A stretch of 64,000 bases of DNA from Sphaerodactylus townsendi (lineage: Eukaryota). Of the stretch, positions 1 to 64,000 are shown piece by piece. Position numbers and translations under genes: made by a program. Below the pieces are notes generated by a model. The model saw only the letters and a list, made by a program, of their open reading frames with translations, did not search any database and had not been told where the DNA came from. The stretch is taken from NCBI RefSeq assembly GCF_021028975.2, contig NC_059427.1, positions 134,106,001 through 134,170,000 on the forward strand, given 5' to 3'. The stretch's first letter is position 1; each line of letters starts with the position of its first letter.

Positions 1-556
1 AGGCTCACTCTTCCAGGATTCAGGTTTCTTCAGCAGAATTCCTCAACAGAGACTCCCTCAACTATATCTGCAGGGTGGCTACCTGGTCAACTCCATCCAC
101 ATTCATAAGGCACTATGCCATTGAAGTGGATTCCAGGAACAGGCAGCTGTAGAAAGAGTGGTGCTACAATCACTTTTCCTCTGATCAGCCCACACCCTCC
201 TACATGGTACGTGAGCTTGCTGTTCTCTCATGTGGGATTGTACAGAAGCCACAGACTTGCCTGTAACGGTTGTTCATTGAGTGGTCTTCTATGCAAGCAC
301 ACATTCCTCCCTGCTGTGGGTTGCTTGGCATCAAAGAGTGAGTCTCCCTCACAGCTGCTGAAGGAGGACTAAGGGAAGAGCGCTCCGTGTGGTTTGGGTA
401 GCAAACAGCCGCTCTGGATGGGAGGGGGAGGAGAACTCCAGCAGAAAGCTCTATAGAGCTTGAGAACTCCTCTCTGCAGCTGACCTGCACATGCCCAGGC
501 CCATGTGTGTCTGCACAGAAGACCTCTCAATGAACAACAATTATAAGTAAGTTCAA
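1..556 (+). mobile_element. DIRS-type tyrosine-recombinase retrotransposon 3' remnant
   Basis: Frame from base 3 reads AHSSR...ICRVATWSTPSTFIRHYAI, the C-terminal motif of DIRS tyrosine recombinases. It is followed by an approximately 50-bp inverted repeat (256-305 vs 503-552), as in DIRS termini. Confidence 0.75.
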
Positions 557-1456
557 TTTTTGTTGTTGTTCACGTAAAAGAATGTGTTCAAATGGCCTTA
601 AACCTGATATACATACTGACCAACATTCAGCTGTTCAAATGCTTTAGCCTGCAATATACTACAAGATGAATTGGAGCAAGCAAATGCAGCAGTTTGCATA
701 TACGGTGGAGTGGTCTTTGTGAAACTGACATTTCATTTACCTGCATCAGGTTCTTGGTCTATAAATTTAAATAGCATTCTAAGGATTATGTTGGAAATCT
801 GCCAGCCTGAAACTATTAAATGGCTGTGATCAACAATTCAAAATCTTTTTTGAATTTAAAGAAAGCTGCACTTGGCATAATTATTTTAAGCCAAGGTCAG
901 AGAAAGTATTTAAAGCTTTGAAATTTATAATTAAAGGATTAATATTAACTCATGAAGACGTTGTCATTTTTGCTTAAAAGTTGAATTTGAATCTCAATTA
1001 TTTTCTTTCTTTGATCTTTTTAATATTTAAAGCATAGCAAAAGAAAGAGTTAGCTTGTCTCAAAATTAAAGTTATATTGTTTTACTGTATAACTCTAACT
1101 TTTTAGATAACTTGTTTCTTTAAAATGTATAACTAAAGTTCCTGTCCGCTGAAAATGAGGGCTTTTTAAAAAGCATATTGTGGGTATTAGTGAAAATGGG
1201 GCCAAAAATTTGCATTTTTTTCTTAGCACATGCAATAAACAGGCTGTCTTCTGACTATAATGATACTGGTATAACTAGTAAATATGTACAATGTTGATGG
1301 TGCTTTTTTAAAAAAAAATGACATTGCATTTCTGGGGATTGTATGGACAAGAGACTCCCAGTTCCTTATTCTCCCTGTCTACTGCTGGACAATTCTGGCT
1401 CTTCTTGAGTCACCCAGCTTTTTTCTGATTTGGGCTGCATCCACATTGCGGTAACT

Positions 1457-1758
1457 TAGGCTGACCAGCCGTCCCGCTTTTGGCGGGACCGTCACGCCTT
1501 TGGACAATTTGTCCCGCGTCCCGCGGGTTCTACAAATTGTCCCAATTTTGGGGAGGCTGCTGCACTGCCTTGGGGGCGCAAGGCAGTGCGGCAGTATTCT
1601 CCCCGTCTTTCGGTCAAGAGCGCATGGCCTTCTGGGGCTTGCCATTTGCCGCTCTGTCACAGGGCGGCAAACGGCGAGCCCCAGAAGCCCCTGCGGTCAC
1701 ACGCGCACGCAGCCGCCTCCCCGTTTCGGATCACAAAGGTGACCATCTGGTCACCTTA
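1457..1758. mobile_element. Non-autonomous hAT element (Blackjack-like TIRs), CpG-rich
   Basis: TIRs TAGGCTGACCAG / CTGGTCACCTTA; perfect 8-bp TSD CGGTAACT at 1449-1456 and 1759-1766. Confidence 0.9.
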
Positions 1759-4633
1759 CGGTAACTCCCTCTTTGCATCTACAGCAAATTGGCCCAAAGC
1801 ACCAGTCTTTAAAAGCCTAGATGTCCAGATTAAGATGTGTTTTACCTCAGTAGATGCACTCAGCCCTAATTTGTGTATCTCCTGCAAACAAGGAGTTTCT
1901 CTACCTGGAATAATGAGCTAAAGAAACTCTTCTTTTCCCCTGCACATTGCTGCTATTTACTTAAAGGTGAACATTTCTCGTTGATTGTTCTTGCTTAGCT
2001 GACTATCCTACTTTTAGTAGAGGCTTCGGAATATTTTATTTTGACGGAGGCCTCTCTGAGGCCTCTTTCCAATCTTAAGTTTTGCACAAGGTGCCTTCAG
2101 CTCAGACATCATCATCCCATACTATATTTTACATTGTCACCTAAAAATCTTCTTCTCGTAACAAGCATTGGTAGAAGTTATCCTGTGTCAACCTCAAAGA
2201 ATGCAGGATGCTATAAGTAACAATTTAAAATAAGCACATAAGGGAATCAAGAAAAGGCTTCCTGAGCCAGTCTCAAATGTTTGTTTTTTGTGTAAATCCA
2301 ATTTTCTTGTTGTTTAGATATTCATTCATGTGCAGCTGGATCCCACTGGCTAAAATGGGATTTGGGCATGCATGTCTTTCTTTGGATTGGTCTTTGTCAT
2401 ATGTAATATGTCTGATTTAGTCATTATTTTCTACATAGTCCCCTTACACTGAACCCAAAAACAATTCTCTGTGACCTGATAACTTGGCTTTGTTTTACTA
2501 CAGCTTGATGCAAATATAATGCAACTGATCTCTACCAAACATTAAGAGATCAGGCTCCTGTCATGCATTTGTGTATTCTCATTTTCACTTTGCTTTCCTT
2601 GTAATGAATAGTTTTGACTACATTTTACTGTTACAACTGCTCCTTTAACTCAGATTACCACTAACCAGTGATTCTAGGCATAGGACCATCTTTGCAAACA
2701 ATTTCTTATCCCTGGTTAAATATTATGTTATGTCTATACCAGGCTAGTGGCTTTTGATCAGCTCTAATACCAGCTATAATACTTGGAGGGGATAAGCACA
2801 TACAGATTTTTAAAAGTCAAATGACTATTTATATTATGGCAGTACTAATTTAAATATTTTTTAAAATTAGATTTGTACACAGAATTAAGGTTGCTCCTTC
2901 TTAAAACACTTTTTCATAGTCGATAATGTTATAGTGATTGTTTATCATTTCAGTTCTACCCAACTACAGTTTTAAAAATAAACCTGCTAGAACCTAGCTA
3001 TTCATCCTACAGAGGTTCTAGCTGGACTGAAGGGCAAACATGGAACAATATAACCACATGTGAAAGGGAGAGGGAAAGGGGTGATTTGTAACAAAGGTTA
3101 TGCAGATAGAAAATATAGTTTTCCACATTTGCCTTTTCCCTGGAATTATACCACACACACACCAGTTGCTTACACCTCTACCCATATTCTGGACCTCATA
3201 TTTACTTTCTAGATTTTGTCCTAGATACTTTCTAGTATCTATTGGTGCCATGACACCTGCTGATACTTTTTTTGATGCCTGTCAAGTGTGTTTAGAAAGT
3301 TAAGTGTAGCCAGGTGGGGTTCTTTCCCAGAAGGGCTTCTGATTAACCTTTTGAGATCTGATAGGTTGTGCAAAATTTAAAAAAAACCTTGCTGAGCGGG
3401 CAGGTGCCAACGCAGCATACAGATCATCACTGTGTGACTGAACGCAAGCTGTGGCAGCTATTTTGTGTCTCAATCTGTAGCAGCCATTTTCTCGCTGTGC
3501 CCACCAGGCTGTGCTGGAATTCCAAAGGTGCTCACAGGATAGGGTCCTTTGTTCTAGATCCGGTCAAGTAACTTTGCAAGGGTAGAAACAGATGCGGGGA
3601 GGAGTTTCAAATTAAAAAGCAACCAGTAGAAGATAGGACAAGACTGTTTCGTAATCCTTCTGTACTTCTCTGGTCTCTTGCATTATCCCACCCTTCCTTC
3701 AACTCAGAGGTGATATATATGGTCCTTCCAACCTTCATTTGATCCTCACAACAGCCCAGTCAAGTAAGTAAAGCTTAGCTGAGTTATTCACTATGGTGAA
3801 TAACTCGGGTCAGGTCTCTTCCTCTTGGACAAATGCCTCTATTATCCCCTTATTTTAAAAAAGGTGATCACCTGCCGGTGAATTATAGACCAATCAGCCT
3901 TTTGGCGATTTCTGGCAAACTGTATGCCGAATCACCTTCTTTCTTGGATCTTGGCGGAAAAGATCATTGGCATTGAACAGAAGTCCACCTTAGATCATTG
4001 CCTGATTTGAGTATTCTCATCTCAAAATATGTGCAGAAATATGTCAATCCAGTCTTTACATAGCCTTCATAGACTTAAAAGGGGCATTTGATTCTGTTGA
4101 CAGGAACCTCTTGTGGTCTAAATTGATGAAACTTGAAATGGACCCCAGGCTTCTCATGTTAATCATGTCACTGCATAAAAATCCCATCTGCCAAATTAGA
4201 ATCAATCCTTTAAGCCACTTAACCCCCAACATCATTGTCTCCCAGGGAGTCAAGCAAGGTTGTGTGTTAGCCCCTATATTGCTTAATCTTTTCATGAACG
4301 ATCTTGCCCCAACCCTGAACAGCATAAATTCTCATTGTCCTCATTTGGATAATGTTCCGGTCTCAATCCTCTTATATGCTGATGATGTGGTTCTGCTGTC
4401 CTGCTGAAGGGTCGGCCTCAAGAATTTACTCTCAAATGCAACAACTACTTCATATCTAATTAACTTTAAATCAATCCAACAAAATCCAAGGTCCTGGTTT
4501 TCTCAAATGCTTGAAATCCTATGATTTGGTCTACTCAGGGCTCAGTTATCGAGGAAGTCAGATCCTTCAAATATTTAGGGGTTATCTTCCAACATAAGCC
4601 TAACTGGGCTAAACATAGAGACAAGACCTTGAA

Positions 4634-4904
4634 CATAAGAACATAAGAACAAGCCAGCTGGATCAGACCAGAGTCCATCTAGTCCAGCTCTCTGCTACTC
4701 ACAGTGGCCCACCAGGTGCCTTTGGGAGCTCACATGCAGGATGTGAAAGCAATGGCCTTCTGCGGCTGTTGCTCCTGAGCACCTGGTCTGTTAAGGCATT
4801 TCTCAGATCAAGGAGGATCAAGATTGGTAGCCATAGATCGACTTCTCCATAAATCTGTCCAAGCCCTTTTTAAAGCTATCCAGGTTAGCTATTCATCACC
4901 ACCT
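4634..4904 (-). mobile_element. CR1 LINE 3' end nested in the LINE above
   Basis: (CATAAGAA)n tail; nearly identical in reverse complement to about 39240-39517; flanked by CCTTGAA at 4627-4633 and 4905-4911. Confidence 0.88.
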
Positions 4905-5799
4905 CCTTGAAGGGTAGCAAATGTGCCTCTGCTCCTGTTCTGAAGTTATTTACCCTTAATGGCGGCAGTTTCATTCCAGTTTCCTTGAAAGTATTCAACA
5001 CGAAAGTGGTTGAGTATCTAATGAATGGGGTTCCTATATGGATCTACGCATGGAAATCCAAGCTTGAACAGTTGCATCCAGCTTCTTATATAAAATCTTT
5101 GGAGTTCCACACTGTGTCCCCTATGCAGTCTTTTGCCTTGAGGCAGGACAGCACTTTTTGGAAACCAGGGCGTGGGCCGCAACTTTCAAATTTTGGGTGC
5201 GCCTCTGTTTTCATTCTGACTCTCATAGCCTGGTCCAACTTGTGATGCATGAACTCCAGACCTCTGACTAGTGGATGTTAATCGAGGCTAAGATCTCCTT
5301 CTTGGGCCTTTCCTGAGACTCCTTGCTTATTCTCACCCCAACAAGGTTTATCTTCAACTAAAAAACAAATTATTTGAGCAGGAATATCAATATCTTTTGA
5401 GCAAGACACAGAGTTCCTGTTCACTCTTGTACTTTGGGATTATTCCCCAAAAGCTCTGTGTTGCCATTATCTGAACCAACTTCTTAATCATAAACTCAGA
5501 TGTGTATTTTCAAGAGCAAGATGCAATTCTTTTCCATTGTCACTACTTCAGGGCTGGTTCTCAAATATCCCTCGGCATTATCAACACTGTTCTTTCTGCC
5601 CTTCCCACTGTTCTGACTCCCTTGAACACATCTTGCTCTTCTGCCCTAAGTACAACAGCTTTAGGCCCGACTTCTCTGCCTTAATCACGGTTGGGTTCTC
5701 AGATCTTCCTATCAACACAAAGATGACTTTTTTGCTCAACAATCCCAAGGTCAAAATAGCTGAAACAGTAGCCAAAGTTTTGCTGCATGTTTTGAACTA

Positions 5800-6430
5800 C
5801 CGTATATACTCGTGTATAAGTCAATCCGCATATAAGTCGAGGCACCTAATTTTACCACAAAAAACTGGGAAAACTTATTGACTCACGTATAAGTCGAGGG
5901 CGGGAAATGCAGCAGCTACTGGTAAATTTCAAAAATAAAAATAGATACCAATAAAATTACATCAATTGAGGCATTAGTAGGTTAAATGTTTTTGAATATT
6001 TATTTCCAAGAAAAACAGTAAACTAGCTCTGTAAGCCCTGATTTTCCCCTTAAATCCTTTCAGAAGGGGGGGGAAGAATCTGGGGAAAATTTGAGGGTGC
6101 CTATCAGAGGAAGAATGTTTATGTTAGCAGTACCAACATTTCAGAGTATCTTTAGGAGACTCTCCTGATGATACCAGCCAGGCTTGGTGAAGTTTGGTTC
6201 AGGGGGTCCAAAGTTATGGACCCTCAAAAGGGTAGCCCCATCTACTATTAGTTTCCATTGGAAACAATGGGGGATGGGAGCAGCCACTTTGGGGATCCAT
6301 AACTTCGGATCCCCTGAACCAAACATCCCCAAACCTGGCTGGTATCAGCAAGAGATTATAATTCGAGGGGGGGCTTTTTCAGCACAAAAAAATGTGCTGA
6401 AAAATTAGACTTATATGCGAGTATATACGG
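5800..6430. mobile_element. Non-autonomous Tc1/mariner-pogo (Tc2-like) element nested in the LINE 3' end
   Basis: TIRs CCGTATATACTCG / CGAGTATATACGG; TA TSD at 5798-5799 and 6431-6432. Confidence 0.88.
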
Positions 6431-8427
6431 TAGGTTGCCTTGGCTCCTGTTCACATTAGTTTCAATGTTCTTTACTGGATTTACTCTTCTTTGTCCCTAT
6501 GTTGTATATGCCTAGTAAAGATCTCTGAATCTGAACCTAAGTAAAGCTGAGAGTGTAACTAGGTCCTAGTCTGACACTCTAAATGCTACACCATGCTGAT
6601 ACAAATCACACCTTCTCAAAAGCACTTTTCTTACATTCTTTCTTACATTCAACTGTAGTATAATGTGTAGTATATCTTCTTGTGCAGGCTGTCAAGTAAA
6701 CCATTGGTCATCCAGGTGTTACATAATATATATTTTGTGTACATTTTTAAGTTTGTCAGACATTATTAAAATAAAAAGATAGGTTACAGCTTTAAATGGG
6801 TGCAGATGTGAGTTTTGGCTTAATATATCTATTAGTAACATTCATCACTCGTATGTACTTGGCAATGAAAATGAGCATTCAGAACAAATGACCTTGATAA
6901 ATCGCCAAACTAGATATTATGTTCTTTGGAGAGTCAAGTCTGGGTTCCCCGGACTTGACTCTACCTCTGTATTCACAGCCCCACAGCAGCTGCAGTGACC
7001 ATCTGTTTAATTGTGAAAGACAGCCCCTTTGAGCTGGGAACCACAACAGAGGGGGAAGAGTGGCTCTTGCCTTCCCTCTGTGTCTTTTCCTGCAATGAAA
7101 TGGCACTGGGGGAGTTTTTCCCCCCTTTTTGGCACCCAGAATTGTTTCTTGTTGGGAAATAGGATGGAGGGGAAAGCAGGAATCCTTCTTCCCCTACATA
7201 TTAGTTCCCAGCTCAGTTGGGTTCTCTTTCATAATTATGCAGACAGCCCCTGCAGATGCTGTGGGGCTGCAGAGGGAGGGAACCCGGACTTAGCTCTTTC
7301 AAAATGGAAGTTTCAATATTTCAATATTTCAAAATGGAAGTTCCAATATGGCCCTCAGTTGGTATTGTAACAGTCCTCTAAGGAAGCAACTTTGGAACTC
7401 TCTAGACCTCTCATAAAACTGCTGTATTTTGAACCAAGTGTGTAATGTGTGTGTACCTCCCCCAGTTCTGACCCCTAAATCTTCAGTGCAGCTACGCTTC
7501 AAAAGTGTGCCAGTATTATTTCCTGCTTTCCTCCTATCCCAACAGGAGGTTGTCAGATATGGCAGTACCTTCTATCTGTTCACTGAAGAAATTCTAGTAC
7601 ACAGCAGTATATGCCCACCATGATAGCCACAATATTAAAAGACTTTTTTGTTGGCCTTGAACTATTAGCAATTTTTTTACATTTACCCCAAGACACTTCG
7701 TCCATGTGTTCGCATACTACATACCACACTGCAGTTGCACAGGGTCAAGGCAGCAACATGTGGTAAACAGAAGGGTAGATCATCTGCATGGGTCTTGTAT
7801 GGCGTGGATGTCTAAAGAACTATTATAGCCAACACTACACACAGCCCAAATAAAAACTTTTATCAGATTTCTGCAGCCACTGACTCCACTGGCTTCCCCA
7901 AGTGTCTGAAATCTGGAGGAATATTTTGTTTAGATAGTTTAAATATCTGTGCTGCCAGACTAATAATGAGCCCTGTGGATGACTAACACTACAATCTTAA
8001 TTATACATTTCAGAGAATAAGCCCCGTTTAATAAAATGTAACTTGCTTCTGAGTAGACTTGCTTGGGATTTCTCCTTAACAGTGTAATCCAAAGCAAAGT
8101 TACACCTTTCTGAGCCAGACATTACTGGACTGTGTTCTGTAACTCACACATGTAATAAAGTAAAAACTTTAATAACAATTAAAACTAATCTTAAAACACT
8201 AATTCTCCATTTAAGACAAACTAAATTTCCAATTAGCCATTTCCAATGCAAAAAAGAAAATCAATGAATTTCTTAAAAGTTTCAGGGCCTGACTAGTATC
8301 GCTCAAAAGCACATCCTACATTGTTGGTGCCATCATGGAGAAGGCCTTCATATAAAATATATCCTAAATAGCTATTGTAGCACCAACAGTCTCAGCGGTT
8401 CCCTTTCTGCAACCAATAATCCTTTTA

Positions 8428-8555
8428 GTTGTGGTGGGTTTTCCGGTCTGTGTGACCGTGGTCTGGTGGATCTTGTTCCTAACGTTTTGCCTGCATCTGT
8501 GGCTGGCATCTTCAGAGGTGTATCACAGAGGGAAGTCTGTTACACACTGTGTCCA
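8428..8555 (-). mobile_element. PLE terminal fragment with degenerate hammerhead (8478-8518)
   Basis: Same terminal sequence as 13183-13297 and 31942-32063; the minus strand reads CCT-CTGAAGA-TGCC...GGC-AAAAC-GTT-AGG (GAAA changed to AAAA). Confidence 0.8.
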
Positions 8556-8911
8556 TTAGGTACGGATTTCGATTACTATCATTCACTAACAAATATAAAA
8601 TATGCTATGCTGCAGGAAATAACTGAGATAAGTGAATGTTTATTTGTATATCAATATAATGTTGTCTTACGTTTCCCTCTGATTAATAAGCAAACTTACT
8701 TGTGTAAATCATCCTTAGCCTTGTCTGATTGTGCTCTCATATCTTTATTACATGGCCTCAAGCATCTGTTATTTCATACAAGATCCTTGTCACATGAAAA
8801 CCACATTATATTGATATACAAATAAATATTCACTTATCTCAGTTATTTCCTGCAGCATAGCATATTTTATATTTGTTAGTGAGTGATAGTAATCGAAATC
8901 CGTACCAAATG
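8554..8911. repeat. Long near-perfect inverted repeat (arms about 108 bp, spacer about 140 bp); MITE-like or fold-back
   Basis: 8554-8662 is the reverse complement of 8803-8911 with about three mismatches. Confidence 0.92.
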
Positions 8912-11427
8912 TTTACATAAAACTTTGTCTACTGTATAATCTTAGGCCATAACAAACCCGTTAGTTTCTACAGCATTCTTTGAAATGTTTCTCATTTCAA
9001 GGAATGTCCTTCATCCTAACATTTTAATCTTGTTCTGTCTTCTGTCATTGGGTTGGTGCTAAGAAATCTGTTTTTCAACATTAAGAAAAATGTCATGCAA
9101 CAGAATCCACTCCAGAGAGATGGAAGATGCATATATTTGAGTTTAGAACAACAGCGGATAGGTGATGGGCTAGTTGGTCAATTTCTGGTGGGCCACTCAA
9201 TGCAGTTACAGAGACTCTAACGAAACAATCCGAGACAAGATGGATCATAATCTGATCAACCCAGCCAGGTGTTTATTAAACTATGGTGAATACTCACGAT
9301 CACTTAATGCAAATTAATGTCGTCTTCATTAGAAAGAGCTCCTGAGTATTGATTCTTCCCTTGTAAACATAAAATACATTGGTGGACCAAGAGGATTCTA
9401 TGAAAAAAAAAGCCATGCAAGACTAAAGTGAGCCTGAAGTATTTCCTTTTTAATTGACTTGAGAAATCTAAAAGAGTTTAGGATGGTGGGAATTGTTGGT
9501 TAACCAGAAGTGGGTAATTTGATGCTTTTAGCCCTATACAGTCTTGAATGTGGAAAAAATACTAAGTATTCCAAAATGACTTGCAGCTGCAGAACATGTC
9601 AGGGAATAAAAACCACCTTCATTAAATGGGTGAGAAAGAATTATAATTGTTTTGAAGTCTTTATGATCAGCCAGCACATGCTTCATTGTAATATGATACC
9701 AGAGTACCTCAATTATGGTTTGTATATTTTGGTGCCAGAAGTTTTTTCCCCCTTACACTAAGCTAAGTTCTGTCAGCTGTTGGGCTGTCATATAGAGATA
9801 TAGTAAATCACATTATATTTTGTCATGGATTACACACAGAAATATATTTGAAAATAGAGATCAAAGTAGTTTTGCAATCACATCTGAGTGTAGGGAGGAT
9901 GTTTAACTTGTAGAAAATCTGATTTAGGTGAAACTGTTGTAGCTCCTTTGTGAAACTGAAATAAATTGGAATGTTTGCTTTTTTACCCCCCAAAAAGATG
10001 AATGTAATATAAATCCTCCAAAGTGTTTTGTTTTTCATAGCTAGTTTAGAGGAGTTAATTCTGACCTACAGCTGTAAATGAAGCACAGATAAATAAAAAA
10101 GTTGGAGCCTACAAAAAGTCTTATTTGTGTTTTCAATTGCATTCATGATTGAGCAATGCATTCCATTCTACTTTTAATTGGGATTTTGCTGGACTTGTGT
10201 CTGGTTAGTCATTGGCTCTGTAATTCTTTCTGGCTCCATGAAGTTGTACTGTTTTCCTTTTTTGAAGCTTTTGTTGTATTTAAAACTATTAAGTAATCCA
10301 GTGTAATCTTTCTTAAGAACATTCATTACTTCATAGCATGGATTTTTGGCTGCACTTCACAAACAGTAGGGAGATTGTATAACTTATCAAAAGGCATATA
10401 TTAAATTATAACATCACCCCCCTGTTTATTTTCATTTCATAATGACTTTCTTGCAAAACTCAGCACTGTTTTGTTCTAATCACATTCTGGTTCCTTGCTC
10501 TTAACCGTGAGCAGCTGCCTAGCCACTTTTTGCTTTGCAATTAATGCATAGATTATCTATGGAGGAGGTTCATCCATAGACCTCTATGAATCCAATTCTC
10601 TCCCTGTGGATTTTCTTGTTGTCTTGATTTGAACTTCAGTAATAAACTATTTCTGCCATATCATAAATGTTACACACCATGAAGCTGATTAAGAAAGACC
10701 GACTAAGAGGATGGATAGTACTTCCTTGAATTATGGTTCCCATAATTGTTCTGAATATGGCTCCTTCATAGACCACAGTGGTTCTCAAACAGCGGCCCCA
10801 GGAGTGCCTGAGGCTTGCAGCTAGACTAAGCTTGCATATAAATACTAAAATGCATAGTGCTGTACATGCAACTGCTGCAGTTTGCATGGTGGTTCCGCTA
10901 CTTCTGGAGCTATTGCTCTGGAGGATTTGTATACTAAACCCACAATGGGTTGTTCTTCACAAAATGGGCACTTCTGGACATGCATATCCCAGCCCAGTGA
11001 ATTTCCAGTGACCTGTCCCTCACAAAGTTATGAAGAACAGTATTACCATGAAGTTTACCATCCCAGAGACTGAGGGTTGATTAAAGATCTATGATTGGAT
11101 CTTCACAGTGATTTTAAAGCTAAATTGCAGCTGTATGTGGTCTTAAGAAGGGGTTTAATCCTTCCAACCCTGCAGTTTCAGTAATTGAAACCACACTGTC
11201 CAAACTGCTATTAACAATGAAAAGGAAAGAGATAGGTACTGGCGTTTGCTGGCTTTTTTCAAACAGTACCACAGGGAAGGAAATTTGAACAGAAAAACTG
11301 TAAGCATTGAAGGATTAAACCTCCTCCACCCCATGGTTCTGATACAGTTCTTTAAAAGCCTATAACAATTCAATAAAGATCTCCCATTGTTTCATCTAAT
11401 TTAAACCCAGCTCTGCAGAACTATATA

Positions 11428-11734
11428 ACCTGTTGTGCAGAGTGGCAAGCTGTAGTACTGCAATCAAAAGCTCTGCTCACAACCTGAGTTTGATTCCAAC
11501 AGAAGTCTGTTTCAGGTAGCCAGGTCAAAGTTGATTTAGGCTTCCATTTTTCTTAGTTGGCAAAATGAGTACCCTGTTTGCTGGGGGTGATGTGCAGATG
11601 ACTAAGGAAGGTAATGGCAAATCACCCTAAAAACATAGTCTGCCTAGTAAACATTGTGGTGTGATGTCACCCTGTGGTGATGTCACCCTACGAATAATGA
11701 CTTGGTGCTTGCTAAGGAGACAACCTTTACTTTT
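11428..11734 (+). mobile_element. Sauria SINE-like element
   Basis: tRNA-like head (gtgcagagtgg...gagtttgattcc), core gttgatttaggcttccat...aaaatgagtacc, gaaggtaatggcaaatcacc, and acctttacttt tail. Confidence 0.75.
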
Positions 11735-12414
11735 GCACAACTATACACATGTTCTTGTTGTTTGCCATAGGCTTTCGTAAGATTCTGGAGAAAAATAGAT
11801 TAAACACAGATACGTATGCAATAGGTATGACAAATCTTGGAAGGCACAAAGCTGCCAAGGGCTGGAGCCCACCTGTTGGATATCGTGGCTTTCCATTAGC
11901 TTTATTGTCTACTTATTCCTACAGCCATCCAATAAGTCCCCCAGTTGCTGCTTCTGGGGGATAGGAAGTCGAGGTCTGCAGCAGGAGGGGAGAATTGCTG
12001 TCCCTTCTGTGACTGGAAATTCTCCATGGTATCCAACACTGTATGCACAGCAGCAAAATGTTTAAAGTGAACCCACAGAAAGTGTTCTAGTCAGCTGAAG
12101 GGATCAGCCTTATGTCTCATCAAGCAAGATGTGATTGCTCTGTGTGTGCAAGAGAGAGTAAAACAGGAAAATCCTCTTATAAAGTATTGCTAAAATGCAT
12201 TGAAAATGCATTATCCAATATGGGTGAAAGCAGCCTCCTTGGTGCAAAAAAGCCTCCACTGAAAACAAAAAGTGAAAATGATCTGCAAGACTAACTGGTA
12301 AAAAGCCTTAGAGAAGGGGTTTCTGTGTTTGTGGTCATTTATGTTATACGGGCTCAGAGTGGTTTACAACATTTAATATTAAAATTAAACAATAAAACAA
12401 TATAATAAAAAAAT

Positions 12415-13180
12415 TATAGAATTATAGAGTTGGAAGAGACCCCAAGGGCCATCAAGTCCAACCCCATGCAATACAGGAATGCACAATCAAAGCACTCCTG
12501 TCAGATGGCCGTCCAGTCTCTCTTTAAAAACCTCCAAAGAAGGAGACTCCACCACACATCAAGTAGTGCATTCCACTGTTAAACAACCCTTACTGTCAGG
12601 AAGTTTTTCCTGATGTTTAGGTGGAATCTCTTTTCCTTCATCTTGAACCCATTACTCCTGGTCTTAGTCTCTGGAGCAGCAGAAAACAAACTTACTCCCT
12701 CACCACCACGACATCCCTTCAAATATCTAAACATGGCTACCATGTCACCTCTTAACCTTCTCTTCACCAAACTAAAAGTACCCAGCTCCCTAAGTCTCTC
12801 TTCGTAGGGCATGGATTCCAGAGCTTTTACCATTTTGGTTGCCTTCCTCTGGACAGGTTCCAGTTTGTCAATATCCTTCTTGAATGGTGGTGCTCAGAAC
12901 TGTACACAATATTCCAGGTGAGGTCTAATCAATGCAGAATAGAGAGGTACGGTTACATCCTGGACACTATACTCCTATTGATACAGCCCAGAATCGCATT
13001 GGCTTTCTTGGCCGCCGCATCACACTGATGACTCATGTTCAGTTTGTGGTCTACAATGACTCCCAGATCCCTTGCACGTGTAGTGTTGTCAAGTCAGGTG
13101 TCACCCATCCTATAACCGTGCATTTCATTTTTTTCTGCCTAAGTGTACTACCTAACATTTATCTCTGTTGAAATTCATTT
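12415..13180 (-). mobile_element. CR1 LINE 3' portion
   Basis: Minus ORF YEERLRELGTFSLVKRRLRGDMVAMFRYLKG...RKNFLTVRVV, with the CR1 octamer-like tail at the left end. Confidence 0.92.
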
Positions 13181-13182
13181 TG

Positions 13183-14002
13183 GTTGTTGTGGGATTTCTG
13201 GGTCTGGTAAATCTTGTTCCTAATGTTTCGCCTGCATCTGTGGCTGGCATCATCAGAGCTGTATCACAGAGAGAAGTGTGTTACACACTGTGTCCAGTAA
13301 GAAGGGAATGTTTAACAAAACTTTACTACCAGTGCTTAAAAACTCCAGAATCAAAGGACAAGGGCATGCTAGGTTCATGGACAATGAACTCCACCCAGAC
13401 ACAAGATCTGCATTCACTAATACTGTTGCTACTGCAGGGAATGCAAATGTAAATGGACTGAAATCCCCACCTCCTGTACAATGAAGTCAACCACACCTTT
13501 GCATAATAAATTCCACCCAAACACTTACTAATTGATTTCCTACCCTGGGACATGGACAATATGTACGCCACTAAACATTCTCTTCTGTCAGGTGGGAGCC
13601 TGTCTGCAACTGGGAGGGGGAGCGAGGAGTCTGGATGGAAAATTACTTTCTTTTCTGCCTACCTGAAACAAGTAGGGATGGCCAGGCCAGATGGCTGCTT
13701 ATCTCATCCTTTGGCCTTGGAGAACTGTCTCACTATTTCACAGCTTTGCTTTGTAGTTGGGTAGCGTGGGAAGATGGAAGGGGGGATGAGCACTGTGGAA
13801 TTGATATATCGGGGTTTGGGGAAAGACAGTTTAGAATTGGCTTTTCAATTGCGTTCCACTGATGCTTTCCAATAAAGTATTTTGAACCGACGGTTTCAGA
13901 GTCTTGTTTGGTCTCAGATCCAGGACTTGAAACCTTCTCACTGGACACAGTGTGTAACACACTTCTTTCTGTGATACACCTCTGAAGATGCCGCCACAGA
14001 TA
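13183..14002. mobile_element. PLE fragment with inverted termini inside the CR1
   Basis: Minus-strand terminus 13183-13310 (hammerhead motif 13219-13259), then a plus-strand NKTLLPVLKN end of the ORF, 3' region and truncated terminus 13933-14002. Confidence 0.8.
13586..13932 (+). mobile_element. Probable solo LTR nested in the PLE
   Basis: Starts TGTCAGG and ends CTTGAAA (near-inverted ends); AATAAA at 13871; flanked by TCTTC / CCTTC; removing it restores the PLE taaacattc.cttctcactggacac. Confidence 0.6.
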
Positions 14003-14660
14003 TCTTCTGTTTCATTTCCCCTTGGATGAGTACCATTTCCTTTTTGGGAAAAGACGGAGGCAAAGAAGGTGTTGAGTAGTTCTGCCTTTTCTCCATCCAC
14101 TGTTAGCTTTTTGCCATCTTCTTTATGCAGTGACTCTAGCCTAACTTTTTTCTTCCTTTTGCTACGGACTTAACCAAAAAAGCCTTTTTTGTTATTGTTT
14201 TTAACCTCTCTGGCAAGCCATAGCTCATTGTGAGCTTTAGTTTTTCTGACTTTCTCCCTACACAACCTGGTTATTTGTTTGAATTCCTCTTTGGCGATTT
14301 CCCCCTTTTCCATAGTCCTTTTAAAATCTTAGCTCAGTTGAAAGTTCTTTAGACAGCCATCCTGATTTCCTTAGACACCTCCCATTTTTCCTCCTCATCA
14401 GAACTGTTTGAAATTGTGCTCTTCAGATCTCTTTTAAGAAATTCCCAGCCATCATGCACTCCCTTCTTTTTCAGTATTTTTGACCACGGGATCACACCCA
14501 GTAGATTCCTAAGCTTACTGAAATCTGCTTTCTTAAAATCTAGAATGCGTGTATGACTATGCTTAGCATCCCCTTTCCACTGTATAACAAACTCCAGGAG
14601 AACATGATCACTCCCACTTAAGGATCCTACCATTTTCACTCCACTAATCAGATCATCATG
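14003..14660 (-). mobile_element. CR1 LINE upstream ORF2 portion (endonuclease end to pre-RT linker)
   Basis: Minus ORFs GSLSGSDHVLLEFVI...LDFKKADFSKLR and EKAELLNTFFASVFS. Confidence 0.9.
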
Positions 14661-15245
14661 GCACCCAAAAATATAAACCCATTGAAGAATGGGTTTAATA
14701 ATATCTTAATAACAGAACAAGGAAAGAAAGGGGAAAGAAATAGGGTAAGGGAGACAGGGGAAGGGACAAGGGACAAGGGAGGCCAGCTAAGACAGACAAT
14801 TACTGTTGTAGCTGTCAACTATAGGCCTGGTGGAACAACCCCATTTTGCAGACCCTGTGAAACTGCAATAGAACCTGTGGCAAGAGGGTGCATATAGATG
14901 TTAAACAGTACTACTACTAGTAAGCAGAATAAATCAGTTTTTAAAAATCTGAGCATATTTTAAACACAGGATGTGACAAACTGAGAAACTGTATTATTCT
15001 GTACAAATTATGTGCTGTGTTCTAGAATACAGCTTGAGGTCCAGCTCTTTAAATCCAGCCCAGAAACCTTTTATAGCTAGTACATGAGAGGTATGTAGAA
15101 GGAAATGTACAGTCTGACCATAAAAAAGTGGTAGCAGTGCAACAGAAACAGATGTCATCTTAAACAAAATGCAAGGTTTCAAACGGTGATTAAACCAAAT
15201 TTAGAAACCAGAATAATTATAAATAAGCTGTACTGTGTTTGAAAC

Positions 15246-16313
15246 ATCTTGGTGTTCATATGCTGCTGTGCTCTGGGATTTCTTCAGTGAATAGATGGGA
15301 GGCACTGCCATATTTGACAATCTCCTTTTGGGAAAGGAGGAAAGTGGGAACTAATACTAGCATTATTTTGGAGGATAGCTGCATTGTAGATTTAGGAGTC
15401 AGAACTGCGGGAAATACATACAAACATTATACATCCCTTTTCCCAACAAGAAATTACTCTGTCGGGAGCTATATTTTGAAATGTCACTGGGGGAGTTATT
15501 TTCTCTCAGTGCCATTTCAGATCAGGAAAAGACAAAGAGGAGAAGGCAGGAGCCCCTCCCTGCCATGTTGTAGTTCCCAACTCAGCCAGGCTTTCTTTGA
15601 CAAAGTCCATGCAGCTGATGTGGGGCTGTGAACAGAGAGGGAATCAAGTCCAGGGAACCCAGACTCAACTCTTTAAAGAACGTAATGTGAAGTTTGGCTC
15701 CGATTAATCAGGGTCATTTGTTCTGAATGCTCATTTTCTTTGCCAAGTAAATACCAGAGATAAATGTTACTAATAGATATATTAAGCCAAAAGTCACATC
15801 TGCACCCATTTAAAGCTGCAGCCTATCTTTCTTTTAATAATGTCTGACAAACTTAAAAATGTACACAAGCAGTATGCATTGTGTAACACCTGGTTGATCA
15901 GGGTTTTACTCAGTAGACTGTACTACAAGACCTACAACACATTACACTGCAGTTGAACGCAGAAAAGCTGTACATGCTGCTCGTCACTGAAAAGTGCTTT
16001 TGTGTGTATGTGGTTGCATCAACACGGTGTAGCACTTAGGGTGTCAGGCTAGGATCTAGTTCAAATCCCTACTTGCACTCTCAGCTTTACTTACTTGACA
16101 GTTGTGAGGATCATATGTTGTGAGGATCAAATGAAGGATGGAAGGTCCATGTGCACTACCTCTGAGGACTAAAAAAAAGTCTTAAACGAAACTCTACTGG
16201 TTTTTTAAAATGAAACTCCTCCCTGCAACTGCTTCAACCCTTGCAAAGGTACTGGCTTGCATCTAGAACAGGGAACCCCAACCTTATTCAGCCTGTTGGC
16301 ACCTTTGGAATTC
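15246..16313 (-). repeat. Right arm of the inverted duplication
   Basis: Reverse complement of the left arm; carries one uninterrupted copy of the LINE target (gtcaagtaagtaaagctgagagtg on the minus strand, about 16076-16099). Confidence 0.85.
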
Positions 16314-16666
16314 TACCTTAGAGGAAACCTCAGCCAATGTCTTTGTCGTAAAAAGCACTGAACAATTAAAAATCAGTCCCTCTCCTATTTCCTCTGTTAT
16401 GTGTAAAAAAATCTGACAACTAGCTGGAAGAGGCAGAATTTTATCCTGCCGGTAGAAAATCGGATAGTTGGCAGTGCTAAGAATATATTTGAGTACTTAT
16501 GTGAAATGAACACAGCAGTCCTTACTGAACTGTCTGAAACTTGTATTGCCCCCATACGGGCCCAATAATGGATAAAATCCCCTGTGGATGCAAAAATGCA
16601 CCTCAGATGGCTATTGGAGGCAGGATTGTAGCTCAGAGAAATCATAGCCATAGCCATAGCCATCTC

Positions 16667-16728
16667 TAGCTCTACCATGGCTGCCTAGGGAGGACATAGC
16701 TCTACCATGGCTGCCTAGGGAGGACATA
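16667..16728. repeat. Perfect 30-bp tandem duplication preceded by (CATAGC)n
   Basis: TAGCTCTACCATGGCTGCCTAGGGAGGACA at 16667-16696 and 16697-16726. Confidence 0.95.
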
Positions 16729-17730
16729 AGCAACCCTATCTATCCCCTGAATTGCAGTAAAAAATACAAGACTAGCAAAAGACCATAATCAGGCAGCAGG
16801 CAAACATGGAGGCATAATCTACTTCTTGGTCTTGCCCTTTGTTAGTGAGTGGGGGGTACCTGTGGGGGTGAGGATAGTTACAGAGATTTGGCAGAAGTTA
16901 GGGAGGTGATTTGATTAATCCGTAGGTTAGGGTGGGAGATCTAAGAGGTAGAGGAGGTTGGTATGGAAAGAAGGGGAGATGTAGGAGCAGGAAAAGGGCT
17001 TGAGCACTCCCTTTGCTAAACCTCACACTATCCTGCCTATGAGTTTTCACGAGACTTCAAAATATTTTGTGGCTTCAAATAGATCATCAAGCATAAAGCA
17101 CTGGAAAATGTCCATAAAAACATTAATAAAGCCAGAACTGATTTTGCACGGTCTCTCATTTAAGTAGTTACTATAGGACAGTTTCTTTGTAGGATCTGAA
17201 AGTCAGATTATCACTTCTTTGGTTTATAGCAAGTGGAAATGGTTTTGCATTAGAATATGAAGCTTTGTTCCCGCTTCCTCAGTTTAGTAGCCATATCAAA
17301 AATGTGATTTGATTCACATCATATAGCTAAAGCAAAACTGCAAAGAGAGAATATTAATAGTTGTATGGTACAACAGATTTAGTATCTGTCATTCTTTTTC
17401 AACCTCTTGAAGTCATTTGACATTTAACTAATTGCTCTGTTAATAAAACTGGAATTTTGAATACATTCTAATCTTTTTGACAGTTTAAATTGCATATTTG
17501 ATTCTGTTCTGCTATTTTTGTCATTAGATATTTAATTCTGCTATCTGTGCATTATTCAGTGGAAGCCCAAGAGAAAATAAAGTAATGAAATGTGCCATAG
17601 CCTACAATGCCAACTGTTAGAACATGGGATGATTTTGCTCAAAGAGAAAAAAATTCTACACACAGTGTTTTGAGTACATAGTGTTTTAACACTGCTTGAC
17701 ACCGTGCAATCCTAAATTACGTCCATCTAA

Positions 17731-18178
17731 CAGCCCAATCCAGGGGAGTGGGGTGGGGGGTGAAGGGAGTCGTGGAGATGGCGGGGCCCTATGTCGGTGA
17801 ATTTGCCCTCCCTGGGGCACTAACCCTGGCAGAGGTCAAATCTGCTGGCAGACCACTGCCAAAGTCAACCACAATGGTCAGACATGACATAGAGGACTGA
17901 CTGCATGAGCACTCCTGCACTCTCACTGGCTGTGCCAGCATAGCAAGAGCATTCCAGAAGCGTGGCTGGGAGTGGAGCCAACATTAGTTGACTCACGGAG
18001 CTTCTATTTATGCCATTCTTTTGGGTGGCATAAGCCCATTGAGCCCAATGGAGGGCTTTTCGGCAGCAGGGAGGGGTTTGTTTTGTATCTCTTTGTGCCA
18101 CCTAAAAGCCCTTGGGAGGCAGCAGGATAGCGCCGCAACGGCACTACCCAGGGCTGTCCCAGGGCTCTGGACTGGGCT
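17731..18178. mobile_element. Degenerate non-autonomous DNA transposon (PIF/Harbinger-like ends)
   Basis: Ends AGCCCAATCCAG / CTGGACTGGGCT; a related copy lies at about 18820-19240. Confidence 0.55.
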
Positions 18179-18819
18179 TTCCGACCACTAAAGTCTACTC
18201 TGGATCACCCTGTTAGGCTCTGTAGTTTATAAGATAGTGAGAGGATATTTTTAAAGATTTCTTAGCATGCATAGTAGACTGAAACATTCCTAGAGTATGT
18301 TTTTCCTTGTGACCAGCCAAAGTTACCCAATTTTTGTATAAGACAGTGTGCTGTGGATCTATTTAAATGAAACTCTTTGATGTGAAATTCTTTGTTATAC
18401 ATCAGAGAACTGTTGCTTTTTCCCTGGAGCAAATCTTCTTTTTTTAGTCCCCTCCTTGTCTTTTAAAGTTTGCTTATGCTTTTACTTGACTAATTAGAGA
18501 ATATCAGCTTCCATGTGACAATTGACTTACTATTGTGATTTTTAAATATAAATGGATTTTGTGTCATTTCTAAACTAACTTGTTTTTCTAACAATGCACA
18601 CTAGAAAATATATGAAGAGAGTTATTTACATAAAGCCTCCATAGAAAGAAAAAGCTGAGGTGAATTTGTAAGCATTGTTTTCATGATTTCCAGAAATTTA
18701 ATTGAGTGTTAAATTCCTCTTTTTTGCTTTTAGATATTAAGTAGTGTGTGCTATGTTTTGCTTTCGAAAAATCAACTCTTTTAGGATGCAAAAATAACCA
18801 GTATCAGAGGCAAGCAAAC

Positions 18820-19240
18820 AGCCCAATCCGGGGGTGGGGGGCAACTCACTTCTGGAGCCTGTGCAACCTTGCACTGACGCACATACCCACCCTGCCAGCA
18901 CAAGTGGCAGATGCACTGGCAGAGGGAGCAGATACATAGATGCCTGGGAGCTGTTCACTGGCCCCAGAAGCATGTCCCAACCCCAAAGGCTGGGCTGGCA
19001 TGGAAGAGGGCGTTCCCAGGGCCAAGCTGACCTTAGTTGACTTCCACCAGAAAATTGGGACCAGGAGCACAGTGCCCTGGTCCTCAGACTTACACTACCC
19101 TTTTTGTCCATTGTACCCAATGGAGTGCTTTCTGGCGGTGGATTTTTGTTTTCTTCCTTGTTCCCCCAGAAAGCCCTCTGGAGGCAGCAGGATGGCATTG
19201 CAGCACACTGTCCCTGGCAGCCTAGGGCTTTGGATAGGGA
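18820..19240. mobile_element. Second degenerate copy of the AGCCCAATCC-ended element family
   Basis: Same 5' end, and shared 3' block aaagccct..ggaggcagcagga...ctgtccc. Confidence 0.5.
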
Positions 19241-19519
19241 TGTAATTGTACAATTTATGGAGTAATATAAGCAGAAAACCCAAAAACAAAACACATGCAG
19301 TCAGAACTTTGATACTGTTGACCAACACCTCCTCCCTTCAACATCCTGGTACTTACATACCATAAGTCTGTAAACCAAGGTGTCTTGCCATTTATGGACT
19401 CTGCTTCAAATCTGTCATTGTGTGGAATCCGAAATTATCTTATTCAATGTAAATTACAACTTCATAACCACATTAATTATTCTAGCTCAACAAGTAATAG
19501 CTTATGTATGGTCATTCAG

Positions 19520-19725
19520 CAGTATGGATAACCCAGTCTAGCCTAAGCTTATTGGAATTTAGAAGCCAAGCAGTGGTGGAAGCTAAGCAGTTGGTACTTC
19601 TTTGAGAGACCTTCAAGGAAGACCAGTGTTGCTGTGCAGAGGAAGGCAATGGGAAACCACTGCTCATCTTTTGCCTTGAAAGCCCCATGAGGGGTCACCA
19701 TGAATCAGTTGCAACTTTATGGTAG
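19520..19725 (+). mobile_element. 5S rRNA-derived SINE (SINE3-like)
   Basis: Degenerate 5S boxes (gaagctaagcag...gtactt...gagacc) followed by a gaggaaggcaatgggaaaccac 3' part. Confidence 0.55.
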
Positions 19726-19744
19726 TTTATTACTATTATTATTA

Positions 19745-20425
19745 TATTTTTGTTTAATACCACAACTGCCAGTTCTTTTGCTGGTTGTTGGCCTTTCATT
19801 ACAATTGGTGCCTCACCTAGAGACCTAGGACATTGTAATGTATCGGTGTAGTATTCGTGCGGATCCGAGCAGGGCTGCCCTCTGAATCTTACAGATACTG
19901 ATTTTGTTGATTTGAAGATGTTTCAGGTGCCCCCCTAGTGTTTTCAGAATGTCGACCAGGTGCTGATTACCATTGAGATGACCTCAGCTGGTTTGTGCCA
20001 TGGTCACTGACTCTCAATTTTGAAATTGTGGTATTTAGTGACCTCCTTGTGTTCTTTTTCAATGCCCTGCTGTCACCAGGTATTGCAGGATTGCTATATC
20101 AATGATGGTCACTTGTCCTCGATCACTGTAATGTCTGGTGCGTTATGTGCCAACACTTTGTCCATTTGGATTTGAAAGTCCCACAAGGTGACCTTCTCAT
20201 TTTCCATTCTTTTCTCTGGACAATGTTTCCACCAGTTTTTAGCCATCCTGATGTTGTAATTCTTGCATAAATGCCATGGATCATCTTGGCCACTGAGTTG
20301 TGCCTCTGTTTGTACTCAGTCTGCACTATTTTTTTTTTGTAGCAGCAGCTGAGTACATGATCTATAGTTTCATCGGCTTCTTTGCACAATCTTCACTTTG
20401 CATCATCCGAGGATTTTTTTCGATT
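19745..20425 (-). mobile_element. Restriction-like-endonuclease non-LTR retrotransposon (R4/Dong-like) 3' portion, cut by the gap
   Basis: Minus strand encodes CKEADETIDHVLSCC...YKQRHNSVAKMIH (CCHC knuckle) plus PD...IDIA-like residues; the 3' end abuts a (TAA)n-like run. Confidence 0.72.
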
Positions 20426-20627
20426 NNNNNNNNNNNNNNNNNNNNNNNNNNNNNNNNNNNNNNNNNNNNNNNNNNNNNNNNNNNNNNNNNNNNNNNNNNN
20501 NNNNNNNNNNNNNNNNNNNNNNNNNNNNNNNNNNNNNNNNNNNNNNNNNNNNNNNNNNNNNNNNNNNNNNNNNNNNNNNNNNNNNNNNNNNNNNNNNNNN
20601 NNNNNNNNNNNNNNNNNNNNNNNNNNN
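20426..20627. other. Assembly gap (202 N)
   Basis: Run of N. Confidence 1.
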
Positions 20628-22319
20628 TCTGTTGGCACCTGCCAGTTAGTAAATGATCATTATTTTCCTAATACTTGTATGGTCACTGGGCACTTTGAGG
20701 TAGTGGCAAAAAAACCACGACTCATTTACAAGAATGCCGTGTTGGTCTAGCTAGATCTGATTTTGTAAAATGGAGCTTGATATTGACAGCTAGTCTTGTT
20801 ATCACTAGTAAAATGCAGTCATTAGAAGCACTAGTCTGAGAGATTTGTGAACTCTGTGTAACAAGAAAAGTGAGTCTAATGGAGTGTTGGCCTCTTGGGT
20901 GTTTTGTCTCTGTTACATAGAACAGCTTTTATTAAAGTTAGTGCGAGAGCACTGTTCTTGCCCCCTCCTATTTTGTGCAACTGTCATCTCAGATTAAATA
21001 GGAGATACTGTTTTGTGAAACATTACAAAAGCCTGAAATTAATATACATGTCTAGTGCAGCAGTAGCTATGTCACTTGGTATTCAACTTTTCAATGAAGT
21101 ATTGCTCCTTTTCGACCTTGGGCATGCTAAATCACAACTCACTACCCAAGTCCATGCAAGGGGAAGGGCAGTTGACTGCAGAGAACTGTCCATAGATATT
21201 CTGTTTGCAAGGTAGCCTAGAGTATGTTTAGCTATTTAGTAAGCAAGTCCAGTCCTTCTCATTTCCTATTTCTGTGAACAAGATTGTTATCATAAAGGGA
21301 AAAATAGTTAACTGTATTTTAACCATTGACTCTGGTGTACAATTCCCATTGATATCCCACTGTGATATTGTAATATCTGCATATTCCTTCAAATTGGAAT
21401 CACAGCTAAGACTATTTTACCCAAACCTTTGCCACCAAACTTGCATTTTGATCATTAGGGAGGTTTTTAGGTCTTCCCCAAATCCCTGGAAATCTTGCAT
21501 TCCATACATTCCCCAATAGAAAGGCAACTCAGGGTGAACCAAGGACATGATTTTCAAAACAGTGATTTTGGCGCCTAAGCGTGGACCTTAGAACTATAAT
21601 GTTCCACAGAGACAGCTGCTCTTGTGAATGATGTTTGTGCCAAAACCAAATCCATTTGTCATTTTCGTTCTCCTCATGGCTGCTCATCAAGGTATTCAGG
21701 AATGAAAACTTTCACTGAGGCAGCAGCCAGCTGCAGAGCTCATTCATTCAGAGAAACCACAACCCAGTATTTATGATGTCAGAACTGATCACTGTACAAG
21801 CAATTGTTTGTAGTGCCACAAACACTGGCCCACAGCTCAGCTGAGTGAGTCAGGCAAGGGGAAATAAATGCTTCAAAAGTTCTCTTTACAAGACAAATAT
21901 CTTGTTAATCAGTGCTTCTGATCTGACTGCATCTGTTTAAAGAAGTTAAACAAGGTTTTAGCAGCATGGTCCGCTCTGGTTTTCTGAAGTGCCGCACCAC
22001 TGAGTTAAATTGTGTCTGTTAAAATAACACTGAAGAAAAAACAAGTGTCACAGCATTCATTAGTACAGTTTCAAGACCTTCAGAAATGGCACAATACAGT
22101 CTTTTTGATCTAATTTCAGCTTAACTTAGCATTCTATGTTTGACTGAATAAGGTGTATAAGGATATAATTAAAACAGATTTGCTGGCTCATAAACACTAC
22201 ATACTACGTAAACACACTACATAACTGCTTTTTATCACAGATAGGCAAAATGCCGCATATGCACCTCCTCACAATACCAACATCCTGCCTAAACATAATC
22301 CTGCATTTTAAGTTTTCAA

Positions 22320-22560
22320 TATGCCCTCCAGAGGGTGTTACACTCTGCAAATATTAACTTATTGGAGGTCTCTGGCCCAAAAAGCACCCAGCTGTCCTCA
22401 ACTAGGGCCAGGGTGTTTTCGGCCCTGACCACAGCTTGGTGGAATGCTTTGTCTAAAATGACTAGGGGACTTGTCACAATTTCACAAGACCTGCAAGAGT
22501 TATTCTGCCGGACCTGCAGTTGAGGACAGCTATGGCATTTCGTTGTCCACCCTATCTGAC
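22320..22560 (+). mobile_element. Old L2-type LINE 3' fragment
   Basis: Similar to 43700-43910 (LLEVSGP...STRARVFSAL...WWNAL). Confidence 0.6.
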
Positions 22561-24807
22561 CTCCCTTTCTCCTACTTTTTTACTATTCTAAACTGAAATG
22601 AGAAAGTACGGTACTGCCAGCTTCATCTGCCCGGGGAGTGGGGGCGCCAACAGCTGCCTGGTTCTCAGCCCCACCATCAAAAAGCCTGGACTGTCCAGGC
22701 TGTGATGGGGCTATATTGGTGTCCCAATCATGCCCCGTTGTGGGGGGGGGGGGGGAACAGGTCGGGGCATTGCTGGGGCAGAGTTGATATTAATCAGCTC
22801 CTGCCCAGGATTAAGGGCCTGGAGTGTGTCTCCCCAGCTCTCAGAGTGGTGTAAGTCCTCTGGAGGGCTTTCTGGTGATTGGGGGTGGGGGGTTGCATTT
22901 GTTGCTCCCTGCACTGCTGGAAAGCCCCCTTGGAGGTAACGGGGTGGCCTCACAGTGATGACACATCCCTCTGGTGAGTGCCTCCAACCCAGTGCCGTTT
23001 GCTCTATTTCAGAATATTTTATGCCTTATCATAGTTAGAAAACAGCGATTCCCTGCTGGTTGTGGGGGGAAAGCACAGCTCTGCATCATTGCAGAGGCAG
23101 CAGCTGTGCAAACAGCACCCGTAGAACGGTATTTTTACCGTTCCAGGGGTACAGTTTTTGGCTCATGCTGAGTAGGCCTCTGCCCAGACAAGACAGGCAT
23201 GACCTGGCAGAGCTTTAGGCTTGGTTGGCTCCTTCTTCCTCCCTCCCTATTTTGTGAGGGCAGGACAGCTTTTCCAGGGCTTCCCCTTCCCCATTCTACC
23301 CCTGATTAAGGTTGGATGGATGGTATCATGTCATGGAGCATTGCCAGCATTGCCAAATCTAAGAAGATATGGACCTGCATAGAGGAATAGTTGGGAGCAC
23401 CATGTAAAAGAAGGAAACACATATAATAATTTTATTGATATATTTCAGTTGGAAGAAGTGAATTAGTGTGACCAGAAACTGATTGCAGTTTGAGGTAGCA
23501 CATTTGAGTTTCCATTGAAATCTAGAAGGAGAAAATACATTTAAGAAAACAGAACCAATATCCCTGACTTCTTATAGCAAAGCTGCTTTTAGTAGCCACA
23601 GTTATAAAGCTACTGTTGCTGATGAATCAAAGCTTGTACCTCATTGATGGAAAGAAGATAATAATTCCATTGCTCCAAAGAAACAGCCTGTAAACAATCG
23701 TAGGTTAGGTGTGCATATATTTACCTAATAGATATTAAAGGGACTTGTAAAGTCATAATTCTGCCCTCGGTTAGATATAGATTTATTTTTATTTTATTCT
23801 TTATTTTATTCAGCTTTATGGCCCGCTCTTTCCTGACTGAGACCAGGCTCAGAGTGGGTAACAATATTCAGAAACATCACATAAGACAATAAATAATAAA
23901 ACCATCTATAAAACAATCATTTCAGGCTAAACAACAATCAATGGCCTATTGTACCTGCACAAAGTTCTCTGGAATGCCCTACCCACATGGATCAATTTAC
24001 TTATGTCTTTTGTATTTCGTTTTCATTTAATTTGGAGGAGTTAATTTTAACCTATAGCCACAAAACTGAGTACTTAAGTGATATCATAACATTACCCTTA
24101 AACTTGTAGTGAATTTGACTACTTTTCTTGCACTTCCCTCAAAACTCAGTGGGCATCACCCAAAGCTTCTCCTTCCCTTTTGGGAAGAAAAACATTCCAC
24201 ATGTAAACATTGCTCAGGGGATGAGCTGAGTATTACCTTCTCCTGTGAAAAAACAGGGAAACCCCTTGGCATCAGAGCAGTTGGGTTTTAGCCACTCCAG
24301 TCTGGTATCCAGAAATGTATTCTTAGAGACATGCCTTTGCTTTTTATACCCTGAAACACAAGCGTAATAAGAAATTTTGTCTGTAGTAAGTCGTTATTAA
24401 AAGAAAACAGTATTTAAAAATCCTGGGATCCTGGTAAGTTGAAAAAGAAAGAATAATGCCCTTTTTTTGTTGAATATAACAAACGCTGCCCTTTCAATTA
24501 CATGGGATATCAAAACAACAAAGCAGCCCTATTTTCAGAATGTTTTGTGCCTTATTTTGAGCCATGCAAGAAAAGCCAGCAAGGGAGAAAGCTGTGGATC
24601 AAAAGGGGCCCAAAAGGTTCCAGTGCACATTGGATTTCAACTTTTAATAGCAGCCAGCTTTCAATGAAAATGGTATAAGAAAATGACAAAAGGAACTTGC
24701 AGGCATCATCAGCTGGCACAGAAAATCATAAGAGTATCTGTCACATTGTTCCTTCACAACCTCCAGCGGAGCTTGTGGCTTTTTTTCTTACTGATGAAGT
24801 CATCCTG

Positions 24808-24809
<2 letters not shown>

Positions 24810-24853
<44 letters not shown>
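24810..24853. repeat. (CT)n microsatellite
   Basis: Perfect CT run. Confidence 0.97.
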
Positions 24854-24856
<3 letters not shown>

Positions 24857-25129
24857 ATCGACAGAGGCCTTTATGTTTTCCTAATAATTAGCTGCAGAGG
24901 TACAATCCCCCCCCCACTCTTTCAAGTGATGAATAGTTGGCCGTGGATCAAAGACCAGCCCTAGTGGTTTCTGGCGACCATAAAAGGGCGCTGGAATTGG
25001 CATGGATCCTAGCTGCTTAGTGATAGACATGTAGACTGGGTGCCAGGCAATAGGGGTCAGTGGCAAAGTGTCTGTATACATTCTTCCTCTGAGATAATCA
25101 GGCTTCCTTTGTGTGTGTGTGTATTTCAG

Positions 25130-25192
25130 GCCAACAGCAGGTTGAAGCAGATTGAAAAAGAATACAGTCAGAAGTTATCCAAATCTGCACAG
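25130..25192 (+). CDS. CEP112: Internal coding exon of centrosomal protein 112 (63 bp, phase 0-0), ANSRLKQIEKEYSQKLSKSAQ
   Basis: Acceptor gtatttcag|G and strong donor CAG|gtaaga. The peptide matches my recollection of the CEP112 C-terminal coiled coil (SKLKQIEKEYTQKLAKSSQ) and joins in frame to the next exon. Confidence 0.93.
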
Positions 25193-25304
25193 GTAAGAAA
25201 TATGAAGAGGGGAAAAACCTCCTTTAGAAAGCACTTTTGGTTACTTAAAAAACCCAACAACATATAAATAAGTATTTCTTGCTTTTGTTCTTATAGCTCT
25301 AGAG

Positions 25305-25491
25305 CAGTGGTTCTCAACCTGGGGGTCACAACCCCTTTGGGGGGTTGAATGACCCTTTCACAGGGGTCACCTAAGACCATCGGAAAATGGTCTTTTTATA
25401 TTTTATGTATACCAATTTTATGGTTGGGGGTCACCACAATATGAGGAACTGTATTAAAGGGTCGCAGCATTAGGAAGGTTGAGAACCACTG
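25305..25491. mobile_element. SPIN / URR1-type hAT MITE
   Basis: TIRs CAGTGGTTCTCAACCT / AGGTTGAGAACCACTG; TSD CTCTAGAG / CTCTACAG; both ends match the recalled URR1/SPIN consensus. Confidence 0.85.
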
Positions 25492-27439
25492 CTCTACAGC
25501 TTAATTTCAGCTTCTCTATCTACTGTTTCGCCTTCCCCGAGCTGTACTCCATTGTTTGTGTCAAGTAGCTATTTACTTTAATTTGATGAAAGTAATGAAA
25601 AAATTGATTATGAGCCTTTTTTTTTTACTGTAGAAGCATTATTACCCTAAGAAAAAAAATGGAAGCTTGCAAATCCTCCAAGGTTATAACATTTAAGTTA
25701 CTTCAGCATTTTTTTGTACTCCGTGTGCTCACTGGACATACTTTACATGATACCACCAGAAGGCAGTGCTAGAACTTTCCAGGTCATTTCAAGGGATGGG
25801 TTCCCTCATTGCCTCAGGCTGGTCCTAGTCAGCAGGCAACGAAATGGCAGTTGAGCTTTTGAGAAACTCTCAGATGTCATAAAGATCTTCCTTCTCATTT
25901 TTTTTTTACCCATTGCGTACGGCTGCCAGAGCCGGATCTAGGGGTGAGTGGGGCAGCTGCCTTGGGCACAGGAAGAGATGGGGTGGTGGCAGAGAGGGTG
26001 TAGTGGCAGCACAGCCACTGGTTAGAGGCTGTGAGTGGCTGCCTGCCTGGCTGCTGCGTGTGCCGCTCTTCTGAGCACATGAGCTGAGATGACGCCCCCT
26101 TTCTCCATCCCTTTCTCCTCCTACAGGCTCTTCATTTTCCTAAATTAGCAGTTGTGAAGTACAGGCTGCTGTTACCCACCACAACCACCACCACCACTCC
26201 AATTGGGGCAAGATAGCATGGCGAAAAAGATGTCTTTCTGCTATTGGGCCCCCAAGGCCAGTGGAGCTGTTTAGGTGCATGTGCATATGCGCTCTGAACA
26301 TGTGGGTGTTTGAGTGTTCATGTACATGCTTGTATGAAAGACTGGGTTCCTGGGACAAAGATGCATTGGTGTGGCAGAGTGGCACAAAGTCTCACCAGGG
26401 AAATATAGAGGGAACAGTCCAGTATTTGCTCAACAAGTGGGCACCCCCTCAAGTCAGGAATAGGTTCAGTGGTAAGCGGGGGGGGGGGAGGTTAATTCTT
26501 ATTACAAGTAAAAAATGGGTAGGGGGTGCTCCCCGAAGGGCTTGCTCTAAAACAAGGGCTTTTCTGTTTTTGCTCTGTTTTGTTTCTGATTTTATTTAAC
26601 ACCCAACCACCCCCAATTGCAAATAATAATAAAGACTTTGGGACTGGGAGTCCTAGACTTTTGGTGAATCAGTATCAGGATCTACTAGCGACTACATGTG
26701 TTCCTTCTATTCCTCCTGACTCCTTATTATATGGTTTTGATGCAGTTGCCTTTTGTGTGGCTGGGTTTTGCTTCTAGTAGATTTTGCTCTTTTCCACCAC
26801 ACTGTCCTTTTTTTGTTTTGAGCCAGTATCAGGACCATTGACTGGCAAAACTAGGGTTAGGCTTTGGGCATGGTAGTGCTGTGTGGACTGTGGATGAGAC
26901 AAGATTTAAGTGTAGAATGCATCTCTATGTAGAGTCCCACAGGATCAAGGTGCTCTTATCTCATGGTCAGTATTCTGTGTCTTACACTAACAAGTTCATC
27001 CAGGAAGCCCACAAGCTGGGCATGATGAAGACAACCGAATCTCCTGCAATTTATCTTTACTATCTGATGATCAGAGGTAGGTGGTGGATGTTCCACTGAG
27101 ATCGCATTCTAGAATCTGTTGACAGACCTCTTCTCCATGAATTTCGTTAAAACTTTCTAGGGGCCAAACTAGATGTGCTGGGCATTGAGTCCTGAGTTCC
27201 CAGATTCTTTTTTTTTTTAAATGAGAATTGAAATTAAAGAATATCACTGGGAGCTCTGGACACAAGGCACCCAGCATGTTTGGTTCTATGATAGTGACCA
27301 TCACCACATCCTGCACAGTCAATTACATAGTTGAATTCTATGTTGTGTTCTTTATGTTCTTTATGTCTGACATAAATCCATGCAGCCCAAGCTGTAGTAT
27401 TACGGGAAAGAAAATGTTTCCTTCACTTTCTGCATCTAT

Positions 27440-27625
27440 AATTTTATAAGTCTCTCATCCTCCCTCCTCAATTGTTGCTTTCCTGAACTACTCAAGCTTT
27501 CTAATAATAAGGTTCTACTCAAGCTTTCATCATAGAGAAGATCCCGCAGTCATTTGGGTTGCCATCTTCTGTGCCTTTTCTAGTTCTGCTATCTCCTCTT
27601 TGTGGTGCAGGTACCAGAACTGTGA
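27440..27625 (-). mobile_element. Old CR1 fragment
   Basis: Minus strand QFWYLHHKEEIAELEKAQKMATQM resembles CR1 QFWSPHLKKDI..LEKVQRRATRM. Confidence 0.65.
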
Positions 27626-28945
27626 AGCTCTGTCAGTCCCAGTCTGGATCCTTGGAGGATGTGGGGGCATATATTTTGTCTCATACTGAGTCAGACCAAT
27701 GCCTGAGTATTGATTCCTCTGATGGATTACAGCTGTCTTCCCAGGCAGTGAAGGTCTGTCCCAAGACCTGGAATCTTTTAACAGGAGATGCTGCCAAGGA
27801 TCTGGAGGAGAGAAAGCTTTGAACAAAATAAAAAGTTTTGTAAAAAAAAATATCCTAACAATTCAAAAGGAGGAAAAAATGGTTCTCCTAAATAAAAATT
27901 GTTAGCGAATTGTTAGCTCAAGTGTCAGAGTAGGCACTAGGTTCAAATTCCCACTCTGCCATGGAAACTTGCTGGGTGACACTCTTGTTACATGTTGGGA
28001 ACAGAGAGAAGTAAAAGCATGGGAGAGCAAGACTTTTTGCCTGAGGAAGCATCTGCCCAGAATTAGCTCAAGAGGGAGTGAGTCAGTAAATTACCATACT
28101 GTGCCATACTGCCTAAGTCATGCATGTCTTCCTAACTGTGCAACTATTGGGATTTGGTCTGCTTCATGTGTGAACTGAATGAAAATATAGGGGCGATTGT
28201 AAAGGCTCACACGGTCCACTATCCTGTCTCCCACAGTCCCCAGTCTTGTTCTCCAGGGAAGTCCACAAGCAAGGCAAGAAAGCCTTTCCCTGCTGTTTTA
28301 GGGTCAGAAATCCAAGTTCTTCCTTTTGAAGCAGTAGTCAAAGTTCAGCTTCTCTGTATATTTCCAGTGTTAGATAAGACCTGCTGCCTTTGTGCTTCAA
28401 AGCCACATAGTTACATTTTTGGTGCAGGGAATGAATGAAAAGATTGAATTTCATTCGTCGTTTTGGATGTCTTCGTATTTTGTGGCTTTCTCGCCAGTCT
28501 CCCCTGTCAGTTGAGCGTAGCCTTTGTTAAGCGATGTTACTAATAGGTCACCTATAACTTTCATGAAGTTGTACTGCTGACAACATCAGCCTCATCTCGC
28601 TCTCTGTGGCCTCTTGGAACATTTTGATTTTAACACCCACACACACCAAATGTATTCCAGAACTTCTCTCTGAAGTTAGTGCAAAATAAACAAGTACATT
28701 TTTTCTCCCTGAACATTTCTTCCCAATGCATTTCATTGTCTTTCAACTCCCTTAAAAAAATCTTAATCCATTATTAAAGCAATTCAGGGTTGTTGTTTTA
28801 ATTTCTAAGAACTTTAGAAAGATTCTCACCTTAGCTATTCCTGGGCTTTTCTATATAATCGTGTCTTCATTAATTGGATAATATGAACTTTGGTGAACTG
28901 TTCTCTTTAACATGTGTCTCTTTGGACAGTTTTGGAGGGCTAGAT

Positions 28946-29047
28946 CAGGGGTCTGCAAACTGCGGCTCTCCAGATGTTCATGGACTACAATTCCCATCAG
29001 CGCCTGCCACCATGAACATCTGGAGAGCCGCAGGTTGCAGACCCCTG
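28946..29047. mobile_element. Short palindromic hAT MITE
   Basis: About 37-bp inverted arms CAGGGGTCTGCAA.CTGCGGCTCTCCAGATGTTCATGG; perfect TSD GGCTAGAT at 28938-28945 and 29048-29055. Confidence 0.92.
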
Positions 29048-29509
29048 GGCTAGATGGAATCTTTCAATGAATTCAGCCCACATCAAATGCACAGCATCTC
29101 TCTTTGGTCCATCTACTGCCTTCATCTGTCTGTAGTTAGGGTTAAGGGGAGAAGTAGCATGAATTTTACATCAAGCAGTGTTGGGGTAAAGGGGAGAAGT
29201 AGCAAGAATTTTACAACCAGCCTGTGTGATGTCAGTAAGCTAGGATGAAAAAGCAACTTTTGCAAACTTTTGTGGATTCACCTATAACATGAACTGTCCT
29301 TGAGAAAAGATTCCCCTGGTGTTGTTCTCTTATATTAAATACGTTTTTTGTAGCAAATTCTATACATAGCATAATGGCTTCCTTTGATTTGTCTTGCTAC
29401 AAAGATGGCTGCAGTGTTTCTACTGTGCAACTTCAGTATTCTTCACAGATTTCATGCCAAACAGGGCCCCCAAGCCTTGATACCATGTGCAAAATCTGGA
29501 GATTTTTAA

Positions 29510-29627
29510 ACTGACACTGGATGGCCATCTGTCAGGAGTGCTTTGATTGTGTATTCCTGCATGGCAGGGGGCTGGACTGGATAGCCCTCCTGGTCTCTTC
29601 TAAGTCTATGATTCTAAGATTCTATGA
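29510..29627 (+). mobile_element. CR1 3' end
   Basis: Ends ctatgattctaagattctatga; reverse-complementary to about 12415-12515. Confidence 0.8.
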
Positions 29628-30664
29628 AGCTTGACTAATAACAATATCTCCCATTTGATTCACAAGGCCTGTATACTACATTAGTTTCATATATTCAGTA
29701 TAGAGGCACAGGTCTCTAGACCCAGGCACAATCCTCTATGCATATACAGTATGTTCCCAAATCACTCCCCCTGCTCTTTAACCATACCTCTTGTGATTTC
29801 TGAAAAATCTTTTTATTTTTTCATTTTTTCCCTGCATTTTTCCTTCATTTTTTCTGGACTGTGCTTTTAAGCAGCTTCTCTGGATAGATAGCACAGACAC
29901 AGTGGCGTAGCGCCCATGGGACCGGGGGCACAACACCCCTGGCATGCCCCAGTGCAGGGGCAAAGCTTGGGCATTCCGGGGGTATGGCTTAGGTGGCCCT
30001 GATAGTCCATCCCGAATCTGAGATTAAATTAAAATTATTTAAATGTTAAGTCACTCTCCAAAGTGGCATGCAGTTCAATGCACGACCAATTACAGCTGGA
30101 GGGAGAAATTGGCACAGCCCCTTTGCATGTGCAGAAGTGCTTTAGGTGTGTGTGTATGTGTGTATTTCTGTTCTTTGAATCATTTGCTACATTCTAAGCC
30201 AAAACATCAAGTTTCATAGAACACTGATTTCTTTTTATAATTCCTATCCACAATGCCATTCTTTTGTGGTGAGTTCAGAGAGTTTGAATCAGTGCTCTTG
30301 TATCCCAACAAGTGTGCAAAAGTGTTTCAGATGATTGATTTTCAGTAATCATTTCAGTGAAGTGGAAAACTAGAAACCCATATTTTCACATCACAAATGT
30401 GCTTTGTTTTGGTGAGTAACTTAATTAGGGGATTTTATAGTGGAAACTTCTTCCAGATATTTTTACGAGCAGCCATTTTTTAATGCAATGTATAGTCTTA
30501 TATTTCTCTTCTATGTGTGGAATGTTCTGCTTGTTGGTGTATAATATGTTAATTTAAACTATTAAGTTTTCACAGAGGAGTTTGCCAACTTCGATTCATG
30601 TGTCAAGCATAAATACATGCAAAATCTGCTTACTGTAGTTTTTAGCATGCTGTTTTCTTTTTAG

Positions 30665-30814
30665 ATCATAGCTGAACTTAAGACAACCATTTCCTCTCTG
30701 ACAGAGGAAGGCAACCAGCAGCAGCTTGCTGCAGAAAGGCGCCTGCAGGATGTTTTACAAAGGTTTGAAGATGAGAAGCAGCAGCTGATTCGAGATAATG
30801 ACAGAGCAATCAAG
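30665..30814 (+). CDS. CEP112: Internal coding exon of CEP112 (150 bp, phase 0-0), IIAELKTTISSLTEEGNQQQLAAERRLQDVLQRFEDEKQQLIRDNDRAIK
   Basis: Polypyrimidine acceptor tgttttctttttag|ATC and donor AAG|gtaatc; 50 open codons; matches recalled CEP112 IIAELQTTISSLKEENSQQQLAAERRLQDV. Confidence 0.95.
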
Positions 30815-31629
30815 GTAATCTGGGGCTTTGAGTCAATGATGCTACCAGCTGTTTGAGTATAATTAAAAGTTTTGAAAGCATTGGCAGAAGACATATGAAT
30901 GCATATAGCATTCATCTTCTTATAACACTCAGTAGTTCCACTTATTGGATGAACTATGATGCCATGACTGACTGAGAGACAAGACGCCTAGATGAATGGA
31001 GACGGTTTGGGATTTTTTAATCAGGTTTGATCCATTTGCACAAAACCTTTAATGAAACCTGGCGGTAAATTTTAATGTTAATAATTATAATAATAATTTT
31101 ATTTAATACCACAAGGAAGTATCCTGCTGTCTTCCTAGAAATGGTTAAAATATTTTCATGTTGCTGGTATCTGTTTAGTATACTTTTATATACTGACAAG
31201 CACTAATCCCAGTGGAAAGTCTATTTACTTGAAATAACTGAAAAACACTAGCCATTTCATTAATTTCGAAATGCCTTTAATTAAACACAGTTCATGCACA
31301 TCCTTCTTAAGTCCTTGTCTGAATTAGTGAGTTTTGTCCAAGTTGATGAATATGCAGCACACATCTGAAGTAGGATGTACACTAAACACTAAAGATCATC
31401 ACTGAAGGAATCATTATAGTCCCTTAACATTGACAGAGGATTGGCTGCTGCATAATATTGGGCAACACAAATATGATTGTGGAAAACATCCATGGTTGGG
31501 AAATGTTACAAAATAATTTATTTAGGCTTTTTTTTAGCAGGGCCAAGCCATTATGGCACTGTGAACTTCAGTTTTAGAGGTGCTTTATATGGTGAGCTAG
31601 TTTCATTTGACTATTTTATATGTCTGTAT

Positions 31630-31770
31630 GGCTCATTCCGCACATGCAGAATAATGCACTTTCAAACTGCTTTCAATGCTCTTTGAAGCTGTGCGGAATG
31701 GCAAAATCCACTTGCAAACAGTTGTAAAAGTGGTTTGAAAACGCATTATTTTGCATGTGCGGAAGGGGCC
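31630..31770 (+). mobile_element. 141-bp PIF/Harbinger-like MITE, copy 1
   Basis: GGCTCATTCCGCACATGCA...TGCATGTGCGGAAGGGGCC with 3-bp TSD TAT; near-identical copies elsewhere in the window. Confidence 0.88.
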
Positions 31771-31881
31771 TATGTTTGCTTTAACTTACTGATAGGTACC
31801 CTGAGTCTCTAGGGTTGGTTCGGGCCAGAAATATAGACAAATTATGTCAAAATTATTCTAAATCTAAATTATGAAGAGGAG

Positions 31882-32063
31882 TTCAATGTATTGTCGAAAG
31901 CTTTCACAAAAGCTTTCAAATGTTAGTTGTGGGTTTTACATGTGTGTAACAGACTTCACTCTGTGCTACGCCTCTGAAGATGCCAGCCACAGATGCAGGC
32001 GAAACGTTAGGAGCAAGATCTACCAGACCATGGCCACACAGCCTGGAAACCCACAACAACCAA
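31882..32063 (+). mobile_element. Short PLE insertion (inverted stub plus terminal repeat)
   Basis: Flanked by TATGAAGAGGAG (31870-31881) and TATGAGGAGGAG (32064-32075); same terminus as 8428 and 13183 in the opposite orientation. Confidence 0.82.
31971..32011 (+). ncRNA. Minimal type I hammerhead ribozyme motif (PLE-type), core intact
   Basis: CCT-CTGAAGA-T-GCC-agccacagatgca-GGC-GAAAC-GTT^AGG: CUGANGA and GAAA boxes, helix I CCT/AGG, helix II GCC/GGC, loopless palindromic helix III AACGTT. Activity not shown. Confidence 0.72.
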
Positions 32064-32422
32064 TATGAGGAGGAGGTGTTTTTTTTAACTATTGCTTATT
32101 ATAATATGAAAAGGGAGTAGATTTGAAAACTCTTGGACATGACTTCCATAATGATTGGTTTGGGGTTGGATCAGTTAATCGTTATGTCCATACTTGTTTG
32201 TCCCATTGATATCTTTATCCAGGTGATGAGTACGCCCTGAATTTTTCCTATTTTCTCCCTTTATTTGTTTGTCGTTTTTCATTGTGATGTATAGCAATCA
32301 TACTAATTCCAGTATATCTCCTAATGGCTGGGTGGAAGAGATCAATATCATCCTCCCCACGAATAAAGTGTAGCAAATTACATGGGGAAAAAAAGAACAT
32401 GAGCCCTGAAGTTGAGAACAGA

Positions 32423-32563
32423 GGCCCCTTCTCCACATGCAGAATAATGCACTTTCAATCCACTTTCACAATTGTTTGCAAGTGGATTTTGCTATTCCGC
32501 ACAGCTGCAAAATGCATTGAAACAGGATTGAAAGTGCATTATTCTGCATGTGCGGAAGGGGCC
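32423..32563 (-). mobile_element. Harbinger-like MITE, sister subfamily
   Basis: 141 bp; about 35-bp TIRs GGCCCCTT...CACATGCAGAATAATGCACTTTCAATCC; no clean TSD. Confidence 0.82.
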
Positions 32564-33204
32564 TCAAAGGAGCTGCCCTTGTGAACCGTTAGTAATCTGA
32601 GTTTCAAAGACAGAGAAGCATCAACCTTTATTACTAGACATTTTTGCAATTTATACTAGGTGAAATAGTGTGGCATGTAGTGATCTTTTTACTGGCTATT
32701 CTCAGCCAACAGAAAAGGACTATCCAAAACATGTTGTACAACATAGAGAGAGAAAACATATAGAATCCTCTGCACAGCTTCACTTTAATTTCTTTCAGTT
32801 CCCACATCTGAAGCTACTTTATTCTACTTTGTCTTGTATTAAACATTTGCATCTGATAAATGAGATTGTAGCTTACTGAGAATTAATAGTGGCTAGTCCT
32901 CCAGCCTTGTGATTACTTGGTGCTGATTGTTCAGCCTTGTTCCTTCAACTTCCAGTCTTACCAATACACTGATATGATGCACATCTAAAGTCCTTCACAT
33001 AAACACATTCTTTCCGGCAGTTTAGGGATGAGCACATGTTCCCCATTTCATTTCTTTATCGTTCCATGGATCCGCACTGCCTCACATTCTGTTCCAGCTG
33101 GCTTCTGTTAACTAACAGAATTTCTATAATTAATTCTGGAAGTGGAACTTGCACAGTTTGCAGTTCATGTTTTGTTCCTTGTAGGTAACTAAGGCATACG
33201 TTTC

Positions 33205-35400
33205 TGAGGGTAACCAAATTGGTCTGCAGTAGAACAGTTAAGAATCAAGTCCAGTAGCACCTTAGAAATCAACAAGAGTTTCAGTGTATGAGCTTACAAG
33301 AGTCAAAGCTCACTTGATCAGATTCTGATAGAGCTGAAGACCTGAGTCCTTTTATCCTATTCAGAAGATGAGAGGGATGTCGAAAAGAATGCTTGTAAAC
33401 ATGCAGAGATACCATCCGTATTGTGATGAACTTGATTAAAGCAGAGGGGAAATGCTTGGAGACAGAAAATTAGCATCTGTAGAGAGATAAGAATCCTAGT
33501 ATCAATTCAGCCTTTTGGGCGGGGCGCGGGGGGGGAACCATTGTTCTGAACTATAAATTAACTGAAGTTCAGCAATCTTACTGTAATTTTCCCTTTAAAT
33601 ACCTTTTTGGGGGTGGGGAACTGCCATTCTTTGGTCAATGATGGAAGATGAAGATATTCTTCCACTGGTTTTTGAGCGTTACAGTCTTTAATGTTGCTCT
33701 CATGTTTATTCTTTTGCATAGGACTGACCTATTTGTCTGATGTAGGGAGTGGAAGGACATTGTTGACATTTTATGGCACATATAATGGAATATGAACAAA
33801 TGAATGAACGGGAGATGCTATGGCAGGTGTTGCTAGGTCCCATTATTGTGTTGTTAGAGTGGATATGGAAACAGAGTTGGCATCTTGGTTTGTTGCAGGC
33901 CCTAGTCCCAGAGTCTGTGTCCATGTTTGGAGGGTATTACTGTGGGTAAGATGTTGTTTAAGGTTAAGAAGCTGTCTGTGGGCAAAAAAAGGTTCGTCTA
34001 TCAGTGCCTGTGAAATAGGGGTGTCATTTCTCTGGCATAGGTCGTAGGTTATTAATGTTGCATTGAACCAGGTTGAGCTGAGAACTGTTGTGTGACCACC
34101 AGTGGTCGTCTGTTGTTGTTGTTGTTTTTTTGGCCTGTCTTGTAGTAGGTTATCCCTTGGAATCGTTCTGGCTTTGTTGATCTGTTTCCTTATTGCATCA
34201 GATGGGTATTGTAATTCCAAGAATGTCTGTTGTAGATGCTGCAGGTGAGAATCTGTCTGGGGGATCAGAACAGATGCAGCTGTAGCATAGAGCTTGGCTG
34301 TAGATAATGGGTTATTTAGTGTGTTTAGAATGGTGACTGGAGGCTTGTAGATATGTTTGGTGATTTGCAAGTTTTCAGTGTAAGGGGTTTTTTATGCTTG
34401 CATTATGTATCTGTATAGTGGTACCTAGAAAGTGTGTTACTTAACAAAGTAGATGTGTCCATGTATCCTGACACCCCTTCAGTGATGGTACTTATACCCA
34501 AGACAAGCTCTAGGCTGCCAGGCTTGTGTATTTAGGCGGGAGACAAATAATATGTGATTGATGTATCCATATAGCTATCCGCATATCCATATGTGTGGGC
34601 AGTCCTTCATAATCCTTTTAAATCTTTTTTGTTATTCCTGAGTGGGGTCTGAGAATAGTTGATGGTAGAGGGTTGTATTTTGGCTTCCTGAATGATGGCT
34701 GATTTGTCTATGATGATAATTGCTCCCCCTTTGTCAGTTCTTTAATAATGATGTTTGAATTGTTTTTGAGGCTGTTCATTGCATTTCTGTCATGTGGGTG
34801 AGGTTGTGTTATAAGGTATATTTCTTGAACATGTCAGTTTGGGCTGAACAGTGAAAACATTCTACTTAAAGATTTAGTTTGGTGTTGTAGCCATCGGGAA
34901 GGTCCATGTAGAGTCCTTTATCGTGCAGTGTTGGGTGAGTGGCAATTGATGGTCAATGTATTGTCTTATGGTGCACCTGTTCAGCAGTAGATTGTGAATT
35001 GCTTTATTATGAGGATGTTGCCTGTCCACTATGTTCTGTTTCAACGTTTGATGAAGATACTCCTTCAGACAAAGGCAATGAAAAAAGACCTCCAAGTCAC
35101 TACAGAACTGTTATCACCTGTGTGGATTTAGTGGGCCAGAAGAATAGTCCTCTTGAAAGAACAAATTCCTTTTCCCGACTGAGGGGGTGTTGTGAGAGGC
35201 TGACAGTATTACTGGAGGAATTATTGTTGTGACCTGCAGCATCTGAGAGGCTAGAAAGTTTCCTGCCTTTCTGCAATATCTGCTCCCAAATTTGTGCATT
35301 TTACTCCTTTTCTGTCCAGCCTTTGCTTATCTGAGTTCTACTGAGTATCTCCTGTGAATAGCTATAGCCTCTTCTTTGATTCCTTCAAGAGTAACAATGG
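33205..35400 (-). mobile_element. Degenerate PLE of a second family (Neptune-like), RT core largely deleted
   Basis: Minus frames give CLKEY, DKGGAIII, RDNLLQDRPK, CNKPRCQLC and the GIY-YIG-like IICAIKCQQCPSTPYIRQIGQS; decayed hammerhead-like terminus near 33285-33325. Confidence 0.82.
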
Positions 35401-35834
35401 GTCCAGAGTTTGGGGGAAAGGGAATGTGTGAGATATCCCTCTTTTGTGACCAGCTGTCTCTTGAGTGTTAGGTGTAGTTTATTTAAATAACACTTAACAT
35501 ATAACATGTAAGTAATTTTTTTAATCTAGAGGAAAGCCTTTTATTTGAAGGTGCTTGTAGTCACATACTGAAATATCAGCATATTTCATCTTGATTGCTT
35601 TAATATGCTTCACAAATTTTGTGGTGATGAAGTACTTGGAAGAAAAATACTACCCATAAGCTGAACCTTTATTGCATTTTCATCATAAAGCACATTAGGT
35701 CTTCATGAGTAATCACAGTTACAGTTTTATTACAATGCTAGAGGGTTAAAAACAATTCAGTAATTAGTAACTAAATGGTTTATTGCATCATCTATTCTTC
35801 ATCTTTAAATAATGTTGGTGTATGCAGTCCTTGG

Positions 35835-36286
35835 GGCCCTTTCCACATGGGTCAATAAACACGGGTGAGAGGCGGGTTACATGAACCCGTCCTCGCCCCG
35901 AGCCCTTCGTGTGGATAGCCAGCCATGTGAATGGGGCGCTCACCTTCACACAGAGGCATGTTTTGTTTTGGGTCCCTGCCTCAGGGCCATGTTATAGCCC
36001 TTTCCCCCTGCGTGGCTCCACAGGTGGAAGCCGTGGGTTGTGATTCTCTAGTTTGTTTGCAGCCCCCAAATGCGCCTCCCAGCCACGGCCATTCGCTCAG
36101 CTGTGGCTGTGAGGTGCATTGAAACAAAAGAATCACACATAATGCAATTCTTGTTTAACCCGCCCTGCAGCCAATAGCGCAGGTGAGAGGCAGGTTAGAT
36201 CCGTGTGAGGGCGGGACCATGCAAAGTTCCCACTCAACACGGGTTTTATCCCACCCTCATGTTTATTGGCCCATGTGGAAAGGGCA
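35835..36286. mobile_element. PIF/Harbinger-like non-autonomous element
   Basis: About 30-bp TIRs GCCCTTTCCACATGGG.CAATAAACA; TGG on both flanks. Confidence 0.82.
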
Positions 36287-37683
36287 TGGGTTGTAATGAG
36301 GGGTAAAAAAGGTACTTCATTGCCCTATTACTTGTTTTGAAATTTACAAGTGAGGGAGCTATGAGGACTCAGGGGAAGGAAAATATCCTTCCCCATCCCC
36401 CATTTCCCCACTCTTTGTCGCATTTTCTCTCTTTTCATTCCAGGTTCACTTTCCCTCTACTCACTCCAATCTTCCTACTTGTCTTACCTGCCTACCTATT
36501 CCCCAATCTCATAATCAGTTTTGAAATGGAATAAATGATAGGTGAAATCTAGTGAAATACTCAGGTTCTCAGCAGCTCTTTTAGGTCATCTAGGCATACA
36601 GAATACAAAGACAGCAACAGTTTAGAATCCTACAGAATGAGTAGGATGACCACATTCTGGCTTTTCTGTGAGTTAGATCTGATGACTGTCTTCTACTAAA
36701 TGAGGAGTCTTTTTACAATGGGAAGATGTTAGTTCAGTAGATTCCTTTCAGTGAAGAAACATGCTCCAACAGAAGTGTCTTATTGGATCCAGCCCTATAT
36801 CTTTGACAGATCAGTCCGCCGAGAAGCTTTTCAGGTCTGGCTTTTCATTCTGGTACTACAGTAGCACTTCTGCTTTCTGTATTCTGCAGATGATGGTTAG
36901 GGTATGACAGATAAAGCTGAACAACGACCCAGCATGTGGTTGGAGAGTTTGCTAACACAGCACTCTTGAGAATCGATCTGTGGGAGAACCCAGGAGACCT
37001 CATTCTGAAGCTCCTCGTTCTGTGCAGCGAATAGATTTTGTCTTGCGGGAAGTGGAATTCCTAAGAAGCTAAAATCCTTGCCATAAGGCCACATGTCCAA
37101 TCAGAAAATTCCTATGAAAGACAGCTTTGTTAAATGGATCCCCAAAGTCTTAAGATGAAGACTTAAGACTCATATGTCGTTTCAGAAATAATGTACAAAT
37201 AAAGCTAAATACTATTATAATTCCTCTATTCCACTCATCTTTCGTGGCACTCAGATCAGCTAACTTATGGTTTCCAGGTGGTCTTCCTCCCAGGCAGTTT
37301 GCAAGACCAGGCTTGTTTAACTTCAGCAGTAGGACCACATCATACGCTTTCAAATCCTTACCTGAAGCCTTCGTTTTTCTGCTTATGCTTTACTTTTTCA
37401 ACTTTGAAAAGGCAGATAACTCTGGCAAGAGTTTAGCAAAGCAGACAAATCTTAGGAGGAAGCACTATTCAAGGTTATGAAGGAACACTTCAAAGAGTAT
37501 ACAAGAAATCTGAATGAAATTCAGTAACTGACTCTTAATATGTACACAATGTGTATTTTTAATAATATGTACTTTCTTAGCTTGCAGATCGCATGAACAT
37601 CTCAAAACTTGGGGCCTTTTCCACTGTACATTTGGAGAGGAAAACGCAGGGGTGATTCTAAATGTTAACTTCTGTTTCCTTTA

Positions 37684-37686
<3 letters not shown>

Positions 37687-37725
<39 letters not shown>

Positions 37726-37728
37726 ACT
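37687..37728. repeat. (TC)n microsatellite
   Basis: TC run. Confidence 0.95.
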
Positions 37729-37814
37729 CTTACAGCCAACTTGCAGTAATTCCACAGGGTTTTCAAGGTAAGAAAACCCTGTGTTGCCTTCTTCTGTGTA
37801 GCAGCTCTGATCTT

Positions 37815-37905
37815 CTTTGATGGTCTCTCAACCAAATACTAACCAGGGCCAATCCTGCTTAACAGCCAATATTTGATGAGATCAGGCTAGCCTGGCTATC
37901 CAGAT
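37815..37905 (-). mobile_element. 5S-derived SINE head
   Basis: The reverse complement resembles the 5S body (gatctcatca...taagcagg...ctggttagtatttgg..gagagacc). Confidence 0.65.
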
Positions 37906-37963
37906 TAGTTGTAAATCCAGTCCCCATCACAATATTATCTGTATCGGTAAGACAGTTCCTAGA

Positions 37964-38044
37964 CCCGTGGTGGCGATTGGCTGGCAGGGGCTGATGGGAA
38001 TTGTAGTCCATAACATCTGGAGTGCCAAAGGTTCACCACCACTG
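37964..38044. mobile_element. Internally deleted hAT MITE
   Basis: Ends ccgtggtggcga / tcaccaccactg; shares gggaattgtagtccataacatctgga with the other MITEs. Confidence 0.65.
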
Positions 38045-38354
38045 TCCTATGAAAGACTGTCCTAAACTAATCAGAGCATATACTGAGTAACACTAAAATC
38101 AGAGTTACACTAAAAGAAAAACAATTATTTAAGCTTAAAAAAAATTAAATGTGCGATCTTTGTCTTACCTAGATGACCACGTGAACATTTAAAAATGGGA
38201 TTAGTTTTATAACTTTGTTTTCTCTTTCAATTTTTTTTGTCAAATGCATAATTTTTACAAGCTCAAATTTGTGCAACATTTCTGGTGAAGGAAATTTCTT
38301 TCACCAACATGAACAAATTTGGACCGATCCACAAATTATTCACATAGGGGATTT

Positions 38355-39700
38355 TCTGGGCTGCTGTGTGGTTTCTGGGCTGTATGGCCGTGTTCTAGCA
38401 GCATTCTCTCCTGACATTTCACCTGCATCTGTGGCTGGCATCTTCAGAGGATCTGATAGTAGGAAAGGAAAGCAAGTGGAGTATATATACCTGTGAGTAA
38501 AGGTCAATAAGTGAGGGCATCTGAATAGGAGTGGCCTGGCAAGTGAGTAACAATGAAGTGTAGCATGTGAGTAACAATGGAGATAGCAAGGTCAATTGGT
38601 GAGGCATCTGAATAGAAGTAGTCTGGCCTTTGTTCTCTTTGATTGTTTATTGTCTATAATCATCCTGTATTTGTGTGGAGCTGATTAGCCACTGTCTTGA
38701 CTCTAATGTTTTTCAAAACTGGCAGCCAAATTCTGTTCATTTTCATGGTTTCTTCCTTTCTGTTGAAATTGTCCATGTGCTTGTGGATTTCAATGGGGAT
38801 CATTAGAAAAGGAATTGATAATAAAACTGCAAAGATTGTCATGCCCTTATATAAAGCAGTGGTGCGACCGCACTTGGAGTACTGTGTCCAGTTCTGGTCG
38901 CCGCATCTCAAACAGGATATTGAGGAGATAGAAAAAGTGCAGAGAAGGGCAACAAGGATGATTGAGGGACTGGAGCACCTTCCCTATGAGGAGAGGCTGC
39001 AGCGTTTGGGACTCTTTAGTTTGGAGAGGAGGCGGCTGAGGGGGGATATGATTGAAGTCTACAAAATTATGCATGGGGTAGAAAATGTTGACAGAGAGAC
39101 ATTTTTCTCTCTTTCTCACAATACTAGAACCAGGGGACATTCATTGAAAATGCTGGGGGGGAGAATTAGGACTAATAAAAGGAAACACTTCTTCACGCAA
39201 CGTGTGATTGGTGTTTGGAATATGCTGCCACAGGAGGTGGTGATGGCCACTAACCTGGATAGCTTTAAAGGGGGCTTGGACAGATTTATGGAGGAGAAGT
39301 TGATTTATGGCTACCAATCTTGATCCTCTTTGATCTGAGATTGCAAATGCCTTAACAGACCAGGTGATCAGGAGCAACAGCCGCAGAAGGCCATTGCGTT
39401 CACATCCTACATGTGAGCTCCCAAAGGCACCTGGTGGGCCACTGCGAGTAGCAGAGAGCTGGACTAGATGGACTTTGGTCTGATCCAGCTGGCTTGTTCT
39501 TATGTTCTTATGTTCTTAATGGCTTCTCTGTGTAGTCTGACATAGTGGTTGTCAGAGTGGTCCAGAATTTCTGTGTTTTCAAATAATATTCTGTGTTCAG
39601 GTTGGTTTATTATGTGTTCCCCTATTGCTGATTTTTCTGGCTGAAATAGTCTGCAGTGCCTTTCATGTTCTTTGATTCGTGTCTGAGTGCTGCGTTTGGT
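38355..39700 (-). mobile_element. PLE 3' part (GIY-YIG C-terminus plus terminal repeat with hammerhead motif at 38410-38450), split by a CR1
   Basis: TKRSTQTRIKEHERHCRL...SAIGEH...RLHREAI | EIHKHMDNFNRKE..MNRIWLPVLKN rejoins across the CR1. Confidence 0.88.
38797..39517 (+). mobile_element. Young 5'-truncated CR1 LINE
   Basis: Uninterrupted ORF2 end (LYKAVVRPHLEYCVQFWSP...LERRRLRGDMIEVYK...FKGGLDRFM), (TTCTTATG)n tail, AATGG repeated at 38792-38796 and 39518-39522. Confidence 0.95.
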
Positions 39701-39917
39701 GGGGCGCGCGCGCAAAACTCAGATTTTGCACCAGGCTCCATTTTTCCTAGCTACACCTCTGCCCGGAGCAGAGAGCAGAAAGGACTGCCAGCTGGGAGCC
39801 CAGCCAGTGGGGGGGGGGGGGTTGGGGGGCGGGGCAAGGAAGTCTGTCGTCCGTGGCCTCAGAGAACTTCTCCACTGGGCCTCCCAGGAGCCTCTCAGCC
39901 CGTCTTTCTGTGCAGCG

Positions 39918-40080
39918 GGGTGTGGTGGGTAGAGTGTCGTGCTGAGATTCGGGAGCCCTGAGTTCAAATCCCCAGTCTGATGCAGAAGCTAGCTGGGTGA
40001 CCTCGGCCCACTCACGTGTTCTCAGACTCTGCTACCTCAGAGGGCTATTGTAAGGATGACAGTGGAGAGCTCTGGGAAGA
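39918..40080 (+). mobile_element. tRNA-derived SINE
   Basis: A box ggtgtggtggg, B box gagttcaaatccc, then gctgggtgacct...acctcagagggctattgtaagga. Confidence 0.65.
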
Positions 40081-40573
40081 AGAATGGGAACTCTAACACA
40101 GTTCCCAAATGTGTTAGAGCGCTCCCTTCTCTTTCTTCACTACTAAGCTTCTCCAAATGTTTATATTTCTATTAATATATGTTTATGTCCTCCAAATGTT
40201 TACATTTTTGTAATTTAATGTTTACACTTTGTAATGTTTTATATTATTGTATTTTTATAAATATGTAAGGCGCCTTGAGTCCCTTGGGAAATTGGTGGTG
40301 TAGAAATGTAAAATATAAATTAAAAAAAATAAGTACTGAGGCCGGGGTGGGGCTTGGGAAGGCATGGCCACGCCCCCCATGGGGCGGGTGGGGGCATGCC
40401 CCCACCCCTGGACCCTCCCATAAAAATATATATACCTACGTCCCTGTGTAGAAGTGCCTCATCTACCTGCCATTTAAAAAATGGTTTCAGGCTTTATGCT
40501 GCAAAGCCCTTAAAGCCACAGTGCAGCAAATTCCATGGTCATGTTGGTCATAGCTTCTGGAGAACTTAATTAA

Positions 40574-40652
40574 AGCAGCTAGATTCTAGTCCAGTAGCAC
40601 CTTAGGGGCCAACAAGATTTTGGGGATATGAGCTTTTGAGAGTCAAAGCTCT
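40574..40652 (-). mobile_element. Isolated terminus of the second PLE family
   Basis: Matches 33245-33312 (agtccagtagcaccttag...caacaaga...tatgagctt...gagtcaaagctc). Confidence 0.7.
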
Positions 40653-42327
40653 GTTTGTATCTGCCAGACAAAAATTTGGTTTCCAAGGAGAAAAAGTAAC
40701 ATACAAAAAGAAAATTAAGTGCTAGAAAGGGTTGGTTTTGGAATGAAATCAGTAATGTGATACCAAGAATTAGGCATTTTGTATAGGAGCTTTGGGGAAA
40801 GCGTTTGGGTTCCAAAGTCTGGGGCTTTATGGGAAAAAGATGTTAAAAAGCCAGGACATCATCCCTTCCAAGTACAAGGTATCAGAAACTAGTCAGTACA
40901 AAGTACTGTGTAGGCTTTCCAGTCTTTAGCCTTTGTTCTGCTTCCAGAGACTTTCTGGAATTCTGCCTCCTTCTTCTATTCTGAAACAGCATTGGACTCT
41001 TCCAGCAGTGTAGGTGGAAATACAATACGAATAAACTTGCATATTCACCAACAAAAGATTGTGGGAGCATATGGCATTTTAAAAAAAAAAGTCGTTAGGC
41101 TGCTACCTTTACTGCTGTGCAGTAAAGATGTTAATTCCTGTTTTTTATAATTTGGGTATAGGCTAAGTATATTAGCATACATTTTCAAACCAAACATTAA
41201 TCCGCCACCTCAGGGATCCACAAGAAAGAAACATAAGCTGAAATTTGTGAAAAATAAAGTGTGTTTGGAGAGGTGGTGTGCAGGAAGGTGACGCTGCCAC
41301 GTGGTAAGTCATTTCTAGGCGGGGCTGAAACTGCTGAGGGGGTGACAGGACCCCAGTTGGCTCAGAGGCACTTGTACTGGTGTTGGAGCACTGCACAGCA
41401 CCACGACATCTGGGTGCCAATTCAGCCGTGGCATCAGTGCTTCTCAAGTACAGGAGCCAGAGCTGACTTTAGTCAGCTTCCTGAACCCTTTCGGCTCAGG
41501 AATGCTCCTATTTGCCAACACAGACTTATGCCAGCAAAAAGGTCAGTGTAGTCCATTGTGCTGCATGGGGGAATTTCTCAGAGGTTGGGTGAGAATCGTT
41601 TTTGGCATGCTGGCTGTGGCACAGCAAGCCTCTTAGGAGATGGTGTGGCTGCGCCATCTTCAGGCACACCAAAACAAGCCCACCCCCCTCAGGACTGTGC
41701 AGTGTCCAACTTCTGATGACATTTCAGAGCCAACCCATCTACTTCTGAAAGCTGAAGAAATGGATTCCCATCCCAGTCCCCAAGGTAACAAACTAGCTAT
41801 TAGTTGATAGGGGCTAGTTAAGATTATGGCTTGGTTACTGTGATCCATCTGCAGAAGCTGCTGATGATCACTCATCTTCCTACCTCTCCTCACCTCATCA
41901 GCCATTTCTAACTCCAGCAAAGTTTATTCCCTGGGTTGCACAACTGGTATGCAGTAATACCCAAGTATGTTGGTAGCAGTGTTGAGGGGAAAGAGGGCCC
42001 TGTGTCTTCCATGAGCTGAGCTCTGTTGATGGAAGAGGAAAAAGTGAGCAATTTTACTCCCTTCTCCTTCCCCACTGCAGCTTCCTAACCTGTGTTGCTG
42101 TTACTTCACATAGATTCTGTGACCCCCAGGAATGGCTGCATGGGAAGGGAAAGTCAGGAACTTCTTGCACTGGATCCAATCCAGTTGTTTACGTTCTTTT
42201 TTTTCATCAAGGAATTCTAACATGAATTTGTAGGGTTCCCTCAAGGTCTCACATTTAGGCATGGGGCATACCCATAATAGACTGAAACGAACTGCTCAAC
42301 AGAATACATGTCTTGGGGCCAGGTCTG

Positions 42328-43478
42328 ACTAGGTTTGCGAACTCCAGGTTGGGAAATTCCAGGAGAGTTTGTGGTTGAGGAGAGCAGAGTTTGGGGAGGG
42401 GAAACACCTCAGCTGAATACCATAGAGTCCACCCTCCAAATCAGTCATTTTGTCCATGGAAACAGATCTTAGTCATCTGGAGTTCAGTTGTAATTCTCCA
42501 GGCCTCACCTGGAGATTGGCAAACCAGTGGAAAGAAACAGCCTCTGGGTGGCTTAATACTACCCCACCTGCCTGACTCAACTAGGCCTGACTGCTTGGTA
42601 TTGTTCGACCCCAGCCGCCCTATGAAAGCCAGAGTGGTGTAACAGAAATGACCTTGACATGGCATGATGCCATGGAGTTCACCCTCCACAAAAGCCATTG
42701 TCTCCAACCGAGAGAATTGAATTCTGAGTAGGGCCTGGCAGACCCAGGTCCAAATACCAATCTTACTGTGGAAGCTCGCAAGGTGATTTTGGGCCAATCA
42801 CATGTCTTCAGTATAACCTGCCTTACACAATTGTTGAGCAGATAAAAAGGAGAGGAGAATAATGCAAGCTGCTTTGGTCCCCACTGTGGAGAAAGTTGGG
42901 GTATAAACTAAGTAAATAAATAATAAATGTAACTGAAGATGGGAGGCAGATGAAAGGTAGTTTGGTGAATGGCTGAGAAGGAGAGAAAGAGGCAAGGGAA
43001 GGGAAGGGGATGTGGAGGTTGCCAGGAGGAGGGCAAGAGGAAATAGTCTAGGGAGGGGGATGTAGTTGAACCTGAGATGGCAACTCTATCTTAGGGAATA
43101 GCTGGAGATTTGGTGCCTGGTGCCTGAGGAAGATGGGGTTTGAGGAGCAGAGGAATCTCAGAAGGGTATCATGCCATAGAGTCCACTTTCCATGGGAACT
43201 AGGATTGCAAGCGCCCAGGTGGGGCCTGGAGATCACCAGGAATTGCAGATGACAGAGTTCAATTCTCTCGGTTGGAGACAATGGCATCATGCCATGGCAT
43301 CATGCCATGTCAAGGTCACTTCTCTCCCCAAATTTCTCTCCCCCAGGCTCCACTCCCAATCTCCAGGGATTTTTCAACCTGTAGCTGGAAACTTTAAGGG
43401 GCACATGATCTCTGTAGTTGGGAGATCTGTTGTGATTCTAGAAGATCTTTAGGTTCCATGGAGAGGTTGGCAACCTTA
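42328..43478. mobile_element. Cluster of degenerate TAGGGTTGCCA-ended hAT MITEs and a tRNA SINE
   Basis: Repeated blocks ctccagg...cctggag.ttggcaacc and catgatgccatggag..caccctcca; SINE at about 42625-42925 with an (AAAT)n tail. Confidence 0.55.
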
Positions 43479-43691
43479 TGAGAAAAGGAAACCGGCAAAG
43501 TGAAGAAGCAATGAGGCCCTGCAAGAAAGGGAAAGATGAAACAGTAAGGTGGGAATGTGAGGCCTCCCACAAGTCCTTGCAGGTCCCCATTTGTACAAAT
43601 CTTAAACTCTAATCCCCACACTTAATACTTTAATTCATACTAAAAATCACAAAATTGAAGTCTAAAATATAAAATCAAACAAATCTGAGAG

Positions 43692-44168
43692 TTATGTCCC
43701 TACTAGGCCTCTGCGTTCAGCAGAGGCCAATTTGCTGGTAGTCCCTGGCCCCTCAATGATGCGGCTGGCCTCCACCCGGGCCAGGACCTTTACAGCTCTG
43801 GCCCCTGCCTGGTGGAACACTCTTCCTCCAGCTGTCCGGGCCCTGCGGGATCTTGGTGAATTCTGCAGGGCCTGCAAGACGGAGTTGTTCCACCGGGCCT
43901 TTGGAGCGTCCAGCCGCTGATAAGCGCCCCCTTTTATTCCCATGTAATTAGGGTCCATTATCATCTATAGGACCCATCCTTTCTTCTCCCCTCTTGGGAG
44001 GGTTTAATGAGGACTATTGCGGGCATTGTTCAGATGTTATTTGCTGCATTTTAATTTAAATTATTAAGAGCTTATTATGTATTTGTAATTTTATGTTGTT
44101 CACCGCCCAAAGCCCTTCGGGGGTAGGGCGGTATATAAGACTGAATAAATAAAAAATAAATAAATAAA
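43692..44168 (+). mobile_element. L2-type LINE 3' end
   Basis: RPLRSAEANLLVVP...RARTFTALAPAWWNTLP...FCRACKTELF, then terminal hairpin caccgccc...agggcggt and an (AAAT)n tail. Confidence 0.82.
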
Positions 44169-46704
44169 AGTTACAAGTGATTAATTATGATAAATGATTA
44201 AAGCAGTCTTCCCGTTAGTTCTTCTTCATATGTTGTCCTCTGTTGTTTTAAAATAGAGGAGTATGAAGCTCTAATCCATAGCTAAGGCTTCTTCAGGTCA
44301 TTTTGTTCCATTCTTTCACCTCTTGACAAAAATAGCATATTTCCCTCTTGCTAGTACATTCATTCGAAGAAAACTGTGTCTATAATCTGAGATCATTCTA
44401 CAGAAAGATGGTAGCTACTAACTACCCCCAAGCTTGCCATAACATTTCCTGTGCTACCTATGTTATATGGCCAAATAAGCACCAAAGGGAAGTATATCAG
44501 TCATACGATGAAGTGTCATTCTCAACAGACCACACCGCATGTTGGTTCTAGGGCTGGGCACCCTTTTTTCCTTATTTTTCAGGTTCAGTTTGGCTTTTAC
44601 CATATGCACACCCCTAATTGGTTCTTCACCACTGGTTGGTTCCACAATGATTACTTTTCCGTTTCCTGTCCGGTGGTTATCTGATGCATTTCCCAAACCA
44701 ACTTTTTGACTCCATTTAAGTCCTCATGAAGAAGATCCTCTTCTCTGTATCAAACGTATGCTGTGTGCCAGGTAGCTTCAGATTACTTTAATATGAAACA
44801 TAAGTTCATTTGGTGCTTGTTAGAAAGCATGAAAAGAGAATAGCAAACAAATCGGACCTGTATGAATTAAAAACATCAGATGGCAAAATCTTCAATACCT
44901 GATGGACTTCATCCCTATTTAGAATATCTCTACAATCAGGAGGCTGTTTCTTTGGAGTCACTGAAAATGTTTCGTGTAGCCTTTGTAAAAATGTAGGTTT
45001 GTCCTTATAGAACTATATTTAGGTTCCGTATGTTTTTGTTTCTAAAGTTAATATAATTCATGCCCTTTGGAGCTACGTATTTGCAATTCCCCTGAGTAAA
45101 AACAGCAATTACTGGAGCCTATGTAATAATTTGAACTGTATCAGGAGGTTCTAATTGTCTGCATACCTGGTAACACCCTTCACCGCTACTCTGTACCAAG
45201 CCACCATGCTTAACTCACATCTGATATTATGTGTTTCCTCAGTTCCACTAGAATACCACACAGTATTGACCACATTTGGTGAAAAGTCTAGAAACCAGAA
45301 AAGGACACAGGGAAATGAAAGGTGATGGATGTTTTGAGATTATACTATGGTTAGTGTTGTCATTGTTAATACACTGTATTTTGTAGAACTGTTTTTAGTA
45401 GGCCTCTTTTTTTTGCCAGTATCTTCTTTCTGCATAGTCCACATGAATGGTTTACAGTAATCTTCATTCACAGTTAAAGTTTGGCATTCGTGCGTTTAGG
45501 GTTGCCAGCTCATTTTTACTAGAGATCTAAAATTTTGTTGCTTTGTACAGCTACAGTTTTACCTTCTGTTCTGCAAATTGGTATTTTCAGCATCCAGCTC
45601 AGCCAAACAAGCTGTCCCTTATATTTTTCCAGTCAGACTTTCAAACAGCAACAGCAACAAGTTAAGTCACAGTATTCCGCTCCTTTGTTTCATTCCTATT
45701 TGAATCTCCACTGTAAGAAGATGGAATTTTCTTGGTGGTTCGAAATGGTTTTGAAAGGGCTGAAATTCTCTACTTCTTCTGTGCTGTTATAATGAGGGAA
45801 GGCTGGTATGTAGCTGAACGAATGAAAAACTGGTGGTTGCTTTAGAACTTAATCTGTTTTGAGTTATTTTTAATGCTTTTGCATTTTCAAAATGTCATCC
45901 ATACCTCAAAAATATTTGAAACTATATATAAAAAAGTAAAAGAAAATTAAAAGGGTCTGCCTTACCAGAAATGTGCCAAGCAGGCTTGGCAAGACATCGT
46001 TTAGAATTAATCAAGCATTGTTGAAACATTCTGACCTTCAGAATACTTAATACCTGCATATGAACACTGCATCACAAAGTGTGTAACTGAGCATTAGCGG
46101 CTTCAAAGTGCCTTTTCTAGCTCTGAACATTGCCCAGGTAGATTGATAACATACATAAACTGTAAGCACCATGCAGTCATTGAAGTACTCTTTACATAAG
46201 CAGGCCAGAGGGGCTGGTAACAAATGAACTCTGGGACCTAACAGCGCAACTATTAGGCAATTCTTGCAGCAAAATATGCAGCCCTTTATATTTTTCTCTT
46301 GGTTTATTTTAAGCAATTGTTATTGATTTGATAAGACTGCTGGCAAGTCTAGCTTCTTTTCGACAGTTCCTCTCAGTGTACATTGCAGTATCTCTTTCCT
46401 TCTGTCAGGCCGCAACTTATAGATAATTTAAATGAAGTAGTATCTCATTGTTCAACTGGATAAGACCACTGGGAGATTTGTAAATGGATCACCCAAGCAT
46501 TTATTGGTAATTAGCCATTTTGAGATGTATAGATGGGATTGGCACCAGGGCAAGGGAGCTTAACCCTTTCCCTCTCACACTGTTCCCAATTTCAAATCTC
46601 TCCCATCTCCCTGCAATGGACTGGCAACTTAGATATTCCCTCGTTAGGGCACTGTGGAAGGGCATTTGAAACTGGGAAAATGGTGGAAGGGGGATAGTGT
46701 TACC

Positions 46705-47291
46705 CAGAGGTGGAATCCAGCAGGTTCTCACCAGTTCCCGAGAGTGGGTTACTAATTATTTGTGTGTGCCGAGAGGGGGTTACTAATTGGGTCTGCTTTT
46801 CTGTTAGAAATTCCATTAGGTCCAAAAATCATAAAGTCCTGTTGTTTCCTATGTGGCTGGTTAGCGAAGGTAGAAAACGGGATAATTCTCCCTGTTGGGC
46901 TGTTTTAAAAACATGTTTTAGAAATATGGTAAAGTTCCTTGTTTAAGGAAGTCTCCTTCTTTTGATTTCCAGAAACAAAATTAAGTATTTGAAAGTATTA
47001 AGTATTTGACAGGCAGTCAATTAGAGGAGAAGTCGTTGTTTCTGTTGGCAGTAGATGATAGGACTTGCTATAATGAGTTTAAATTATGGACAGAAAGATA
47101 CCAGCTGGAAATTAGGAACTTTTTTTTACAGTAAGAGTTTTTTACAGTAACAGATAAATTATTAATGCCCCGCCCCCGGAATGCCCGGCCATGTTTCCGT
47201 CGTGCCCCGTGCAGCCCCATTGGCACTGCGCCACTGTTTGAATCCCACCACCATGGGAACCTGTTACTAAAATTTTTGGATCCCACCACTG
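46705..47291. mobile_element. Non-autonomous hAT element
   Basis: TIRs CAGAGGTGGAATCC / GGATCCCACCACTG; perfect 8-bp TSD GTGTTACC at 46697-46704 and 47292-47299. Confidence 0.9.
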
Positions 47292-50199
47292 GTGTTACCC
47301 CCCCCCCCAGCTGTTATTTACTAATTTTGAAAACATTAGAGATGCATGCATGAGACTCCTGCCATCTTGTGTACTTTGACCCTCAGTATAAGCATAGCAG
47401 CAAGTTAAAGAAATGGTTGTTGAATCTGAATTCTGAAGTTGATAAGTAAGGAGCTGATTAATTAAGGGTTTTAATTAAGGGATTGATTTTTCAATACTAT
47501 TTTAGTCTGGAAATAGTTAAGCAGTTTTAATGGTCTGCATTTTTATGCTGGGGTGGGGTTTTATGCTGGATTTTAATTAATTTTTAGTCCTTTGTTTTTA
47601 TTATTAATTTTTTTTTGCAATTTCACCTTGGGATAATTCCTGGAGTGGCAGCATAAAAATATTTTGTAAATAGATTAATATATGATGTTCTGTGTATGTG
47701 TTTGCAAAATCATGATTATCAGAAAGTAACATTAAATATAATGTCCTATGGTTGTTCAGATAAAGTTGATCATATTCAACCTGGAACAGGGGAGGAGAAA
47801 CAGAACGATGTCTTGATTCATGTCGAAACTCTTACTTCAGGCTGGATATCAAGTTCAGATTGCCAGTTTCATCAAGAACCACAAAAATGGAGAATTGCAT
47901 CTCCTGCTGTAATCCACTCCTATTACTTTGACTGAGGTACCATTACCAAGAGGTAACTATCTGGATGTAAGCCTGCGCCCAGACTCAAACCCCTCACACT
48001 GAGGCCCCAAAGTTGAGATACTTACCTGGTCTGCAGTCATCAGAAGGAAGGAAAGGTGCCAGGGAACAGGCTGCCTGCCTAAGGCAGACAAGAGACTCTA
48101 CAAGAGCAAGATGACCAAAGAAGAACACCTAGGCCAAGGAAACAGATGAAGCCAGCCAGGTCTGGGTGAAAGGAAAATATATATATAGGTCACAAAAATG
48201 TATGAAATAAATAAATGTTACTAGAAAATATAATTCCACTGTGGGTAGATTGATGAAGTTAACCATCTCTCATTAAAAAGGAATTGTTTTGTCTGAATCG
48301 TACTGCAGTGCAAATTTCTGTTTGCTGTAACAGTGGAGTGATTTTGCCTCCTCGTCACTGCCACTCACAAAGAGCCCTGTGGCTTTTTCAGCAAGTTCCA
48401 CATAGCATTCAGCTTTTCAGGAATCTCATAGCTACTGAGGAAACAGAAAAGGAGGGCATGAGAAATCTTTGTCTGTGAATGCCTTCTGTTCATGGTTCAT
48501 TGTTGGGCTCTAGAAGTTCAGCCCAACAATAAGTATGAACTCAATTATTCTCATCCCTGAAATCCACAGACATTGCAACATTATCAGTACTGCTGGCATT
48601 TAAGTCAGCTTTCTTCCTTAAAAGTTTTACAGCAGCTGCATTGATAGTACATTAAAGAGATTTAAAGAGATTACTGTGCAAGTTTCAGAAAACTGGCAGT
48701 GGGGGAAAATGTTAACACAGAATATGGATAAAACGTATTTAAATGTGCAAGATACAATTTAAACGTCTATGCTGAACCACTTTTAAAATGTCACGTTAAA
48801 ATGTCATGTAAGCCTGAGCTACTCAGATCATTTTTGATCATATCAGCAAAATATTTTTGGATTGGATCCTAAAGAACAGCAAGCAGAGTGAACTTGCAGA
48901 AGGGGTTTATGCTACCTTCTACTTTGTGCCCTCAAAAATCGCACCTGGACATTCAGAGACCCTTAGGAATGGCATGGGGAGTTGTAGTCAGAAAAGGAGA
49001 CTGGCACAAATGTTTCACCAGTGCCTACTGTATATATCATGGAAGTGATGGTGCAAAAGATGGGGAGGGCCATTTACTGGTGGTTTTCCCTTCTGGCTGG
49101 AGGCCTTCATCCCACAGTTTTTGGTCTAGCCTTTCACCCAGCCTCCACCCCAGCAGCAGTCCCAAACCCTCACACTTACCTGGTTCAGCGGCGAAAAAGC
49201 CTTTTTGGTGGTAGCGCGGGATGGAGTTGTGCTGAAGCTCCACCTTGCTGCTGGGTCCTGTGCCAGTTGGGAAGCCCACAACATCTGACTCCTGCAACAA
49301 CTGCTAGTTGCCTGCCAATTGCATTTTGGCCAATGAGGAGCAGCCAGCAGCCTGCTCACACTACAACAGGGAATCTCTTACAGCTGGCTAGAACTCTCAG
49401 TTAAATGACAGGCACCTGGACAGGGGGACAGGCAAAAGGACACATCCTGGGCAGGCCACATTAAAGGCTAGGAAAGAATGGGGTGGGATTGATCTAGCCT
49501 CAAGGAGTAGGGGTGGTATAGAATACAGGCCAGGGGAATAGAATAAAAGGAGAGCTTTTATTCAAGCTGGGGAGGAGTGAAGAGATGCTGAGTCTAGTCT
49601 AAAGGCTGAGGTCTCTCAGAGAAGAGGGCTGGGTGCAACAACCCTTTCTTTTTTACATGAAGTCCAGCCTCCATAAACTCCCCTGTGCTAATTCTCATTC
49701 AAAAAGTTAAAAAAATAAAATAACTTTTGGTGTTTGTTACCTCTGCCACCCTCAAAGATTTATAAGAGATTAGGCATTGCAACAAATCATTCCTGAGAAT
49801 TTAAAGTGTGACAAGATTAATACATTCAGTTACGGTAGTCTATGGAAACTGCACATACACTGGCCAGCCGTTCTGTTCCCCTCCACCTTCCCCCCCCCCC
49901 CACTTTAAGATTATACGATGTCTGCCTAATAAACATTGCGATGTGATTTCACCCCATGGGTCAGTAATGACTGGGTGCTTGCACAAGGATTGATTTGACT
50001 ACTGTTACCTTTTTAAAAGGGGATAATGATGTAGCAAGGGAAATGGCTCCCTAGAATCCTAATTTTACGGAGTTTTAATGTACTTCTCACATGCACCTTT
50101 CAAGCTAGCCAGCAAGAGGTCTATCTAGAGTGATCTCTGAGTGACCTCCCTCTCCCAAATAATTATTTCTGTGGAACCCTTGTCTTATCTCTTCTTCTT

Positions 50200-50405
50200 T
50201 TTTGCTATCACGTCACATCTGATTTATGCTGACCCCTGTTGGGCTTTCAAGGCAAGAGATATTGACAGGTGTTTTGCCATTGCCTGCCATGACATCACTA
50301 CCACGATATTCTTTGGATGTCTCCCATCATAATACTTGCCAGGGTCAACCCTGCTTAGCTTCTGAGATCTGACAAGATCAGGCTAGGGCTATTCAGGTCA
50401 GGGCA
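50200..50405 (-). mobile_element. 5S-derived SINE
   Basis: Reverse complement contains gatcttgtcagatctcagaagctaagcagggt...agtattatgatgggagac. Confidence 0.7.
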
Positions 50406-51302
50406 TCTAATCCCTTAGCCTTTTTTTAAACTGCTATTGGCAACAGGTATATTTGGAAAGTTCGTTGCAGTTTTTTCTCTGCTACTGTTTGCCCTCCTGT
50501 GACTTCCAAACATCAGTATGTGATATCCAGAAAATACTGACAAGGTAATTAATCACAAAATAAAAATGCTTTGCCTAACAGCCCAGCCAATTCAGCCCAA
50601 AAGGTGTCTTTCTCATAAATTATTTAAAAATACTTCTAGATGCTAGAAACCAGGCAGTCCTATTTAGCAAACTGGAAAAATATCCCACATTGGGCATATC
50701 ATTTGACAATATCTTCCACCTTGGGACCAGTATTTAGTATTGGTAAAAGGAATTGGTTTAGTGTTCACTTCAATGAAAAGACACCTGGCTGCTATTGCTA
50801 CTTATCATGATCCTTCGAATGAGAGATGAGTTTTTGGCAGAATATCTAAATATTTTCTGAAAGGCTTAATTATCTGTTTTCCAGTAAAATTATATGTGCC
50901 CCAATGAATCTTTCCCCTAGTATTTTCCTTGTTAATGTTTGAACCTTTGAACCTATGGCTACTTGCTCTTACTCTACTTACTTGTTCTAGCTACTTACCA
51001 TATTTAACACTTGAAAAGGGGTTTATTTTGGCAGTGGGGATACATTTGGCCACTCGCCTTGGTCACGTGGGGAAACATTTGGCCACCTGCCCCCTCCCTC
51101 CCACTGCAGAGGCCAAAAAAGACAACCAGGGGCTGGTGAGACAGTGGGCATGCCGATGATCAGGCGAGAAAGGTGGGTGGGTAAGCTATGGCTCACACCC
51201 CCCCACTCACTCTCTGCTCACCCGTTCACCCGCCCTGTTCACCGGGGGGGGGGGTGTCAGTACTTATCCTGGGTGCCATTTCTTGCATTTCTATGCCCCT
51301 GA

Positions 51303-51512
51303 TTTTCGTATTGTGAGAAAGAGAAATTTCTCTCTGACAACATTTTCTACCCCATGCATAATTTTATAACTTCAGTCACATCCCCCCTCAGACGTCTCCT
51401 CTCCAAACTAAAGAGTCCCAAACGCTGCAGCCTCTCCTCATAAGGAAGGTGCTCCAATCCCTCAATCATCCTCATTGCCCTTCTCTGCACTTTTTCTATC
51501 TCTTCAAGATGA
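51303..51512 (-). mobile_element. CR1 ORF2 fragment, same family as 38797-39517
   Basis: EEIEKVQRRAMRMIEGLEHLPYEERLQRLGLFSLERRRLRGD. Confidence 0.9.
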
Positions 51513-51518
51513 CACTTA

Positions 51519-51659
51519 GGCTCATTCCGCAAATGCAGAATAATGCACTTTCAAACTGCTTTCAGTGCTCTTTGAAGCTGTGCGGAATAGCAAAATCTAC
51601 TTGCAAACAGTTGTGAAAGTGGTTTGAAAACGCATTATTTTGTGTGTGCAGAAGGGGCC
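51519..51659 (+). mobile_element. 141-bp Harbinger-like MITE, copy 2
   Basis: Near-identical to 31630-31770; flanks TTA / TCT do not match. Confidence 0.88.
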
Positions 51660-52991
51660 TCTGTTACCTATAACCGCTGTGCTGTTTATCAAGTAGTCAT
51701 TTATACAGTCATACTTCCAACCCTGTGAATCTGCTGTGACCTCATTGGATGCCATAATTTGATAGGGCTCCACCCACTCACACCATGACTTGAAGGCAGA
51801 GGGGGCAGAAGGATCACTTTTCACTCTGATACTTGCCAGAATGTTTTGTAACTGGCCTGCCCGTTCCACGTGAGTCTCAACAGAAGCCAATTAATGAATA
51901 CATTATAGATAAGAATAACCTACTTTTCATTTCATCAGTTTTTTGTAAATTTTCTTTGGATAGTTTTATTGGGGTATTCCAACATTGGTCATCAATCTGG
52001 ATATTGCATAGTAAATTTGTATAGTAATTGGATATTGTATAGTAAATTTTCTATTCATACTAAAAATACTTTAAAATCCAGAAGAACACATGAAACAGAT
52101 GCAATTTTCTTAACAATTTATGCTGACAAGAATCATGGCCATATTTTTCTGTAACTGGCTAGATCAGGGACAAACTTTCTTGCACTCGGTAATGTCTTTA
52201 AATGAAAACCCTAAATTCAGGCACTGTCATGTAAGTACATGAATAGGCAGTCATCTTTCCCCACAAACTAACAAGTTCCACTAATCTGCTTGATCAGCTA
52301 TTGGACAACTTACTTTTTCTGGTTTTATGTACTAGTTATGTAAATCAGTTTAACAACTAAAACAGGCAAGATGTCTCCATATTGTGCTTCATCATCTTGA
52401 CATCAGACTAGAAAGCTGGTGGTATTTAAAGAGGGGGGCGACAACCTTAGCATGTGTGTTTTGAGATTGATAACAAACTGTAGTTCAAGCTTTAATGACT
52501 AGAGAGGAGCTAAGAAACTTCAAAAGGTAGTGTGATGAATGTTTTTGACAATGTGTCGGCTAAATGTTAGACAGAATCTTTGTAAATCCTCTCAGTTTAA
52601 GTAGTTTAAATTGGAAGTTTTGAACTTTTCTGTCGTGAGTGTATGCTAAAGATGTCATGGTACCTTTGAGTTGAGAAGATCCATTTATTGAAAAACATGA
52701 GATATAGTCTAAGTTTGTCTCTCATGCCTGACCAAAAGAAAAATGCAACGTCTCCTACCTGATTATATTAGTAATATCCCAGTAACAATATTTTCCCCTT
52801 TTCTTTTTTTGTCCAGAGATGAGTAATTTCGGCAGTTATATAAGACCTTTGACCCACTCCTACCAAGTGTTTTTAACAGCAATCTAAAAGCTGTCTGATA
52901 TTGATTGAAAGGACTCTTCAGTAAAATAATCCAATAAAGTAATAATACTCTTGAGCAGCTTTCAGTGTCTCTCCTTCTTGGTGATCTAACA

Positions 52992-53153
52992 CAGGGGTCT
53001 GCAACCTGTGGCTCTCCAGACGTTCATGGACTACAATTCCCATCAGCCCCTGTCAGTATGGCCAATTGGGATTTGTAGTCCATGGACATCTGGAGGGGCT
53101 GATGGGAATTGTAGTCTATGAACATCTGGAGAGCCACAGGTTGCAGACTCCTG
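52992..53153. mobile_element. Palindromic hAT MITE (family of 28946)
   Basis: CAGGGGTCTGCAACC...GGTTGCAGACTCCTG; TSD ATCTAACA. Confidence 0.9.
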
Positions 53154-53161
53154 ATCTAACA

Positions 53162-53268
53162 CATAGGTGTCAAACTCGCGCCCCTCCAGATGATTTGCAT
53201 CATGCTGGCAGGGGATAATGGGAACTGTAGTCCATAACATCTGGAGGGGTGTGAGTTTGACACTTGTG
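53162..53268. mobile_element. Second, different hAT MITE
   Basis: CATAGGTGTCAAACTC...GAGTTTGACACTTGTG; TSD ATCTAACA. Confidence 0.88.
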
Positions 53269-53979
53269 ATCTAACACCTTCCCGAACAAGTTAACTTTTC
53301 ATATAGCAATAAGAGGATGATTTTTATTTTTCTGGGAAAGAGTACATAATGCAGATTTTTTTCCCAACTGCAGCTGTTGGCAAATTGCTGAGTATTGTGT
53401 CATAACAATACAATGGACAGTTTTGTACTATCACTTGGGTGTCTCTTTACATTCTTTCTGTGGCAGGATTAAGGAATGCTCATGAGGATGTACTGCTTTG
53501 TAGTTCCTGAACAAGTAGATCCTTTTCATTTATGTTGTGCCTCCGTCAAGAGATCAGTATCCTGTCAGAAGTTAGATCCTAAATGCATGCAATGCTAAGA
53601 AAGAAACTAAGTGCAGTAACGTTTGATAATACCCATCTCATTGAGAAGCAAAGTGTTACGCTCCCTTGTGGTGGTGTGAGGTTTAAGTTTTCACTATAAT
53701 GTTTTTTTTATAACCCAACCTGAAGAGCAGGTTGAATGTAATAAGAAAAAAAAATTCAGCGTGTGTTCGTTCTAGGTCCACTGTATGTCATGTTGCCGTC
53801 CTTCAGGCATTGCATTCAAAATTGTCTGTAGCCATAACGTCTGTTTTCAGAATGAGAAAATGTGAGAGAATCTTTTGTTGGATTTGTAGTTGGATTTGTA
53901 GTTCTATTGAACTAGTAGCTTAACGAGTAGTATAGTAATAATTTATCATCAGAGAGAGAACTTGTATATTTTGGTCTTT

Positions 53980-54345
53980 TGCAAAACCTGAAAAACTCCC
54001 CACCAAATAGACATATTCCATATATATTGAGAAAGATCAATCAGGACAATGCAGAATTTATCCTGATTGCCCCATTCTGGCTGAGGCAGATCTGGTTCAC
54101 AGAACTTCTGTCCAGAGTGGAGGGTGTCCCAATCTCACCCCCTGTTCAGCATGACCTCTGGCCAGATGGGTTACTGAGTCTACCAGGGAATGCTAAAAGG
54201 GCATTGGCAGGGAGTATCCTTTCAGGTTAAGTTGCATTACAGGTTAAGGTGCATTTAACAGGGTCCTACTGTCTGACATCTGCAGATCAGTCACGTGGTC
54301 CACTGGGGACCTTTGTCAAGCATTACACCATCAATCTGATGTCAA
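53980..54345 (+). mobile_element. Highly deleted DIRS remnant
   Basis: IPYILRKINQDNAEFILIAPFWLRQIWFTELL resembles the DIRS methyltransferase-like domain; CRSVTWSTG/TFVKHY resembles the recombinase end seen at 1-150. Confidence 0.6.
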
Positions 54346-54486
54346 GGCTCATTCCGCACAAGCAGAATAATGCACTTTCAAACTGCTTTCAGTGCTCTTT
54401 GAAGCTGTGCGGAATGGCAAAATCCACTTGCAAACAGTTGTAAAAGTGGTTTGAAAACGCATTATTTGGCCTGTGCAGAAGGGGCC
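54346..54486 (+). mobile_element. 141-bp Harbinger-like MITE, copy 3
   Basis: Same sequence; TSD CAA. Confidence 0.88.
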
Positions 54487-55199
54487 CAAGAAAGGAAGCA
54501 GAAGTTGGAAAATCACTGTTCCAGTCTATGGTTCAGGAAGAGGGCTGTGGACTATACCACTATATGTTATATATTATCTGTTTGTTGTACGTATTATACT
54601 CTTATTACATTGCTTTCTACCTTTGTAATACCATTATTGTCTGCAATGTAATGTCTTTTGCTTTATTTCAAATTGCTATTATCCCAGTCTTATTGAATTA
54701 CTTATTTGATGTATCATATGACTGACTGCGTTGTCTTACACTGTGTAATCTATTGTGAGTCATGGTGAGAAAGGTATACAGTAAATAATTAAATAAAATG
54801 CACAGGATGTACACTAAATAAATAATTAAATAAAAATGCTTGGGATATGGCTGTAAGTAGAATTCTTTTCCATGTGAATATACATGCGATCAAGCAACAG
54901 AGGCATGATCCCTGAGTTGCAAACACTACAATAAGATTCCTGTGGGGGAGCATATATTAGCAAAAGAAGACTTATGTGCTCACATACCTCTGGGCCTAAA
55001 TCTCTTATTATTTGTCTCCTGTTGGGTCAAAAATTATTTCCCCAGCAGTAAGATTTCTGCAGGACTATTGATGAACACTGCCCCTTTCTCTCTTTTTCTT
55101 TGGTTTGTTCTGAGTCTGCTACAACAGCATTTTTACCTCTTCGTTCCTTCATCTCTCTGTCTGTCTGTCTGTCTCTCTCTCTCTGTGTGCATTACTCCA

Positions 55200-55520
55200 A
55201 CATGACGTTACTCTCTCTCCGCTGTCCCTCTTTAGGCTTTTAAAATCAGGACTCTTCAGCCTTGCTAACAGCTCATTCTGTTCTAACCTGTTGCTTAAAT
55301 AATTCACCTTTGGTAGATTTATGACAGGCCTTTTAACCTCAACTTCTTTCTTTTTTAACATAAAGAATTTACACAAGAAAGATTTGACAGATTTCACACT
55401 AACCCCTGTTGGGGCAAGACAAATGATTGATGGGTCCCAGCCTTTTTTCTTTTTCTTTTTTTTTTTGCACACCACCCTGGCTGGGAGAAGCTGTCTATTT
55501 GCAGCCTTGATCTGAAATTG
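55200..55520. promoter_or_regulatory. Candidate intronic enhancer with clustered HOX/PBX/MEIS motifs
   Basis: Non-repetitive island with AGATTTATGA (55315), TGACAG (55322, 55385) and TGATTGATGG (55424). Motif evidence only. Confidence 0.35.
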
Positions 55521-55636
55521 CTCCTACAATTTATACTTTTAAAAAAATGCATGAGATCTATATATAGATCTCATGTTATAGATCTCATGTTGGGTCTAGT
55601 TTGGCCCTAAAATCTGGACCTTCAGAGTGATTGTCT

Positions 55637-56400
55637 TAAGAACATAAGAATGTTTATTTTTTCAGAGATACTTTAGGTTATCTTTCATAGTGTACAGGTT
55701 TGGACTGGATGGTCTCTAGCCCCCTTCCACTTTTAATTCTATGATAAGAAGATCCTGCTGGATCAGACCAGTGGTCCTCCTAGTCCAGCATCCTATTTTA
55801 CAATAGTTATCAGCTGACCTGGAGAGCAAATAGAACATAGAGACCAAGGTCCCCCCTGCTACCGCCTCCCAGTCCTGGTATTCAAAGGTTGCTGGTTCCT
55901 TATATGGTAACTCCATTCAGTCACTATGCCTAGTTGCCATTGATGCTCCTCCCCTCCATCTGTCTGCCATTGATGCTCCTCCCCTCCATCTCTTCCAGTG
56001 ATTTTCACAAGTTGCATAAAGAAGTATTTCCTTTTGTCTGTCCTGAACCTACTGCCCAACCATTTCATTGGGTGCTCATAAGTTCCATTATAATGTAAAG
56101 GGAGAAAAAAATTCTCTCAATCTACTTTCTCTACCTCATGCATCATTGTATAAACCTTTATCATGGCTGTCTTTTTTTTCTAGGCTGAAAATTCCCAGAC
56201 TCTCCAGTGTTTCAGGCTTTTCAATCCCAGACTCTTCGCGGCCTGGAAAACCCATTTAACTAGTCTTCAGTGTTCTCTCAAAGAGAAGGAGCTCCAACTC
56301 ACTAATCATCTTGGTTGCTCTCCTTTATAATTTTTCCAGTTCTACATTTTCAAGATACAGCAACCAGAACTGTACCTAGTATTGTACCTGAGGCTGCATT
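55637..56400 (-). mobile_element. Old CR1 3' portion, with a small opposite-strand CR1 tail (about 55695-55745) and an internal 30-bp duplication (55936-55991)
   Basis: taagaacataagaa tail; minus frame LGSRFRTDKRKYFFMQ; caccagaactgtac..agtatt block. Confidence 0.75.
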
Positions 56401-56515
56401 AATCCCTTACTTAATATTTCCAGGCATAGAATTTGCATTATTTTTACCACTGCTCTCCTCAAGAGAGAAATACCATTTGTAAGACACTTAAATATACAAT
56501 TGGCTCGCTAACTTA

Positions 56516-56656
56516 GGCCCCTTCCGCACAAGCAAAATAATGCGTTTTCAAACCACTTTCACAACTGTTTGCAAGTGGATTTTGCTATTCCGCACAGCTT
56601 CAAAGAGCGCTGAAAGCAGTTTGAAAGTGCATTATTCTGCATGTGCAGAATGAGCT
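56516..56656 (-). mobile_element. 141-bp Harbinger-like MITE, copy 4 (inverted)
   Basis: Reverse complement of copies 1-3. Confidence 0.88.
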
Positions 56657-58051
56657 CTAGAGATTTCATACCAGTGGTTGGCCACAGAAATATGCAGTGT
56701 GAACAGACTCTTCAGGTAACTCAACCAGTCCCCGTGAGAAGTAGTTTTATAAGTGATGCAGCTCTGAAACTGAGCATGTAGAAGTGTTTTTTATATCTTT
56801 ACATATGGCCATAATGTTTGAATCAATCCTCGGAAAGAGTTTTAATAACATATTTTGCTCCATCGGTCTGACTGTAAGACTACCTTTAAAAACTTGTTTT
56901 CTGCATAGTTTTCCCTTTAACTGACAGTAGATTCCTGGAGAGCTGTACGTGATAGATTCATCTGTTGAAAAATTGCATGGGTTAGATATCCAACATGTAT
57001 ATATCCATAGGAAAAGTGAAGGAGCCATCCAGTGGTTGCTTGATTTCATGTTCATCTTGCCCTTGATGATAATCTCTTAACTGCAGAACATTGCCTTTCC
57101 ATTTGTTTGGAAAGGACTCATTGAGACTCAGTGAATATGTAATAAAATATATAATGTGTCCTTTTTTTTTCATCTTGTATCACAAAATCAAATGAATGTG
57201 CACTTCTGTTGTTGCCGTAGAGCTTATCTCGTTTAGATTGCGAGTGCCTTTCAAAGTATGGAATATCTGTGTCGGAAAGCCAAACATTTTACTTCCTTGT
57301 TCTCTGGCCAGCACTAAGCAGTTGCAAGGTCAGGTGTAGTACATACTTTCAACTGCCTGTCATTTAAAAATGAATTTAGTGGTAATTTCTTTTAAAGTTT
57401 TTCAGCTTTAAAAATTACAAAATTAAGGAAAGGGAATCAGTAGTTGTGCCTAGTACAAGTAACAAGTTTTGCAGCTGCCATCTTCCACATCAACAACACG
57501 TGAAAGATCTTCAGGCTTAATCTGTAGTTTTGAACAGCCATCATATAAGGCCTGTGTTATAAACAGAAATCGGTAATTTTGAATTGTACATTTTAATGAT
57601 TTTCAACATGCATTTTTAATTTCATAAAATAAATTCATAGAGTCTCATTGAATACTTGACATGAATACAGTAACTCCTATTATATTAAGCTCCTAGGAAA
57701 AACTGTTGTGCTTCTTATTACAGTTTCAAATTTGTTCTTCTTGAAGAGTAGATTACTTGTATGTTAATTGTAGAAGAGGGCATGTAAGTTTCTGAGATAT
57801 CTATAGGTGTCTCTTACCTCCATATGCAGCATATTTTTTTGTGATGACTTGAATTCCCTGGAATTTTGGACAAAACCTTAGCTGTGTTATGAAGAGGTAC
57901 ATCTAAACAATCTTCATTAATAGGGCTTCAGCAGAGACATTAACTCCATTAATGGAAAAAAATGTGGATGGCATCATTTCCCAGACTGCAAAAATTTGTC
58001 CAGATAGCAAATGTGGCAGCTTTGTCTTGGGGGTAGAATTAAGAAGGATTC

Positions 58052-58385
58052 CATAAGAACATAAGTACAGCCTGATTGATACAGCATACTGTTTCACACA
58101 CTGCCAGCCAGTTGCCCTGAAGGCCAAACAACCCATAGAGACTGAGTCCCTCTCTGACTGCTGCCTCCCAGTACTTGTATTTGGAAGTCTTCTGACTCTG
58201 TATATGGTGACTCCCTTCACATGTTATTAATGTGTCTCTCCTCCATGAATCTGTCCAACCCACTTTTAAAGCTGGCTGTGCTCATGACCATCACTACCTT
58301 CGCTGGTGCCAAGTTCTACAAATCGAGTAAAGAAATGTTGTTTTTGGTCTGTCCTGAACCTATTTCCTAATAGTTTCCTTGGGTC
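58052..58385 (-). mobile_element. Old CR1 3' end
   Basis: cataagaacataag tail; ctccatgaatctgtccaacccacttttaaagct block. Confidence 0.72.
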
Positions 58386-60837
58386 CCTCAAGTATTATGG
58401 GATAAGATTTAGCTCCTCTATTTATCTCTCCATTTTTTCCCTTTTAAAATTCCCAGTGATATGGGGAAGTAGGAACCATACATTCCACCCTTTCACTGGT
58501 CCCACCACCTTCTTTGAAACTGTAATGGAGTATTTTAGCTAATGAGCATGCCAGCCTTATAAACAAAATACCCAGAAGCTTTAAAATGGTTCCAAAGGAA
58601 GGCCCCCATGTAACTGAAGTTAATTACACCGAAACCCCATTGAAATCTCTCTTATAAATGTAACTAGCTTTAGTTGAATCGGGCTTGAAATATGTAAATT
58701 GTTGCAGTTTCACATAAGCTTGAACCCCATTCTTAACAACCCTAATTATACAAATTTATATAGTAACAATATAGTTTCCTGGAATGGATAGGCAAGAAGA
58801 GGGGAAATCTGAAGCACTCGGGCAATCAAAGAAGCTCAAACATATTGTCAGTTATTTATACTATGTGTACAGGGGACTATGTTAATCTGAAAAAAAAGTT
58901 GCTGGTTATATTTGGAGATCAAGGGCTAAAACGGTTCCTTCAGGAAAAAACAGTACTGCACATGTTTTATGGAGGACTTCCATTATGTGACATGTTGTGT
59001 GTCTAATATATAACAAGATGGAATTGGGCAGATCTGAAGTTCTTTTTAGTGTTGATTAAAGTTTTTGGCATCAGCATAGGTTGAAGCTTTATAGCTTTTA
59101 ATACTTTTAAGTTAACTTCTGGCATTACTTCAAAACAATTATGCAAGATCTATCACAAATACTTCTCTTATCTTATCTGAATAGCAATTTTATCCTGTTA
59201 ATGATTTAAGCCTACAATATTCTGTCATTGTCTAAGAAAGAAGGGATTCTGTTGAATCTTTGTGCCACAAGTTCTTTTAGATACTTCTAGTGTATTCAGA
59301 ATTTTGCTACTAAACTATAAGCTATAAAGTGAATTTCCTCCTATGTTTCTTGGCTTGCAATGCAAGATGGAGTGATTCAACCATGCTATTCAGGTTCAAA
59401 ACAGATAAGACCTTGGAGATTCGTGATGGGATCTTCTCAGCAGTTTTTGAGCTGAATTGCAACTTATGAGGATCAGGACCGCAAGGGGAAATAGGATAGT
59501 TAACTATTTCATTCCCAGGCAGTTATAGAAATCAACACCACCATATTCCCACACACTATTAAAACTCTTTAATGAAGAGATAGGAAAATGGTGGGCACTC
59601 ATCTTTTTAAAAATCTAATAAGCTGTTCAATAATCATGACTTCAGAAATGCAAGGCACAATTACCTCTGAAGATGAGTTATTCATCTGCAGCATTGTATT
59701 TGGAGTGGCTGAATGCTCCATATCTAATGGATAGGCAGGGTGGAATTACACCTCCCTCTTGGAGGAAGGCATAGCTAAGCAGCAAGTTGTGCAGAAGTGC
59801 ATCAGGCACCTTGATTTTACAAGTGCCTAGTATTAATTTTTTTTCCTGCTGACACATTTTTCATGGTGAACAGTTTGGAGATTAGATATTTACAAGTGGA
59901 GACCTGCAGGAGCAGCTATCCCACTTCCTCCATCGTTGCTTTCTCCTGTCTCCCCCTTCTTTTCTCATTCTTTCACTCTTTCTCCCTCATGCCACTCCTT
60001 TTCTTACTCTCTATCTCTCTTCCATGCCTGTCATTTTCTCTCTGTTTCTGCCCCCATCACTCTTTCTCTCTCTTTCTGCCATCCTATCCTATCACTTTAT
60101 CTTTATGCCCCTCCCCCTCACCATCTGCTTTCTTTCCCCTTCCCATAACAGTGGTAGTGGCAGCAGCTCTTCTGGAACCCAATGGATGTTGAATTGTAGC
60201 AAGCAGTCAGGTTGAGTCATGCAAGTGGGTTGTTTCAAGTCCCCCAAACTGTGCCTTCCTCAGACTTCACCACAACATCTCCTGGAATTTCCCAACCTGG
60301 AGCTGCTAACCCTAGGAATGGCTCAGTGAGTCCTCTTTTAAAGACCAAAATAGCTCTGGAAAAGGCCCTGCCACCCCTTCCCCCTGCCTTTTACTCACAG
60401 AAACTGAAGCATGGAATCCTGTGGCTGCCTAACAACAGCCACTGGGGAAATCCATTGCTTAAAGCTACAGGTGCACCTTTTATCATTGTGGGTTTTTTAA
60501 AAGCCACCTCCCTCATTTACTTTTATAGATTTCACCTCTTTTTTTGCAAATCTGGGACCCTTTTCAGGCTTCTAGAAACATCTGTCTTGCCCCTTCACAT
60601 CTGTAGTCACTGGACTGAACTATCAAAACACTGTTAGAATATAAGATGAAGTAAAAACGATTATAAGTTTTAGAAAGGAAGCTCAGTGAAAGGGAGGTTT
60701 GTTGAATCTCATTTGCAAAGGCTCAGATATTGTTGACAATTATTTATTACTTCTACTACTAAATGTTGCACTCATTCAACATGGTTTGCTGATGATATTG
60801 TGAAACTTAATTTCTTCTTTGTACTGATGTTTTTCAG

Positions 60838-60918
60838 GGTTTGCAAGATGACTATTGCAGTCAGGTTCGCTTGACGGAAAAGAAATTGCAGCACAGAGAT
60901 TTTGAGACACAGGAACAG
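60838..60918 (+). CDS. CEP112: Internal coding exon of CEP112 (81 bp, phase 0-0), GLQDDYCSQVRLTEKKLQHRDFETQEQ
   Basis: Acceptor gatgtttttcag|GGT preceded by branch-like tactgat; donor CAG|gtatca; resembles recalled CEP112 VLQDELENRSNQVRCAEKKLQHKELESQEQ. Confidence 0.88.
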
Positions 60919-62269
60919 GTATCAAGTTATTTCCTGATAGGTTTCTGCTCATGGGCAAGAAAGGTATATATATATTTTTTTAAAAAAAACTTTCTTGCTT
61001 GAAGGCAAAACCACAACTTCTGCTGAAAACGCAGGTGTACTTTACATATATAATAAAAAGATTAAACTTCTTTACCCCGTGGGCAAATTAATCGGCAATG
61101 ACTTTCTCAAACTGATAGTTTAGGGGTTAAATGATGCACTGACTTTTAAATACCAATATTGCTTGTAATTTCATTTTTCAAGTATTTACTGTGGCAGGAA
61201 ATATCAAGAATGATAATGCAGTTTAACTGAATACAGTTTTCAAGTTGACATAAAGTAGTACTTGGCTATATAACTTATATCTTTGGCCTCTTATCTGATT
61301 ATGTATTAAGTCATTTGAAAAGTTGGAAACGGGTTGACAGCACTTAATACACATTCAAAAAATAAACTGTGATAGGATGAATGTTTTGAATAATGAAAAG
61401 AGAGCTTTAGATGATTTGGGTTTCTAAGTCCTGGCGAATTTTACTGTAGATTTACAGGTAATTAACTGAAAATCTTAAGCAACTGCTAACTGTTCAGTTT
61501 ATTTAAAGATCCAAAGGGGGAAGGGCTTATGATTTAAGAGAAATACTGTCATGTGCCCCACAAGAACAATAAGACCCTTCTTAAACAAACTTCAGATCCC
61601 TGTTGTTTGGCCATAGATTAGCATAGGATGTTAGTAAGTTGCAAACCCACTTATGAGGTTTTTAAATGGTGGCTTGATGCCAAAATATTCATTACATTTT
61701 TACATTATCCATTTGATATAGTGATATCAAGAATCGTTGTAATCAAGTAGTCGCATTATAAGTACTATGAATGAGTCAGTACTGTCGCTATTCAGCTTTT
61801 AACCCACGCACACACAAGAATCCTTCTTCTGTATTACATGTTCCCCTTTTATCCTTGTGTTGTCTTGTTCAACAGTGCTAGGCAACACTGACGAATAGCA
61901 AAAAGTGTCTGACCCGTTCAGAACCTGGGTAGCCCTCTCACAGTCTTAAATCAGTCACAGCAAGCCACTGCTCATGTATCCAGTCTTCCTGCCTTCCTCT
62001 ATCACCACAATTGGTGGTATTATGGTCCGCAGCAACAGAGCAGAGCAATGGAAGTCGTGGGTGACACTTCACCGGTGCCCCTGGCCAGCACTTTCACAGT
62101 GGGACGCAGACTGTTCCTCCCTTGAGGGTCATGGCACTGTGGTATTGCCACCTGCCTGCACTTCAGCACTCCGTACTACTGTTTCCTGAGATGAAACAAG
62201 GTACAAAGAAGAGGGCAGCAGTGGGCGTGGATTACCCACCTTGAATGGCAGAACAGAGTTCTACCAGAC

Positions 62270-62555
62270 CCCTCACCTTCTTACTCTGGCTCTGCGTTCC
62301 ATCAAGTCTGTGTGATATAGTGGATAAGAGCAGGTGGATTCTGATCTGGAGAACCAGGTTTGATGGTGGACATTTATCTGGTGAACCATATTTTTCCCCA
62401 CTCCTACATTCCTGCTGGGTGGCCTTGGACAGTTCTGAAGAACTCTCTCAGCCCCACTTACCTGACAAGGAGTCTGTTGTGGGGAGAGGAAGGGAAGGGA
62501 GTTATTATGCCCATTTGAGTCTATTTACGGGAGAGAAGGGGGGTGGGGTATAAGT
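62270..62555 (+). mobile_element. tRNA-derived gecko-type SINE
   Basis: gtgatatagtggataagagc...gaaccaggtttgat...gctgggtggccttggac...ctctctcagcccc...gagaaggggggtggggtataa. Confidence 0.6.
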
Positions 62556-62654
62556 CCAAATTCCTCCTCTTCTTTTGAGTAGCACAACAGTAGCACAACT
62601 GGTCAAGAAAACAAATATTGAGGGAATGGCTGGCTGGCTGGCTTCAGGTGCTCC

Positions 62655-62762
62655 TTCTGGTATATCTTCGTGGTCTCCCATCCAAATACTAACTAGAGCT
62701 AACCTTACTTAGTTTCCCAGATATGATGAGGTTGGGCTAGCCTAGGCTACCCAGGTCAGGGT
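62655..62762 (-). mobile_element. 5S-derived SINE head
   Basis: Reverse complement contains ggaaactaagtaagg...ttagtatttggatgggagaccac. Confidence 0.68.
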
Positions 62763-64000
62763 ATAATTTGCCCAGGGCTCCAAAAATCCTTAGGCCAGCC
62801 CTGTATTACAGATTTTGGTTTCTAAACAGTCATCTCATTCTTCCTACACCTACATCTTGCATATATCAGCTATCTAAAGCCCCAAATCCTTGTTGTTATT
62901 CCTCACAACTATCTATAAGTTACACCTTTTAATAATGAAAAGAAGCAGTAGTTATACTAATCGTGTGAACAGACATGCCTCAAAGCAGCAGCTTCTGAGG
63001 TTTTTTCCCCCCTCCTGGTCAAACATGAGCTTCATTTTCTCCATTTTCACAGGTTCTTCAGGTTTTGCAGCAGTGTCAGTTTGATAACCTGGCAGCTGTG
63101 GTCCCTCTTCAAAGCAGCTTCACAAACGGAGTGTGGTTTTCAGTGCTGCATGAATATTCATGCGTGTATCTATCCATTTGTCAGCCTTTTTTAATCTCTT
63201 TTTGAAATTAAAAAGTGTGATCCATTTCCAAAGCACTATGAAACTACTCAGCGGAGGGAAACCACAAGCCAGTCAGTACTTGCACAGGTACTCACCCACC
63301 GTTCATCCCTGTGCATACTAACCCAAAGACCTGGCTTTTCATGTTCAGCTTTAGAAGGGAGTAACTATGTCTTTCACAGTGTCATGGGGGCTCACTTTCA
63401 GCCTGCAGAAACTACTTCCTATATACCGTAAAGTGTCAGCAAAGCAGTGGCTTGAGTCCAATATGGGATTTCTGTGATGGAGGGGGGAGGGTGATTTTGC
63501 TGATTTCCCCCTTTCCACTACAGACCTCTGCCTCTCTCCTCATGCTGTTCCTAGGGGATTCCGTGAAGCATTCTGGGGAGCATTTTGGGTTAAAACAGGA
63601 GGGGGACTGAGATGAGGGACTTGCATTCTGCAGGTGAAAATCCCTTCTGATTGTGGAAATTACAGGTGGATCAAAGCCAGTATGTTTGTAAATATAAAGT
63701 TCTTAGTTCTTCCTCTTTGTTTTCTTCTGTCATGTATTATAATTTAATCCTATACCAAATGCTTGGTAAATTCAGAAGAGAAGAGAAGGAAATGAAGCAG
63801 GGAACTGAAATTCATTTTAGAAGCGATGCTCTGATGTTACATGTTAGACACTTTCTGTCTCCAGTTTGTAAAAGCTGGTGTGGGGATGGGGGGTGTATAC
63901 ATCACCAAACTGAGGGACAGTCTCTCCATGTATCGCCCCTCTAGGCCCCTCCACTCAGTGGAAGTGGACCTGCTAGTGATCCCTGGCCCCAAAGCGATCT

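What the first reader, a model, noticed from the sequence alone, without database searches (positions are those of the whole stretch)
31870..32075. Intact minimal hammerhead ribozyme on the sense strand of the CEP112 pre-mRNA
Seen: a 182-bp TSD-flanked, non-coding PLE insertion about 1.1 kb downstream of the 150-bp exon carries CCU-CUGAAGA-U-GCC-loop-GGC-GAAAC-GUU^AGG, with both core boxes and both CpGs intact. Predicted cleavage is after 32008. Known: PLE terminal repeats carry minimal type I hammerheads whose palindromic helix III (here AACGUU) requires dimerisation. Inference: such short ribozyme-bearing units may be a non-autonomous retrozyme-like family. This copy could cut the nascent 30-kb intron only when paired with a second copy in trans, which would couple host intron processing to PLE expression. 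It is the only fully intact copy in the window. An extra U after the CUGANGA box and short helices may make it slow.
Basis: partly seen in the sequence, partly recalled or inferred. Interest (0 to 1): 0.7.

Follow-up and report, generated by a model that had tools for sequence, protein, structure and literature searches.

The report
Penelope retrotransposon stub in CEP112 intron
This is a real minimal self-cutting-RNA motif carried into a gecko CEP112 intron by a 182-base stub of a known lizard jumping gene; the same core, or a one-letter variant of it, occurs about 12,000 times in the genome, the stub appears to be missing in a related species, and it likely does not cut the host RNA.

Summary
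The motif, the 12-bp TSD, the sense orientation and the 30-kb CEP112 intron are confirmed. The insert is not one short unit. It is a head-to-head Poseidon (Penelope-like) stub: an inverted 60-bp tail arm plus a 122-bp arm holding the hammerhead and the ORF's first 84 nt. The 'extra U' is the U of the element's start codon and is family-wide. The exact 41-nt core occurs 2,791 times and a sister variant 9,340 times, so 0.43 copies per 64 kb are expected. Sibling copies run upstream into a GIY-YIG ORF. Their 3' ends fall at two sites matching the Anolis PAc tail and reverse-transcription start pattern, and 38 of 42 inverted inserts have one end of each kind. Their 5' ends pile up at a likely transcription start. 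The stubs are therefore likely dead by-products of an autonomous element, not retrozymes. Against cutting CEP112 RNA: no intact partner in the gene, an active dimer predicted at +5 to +8 kcal/mol, a GUU site, a truncated PLE-protein binding region, and an apparently empty site in a relative. Cleavage and nascent RNA were not testable. The scan reported such stubs before in this and other lizard genomes.

The parts
30665..30814 (+). CEP112 coding exon (150 bp; aa 796-845 of P0004); the following intron of about 30 kb holds the insertion
31870..31881 (+). left target-site duplication (12 bp)
   Evidence: perfect match to the right copy in organism C
31882..31941 (-). inverted PLE arm: element positions about +56 to +121 (ATG A = +1), ending at the long, tailed end; its middle has become a perfect 9-bp hairpin
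31942..32063 (+). direct PLE arm: element positions -38 to +84 (pLTR tip, hammerhead, first 28 codons of the PLE ORF), ending at the short end
31971..32011 (+). minimal type I hammerhead: helix I CCU/AGG, core CUGAAGA, U insertion, helix II, GAAA, self-complementary ACGU (32004-07), predicted cut after U32008
   Evidence: layout as in PMC4209133 and PMC11167929
31980..31982 (+). PLE start codon overlapping A9, the inserted U and G10.1; the predicted cut lies 26 nt after it, as reported for Anolis PAc
   Evidence: PMC11167929
32064..32075 (+). right target-site duplication (one substitution at 32069 in this genome)

Best explanation
The insert is a head-to-head stub of a Poseidon-type Penelope-like retrotransposon that likely arose as a dead-on-arrival by-product of the element's normal insertion, and its hammerhead is likely a silent passenger in the CEP112 intron. 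Shown: the anatomy, the 12-bp TSD, about 12,000 exact cores, siblings that run into a GIY-YIG ORF, two fixed 3' ends near +84 and +118, one end of each kind in most inverted inserts, and both arms sharing subfamily letters. Inferred, about 0.55: the PLE protein nicked both target strands about 12 bp apart and extended both on RNA from one source element, one from each internal start site, usually running to near the RNA's 5' end (a predicted start at about -48 in this subfamily and about -13 in the sister subfamily); the cDNA ends were then joined. Here one arm stopped at -38 and the other at +56. Such stubs would lack the upstream promoter and most of the region that PAc protein needs, so they would not spread further. 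Inferred, about 0.9: the motif is not cut at a meaningful rate in CEP112 pre-mRNA, because it has no loop 3, needs a second intact copy, and is predicted to misfold alone.
For: Copy number: 2,791 exact cores plus 9,340 of the GUC variant; 0.43 expected per 64 kb and about 1.9 per 277-kb CEP112 gene, 1 seen. Parent: copies sharing the upstream flank carry ORF pieces, and 1 of 4 tested hits Pfam GIY-YIG at E 9.4e-6. Ends in 86 independent subfamily-A copies: 44 at +78..90, 32 at +108..123, 10 other; 58 have an inverted arm; 38 of 42 classifiable pairs are short+long (P 5.7e-8 against 0.5); subfamily B 29 of 30. PAc starts reverse transcription at two sites bounding the tail, one at 111-118 nt into the ORF, and cuts and extends both strands (PMC11167929). 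5' ends: A, 65 of 86 within -60..-12, with 28 in the -50..-40 bin and 5 in the next; B, 42 of 59 at -26 or closer, 1 at -39, none from -40 to -64, 16 longer, with a TATA box starting at -43. Arms agree at 222 of 249 diagnostic cells against a shuffled mean of 65% (maximum 75% in 2,000 shuffles). Silence: helix I forms in 3-5% of the monomer ensemble; the active dimer is +4.8, +7.0 and +8.4 kcal/mol against two monomers; no other fully intact sense copy lies in the gene. In vitro, the PAc hammerhead shows no cleavage without PAc protein, is dispensable for insertion, and the template needs the first 172 ORF nt, against 84 here. Metazoan minimal hammerheads are inactive as monomers and weak as dimers (PMC4209133). 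A contig of organism E spans window 31627-32086 (460 letters) with 120 letters, which fits loss of this insert plus one TSD (194) and of a neighbouring repeat of about 146 bp.
Against: No cleavage was measured. Nearest-neighbour energies ignore Mg2+, tertiary contacts and chaperones, and PAc protein does activate its hammerhead in vitro. Core-bearing family RNA is abundant in organism C (depth about 2,900 at the core in run X21), so partners exist in bulk. This copy has two private changes (C31966, G32013) that could pair and lengthen helix I; no other copy has both, and its 70-nt dimer was the least unfavourable tested. The 3' junction is seen in organisms B and C, but with 30 element-side letters, one short of the tool's bridging rule. 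The empty site rests on one contig and arithmetic. The preferred 5' ends also coincide with short palindromes, so fold-back self-priming (PMC3846280) explains the arms as well as a transcription start does. Samples came only from the first part of contig C1 and were chosen for an exact core. 4 of 89 inverted arms end within +27..+31 of the cut site, a weak hint that a few templates were cut.
Confidence: 0.85

Rival explanations
1. The intact sense copy is a conditional cut site: a second PLE RNA, or the PLE protein, completes the dimer in trans and the nascent CEP112 intron is cleaved when PLEs are expressed.
For: All core residues are intact and sense to the gene. Family RNA with mostly intact cores is abundant in organism C (83-90% of reads keep each CpG base). 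PAc protein switches on its hammerhead in vitro. A private C-G pair could extend helix I.
Against: No intact cis partner. The active dimer is predicted at +5 to +8 kcal/mol, and the core is predicted paired with the cleavage strand. The copy lacks ORF nt 85-172, which PAc needs. No RNA-seq ends at the PAc cut site in Anolis. The insertion appears lineage-specific. GUU sites are slower than GUC (recalled; one search gave no usable source).
Confidence: 0.06
2. The short units form a self-propagating non-autonomous, retrozyme-like family with its own defined ends.
For: Both ends of short copies cluster. One tandem array of about 11 units of about 109 bp, 3 with exact cores, exists at G000:C1:4702501-4703950. 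A preprint argues that animal retrozymes derive from PLE pLTRs (10.64898/2026.07.22.740005).
Against: The window copy is single, not tandem. Total insert lengths run from 110 to 855 bp and 58 of 86 are head-to-head. Units do not begin or end at the cut site. Ends match the autonomous element's priming sites. 21 of 86 extend upstream, and other copies reach the ORF. Only 1 of the 27 independent loci among L031-L060 was a long tandem array.
Confidence: 0.07
3. Same inert stub, different origin: one cDNA primed at the tail end folds back on a short palindrome near its 3' end and copies itself, making the inverted arm.
For: Palindromes lie at the preferred junctions in both subfamilies (sequences). 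Arms share subfamily letters. Self-priming was proposed for PLE inverted junctions (PMC3846280). It also predicts long+short pairs.
Against: Single-arm inserts also end at +84. Many pairs have unequal 5' ends or filler at the joint, including this copy (-38 against +56). PAc extends both strands in vitro.
Confidence: 0.3

Closest known systems
PAc / Poseidon_Ac of Anolis carolinensis, Penelope/Poseidon clade (Frangieh et al. 2024, PMC11167929; main text parts 1-2 of 4 read, supplements not seen)
   Same: The hammerhead overlaps the ORF start, the cut lies 26 nt after the start codon, copy ends fall at two sites bounding a tail (long end at about +111-118 there, +108-123 here), and there is a C-terminal GIY-YIG domain.
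   Different: This copy is a 182-bp ORF-less stub from a gecko subfamily with a GUU triplet. No sequence alignment to PAc was made, because its sequence was not held here.
[quoted passage not shown]
   Same: [quoted passage not shown]
   Different: Helix I is 3 bp here (4-5 bp in the Schistosoma families described), and helix II is 3+2 bp with an internal mismatch (7-8 bp there).
Inverted, tailed, TSD-flanked insertions of EN+ PLEs (PMC8557442 and PMC3846280; passages read)
   Same: 5' truncation, an adjacent inverted 5'-truncated copy, a 30-40-bp tail at one end only, a TSD of similar size, and a pLTR that includes the first codons and TATA/Inr-like motifs.
   Different: Here both arms are extreme truncations. 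The short+long rule (38 of 42 and 29 of 30) and the 5' pile-ups are counted here.
Non-LTR retrozymes (PMC7229834, passages; bioRxiv 10.64898/2026.07.22.740005, parts 1-3 of 5)
   Same: Short, non-coding, type I hammerhead, related to PLE pLTRs.
   Different: Retrozymes are head-to-tail tandem repeats whose RNA is cut to unit length and circularised. This is a single head-to-head insert with a minimal rather than canonical hammerhead and ends unrelated to the cut site.

Membership tests
PLE minimal type I hammerhead | CUGANGA and GAAA boxes, G10.1-C11.1, helix II, NUH triplet, helix I closing both ends | tested here: met
   box consensus recalled, layout from PMC4209133
PLE minimal type I hammerhead | no helix III or loop 3; palindromic 15.2-16.2; extra nucleotide between 9 and 10.1 | tested here: met
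   ACGU at 32004-07 and T at 31981
PLE minimal type I hammerhead | self-cleavage as a dimer | not testable with these tools
   folding predicts the active dimer at +4.8 to +8.4 kcal/mol; no assay possible
Penelope/Poseidon EN+ PLE | ORF with C-terminal GIY-YIG endonuclease upstream of the pLTR in family members | tested here: met
   L073 ORF piece hits PF01541 at E 9.4e-6; 1 of 4 pieces tested. In L073 the piece lies on the strand opposite the query match, as an inverted arm; L074 and L076 carry like residues in line with the unit but gave no Pfam hit
Penelope/Poseidon EN+ PLE | telomerase-like RT domain and placement in the Poseidon clade | not tested
   no full-length copy was recovered and no tree was built; the clade name rests on the shared hammerhead, start-codon and tail layout with PAc
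Penelope/Poseidon EN+ PLE | 5' truncation, inverted partner, optional 30-40-bp tail, TSD | tested here: met
   58 of 86 inverted; two 3' ends about 34 bp apart; perfect TSD of 8-15 bp in 41 of 86
Non-LTR retrozyme | two or more head-to-tail units each with a complete hammerhead | tested here: not met
   single head-to-head insert; met only by the separate array L037-L039 / L243
Non-LTR retrozyme | unit-length linear and circular RNAs bounded by the cut site | tested here: inconclusive
   no end pile-up in 3 unstranded RNA runs of organism C, which could not show such RNAs well; genomic ends near the cut site in 4 of 89 arms
Host-exapted intronic ribozyme | conserved at the orthologous site across species | tested here: not met
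   site appears empty in organism E, about 5% diverged; 3' junction present in B and C

The most novel reading that the evidence does not exclude
The thousands of intact, sense-strand Poseidon hammerheads in gecko introns, this CEP112 copy among them, are latent cut sites that PLE RNA or PLE protein switches on in trans, so a burst of PLE expression nicks host pre-mRNAs genome-wide. This copy's private helix I extension would make it one of the more reactive.
Probability: 0.05. Interest if true: 0.75.

Novelty: new member of a known kind. Interest (0 to 1): 0.15.

Why it matters
As a single locus it matters little: it is one of about 12,000 exact cores and appears lineage-specific. The family statistics are the useful part. 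One short and one long end in 38 of 42 and 29 of 30 inverted inserts, arms from one source element, and 5' ends at a predicted transcription start give a testable model for how PLEs make their inverted, one-tailed insertions, a step the literature calls undefined (PMC8557442). If trans-activated cleavage of host introns were real, it would be a new way for a transposon to affect host RNA.

Tried and rejected
Rfam scan of the window: 0 matches at gathering score. The loose core pattern gave 5 window matches against 1.31 expected; only 2 belong to this family. The 61-nt fold was no more stable than shuffles (z 0.72). The run search returned no RNA holder listed. Three raw RNA runs of organism C (one study, unstranded; 6, 19 and 24 in 100 of each run read) covered the CEP112 exon mainly in X21 and gave zero depth in all unique intron bins. 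They say nothing on a nascent-RNA step at 32008; family reads ran through that place with no end pile-up, which such libraries would hardly show. X8 did not cover the site usefully. Intronic strand bias: CEP112 holds 19 family fragments, mostly in opposed pairs, and one intact core, too few to test; no genome annotation was available. A first 5'-end map was discarded because its references contained inverted arms, and was redone. Dropped before counting: L036 (segmental duplicate), L038 and L039 (same array), L047 (partner arm), L212 (subfamily-A flanks); partner rows of head-to-head pairs were not fetched. No full-length PLE was recovered; the longest shared upstream stretch was about 1.2 kb. 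The sigma-70 scan is irrelevant to a vertebrate. Lunse et al. 2016 on PLE hammerhead dimers was not held and is known only through PMC6765202 passages. A mis-recalled id returned an unrelated paper, unused. The search 'penelope' + 'twin priming' listed 3 papers, none about PLE insertion by title or abstract start; one search found none; one search listed one paper, not read. These searches do not show that the origin model is unpublished. Supplements of PMC11167929 (insertion ends, RNA-seq ends) were not opened and may bear on the end positions.

Full report
Observation. The motif is at the stated coordinates: CCT (31971-73), CTGAAGA (31974-80), T (31981), GCC...GGC (31982-84 and 31998-32000), GAAAC (32001-05), GTT (32006-08) and AGG (32009-11). 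A 12-bp duplication with one mismatch (31870-81, 32064-75) flanks 182 bp. The upstream exon 30665-30814 translates to 50 residues identical to a gecko CEP112 record. All CEP112 exon matches lie on + from G000:C3:133924702 to 134202073, and the next exon is at window about 60829-60927. The sense orientation and the 30-kb intron are therefore right. Rfam reports nothing at its gathering scores. The exact 41-nt core has 2,791 genome matches against 0 for the reversed control, and the one-letter GUC variant has 9,340. That is one exact core per 150 kb, 0.43 per window and about 1.9 per CEP112 gene. One is seen in the gene; 2 of 22 family fragments in 444 kb are fully intact. Being the only intact copy in the window's readable bases is unremarkable.

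Anatomy. The insert is two arms head to head. Numbering from the A of the ATG at 31980, the direct arm (31942-32063) covers about -38 to +84 and the inverted arm (31882-31941) about +56 to +121. In the Anolis Poseidon element PAc the ORF starts at stem II, the cut is 26 nt after the start codon, and reverse transcription starts internally at two sites that bound the tail, one of them 111-118 nt into the ORF (PMC11167929, parts 1-2 of 4 read). The same geometry holds here, so the 'extra U' is the U of AUG. An extra base at that place is also a general trait of PLE minimal hammerheads (PMC4209133, parts 1-2 of 4). By canonical numbering (recalled), dimer helix III is ACGU, not AACGUU.

Family. 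Twenty loci found with the upstream flank of the window's 13-kb copy share upstream sequence to variable depths and carry ORF pieces. One of four pieces tested hits Pfam GIY-YIG (E 9.4e-6). I mapped ends in 86 independent copies of the 2,791 (position-ordered rows from contig C1; 4 duplicates dropped). The 3' ends are 44 at +78..90, 32 at +108..123 and 10 elsewhere. 58 have an inverted arm, 41 have a perfect TSD of 8-15 bp, and total length is 110-855 bp. Of 42 inverted inserts with both ends classifiable, 38 have one short and one long end (P 5.7e-8); in 59 of the 9,340 sister-subfamily copies the count is 29 of 30. The window insert is such a short+long pair. A tail at only one end of an inverted PLE insert is described qualitatively (PMC8557442 and PMC3846280, passages). 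Arms of one insert agree at 222 of 249 diagnostic cells against 65% when shuffled (maximum 75%), so both come from one source element.

5' ends. In subfamily A, 65 of 86 direct arms stop within -60..-12 (bins of ten from -20: 7, 18, 28, 5) and 21 run further, to -627; 29 of 58 inverted arms stop at -36..-52 and 5 go beyond. An initiator-like motif sits at -48 (consensus recalled). From this I predicted, before fetching the data, a pile-up near -13 in subfamily B, 30 nt below its TATA box at -43. Found: 42 of 59 direct arms at -26 or closer, 1 at -39, none from -40 to -64, and 16 longer; 21 of 38 inverted arms at -8..-24 and 4 beyond. Direct arms were selected to contain the core, which crowds them near -9; inverted arms were not so selected. 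PLE transcription starts within the pLTR in Drosophila (PMC2377424; abstract, introduction and discussion read). The inferred origin is copying from an internal start site to the RNA's front end on both nicked strands. A rival is fold-back at short palindromes that lie at the same places (PMC3846280). Only 4 of 89 inverted arms end within +27..+31, around the cut site, so most templates were uncut; a small excess is not excluded.

Retrozyme question. Non-LTR retrozymes are head-to-tail repeats processed to unit-length and circular RNAs (PMC7229834, passages; the preprint's working definition needs two consecutive complete units). This insert fails the tandem test and its ends are not the cut site. 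PAc needs the first 172 ORF nt of its template, whereas stubs end at +84 or +118 and mostly lack the upstream TATA region, so they are likely dead on arrival (inference from the Anolis element). One tandem array of about 11 units with 3 exact cores exists elsewhere and would meet the preprint's definition if its assembly is right.

Can it cut CEP112 RNA? Alone, helix I forms in 3-5% of the predicted ensemble; the core box pairs with the cleavage strand instead, inside a long stem made by the inverted arm. The active dimer is predicted at +4.8, +7.0 and +8.4 kcal/mol against two monomers for 70, 47 and 182 nt, and other copies give +5.3 to +9.0; such models omit Mg2+, tertiary contacts and proteins. 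The only other sense copy in the gene with both boxes lies 198 kb upstream and has a broken helix I arm. In print, a Schistosoma minimal hammerhead was inactive as a monomer and weak as a dimer. The PAc hammerhead needed PAc protein, was dispensable for insertion, and left no RNA-seq ends at its cut site. Against my reading: family RNA is plentiful in organism C and mostly keeps the CpG bases, and this copy alone carries C31966 with G32013, which could extend helix I. The RNA runs had no intronic coverage, so the nascent-RNA test could not be made.

Age. Contigs of organisms B and C (about 0.6% and 1.4% different in the upstream flank) start 30 letters inside the element and cross the right TSD, which is perfect in C; this is one letter short of the tool's bridging rule. 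One contig of organism E (about 5% different) spans 460 window letters with 120, which matches absence of this insert plus one TSD and of a neighbouring repeat of about 146 bp. The insertion therefore appears recent and lineage-specific, with no sign of long-term retention.

Verdict. A real minimal hammerhead of a known kind in an ordinary Poseidon-type stub, likely inert. Earlier scan notes on this and other lizard genomes reached the same reading. I had reached it before the look-up; those notes are not independent support, and two of them prompted the cut-site count. Interest 0.15.

Noticed in passing
L243:4501-5960 (G000:C1:4702501-4703960); L037-L039: Head-to-tail array of about 11 units of about 109 bp of the same PLE tip, 3 with exact hammerhead cores; later units are degraded with indels. 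A candidate non-LTR retrozyme-type array, or an assembly artefact.
   Followed up: partly
window 31966 and 32013: Two private substitutions are complementary and could add a 4-bp extension to helix I; no other genome copy within one mismatch of the 55-nt stretch has both. Probably chance.
   Followed up: partly
window 31894-31917: The tail's natural imperfect stem-loop has become a perfect 9-bp inverted repeat in this copy, as expected from template-switch correction of a quasi-palindrome (inferred).
   Followed up: partly
window 13175-14001: Head-to-head PLE insert whose + arm extends about 300 bp upstream towards the ORF end and is interrupted by an unrelated insertion of about 350 bp (about 13590-13935).
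   Followed up: partly
window 31627-31771 and about 32422-32564: Two copies of a very abundant repeat of about 145 bp with inverted ends (MITE-like) flank the site; the first also appears absent in organism E.
   Followed up: no
window 38359-38520 (-): Sister subfamily B copy (GUC triplet, TATA box upstream) with both core CpGs decayed; subfamily B has 9,340 exact cores genome-wide.
   Followed up: yes
L035 and L036 (G000:C1:4.56 and 4.58 Mb): The same PLE insertion with shared flanks in opposite orientation 20 kb apart, a local inverted segmental duplication.
   Followed up: no
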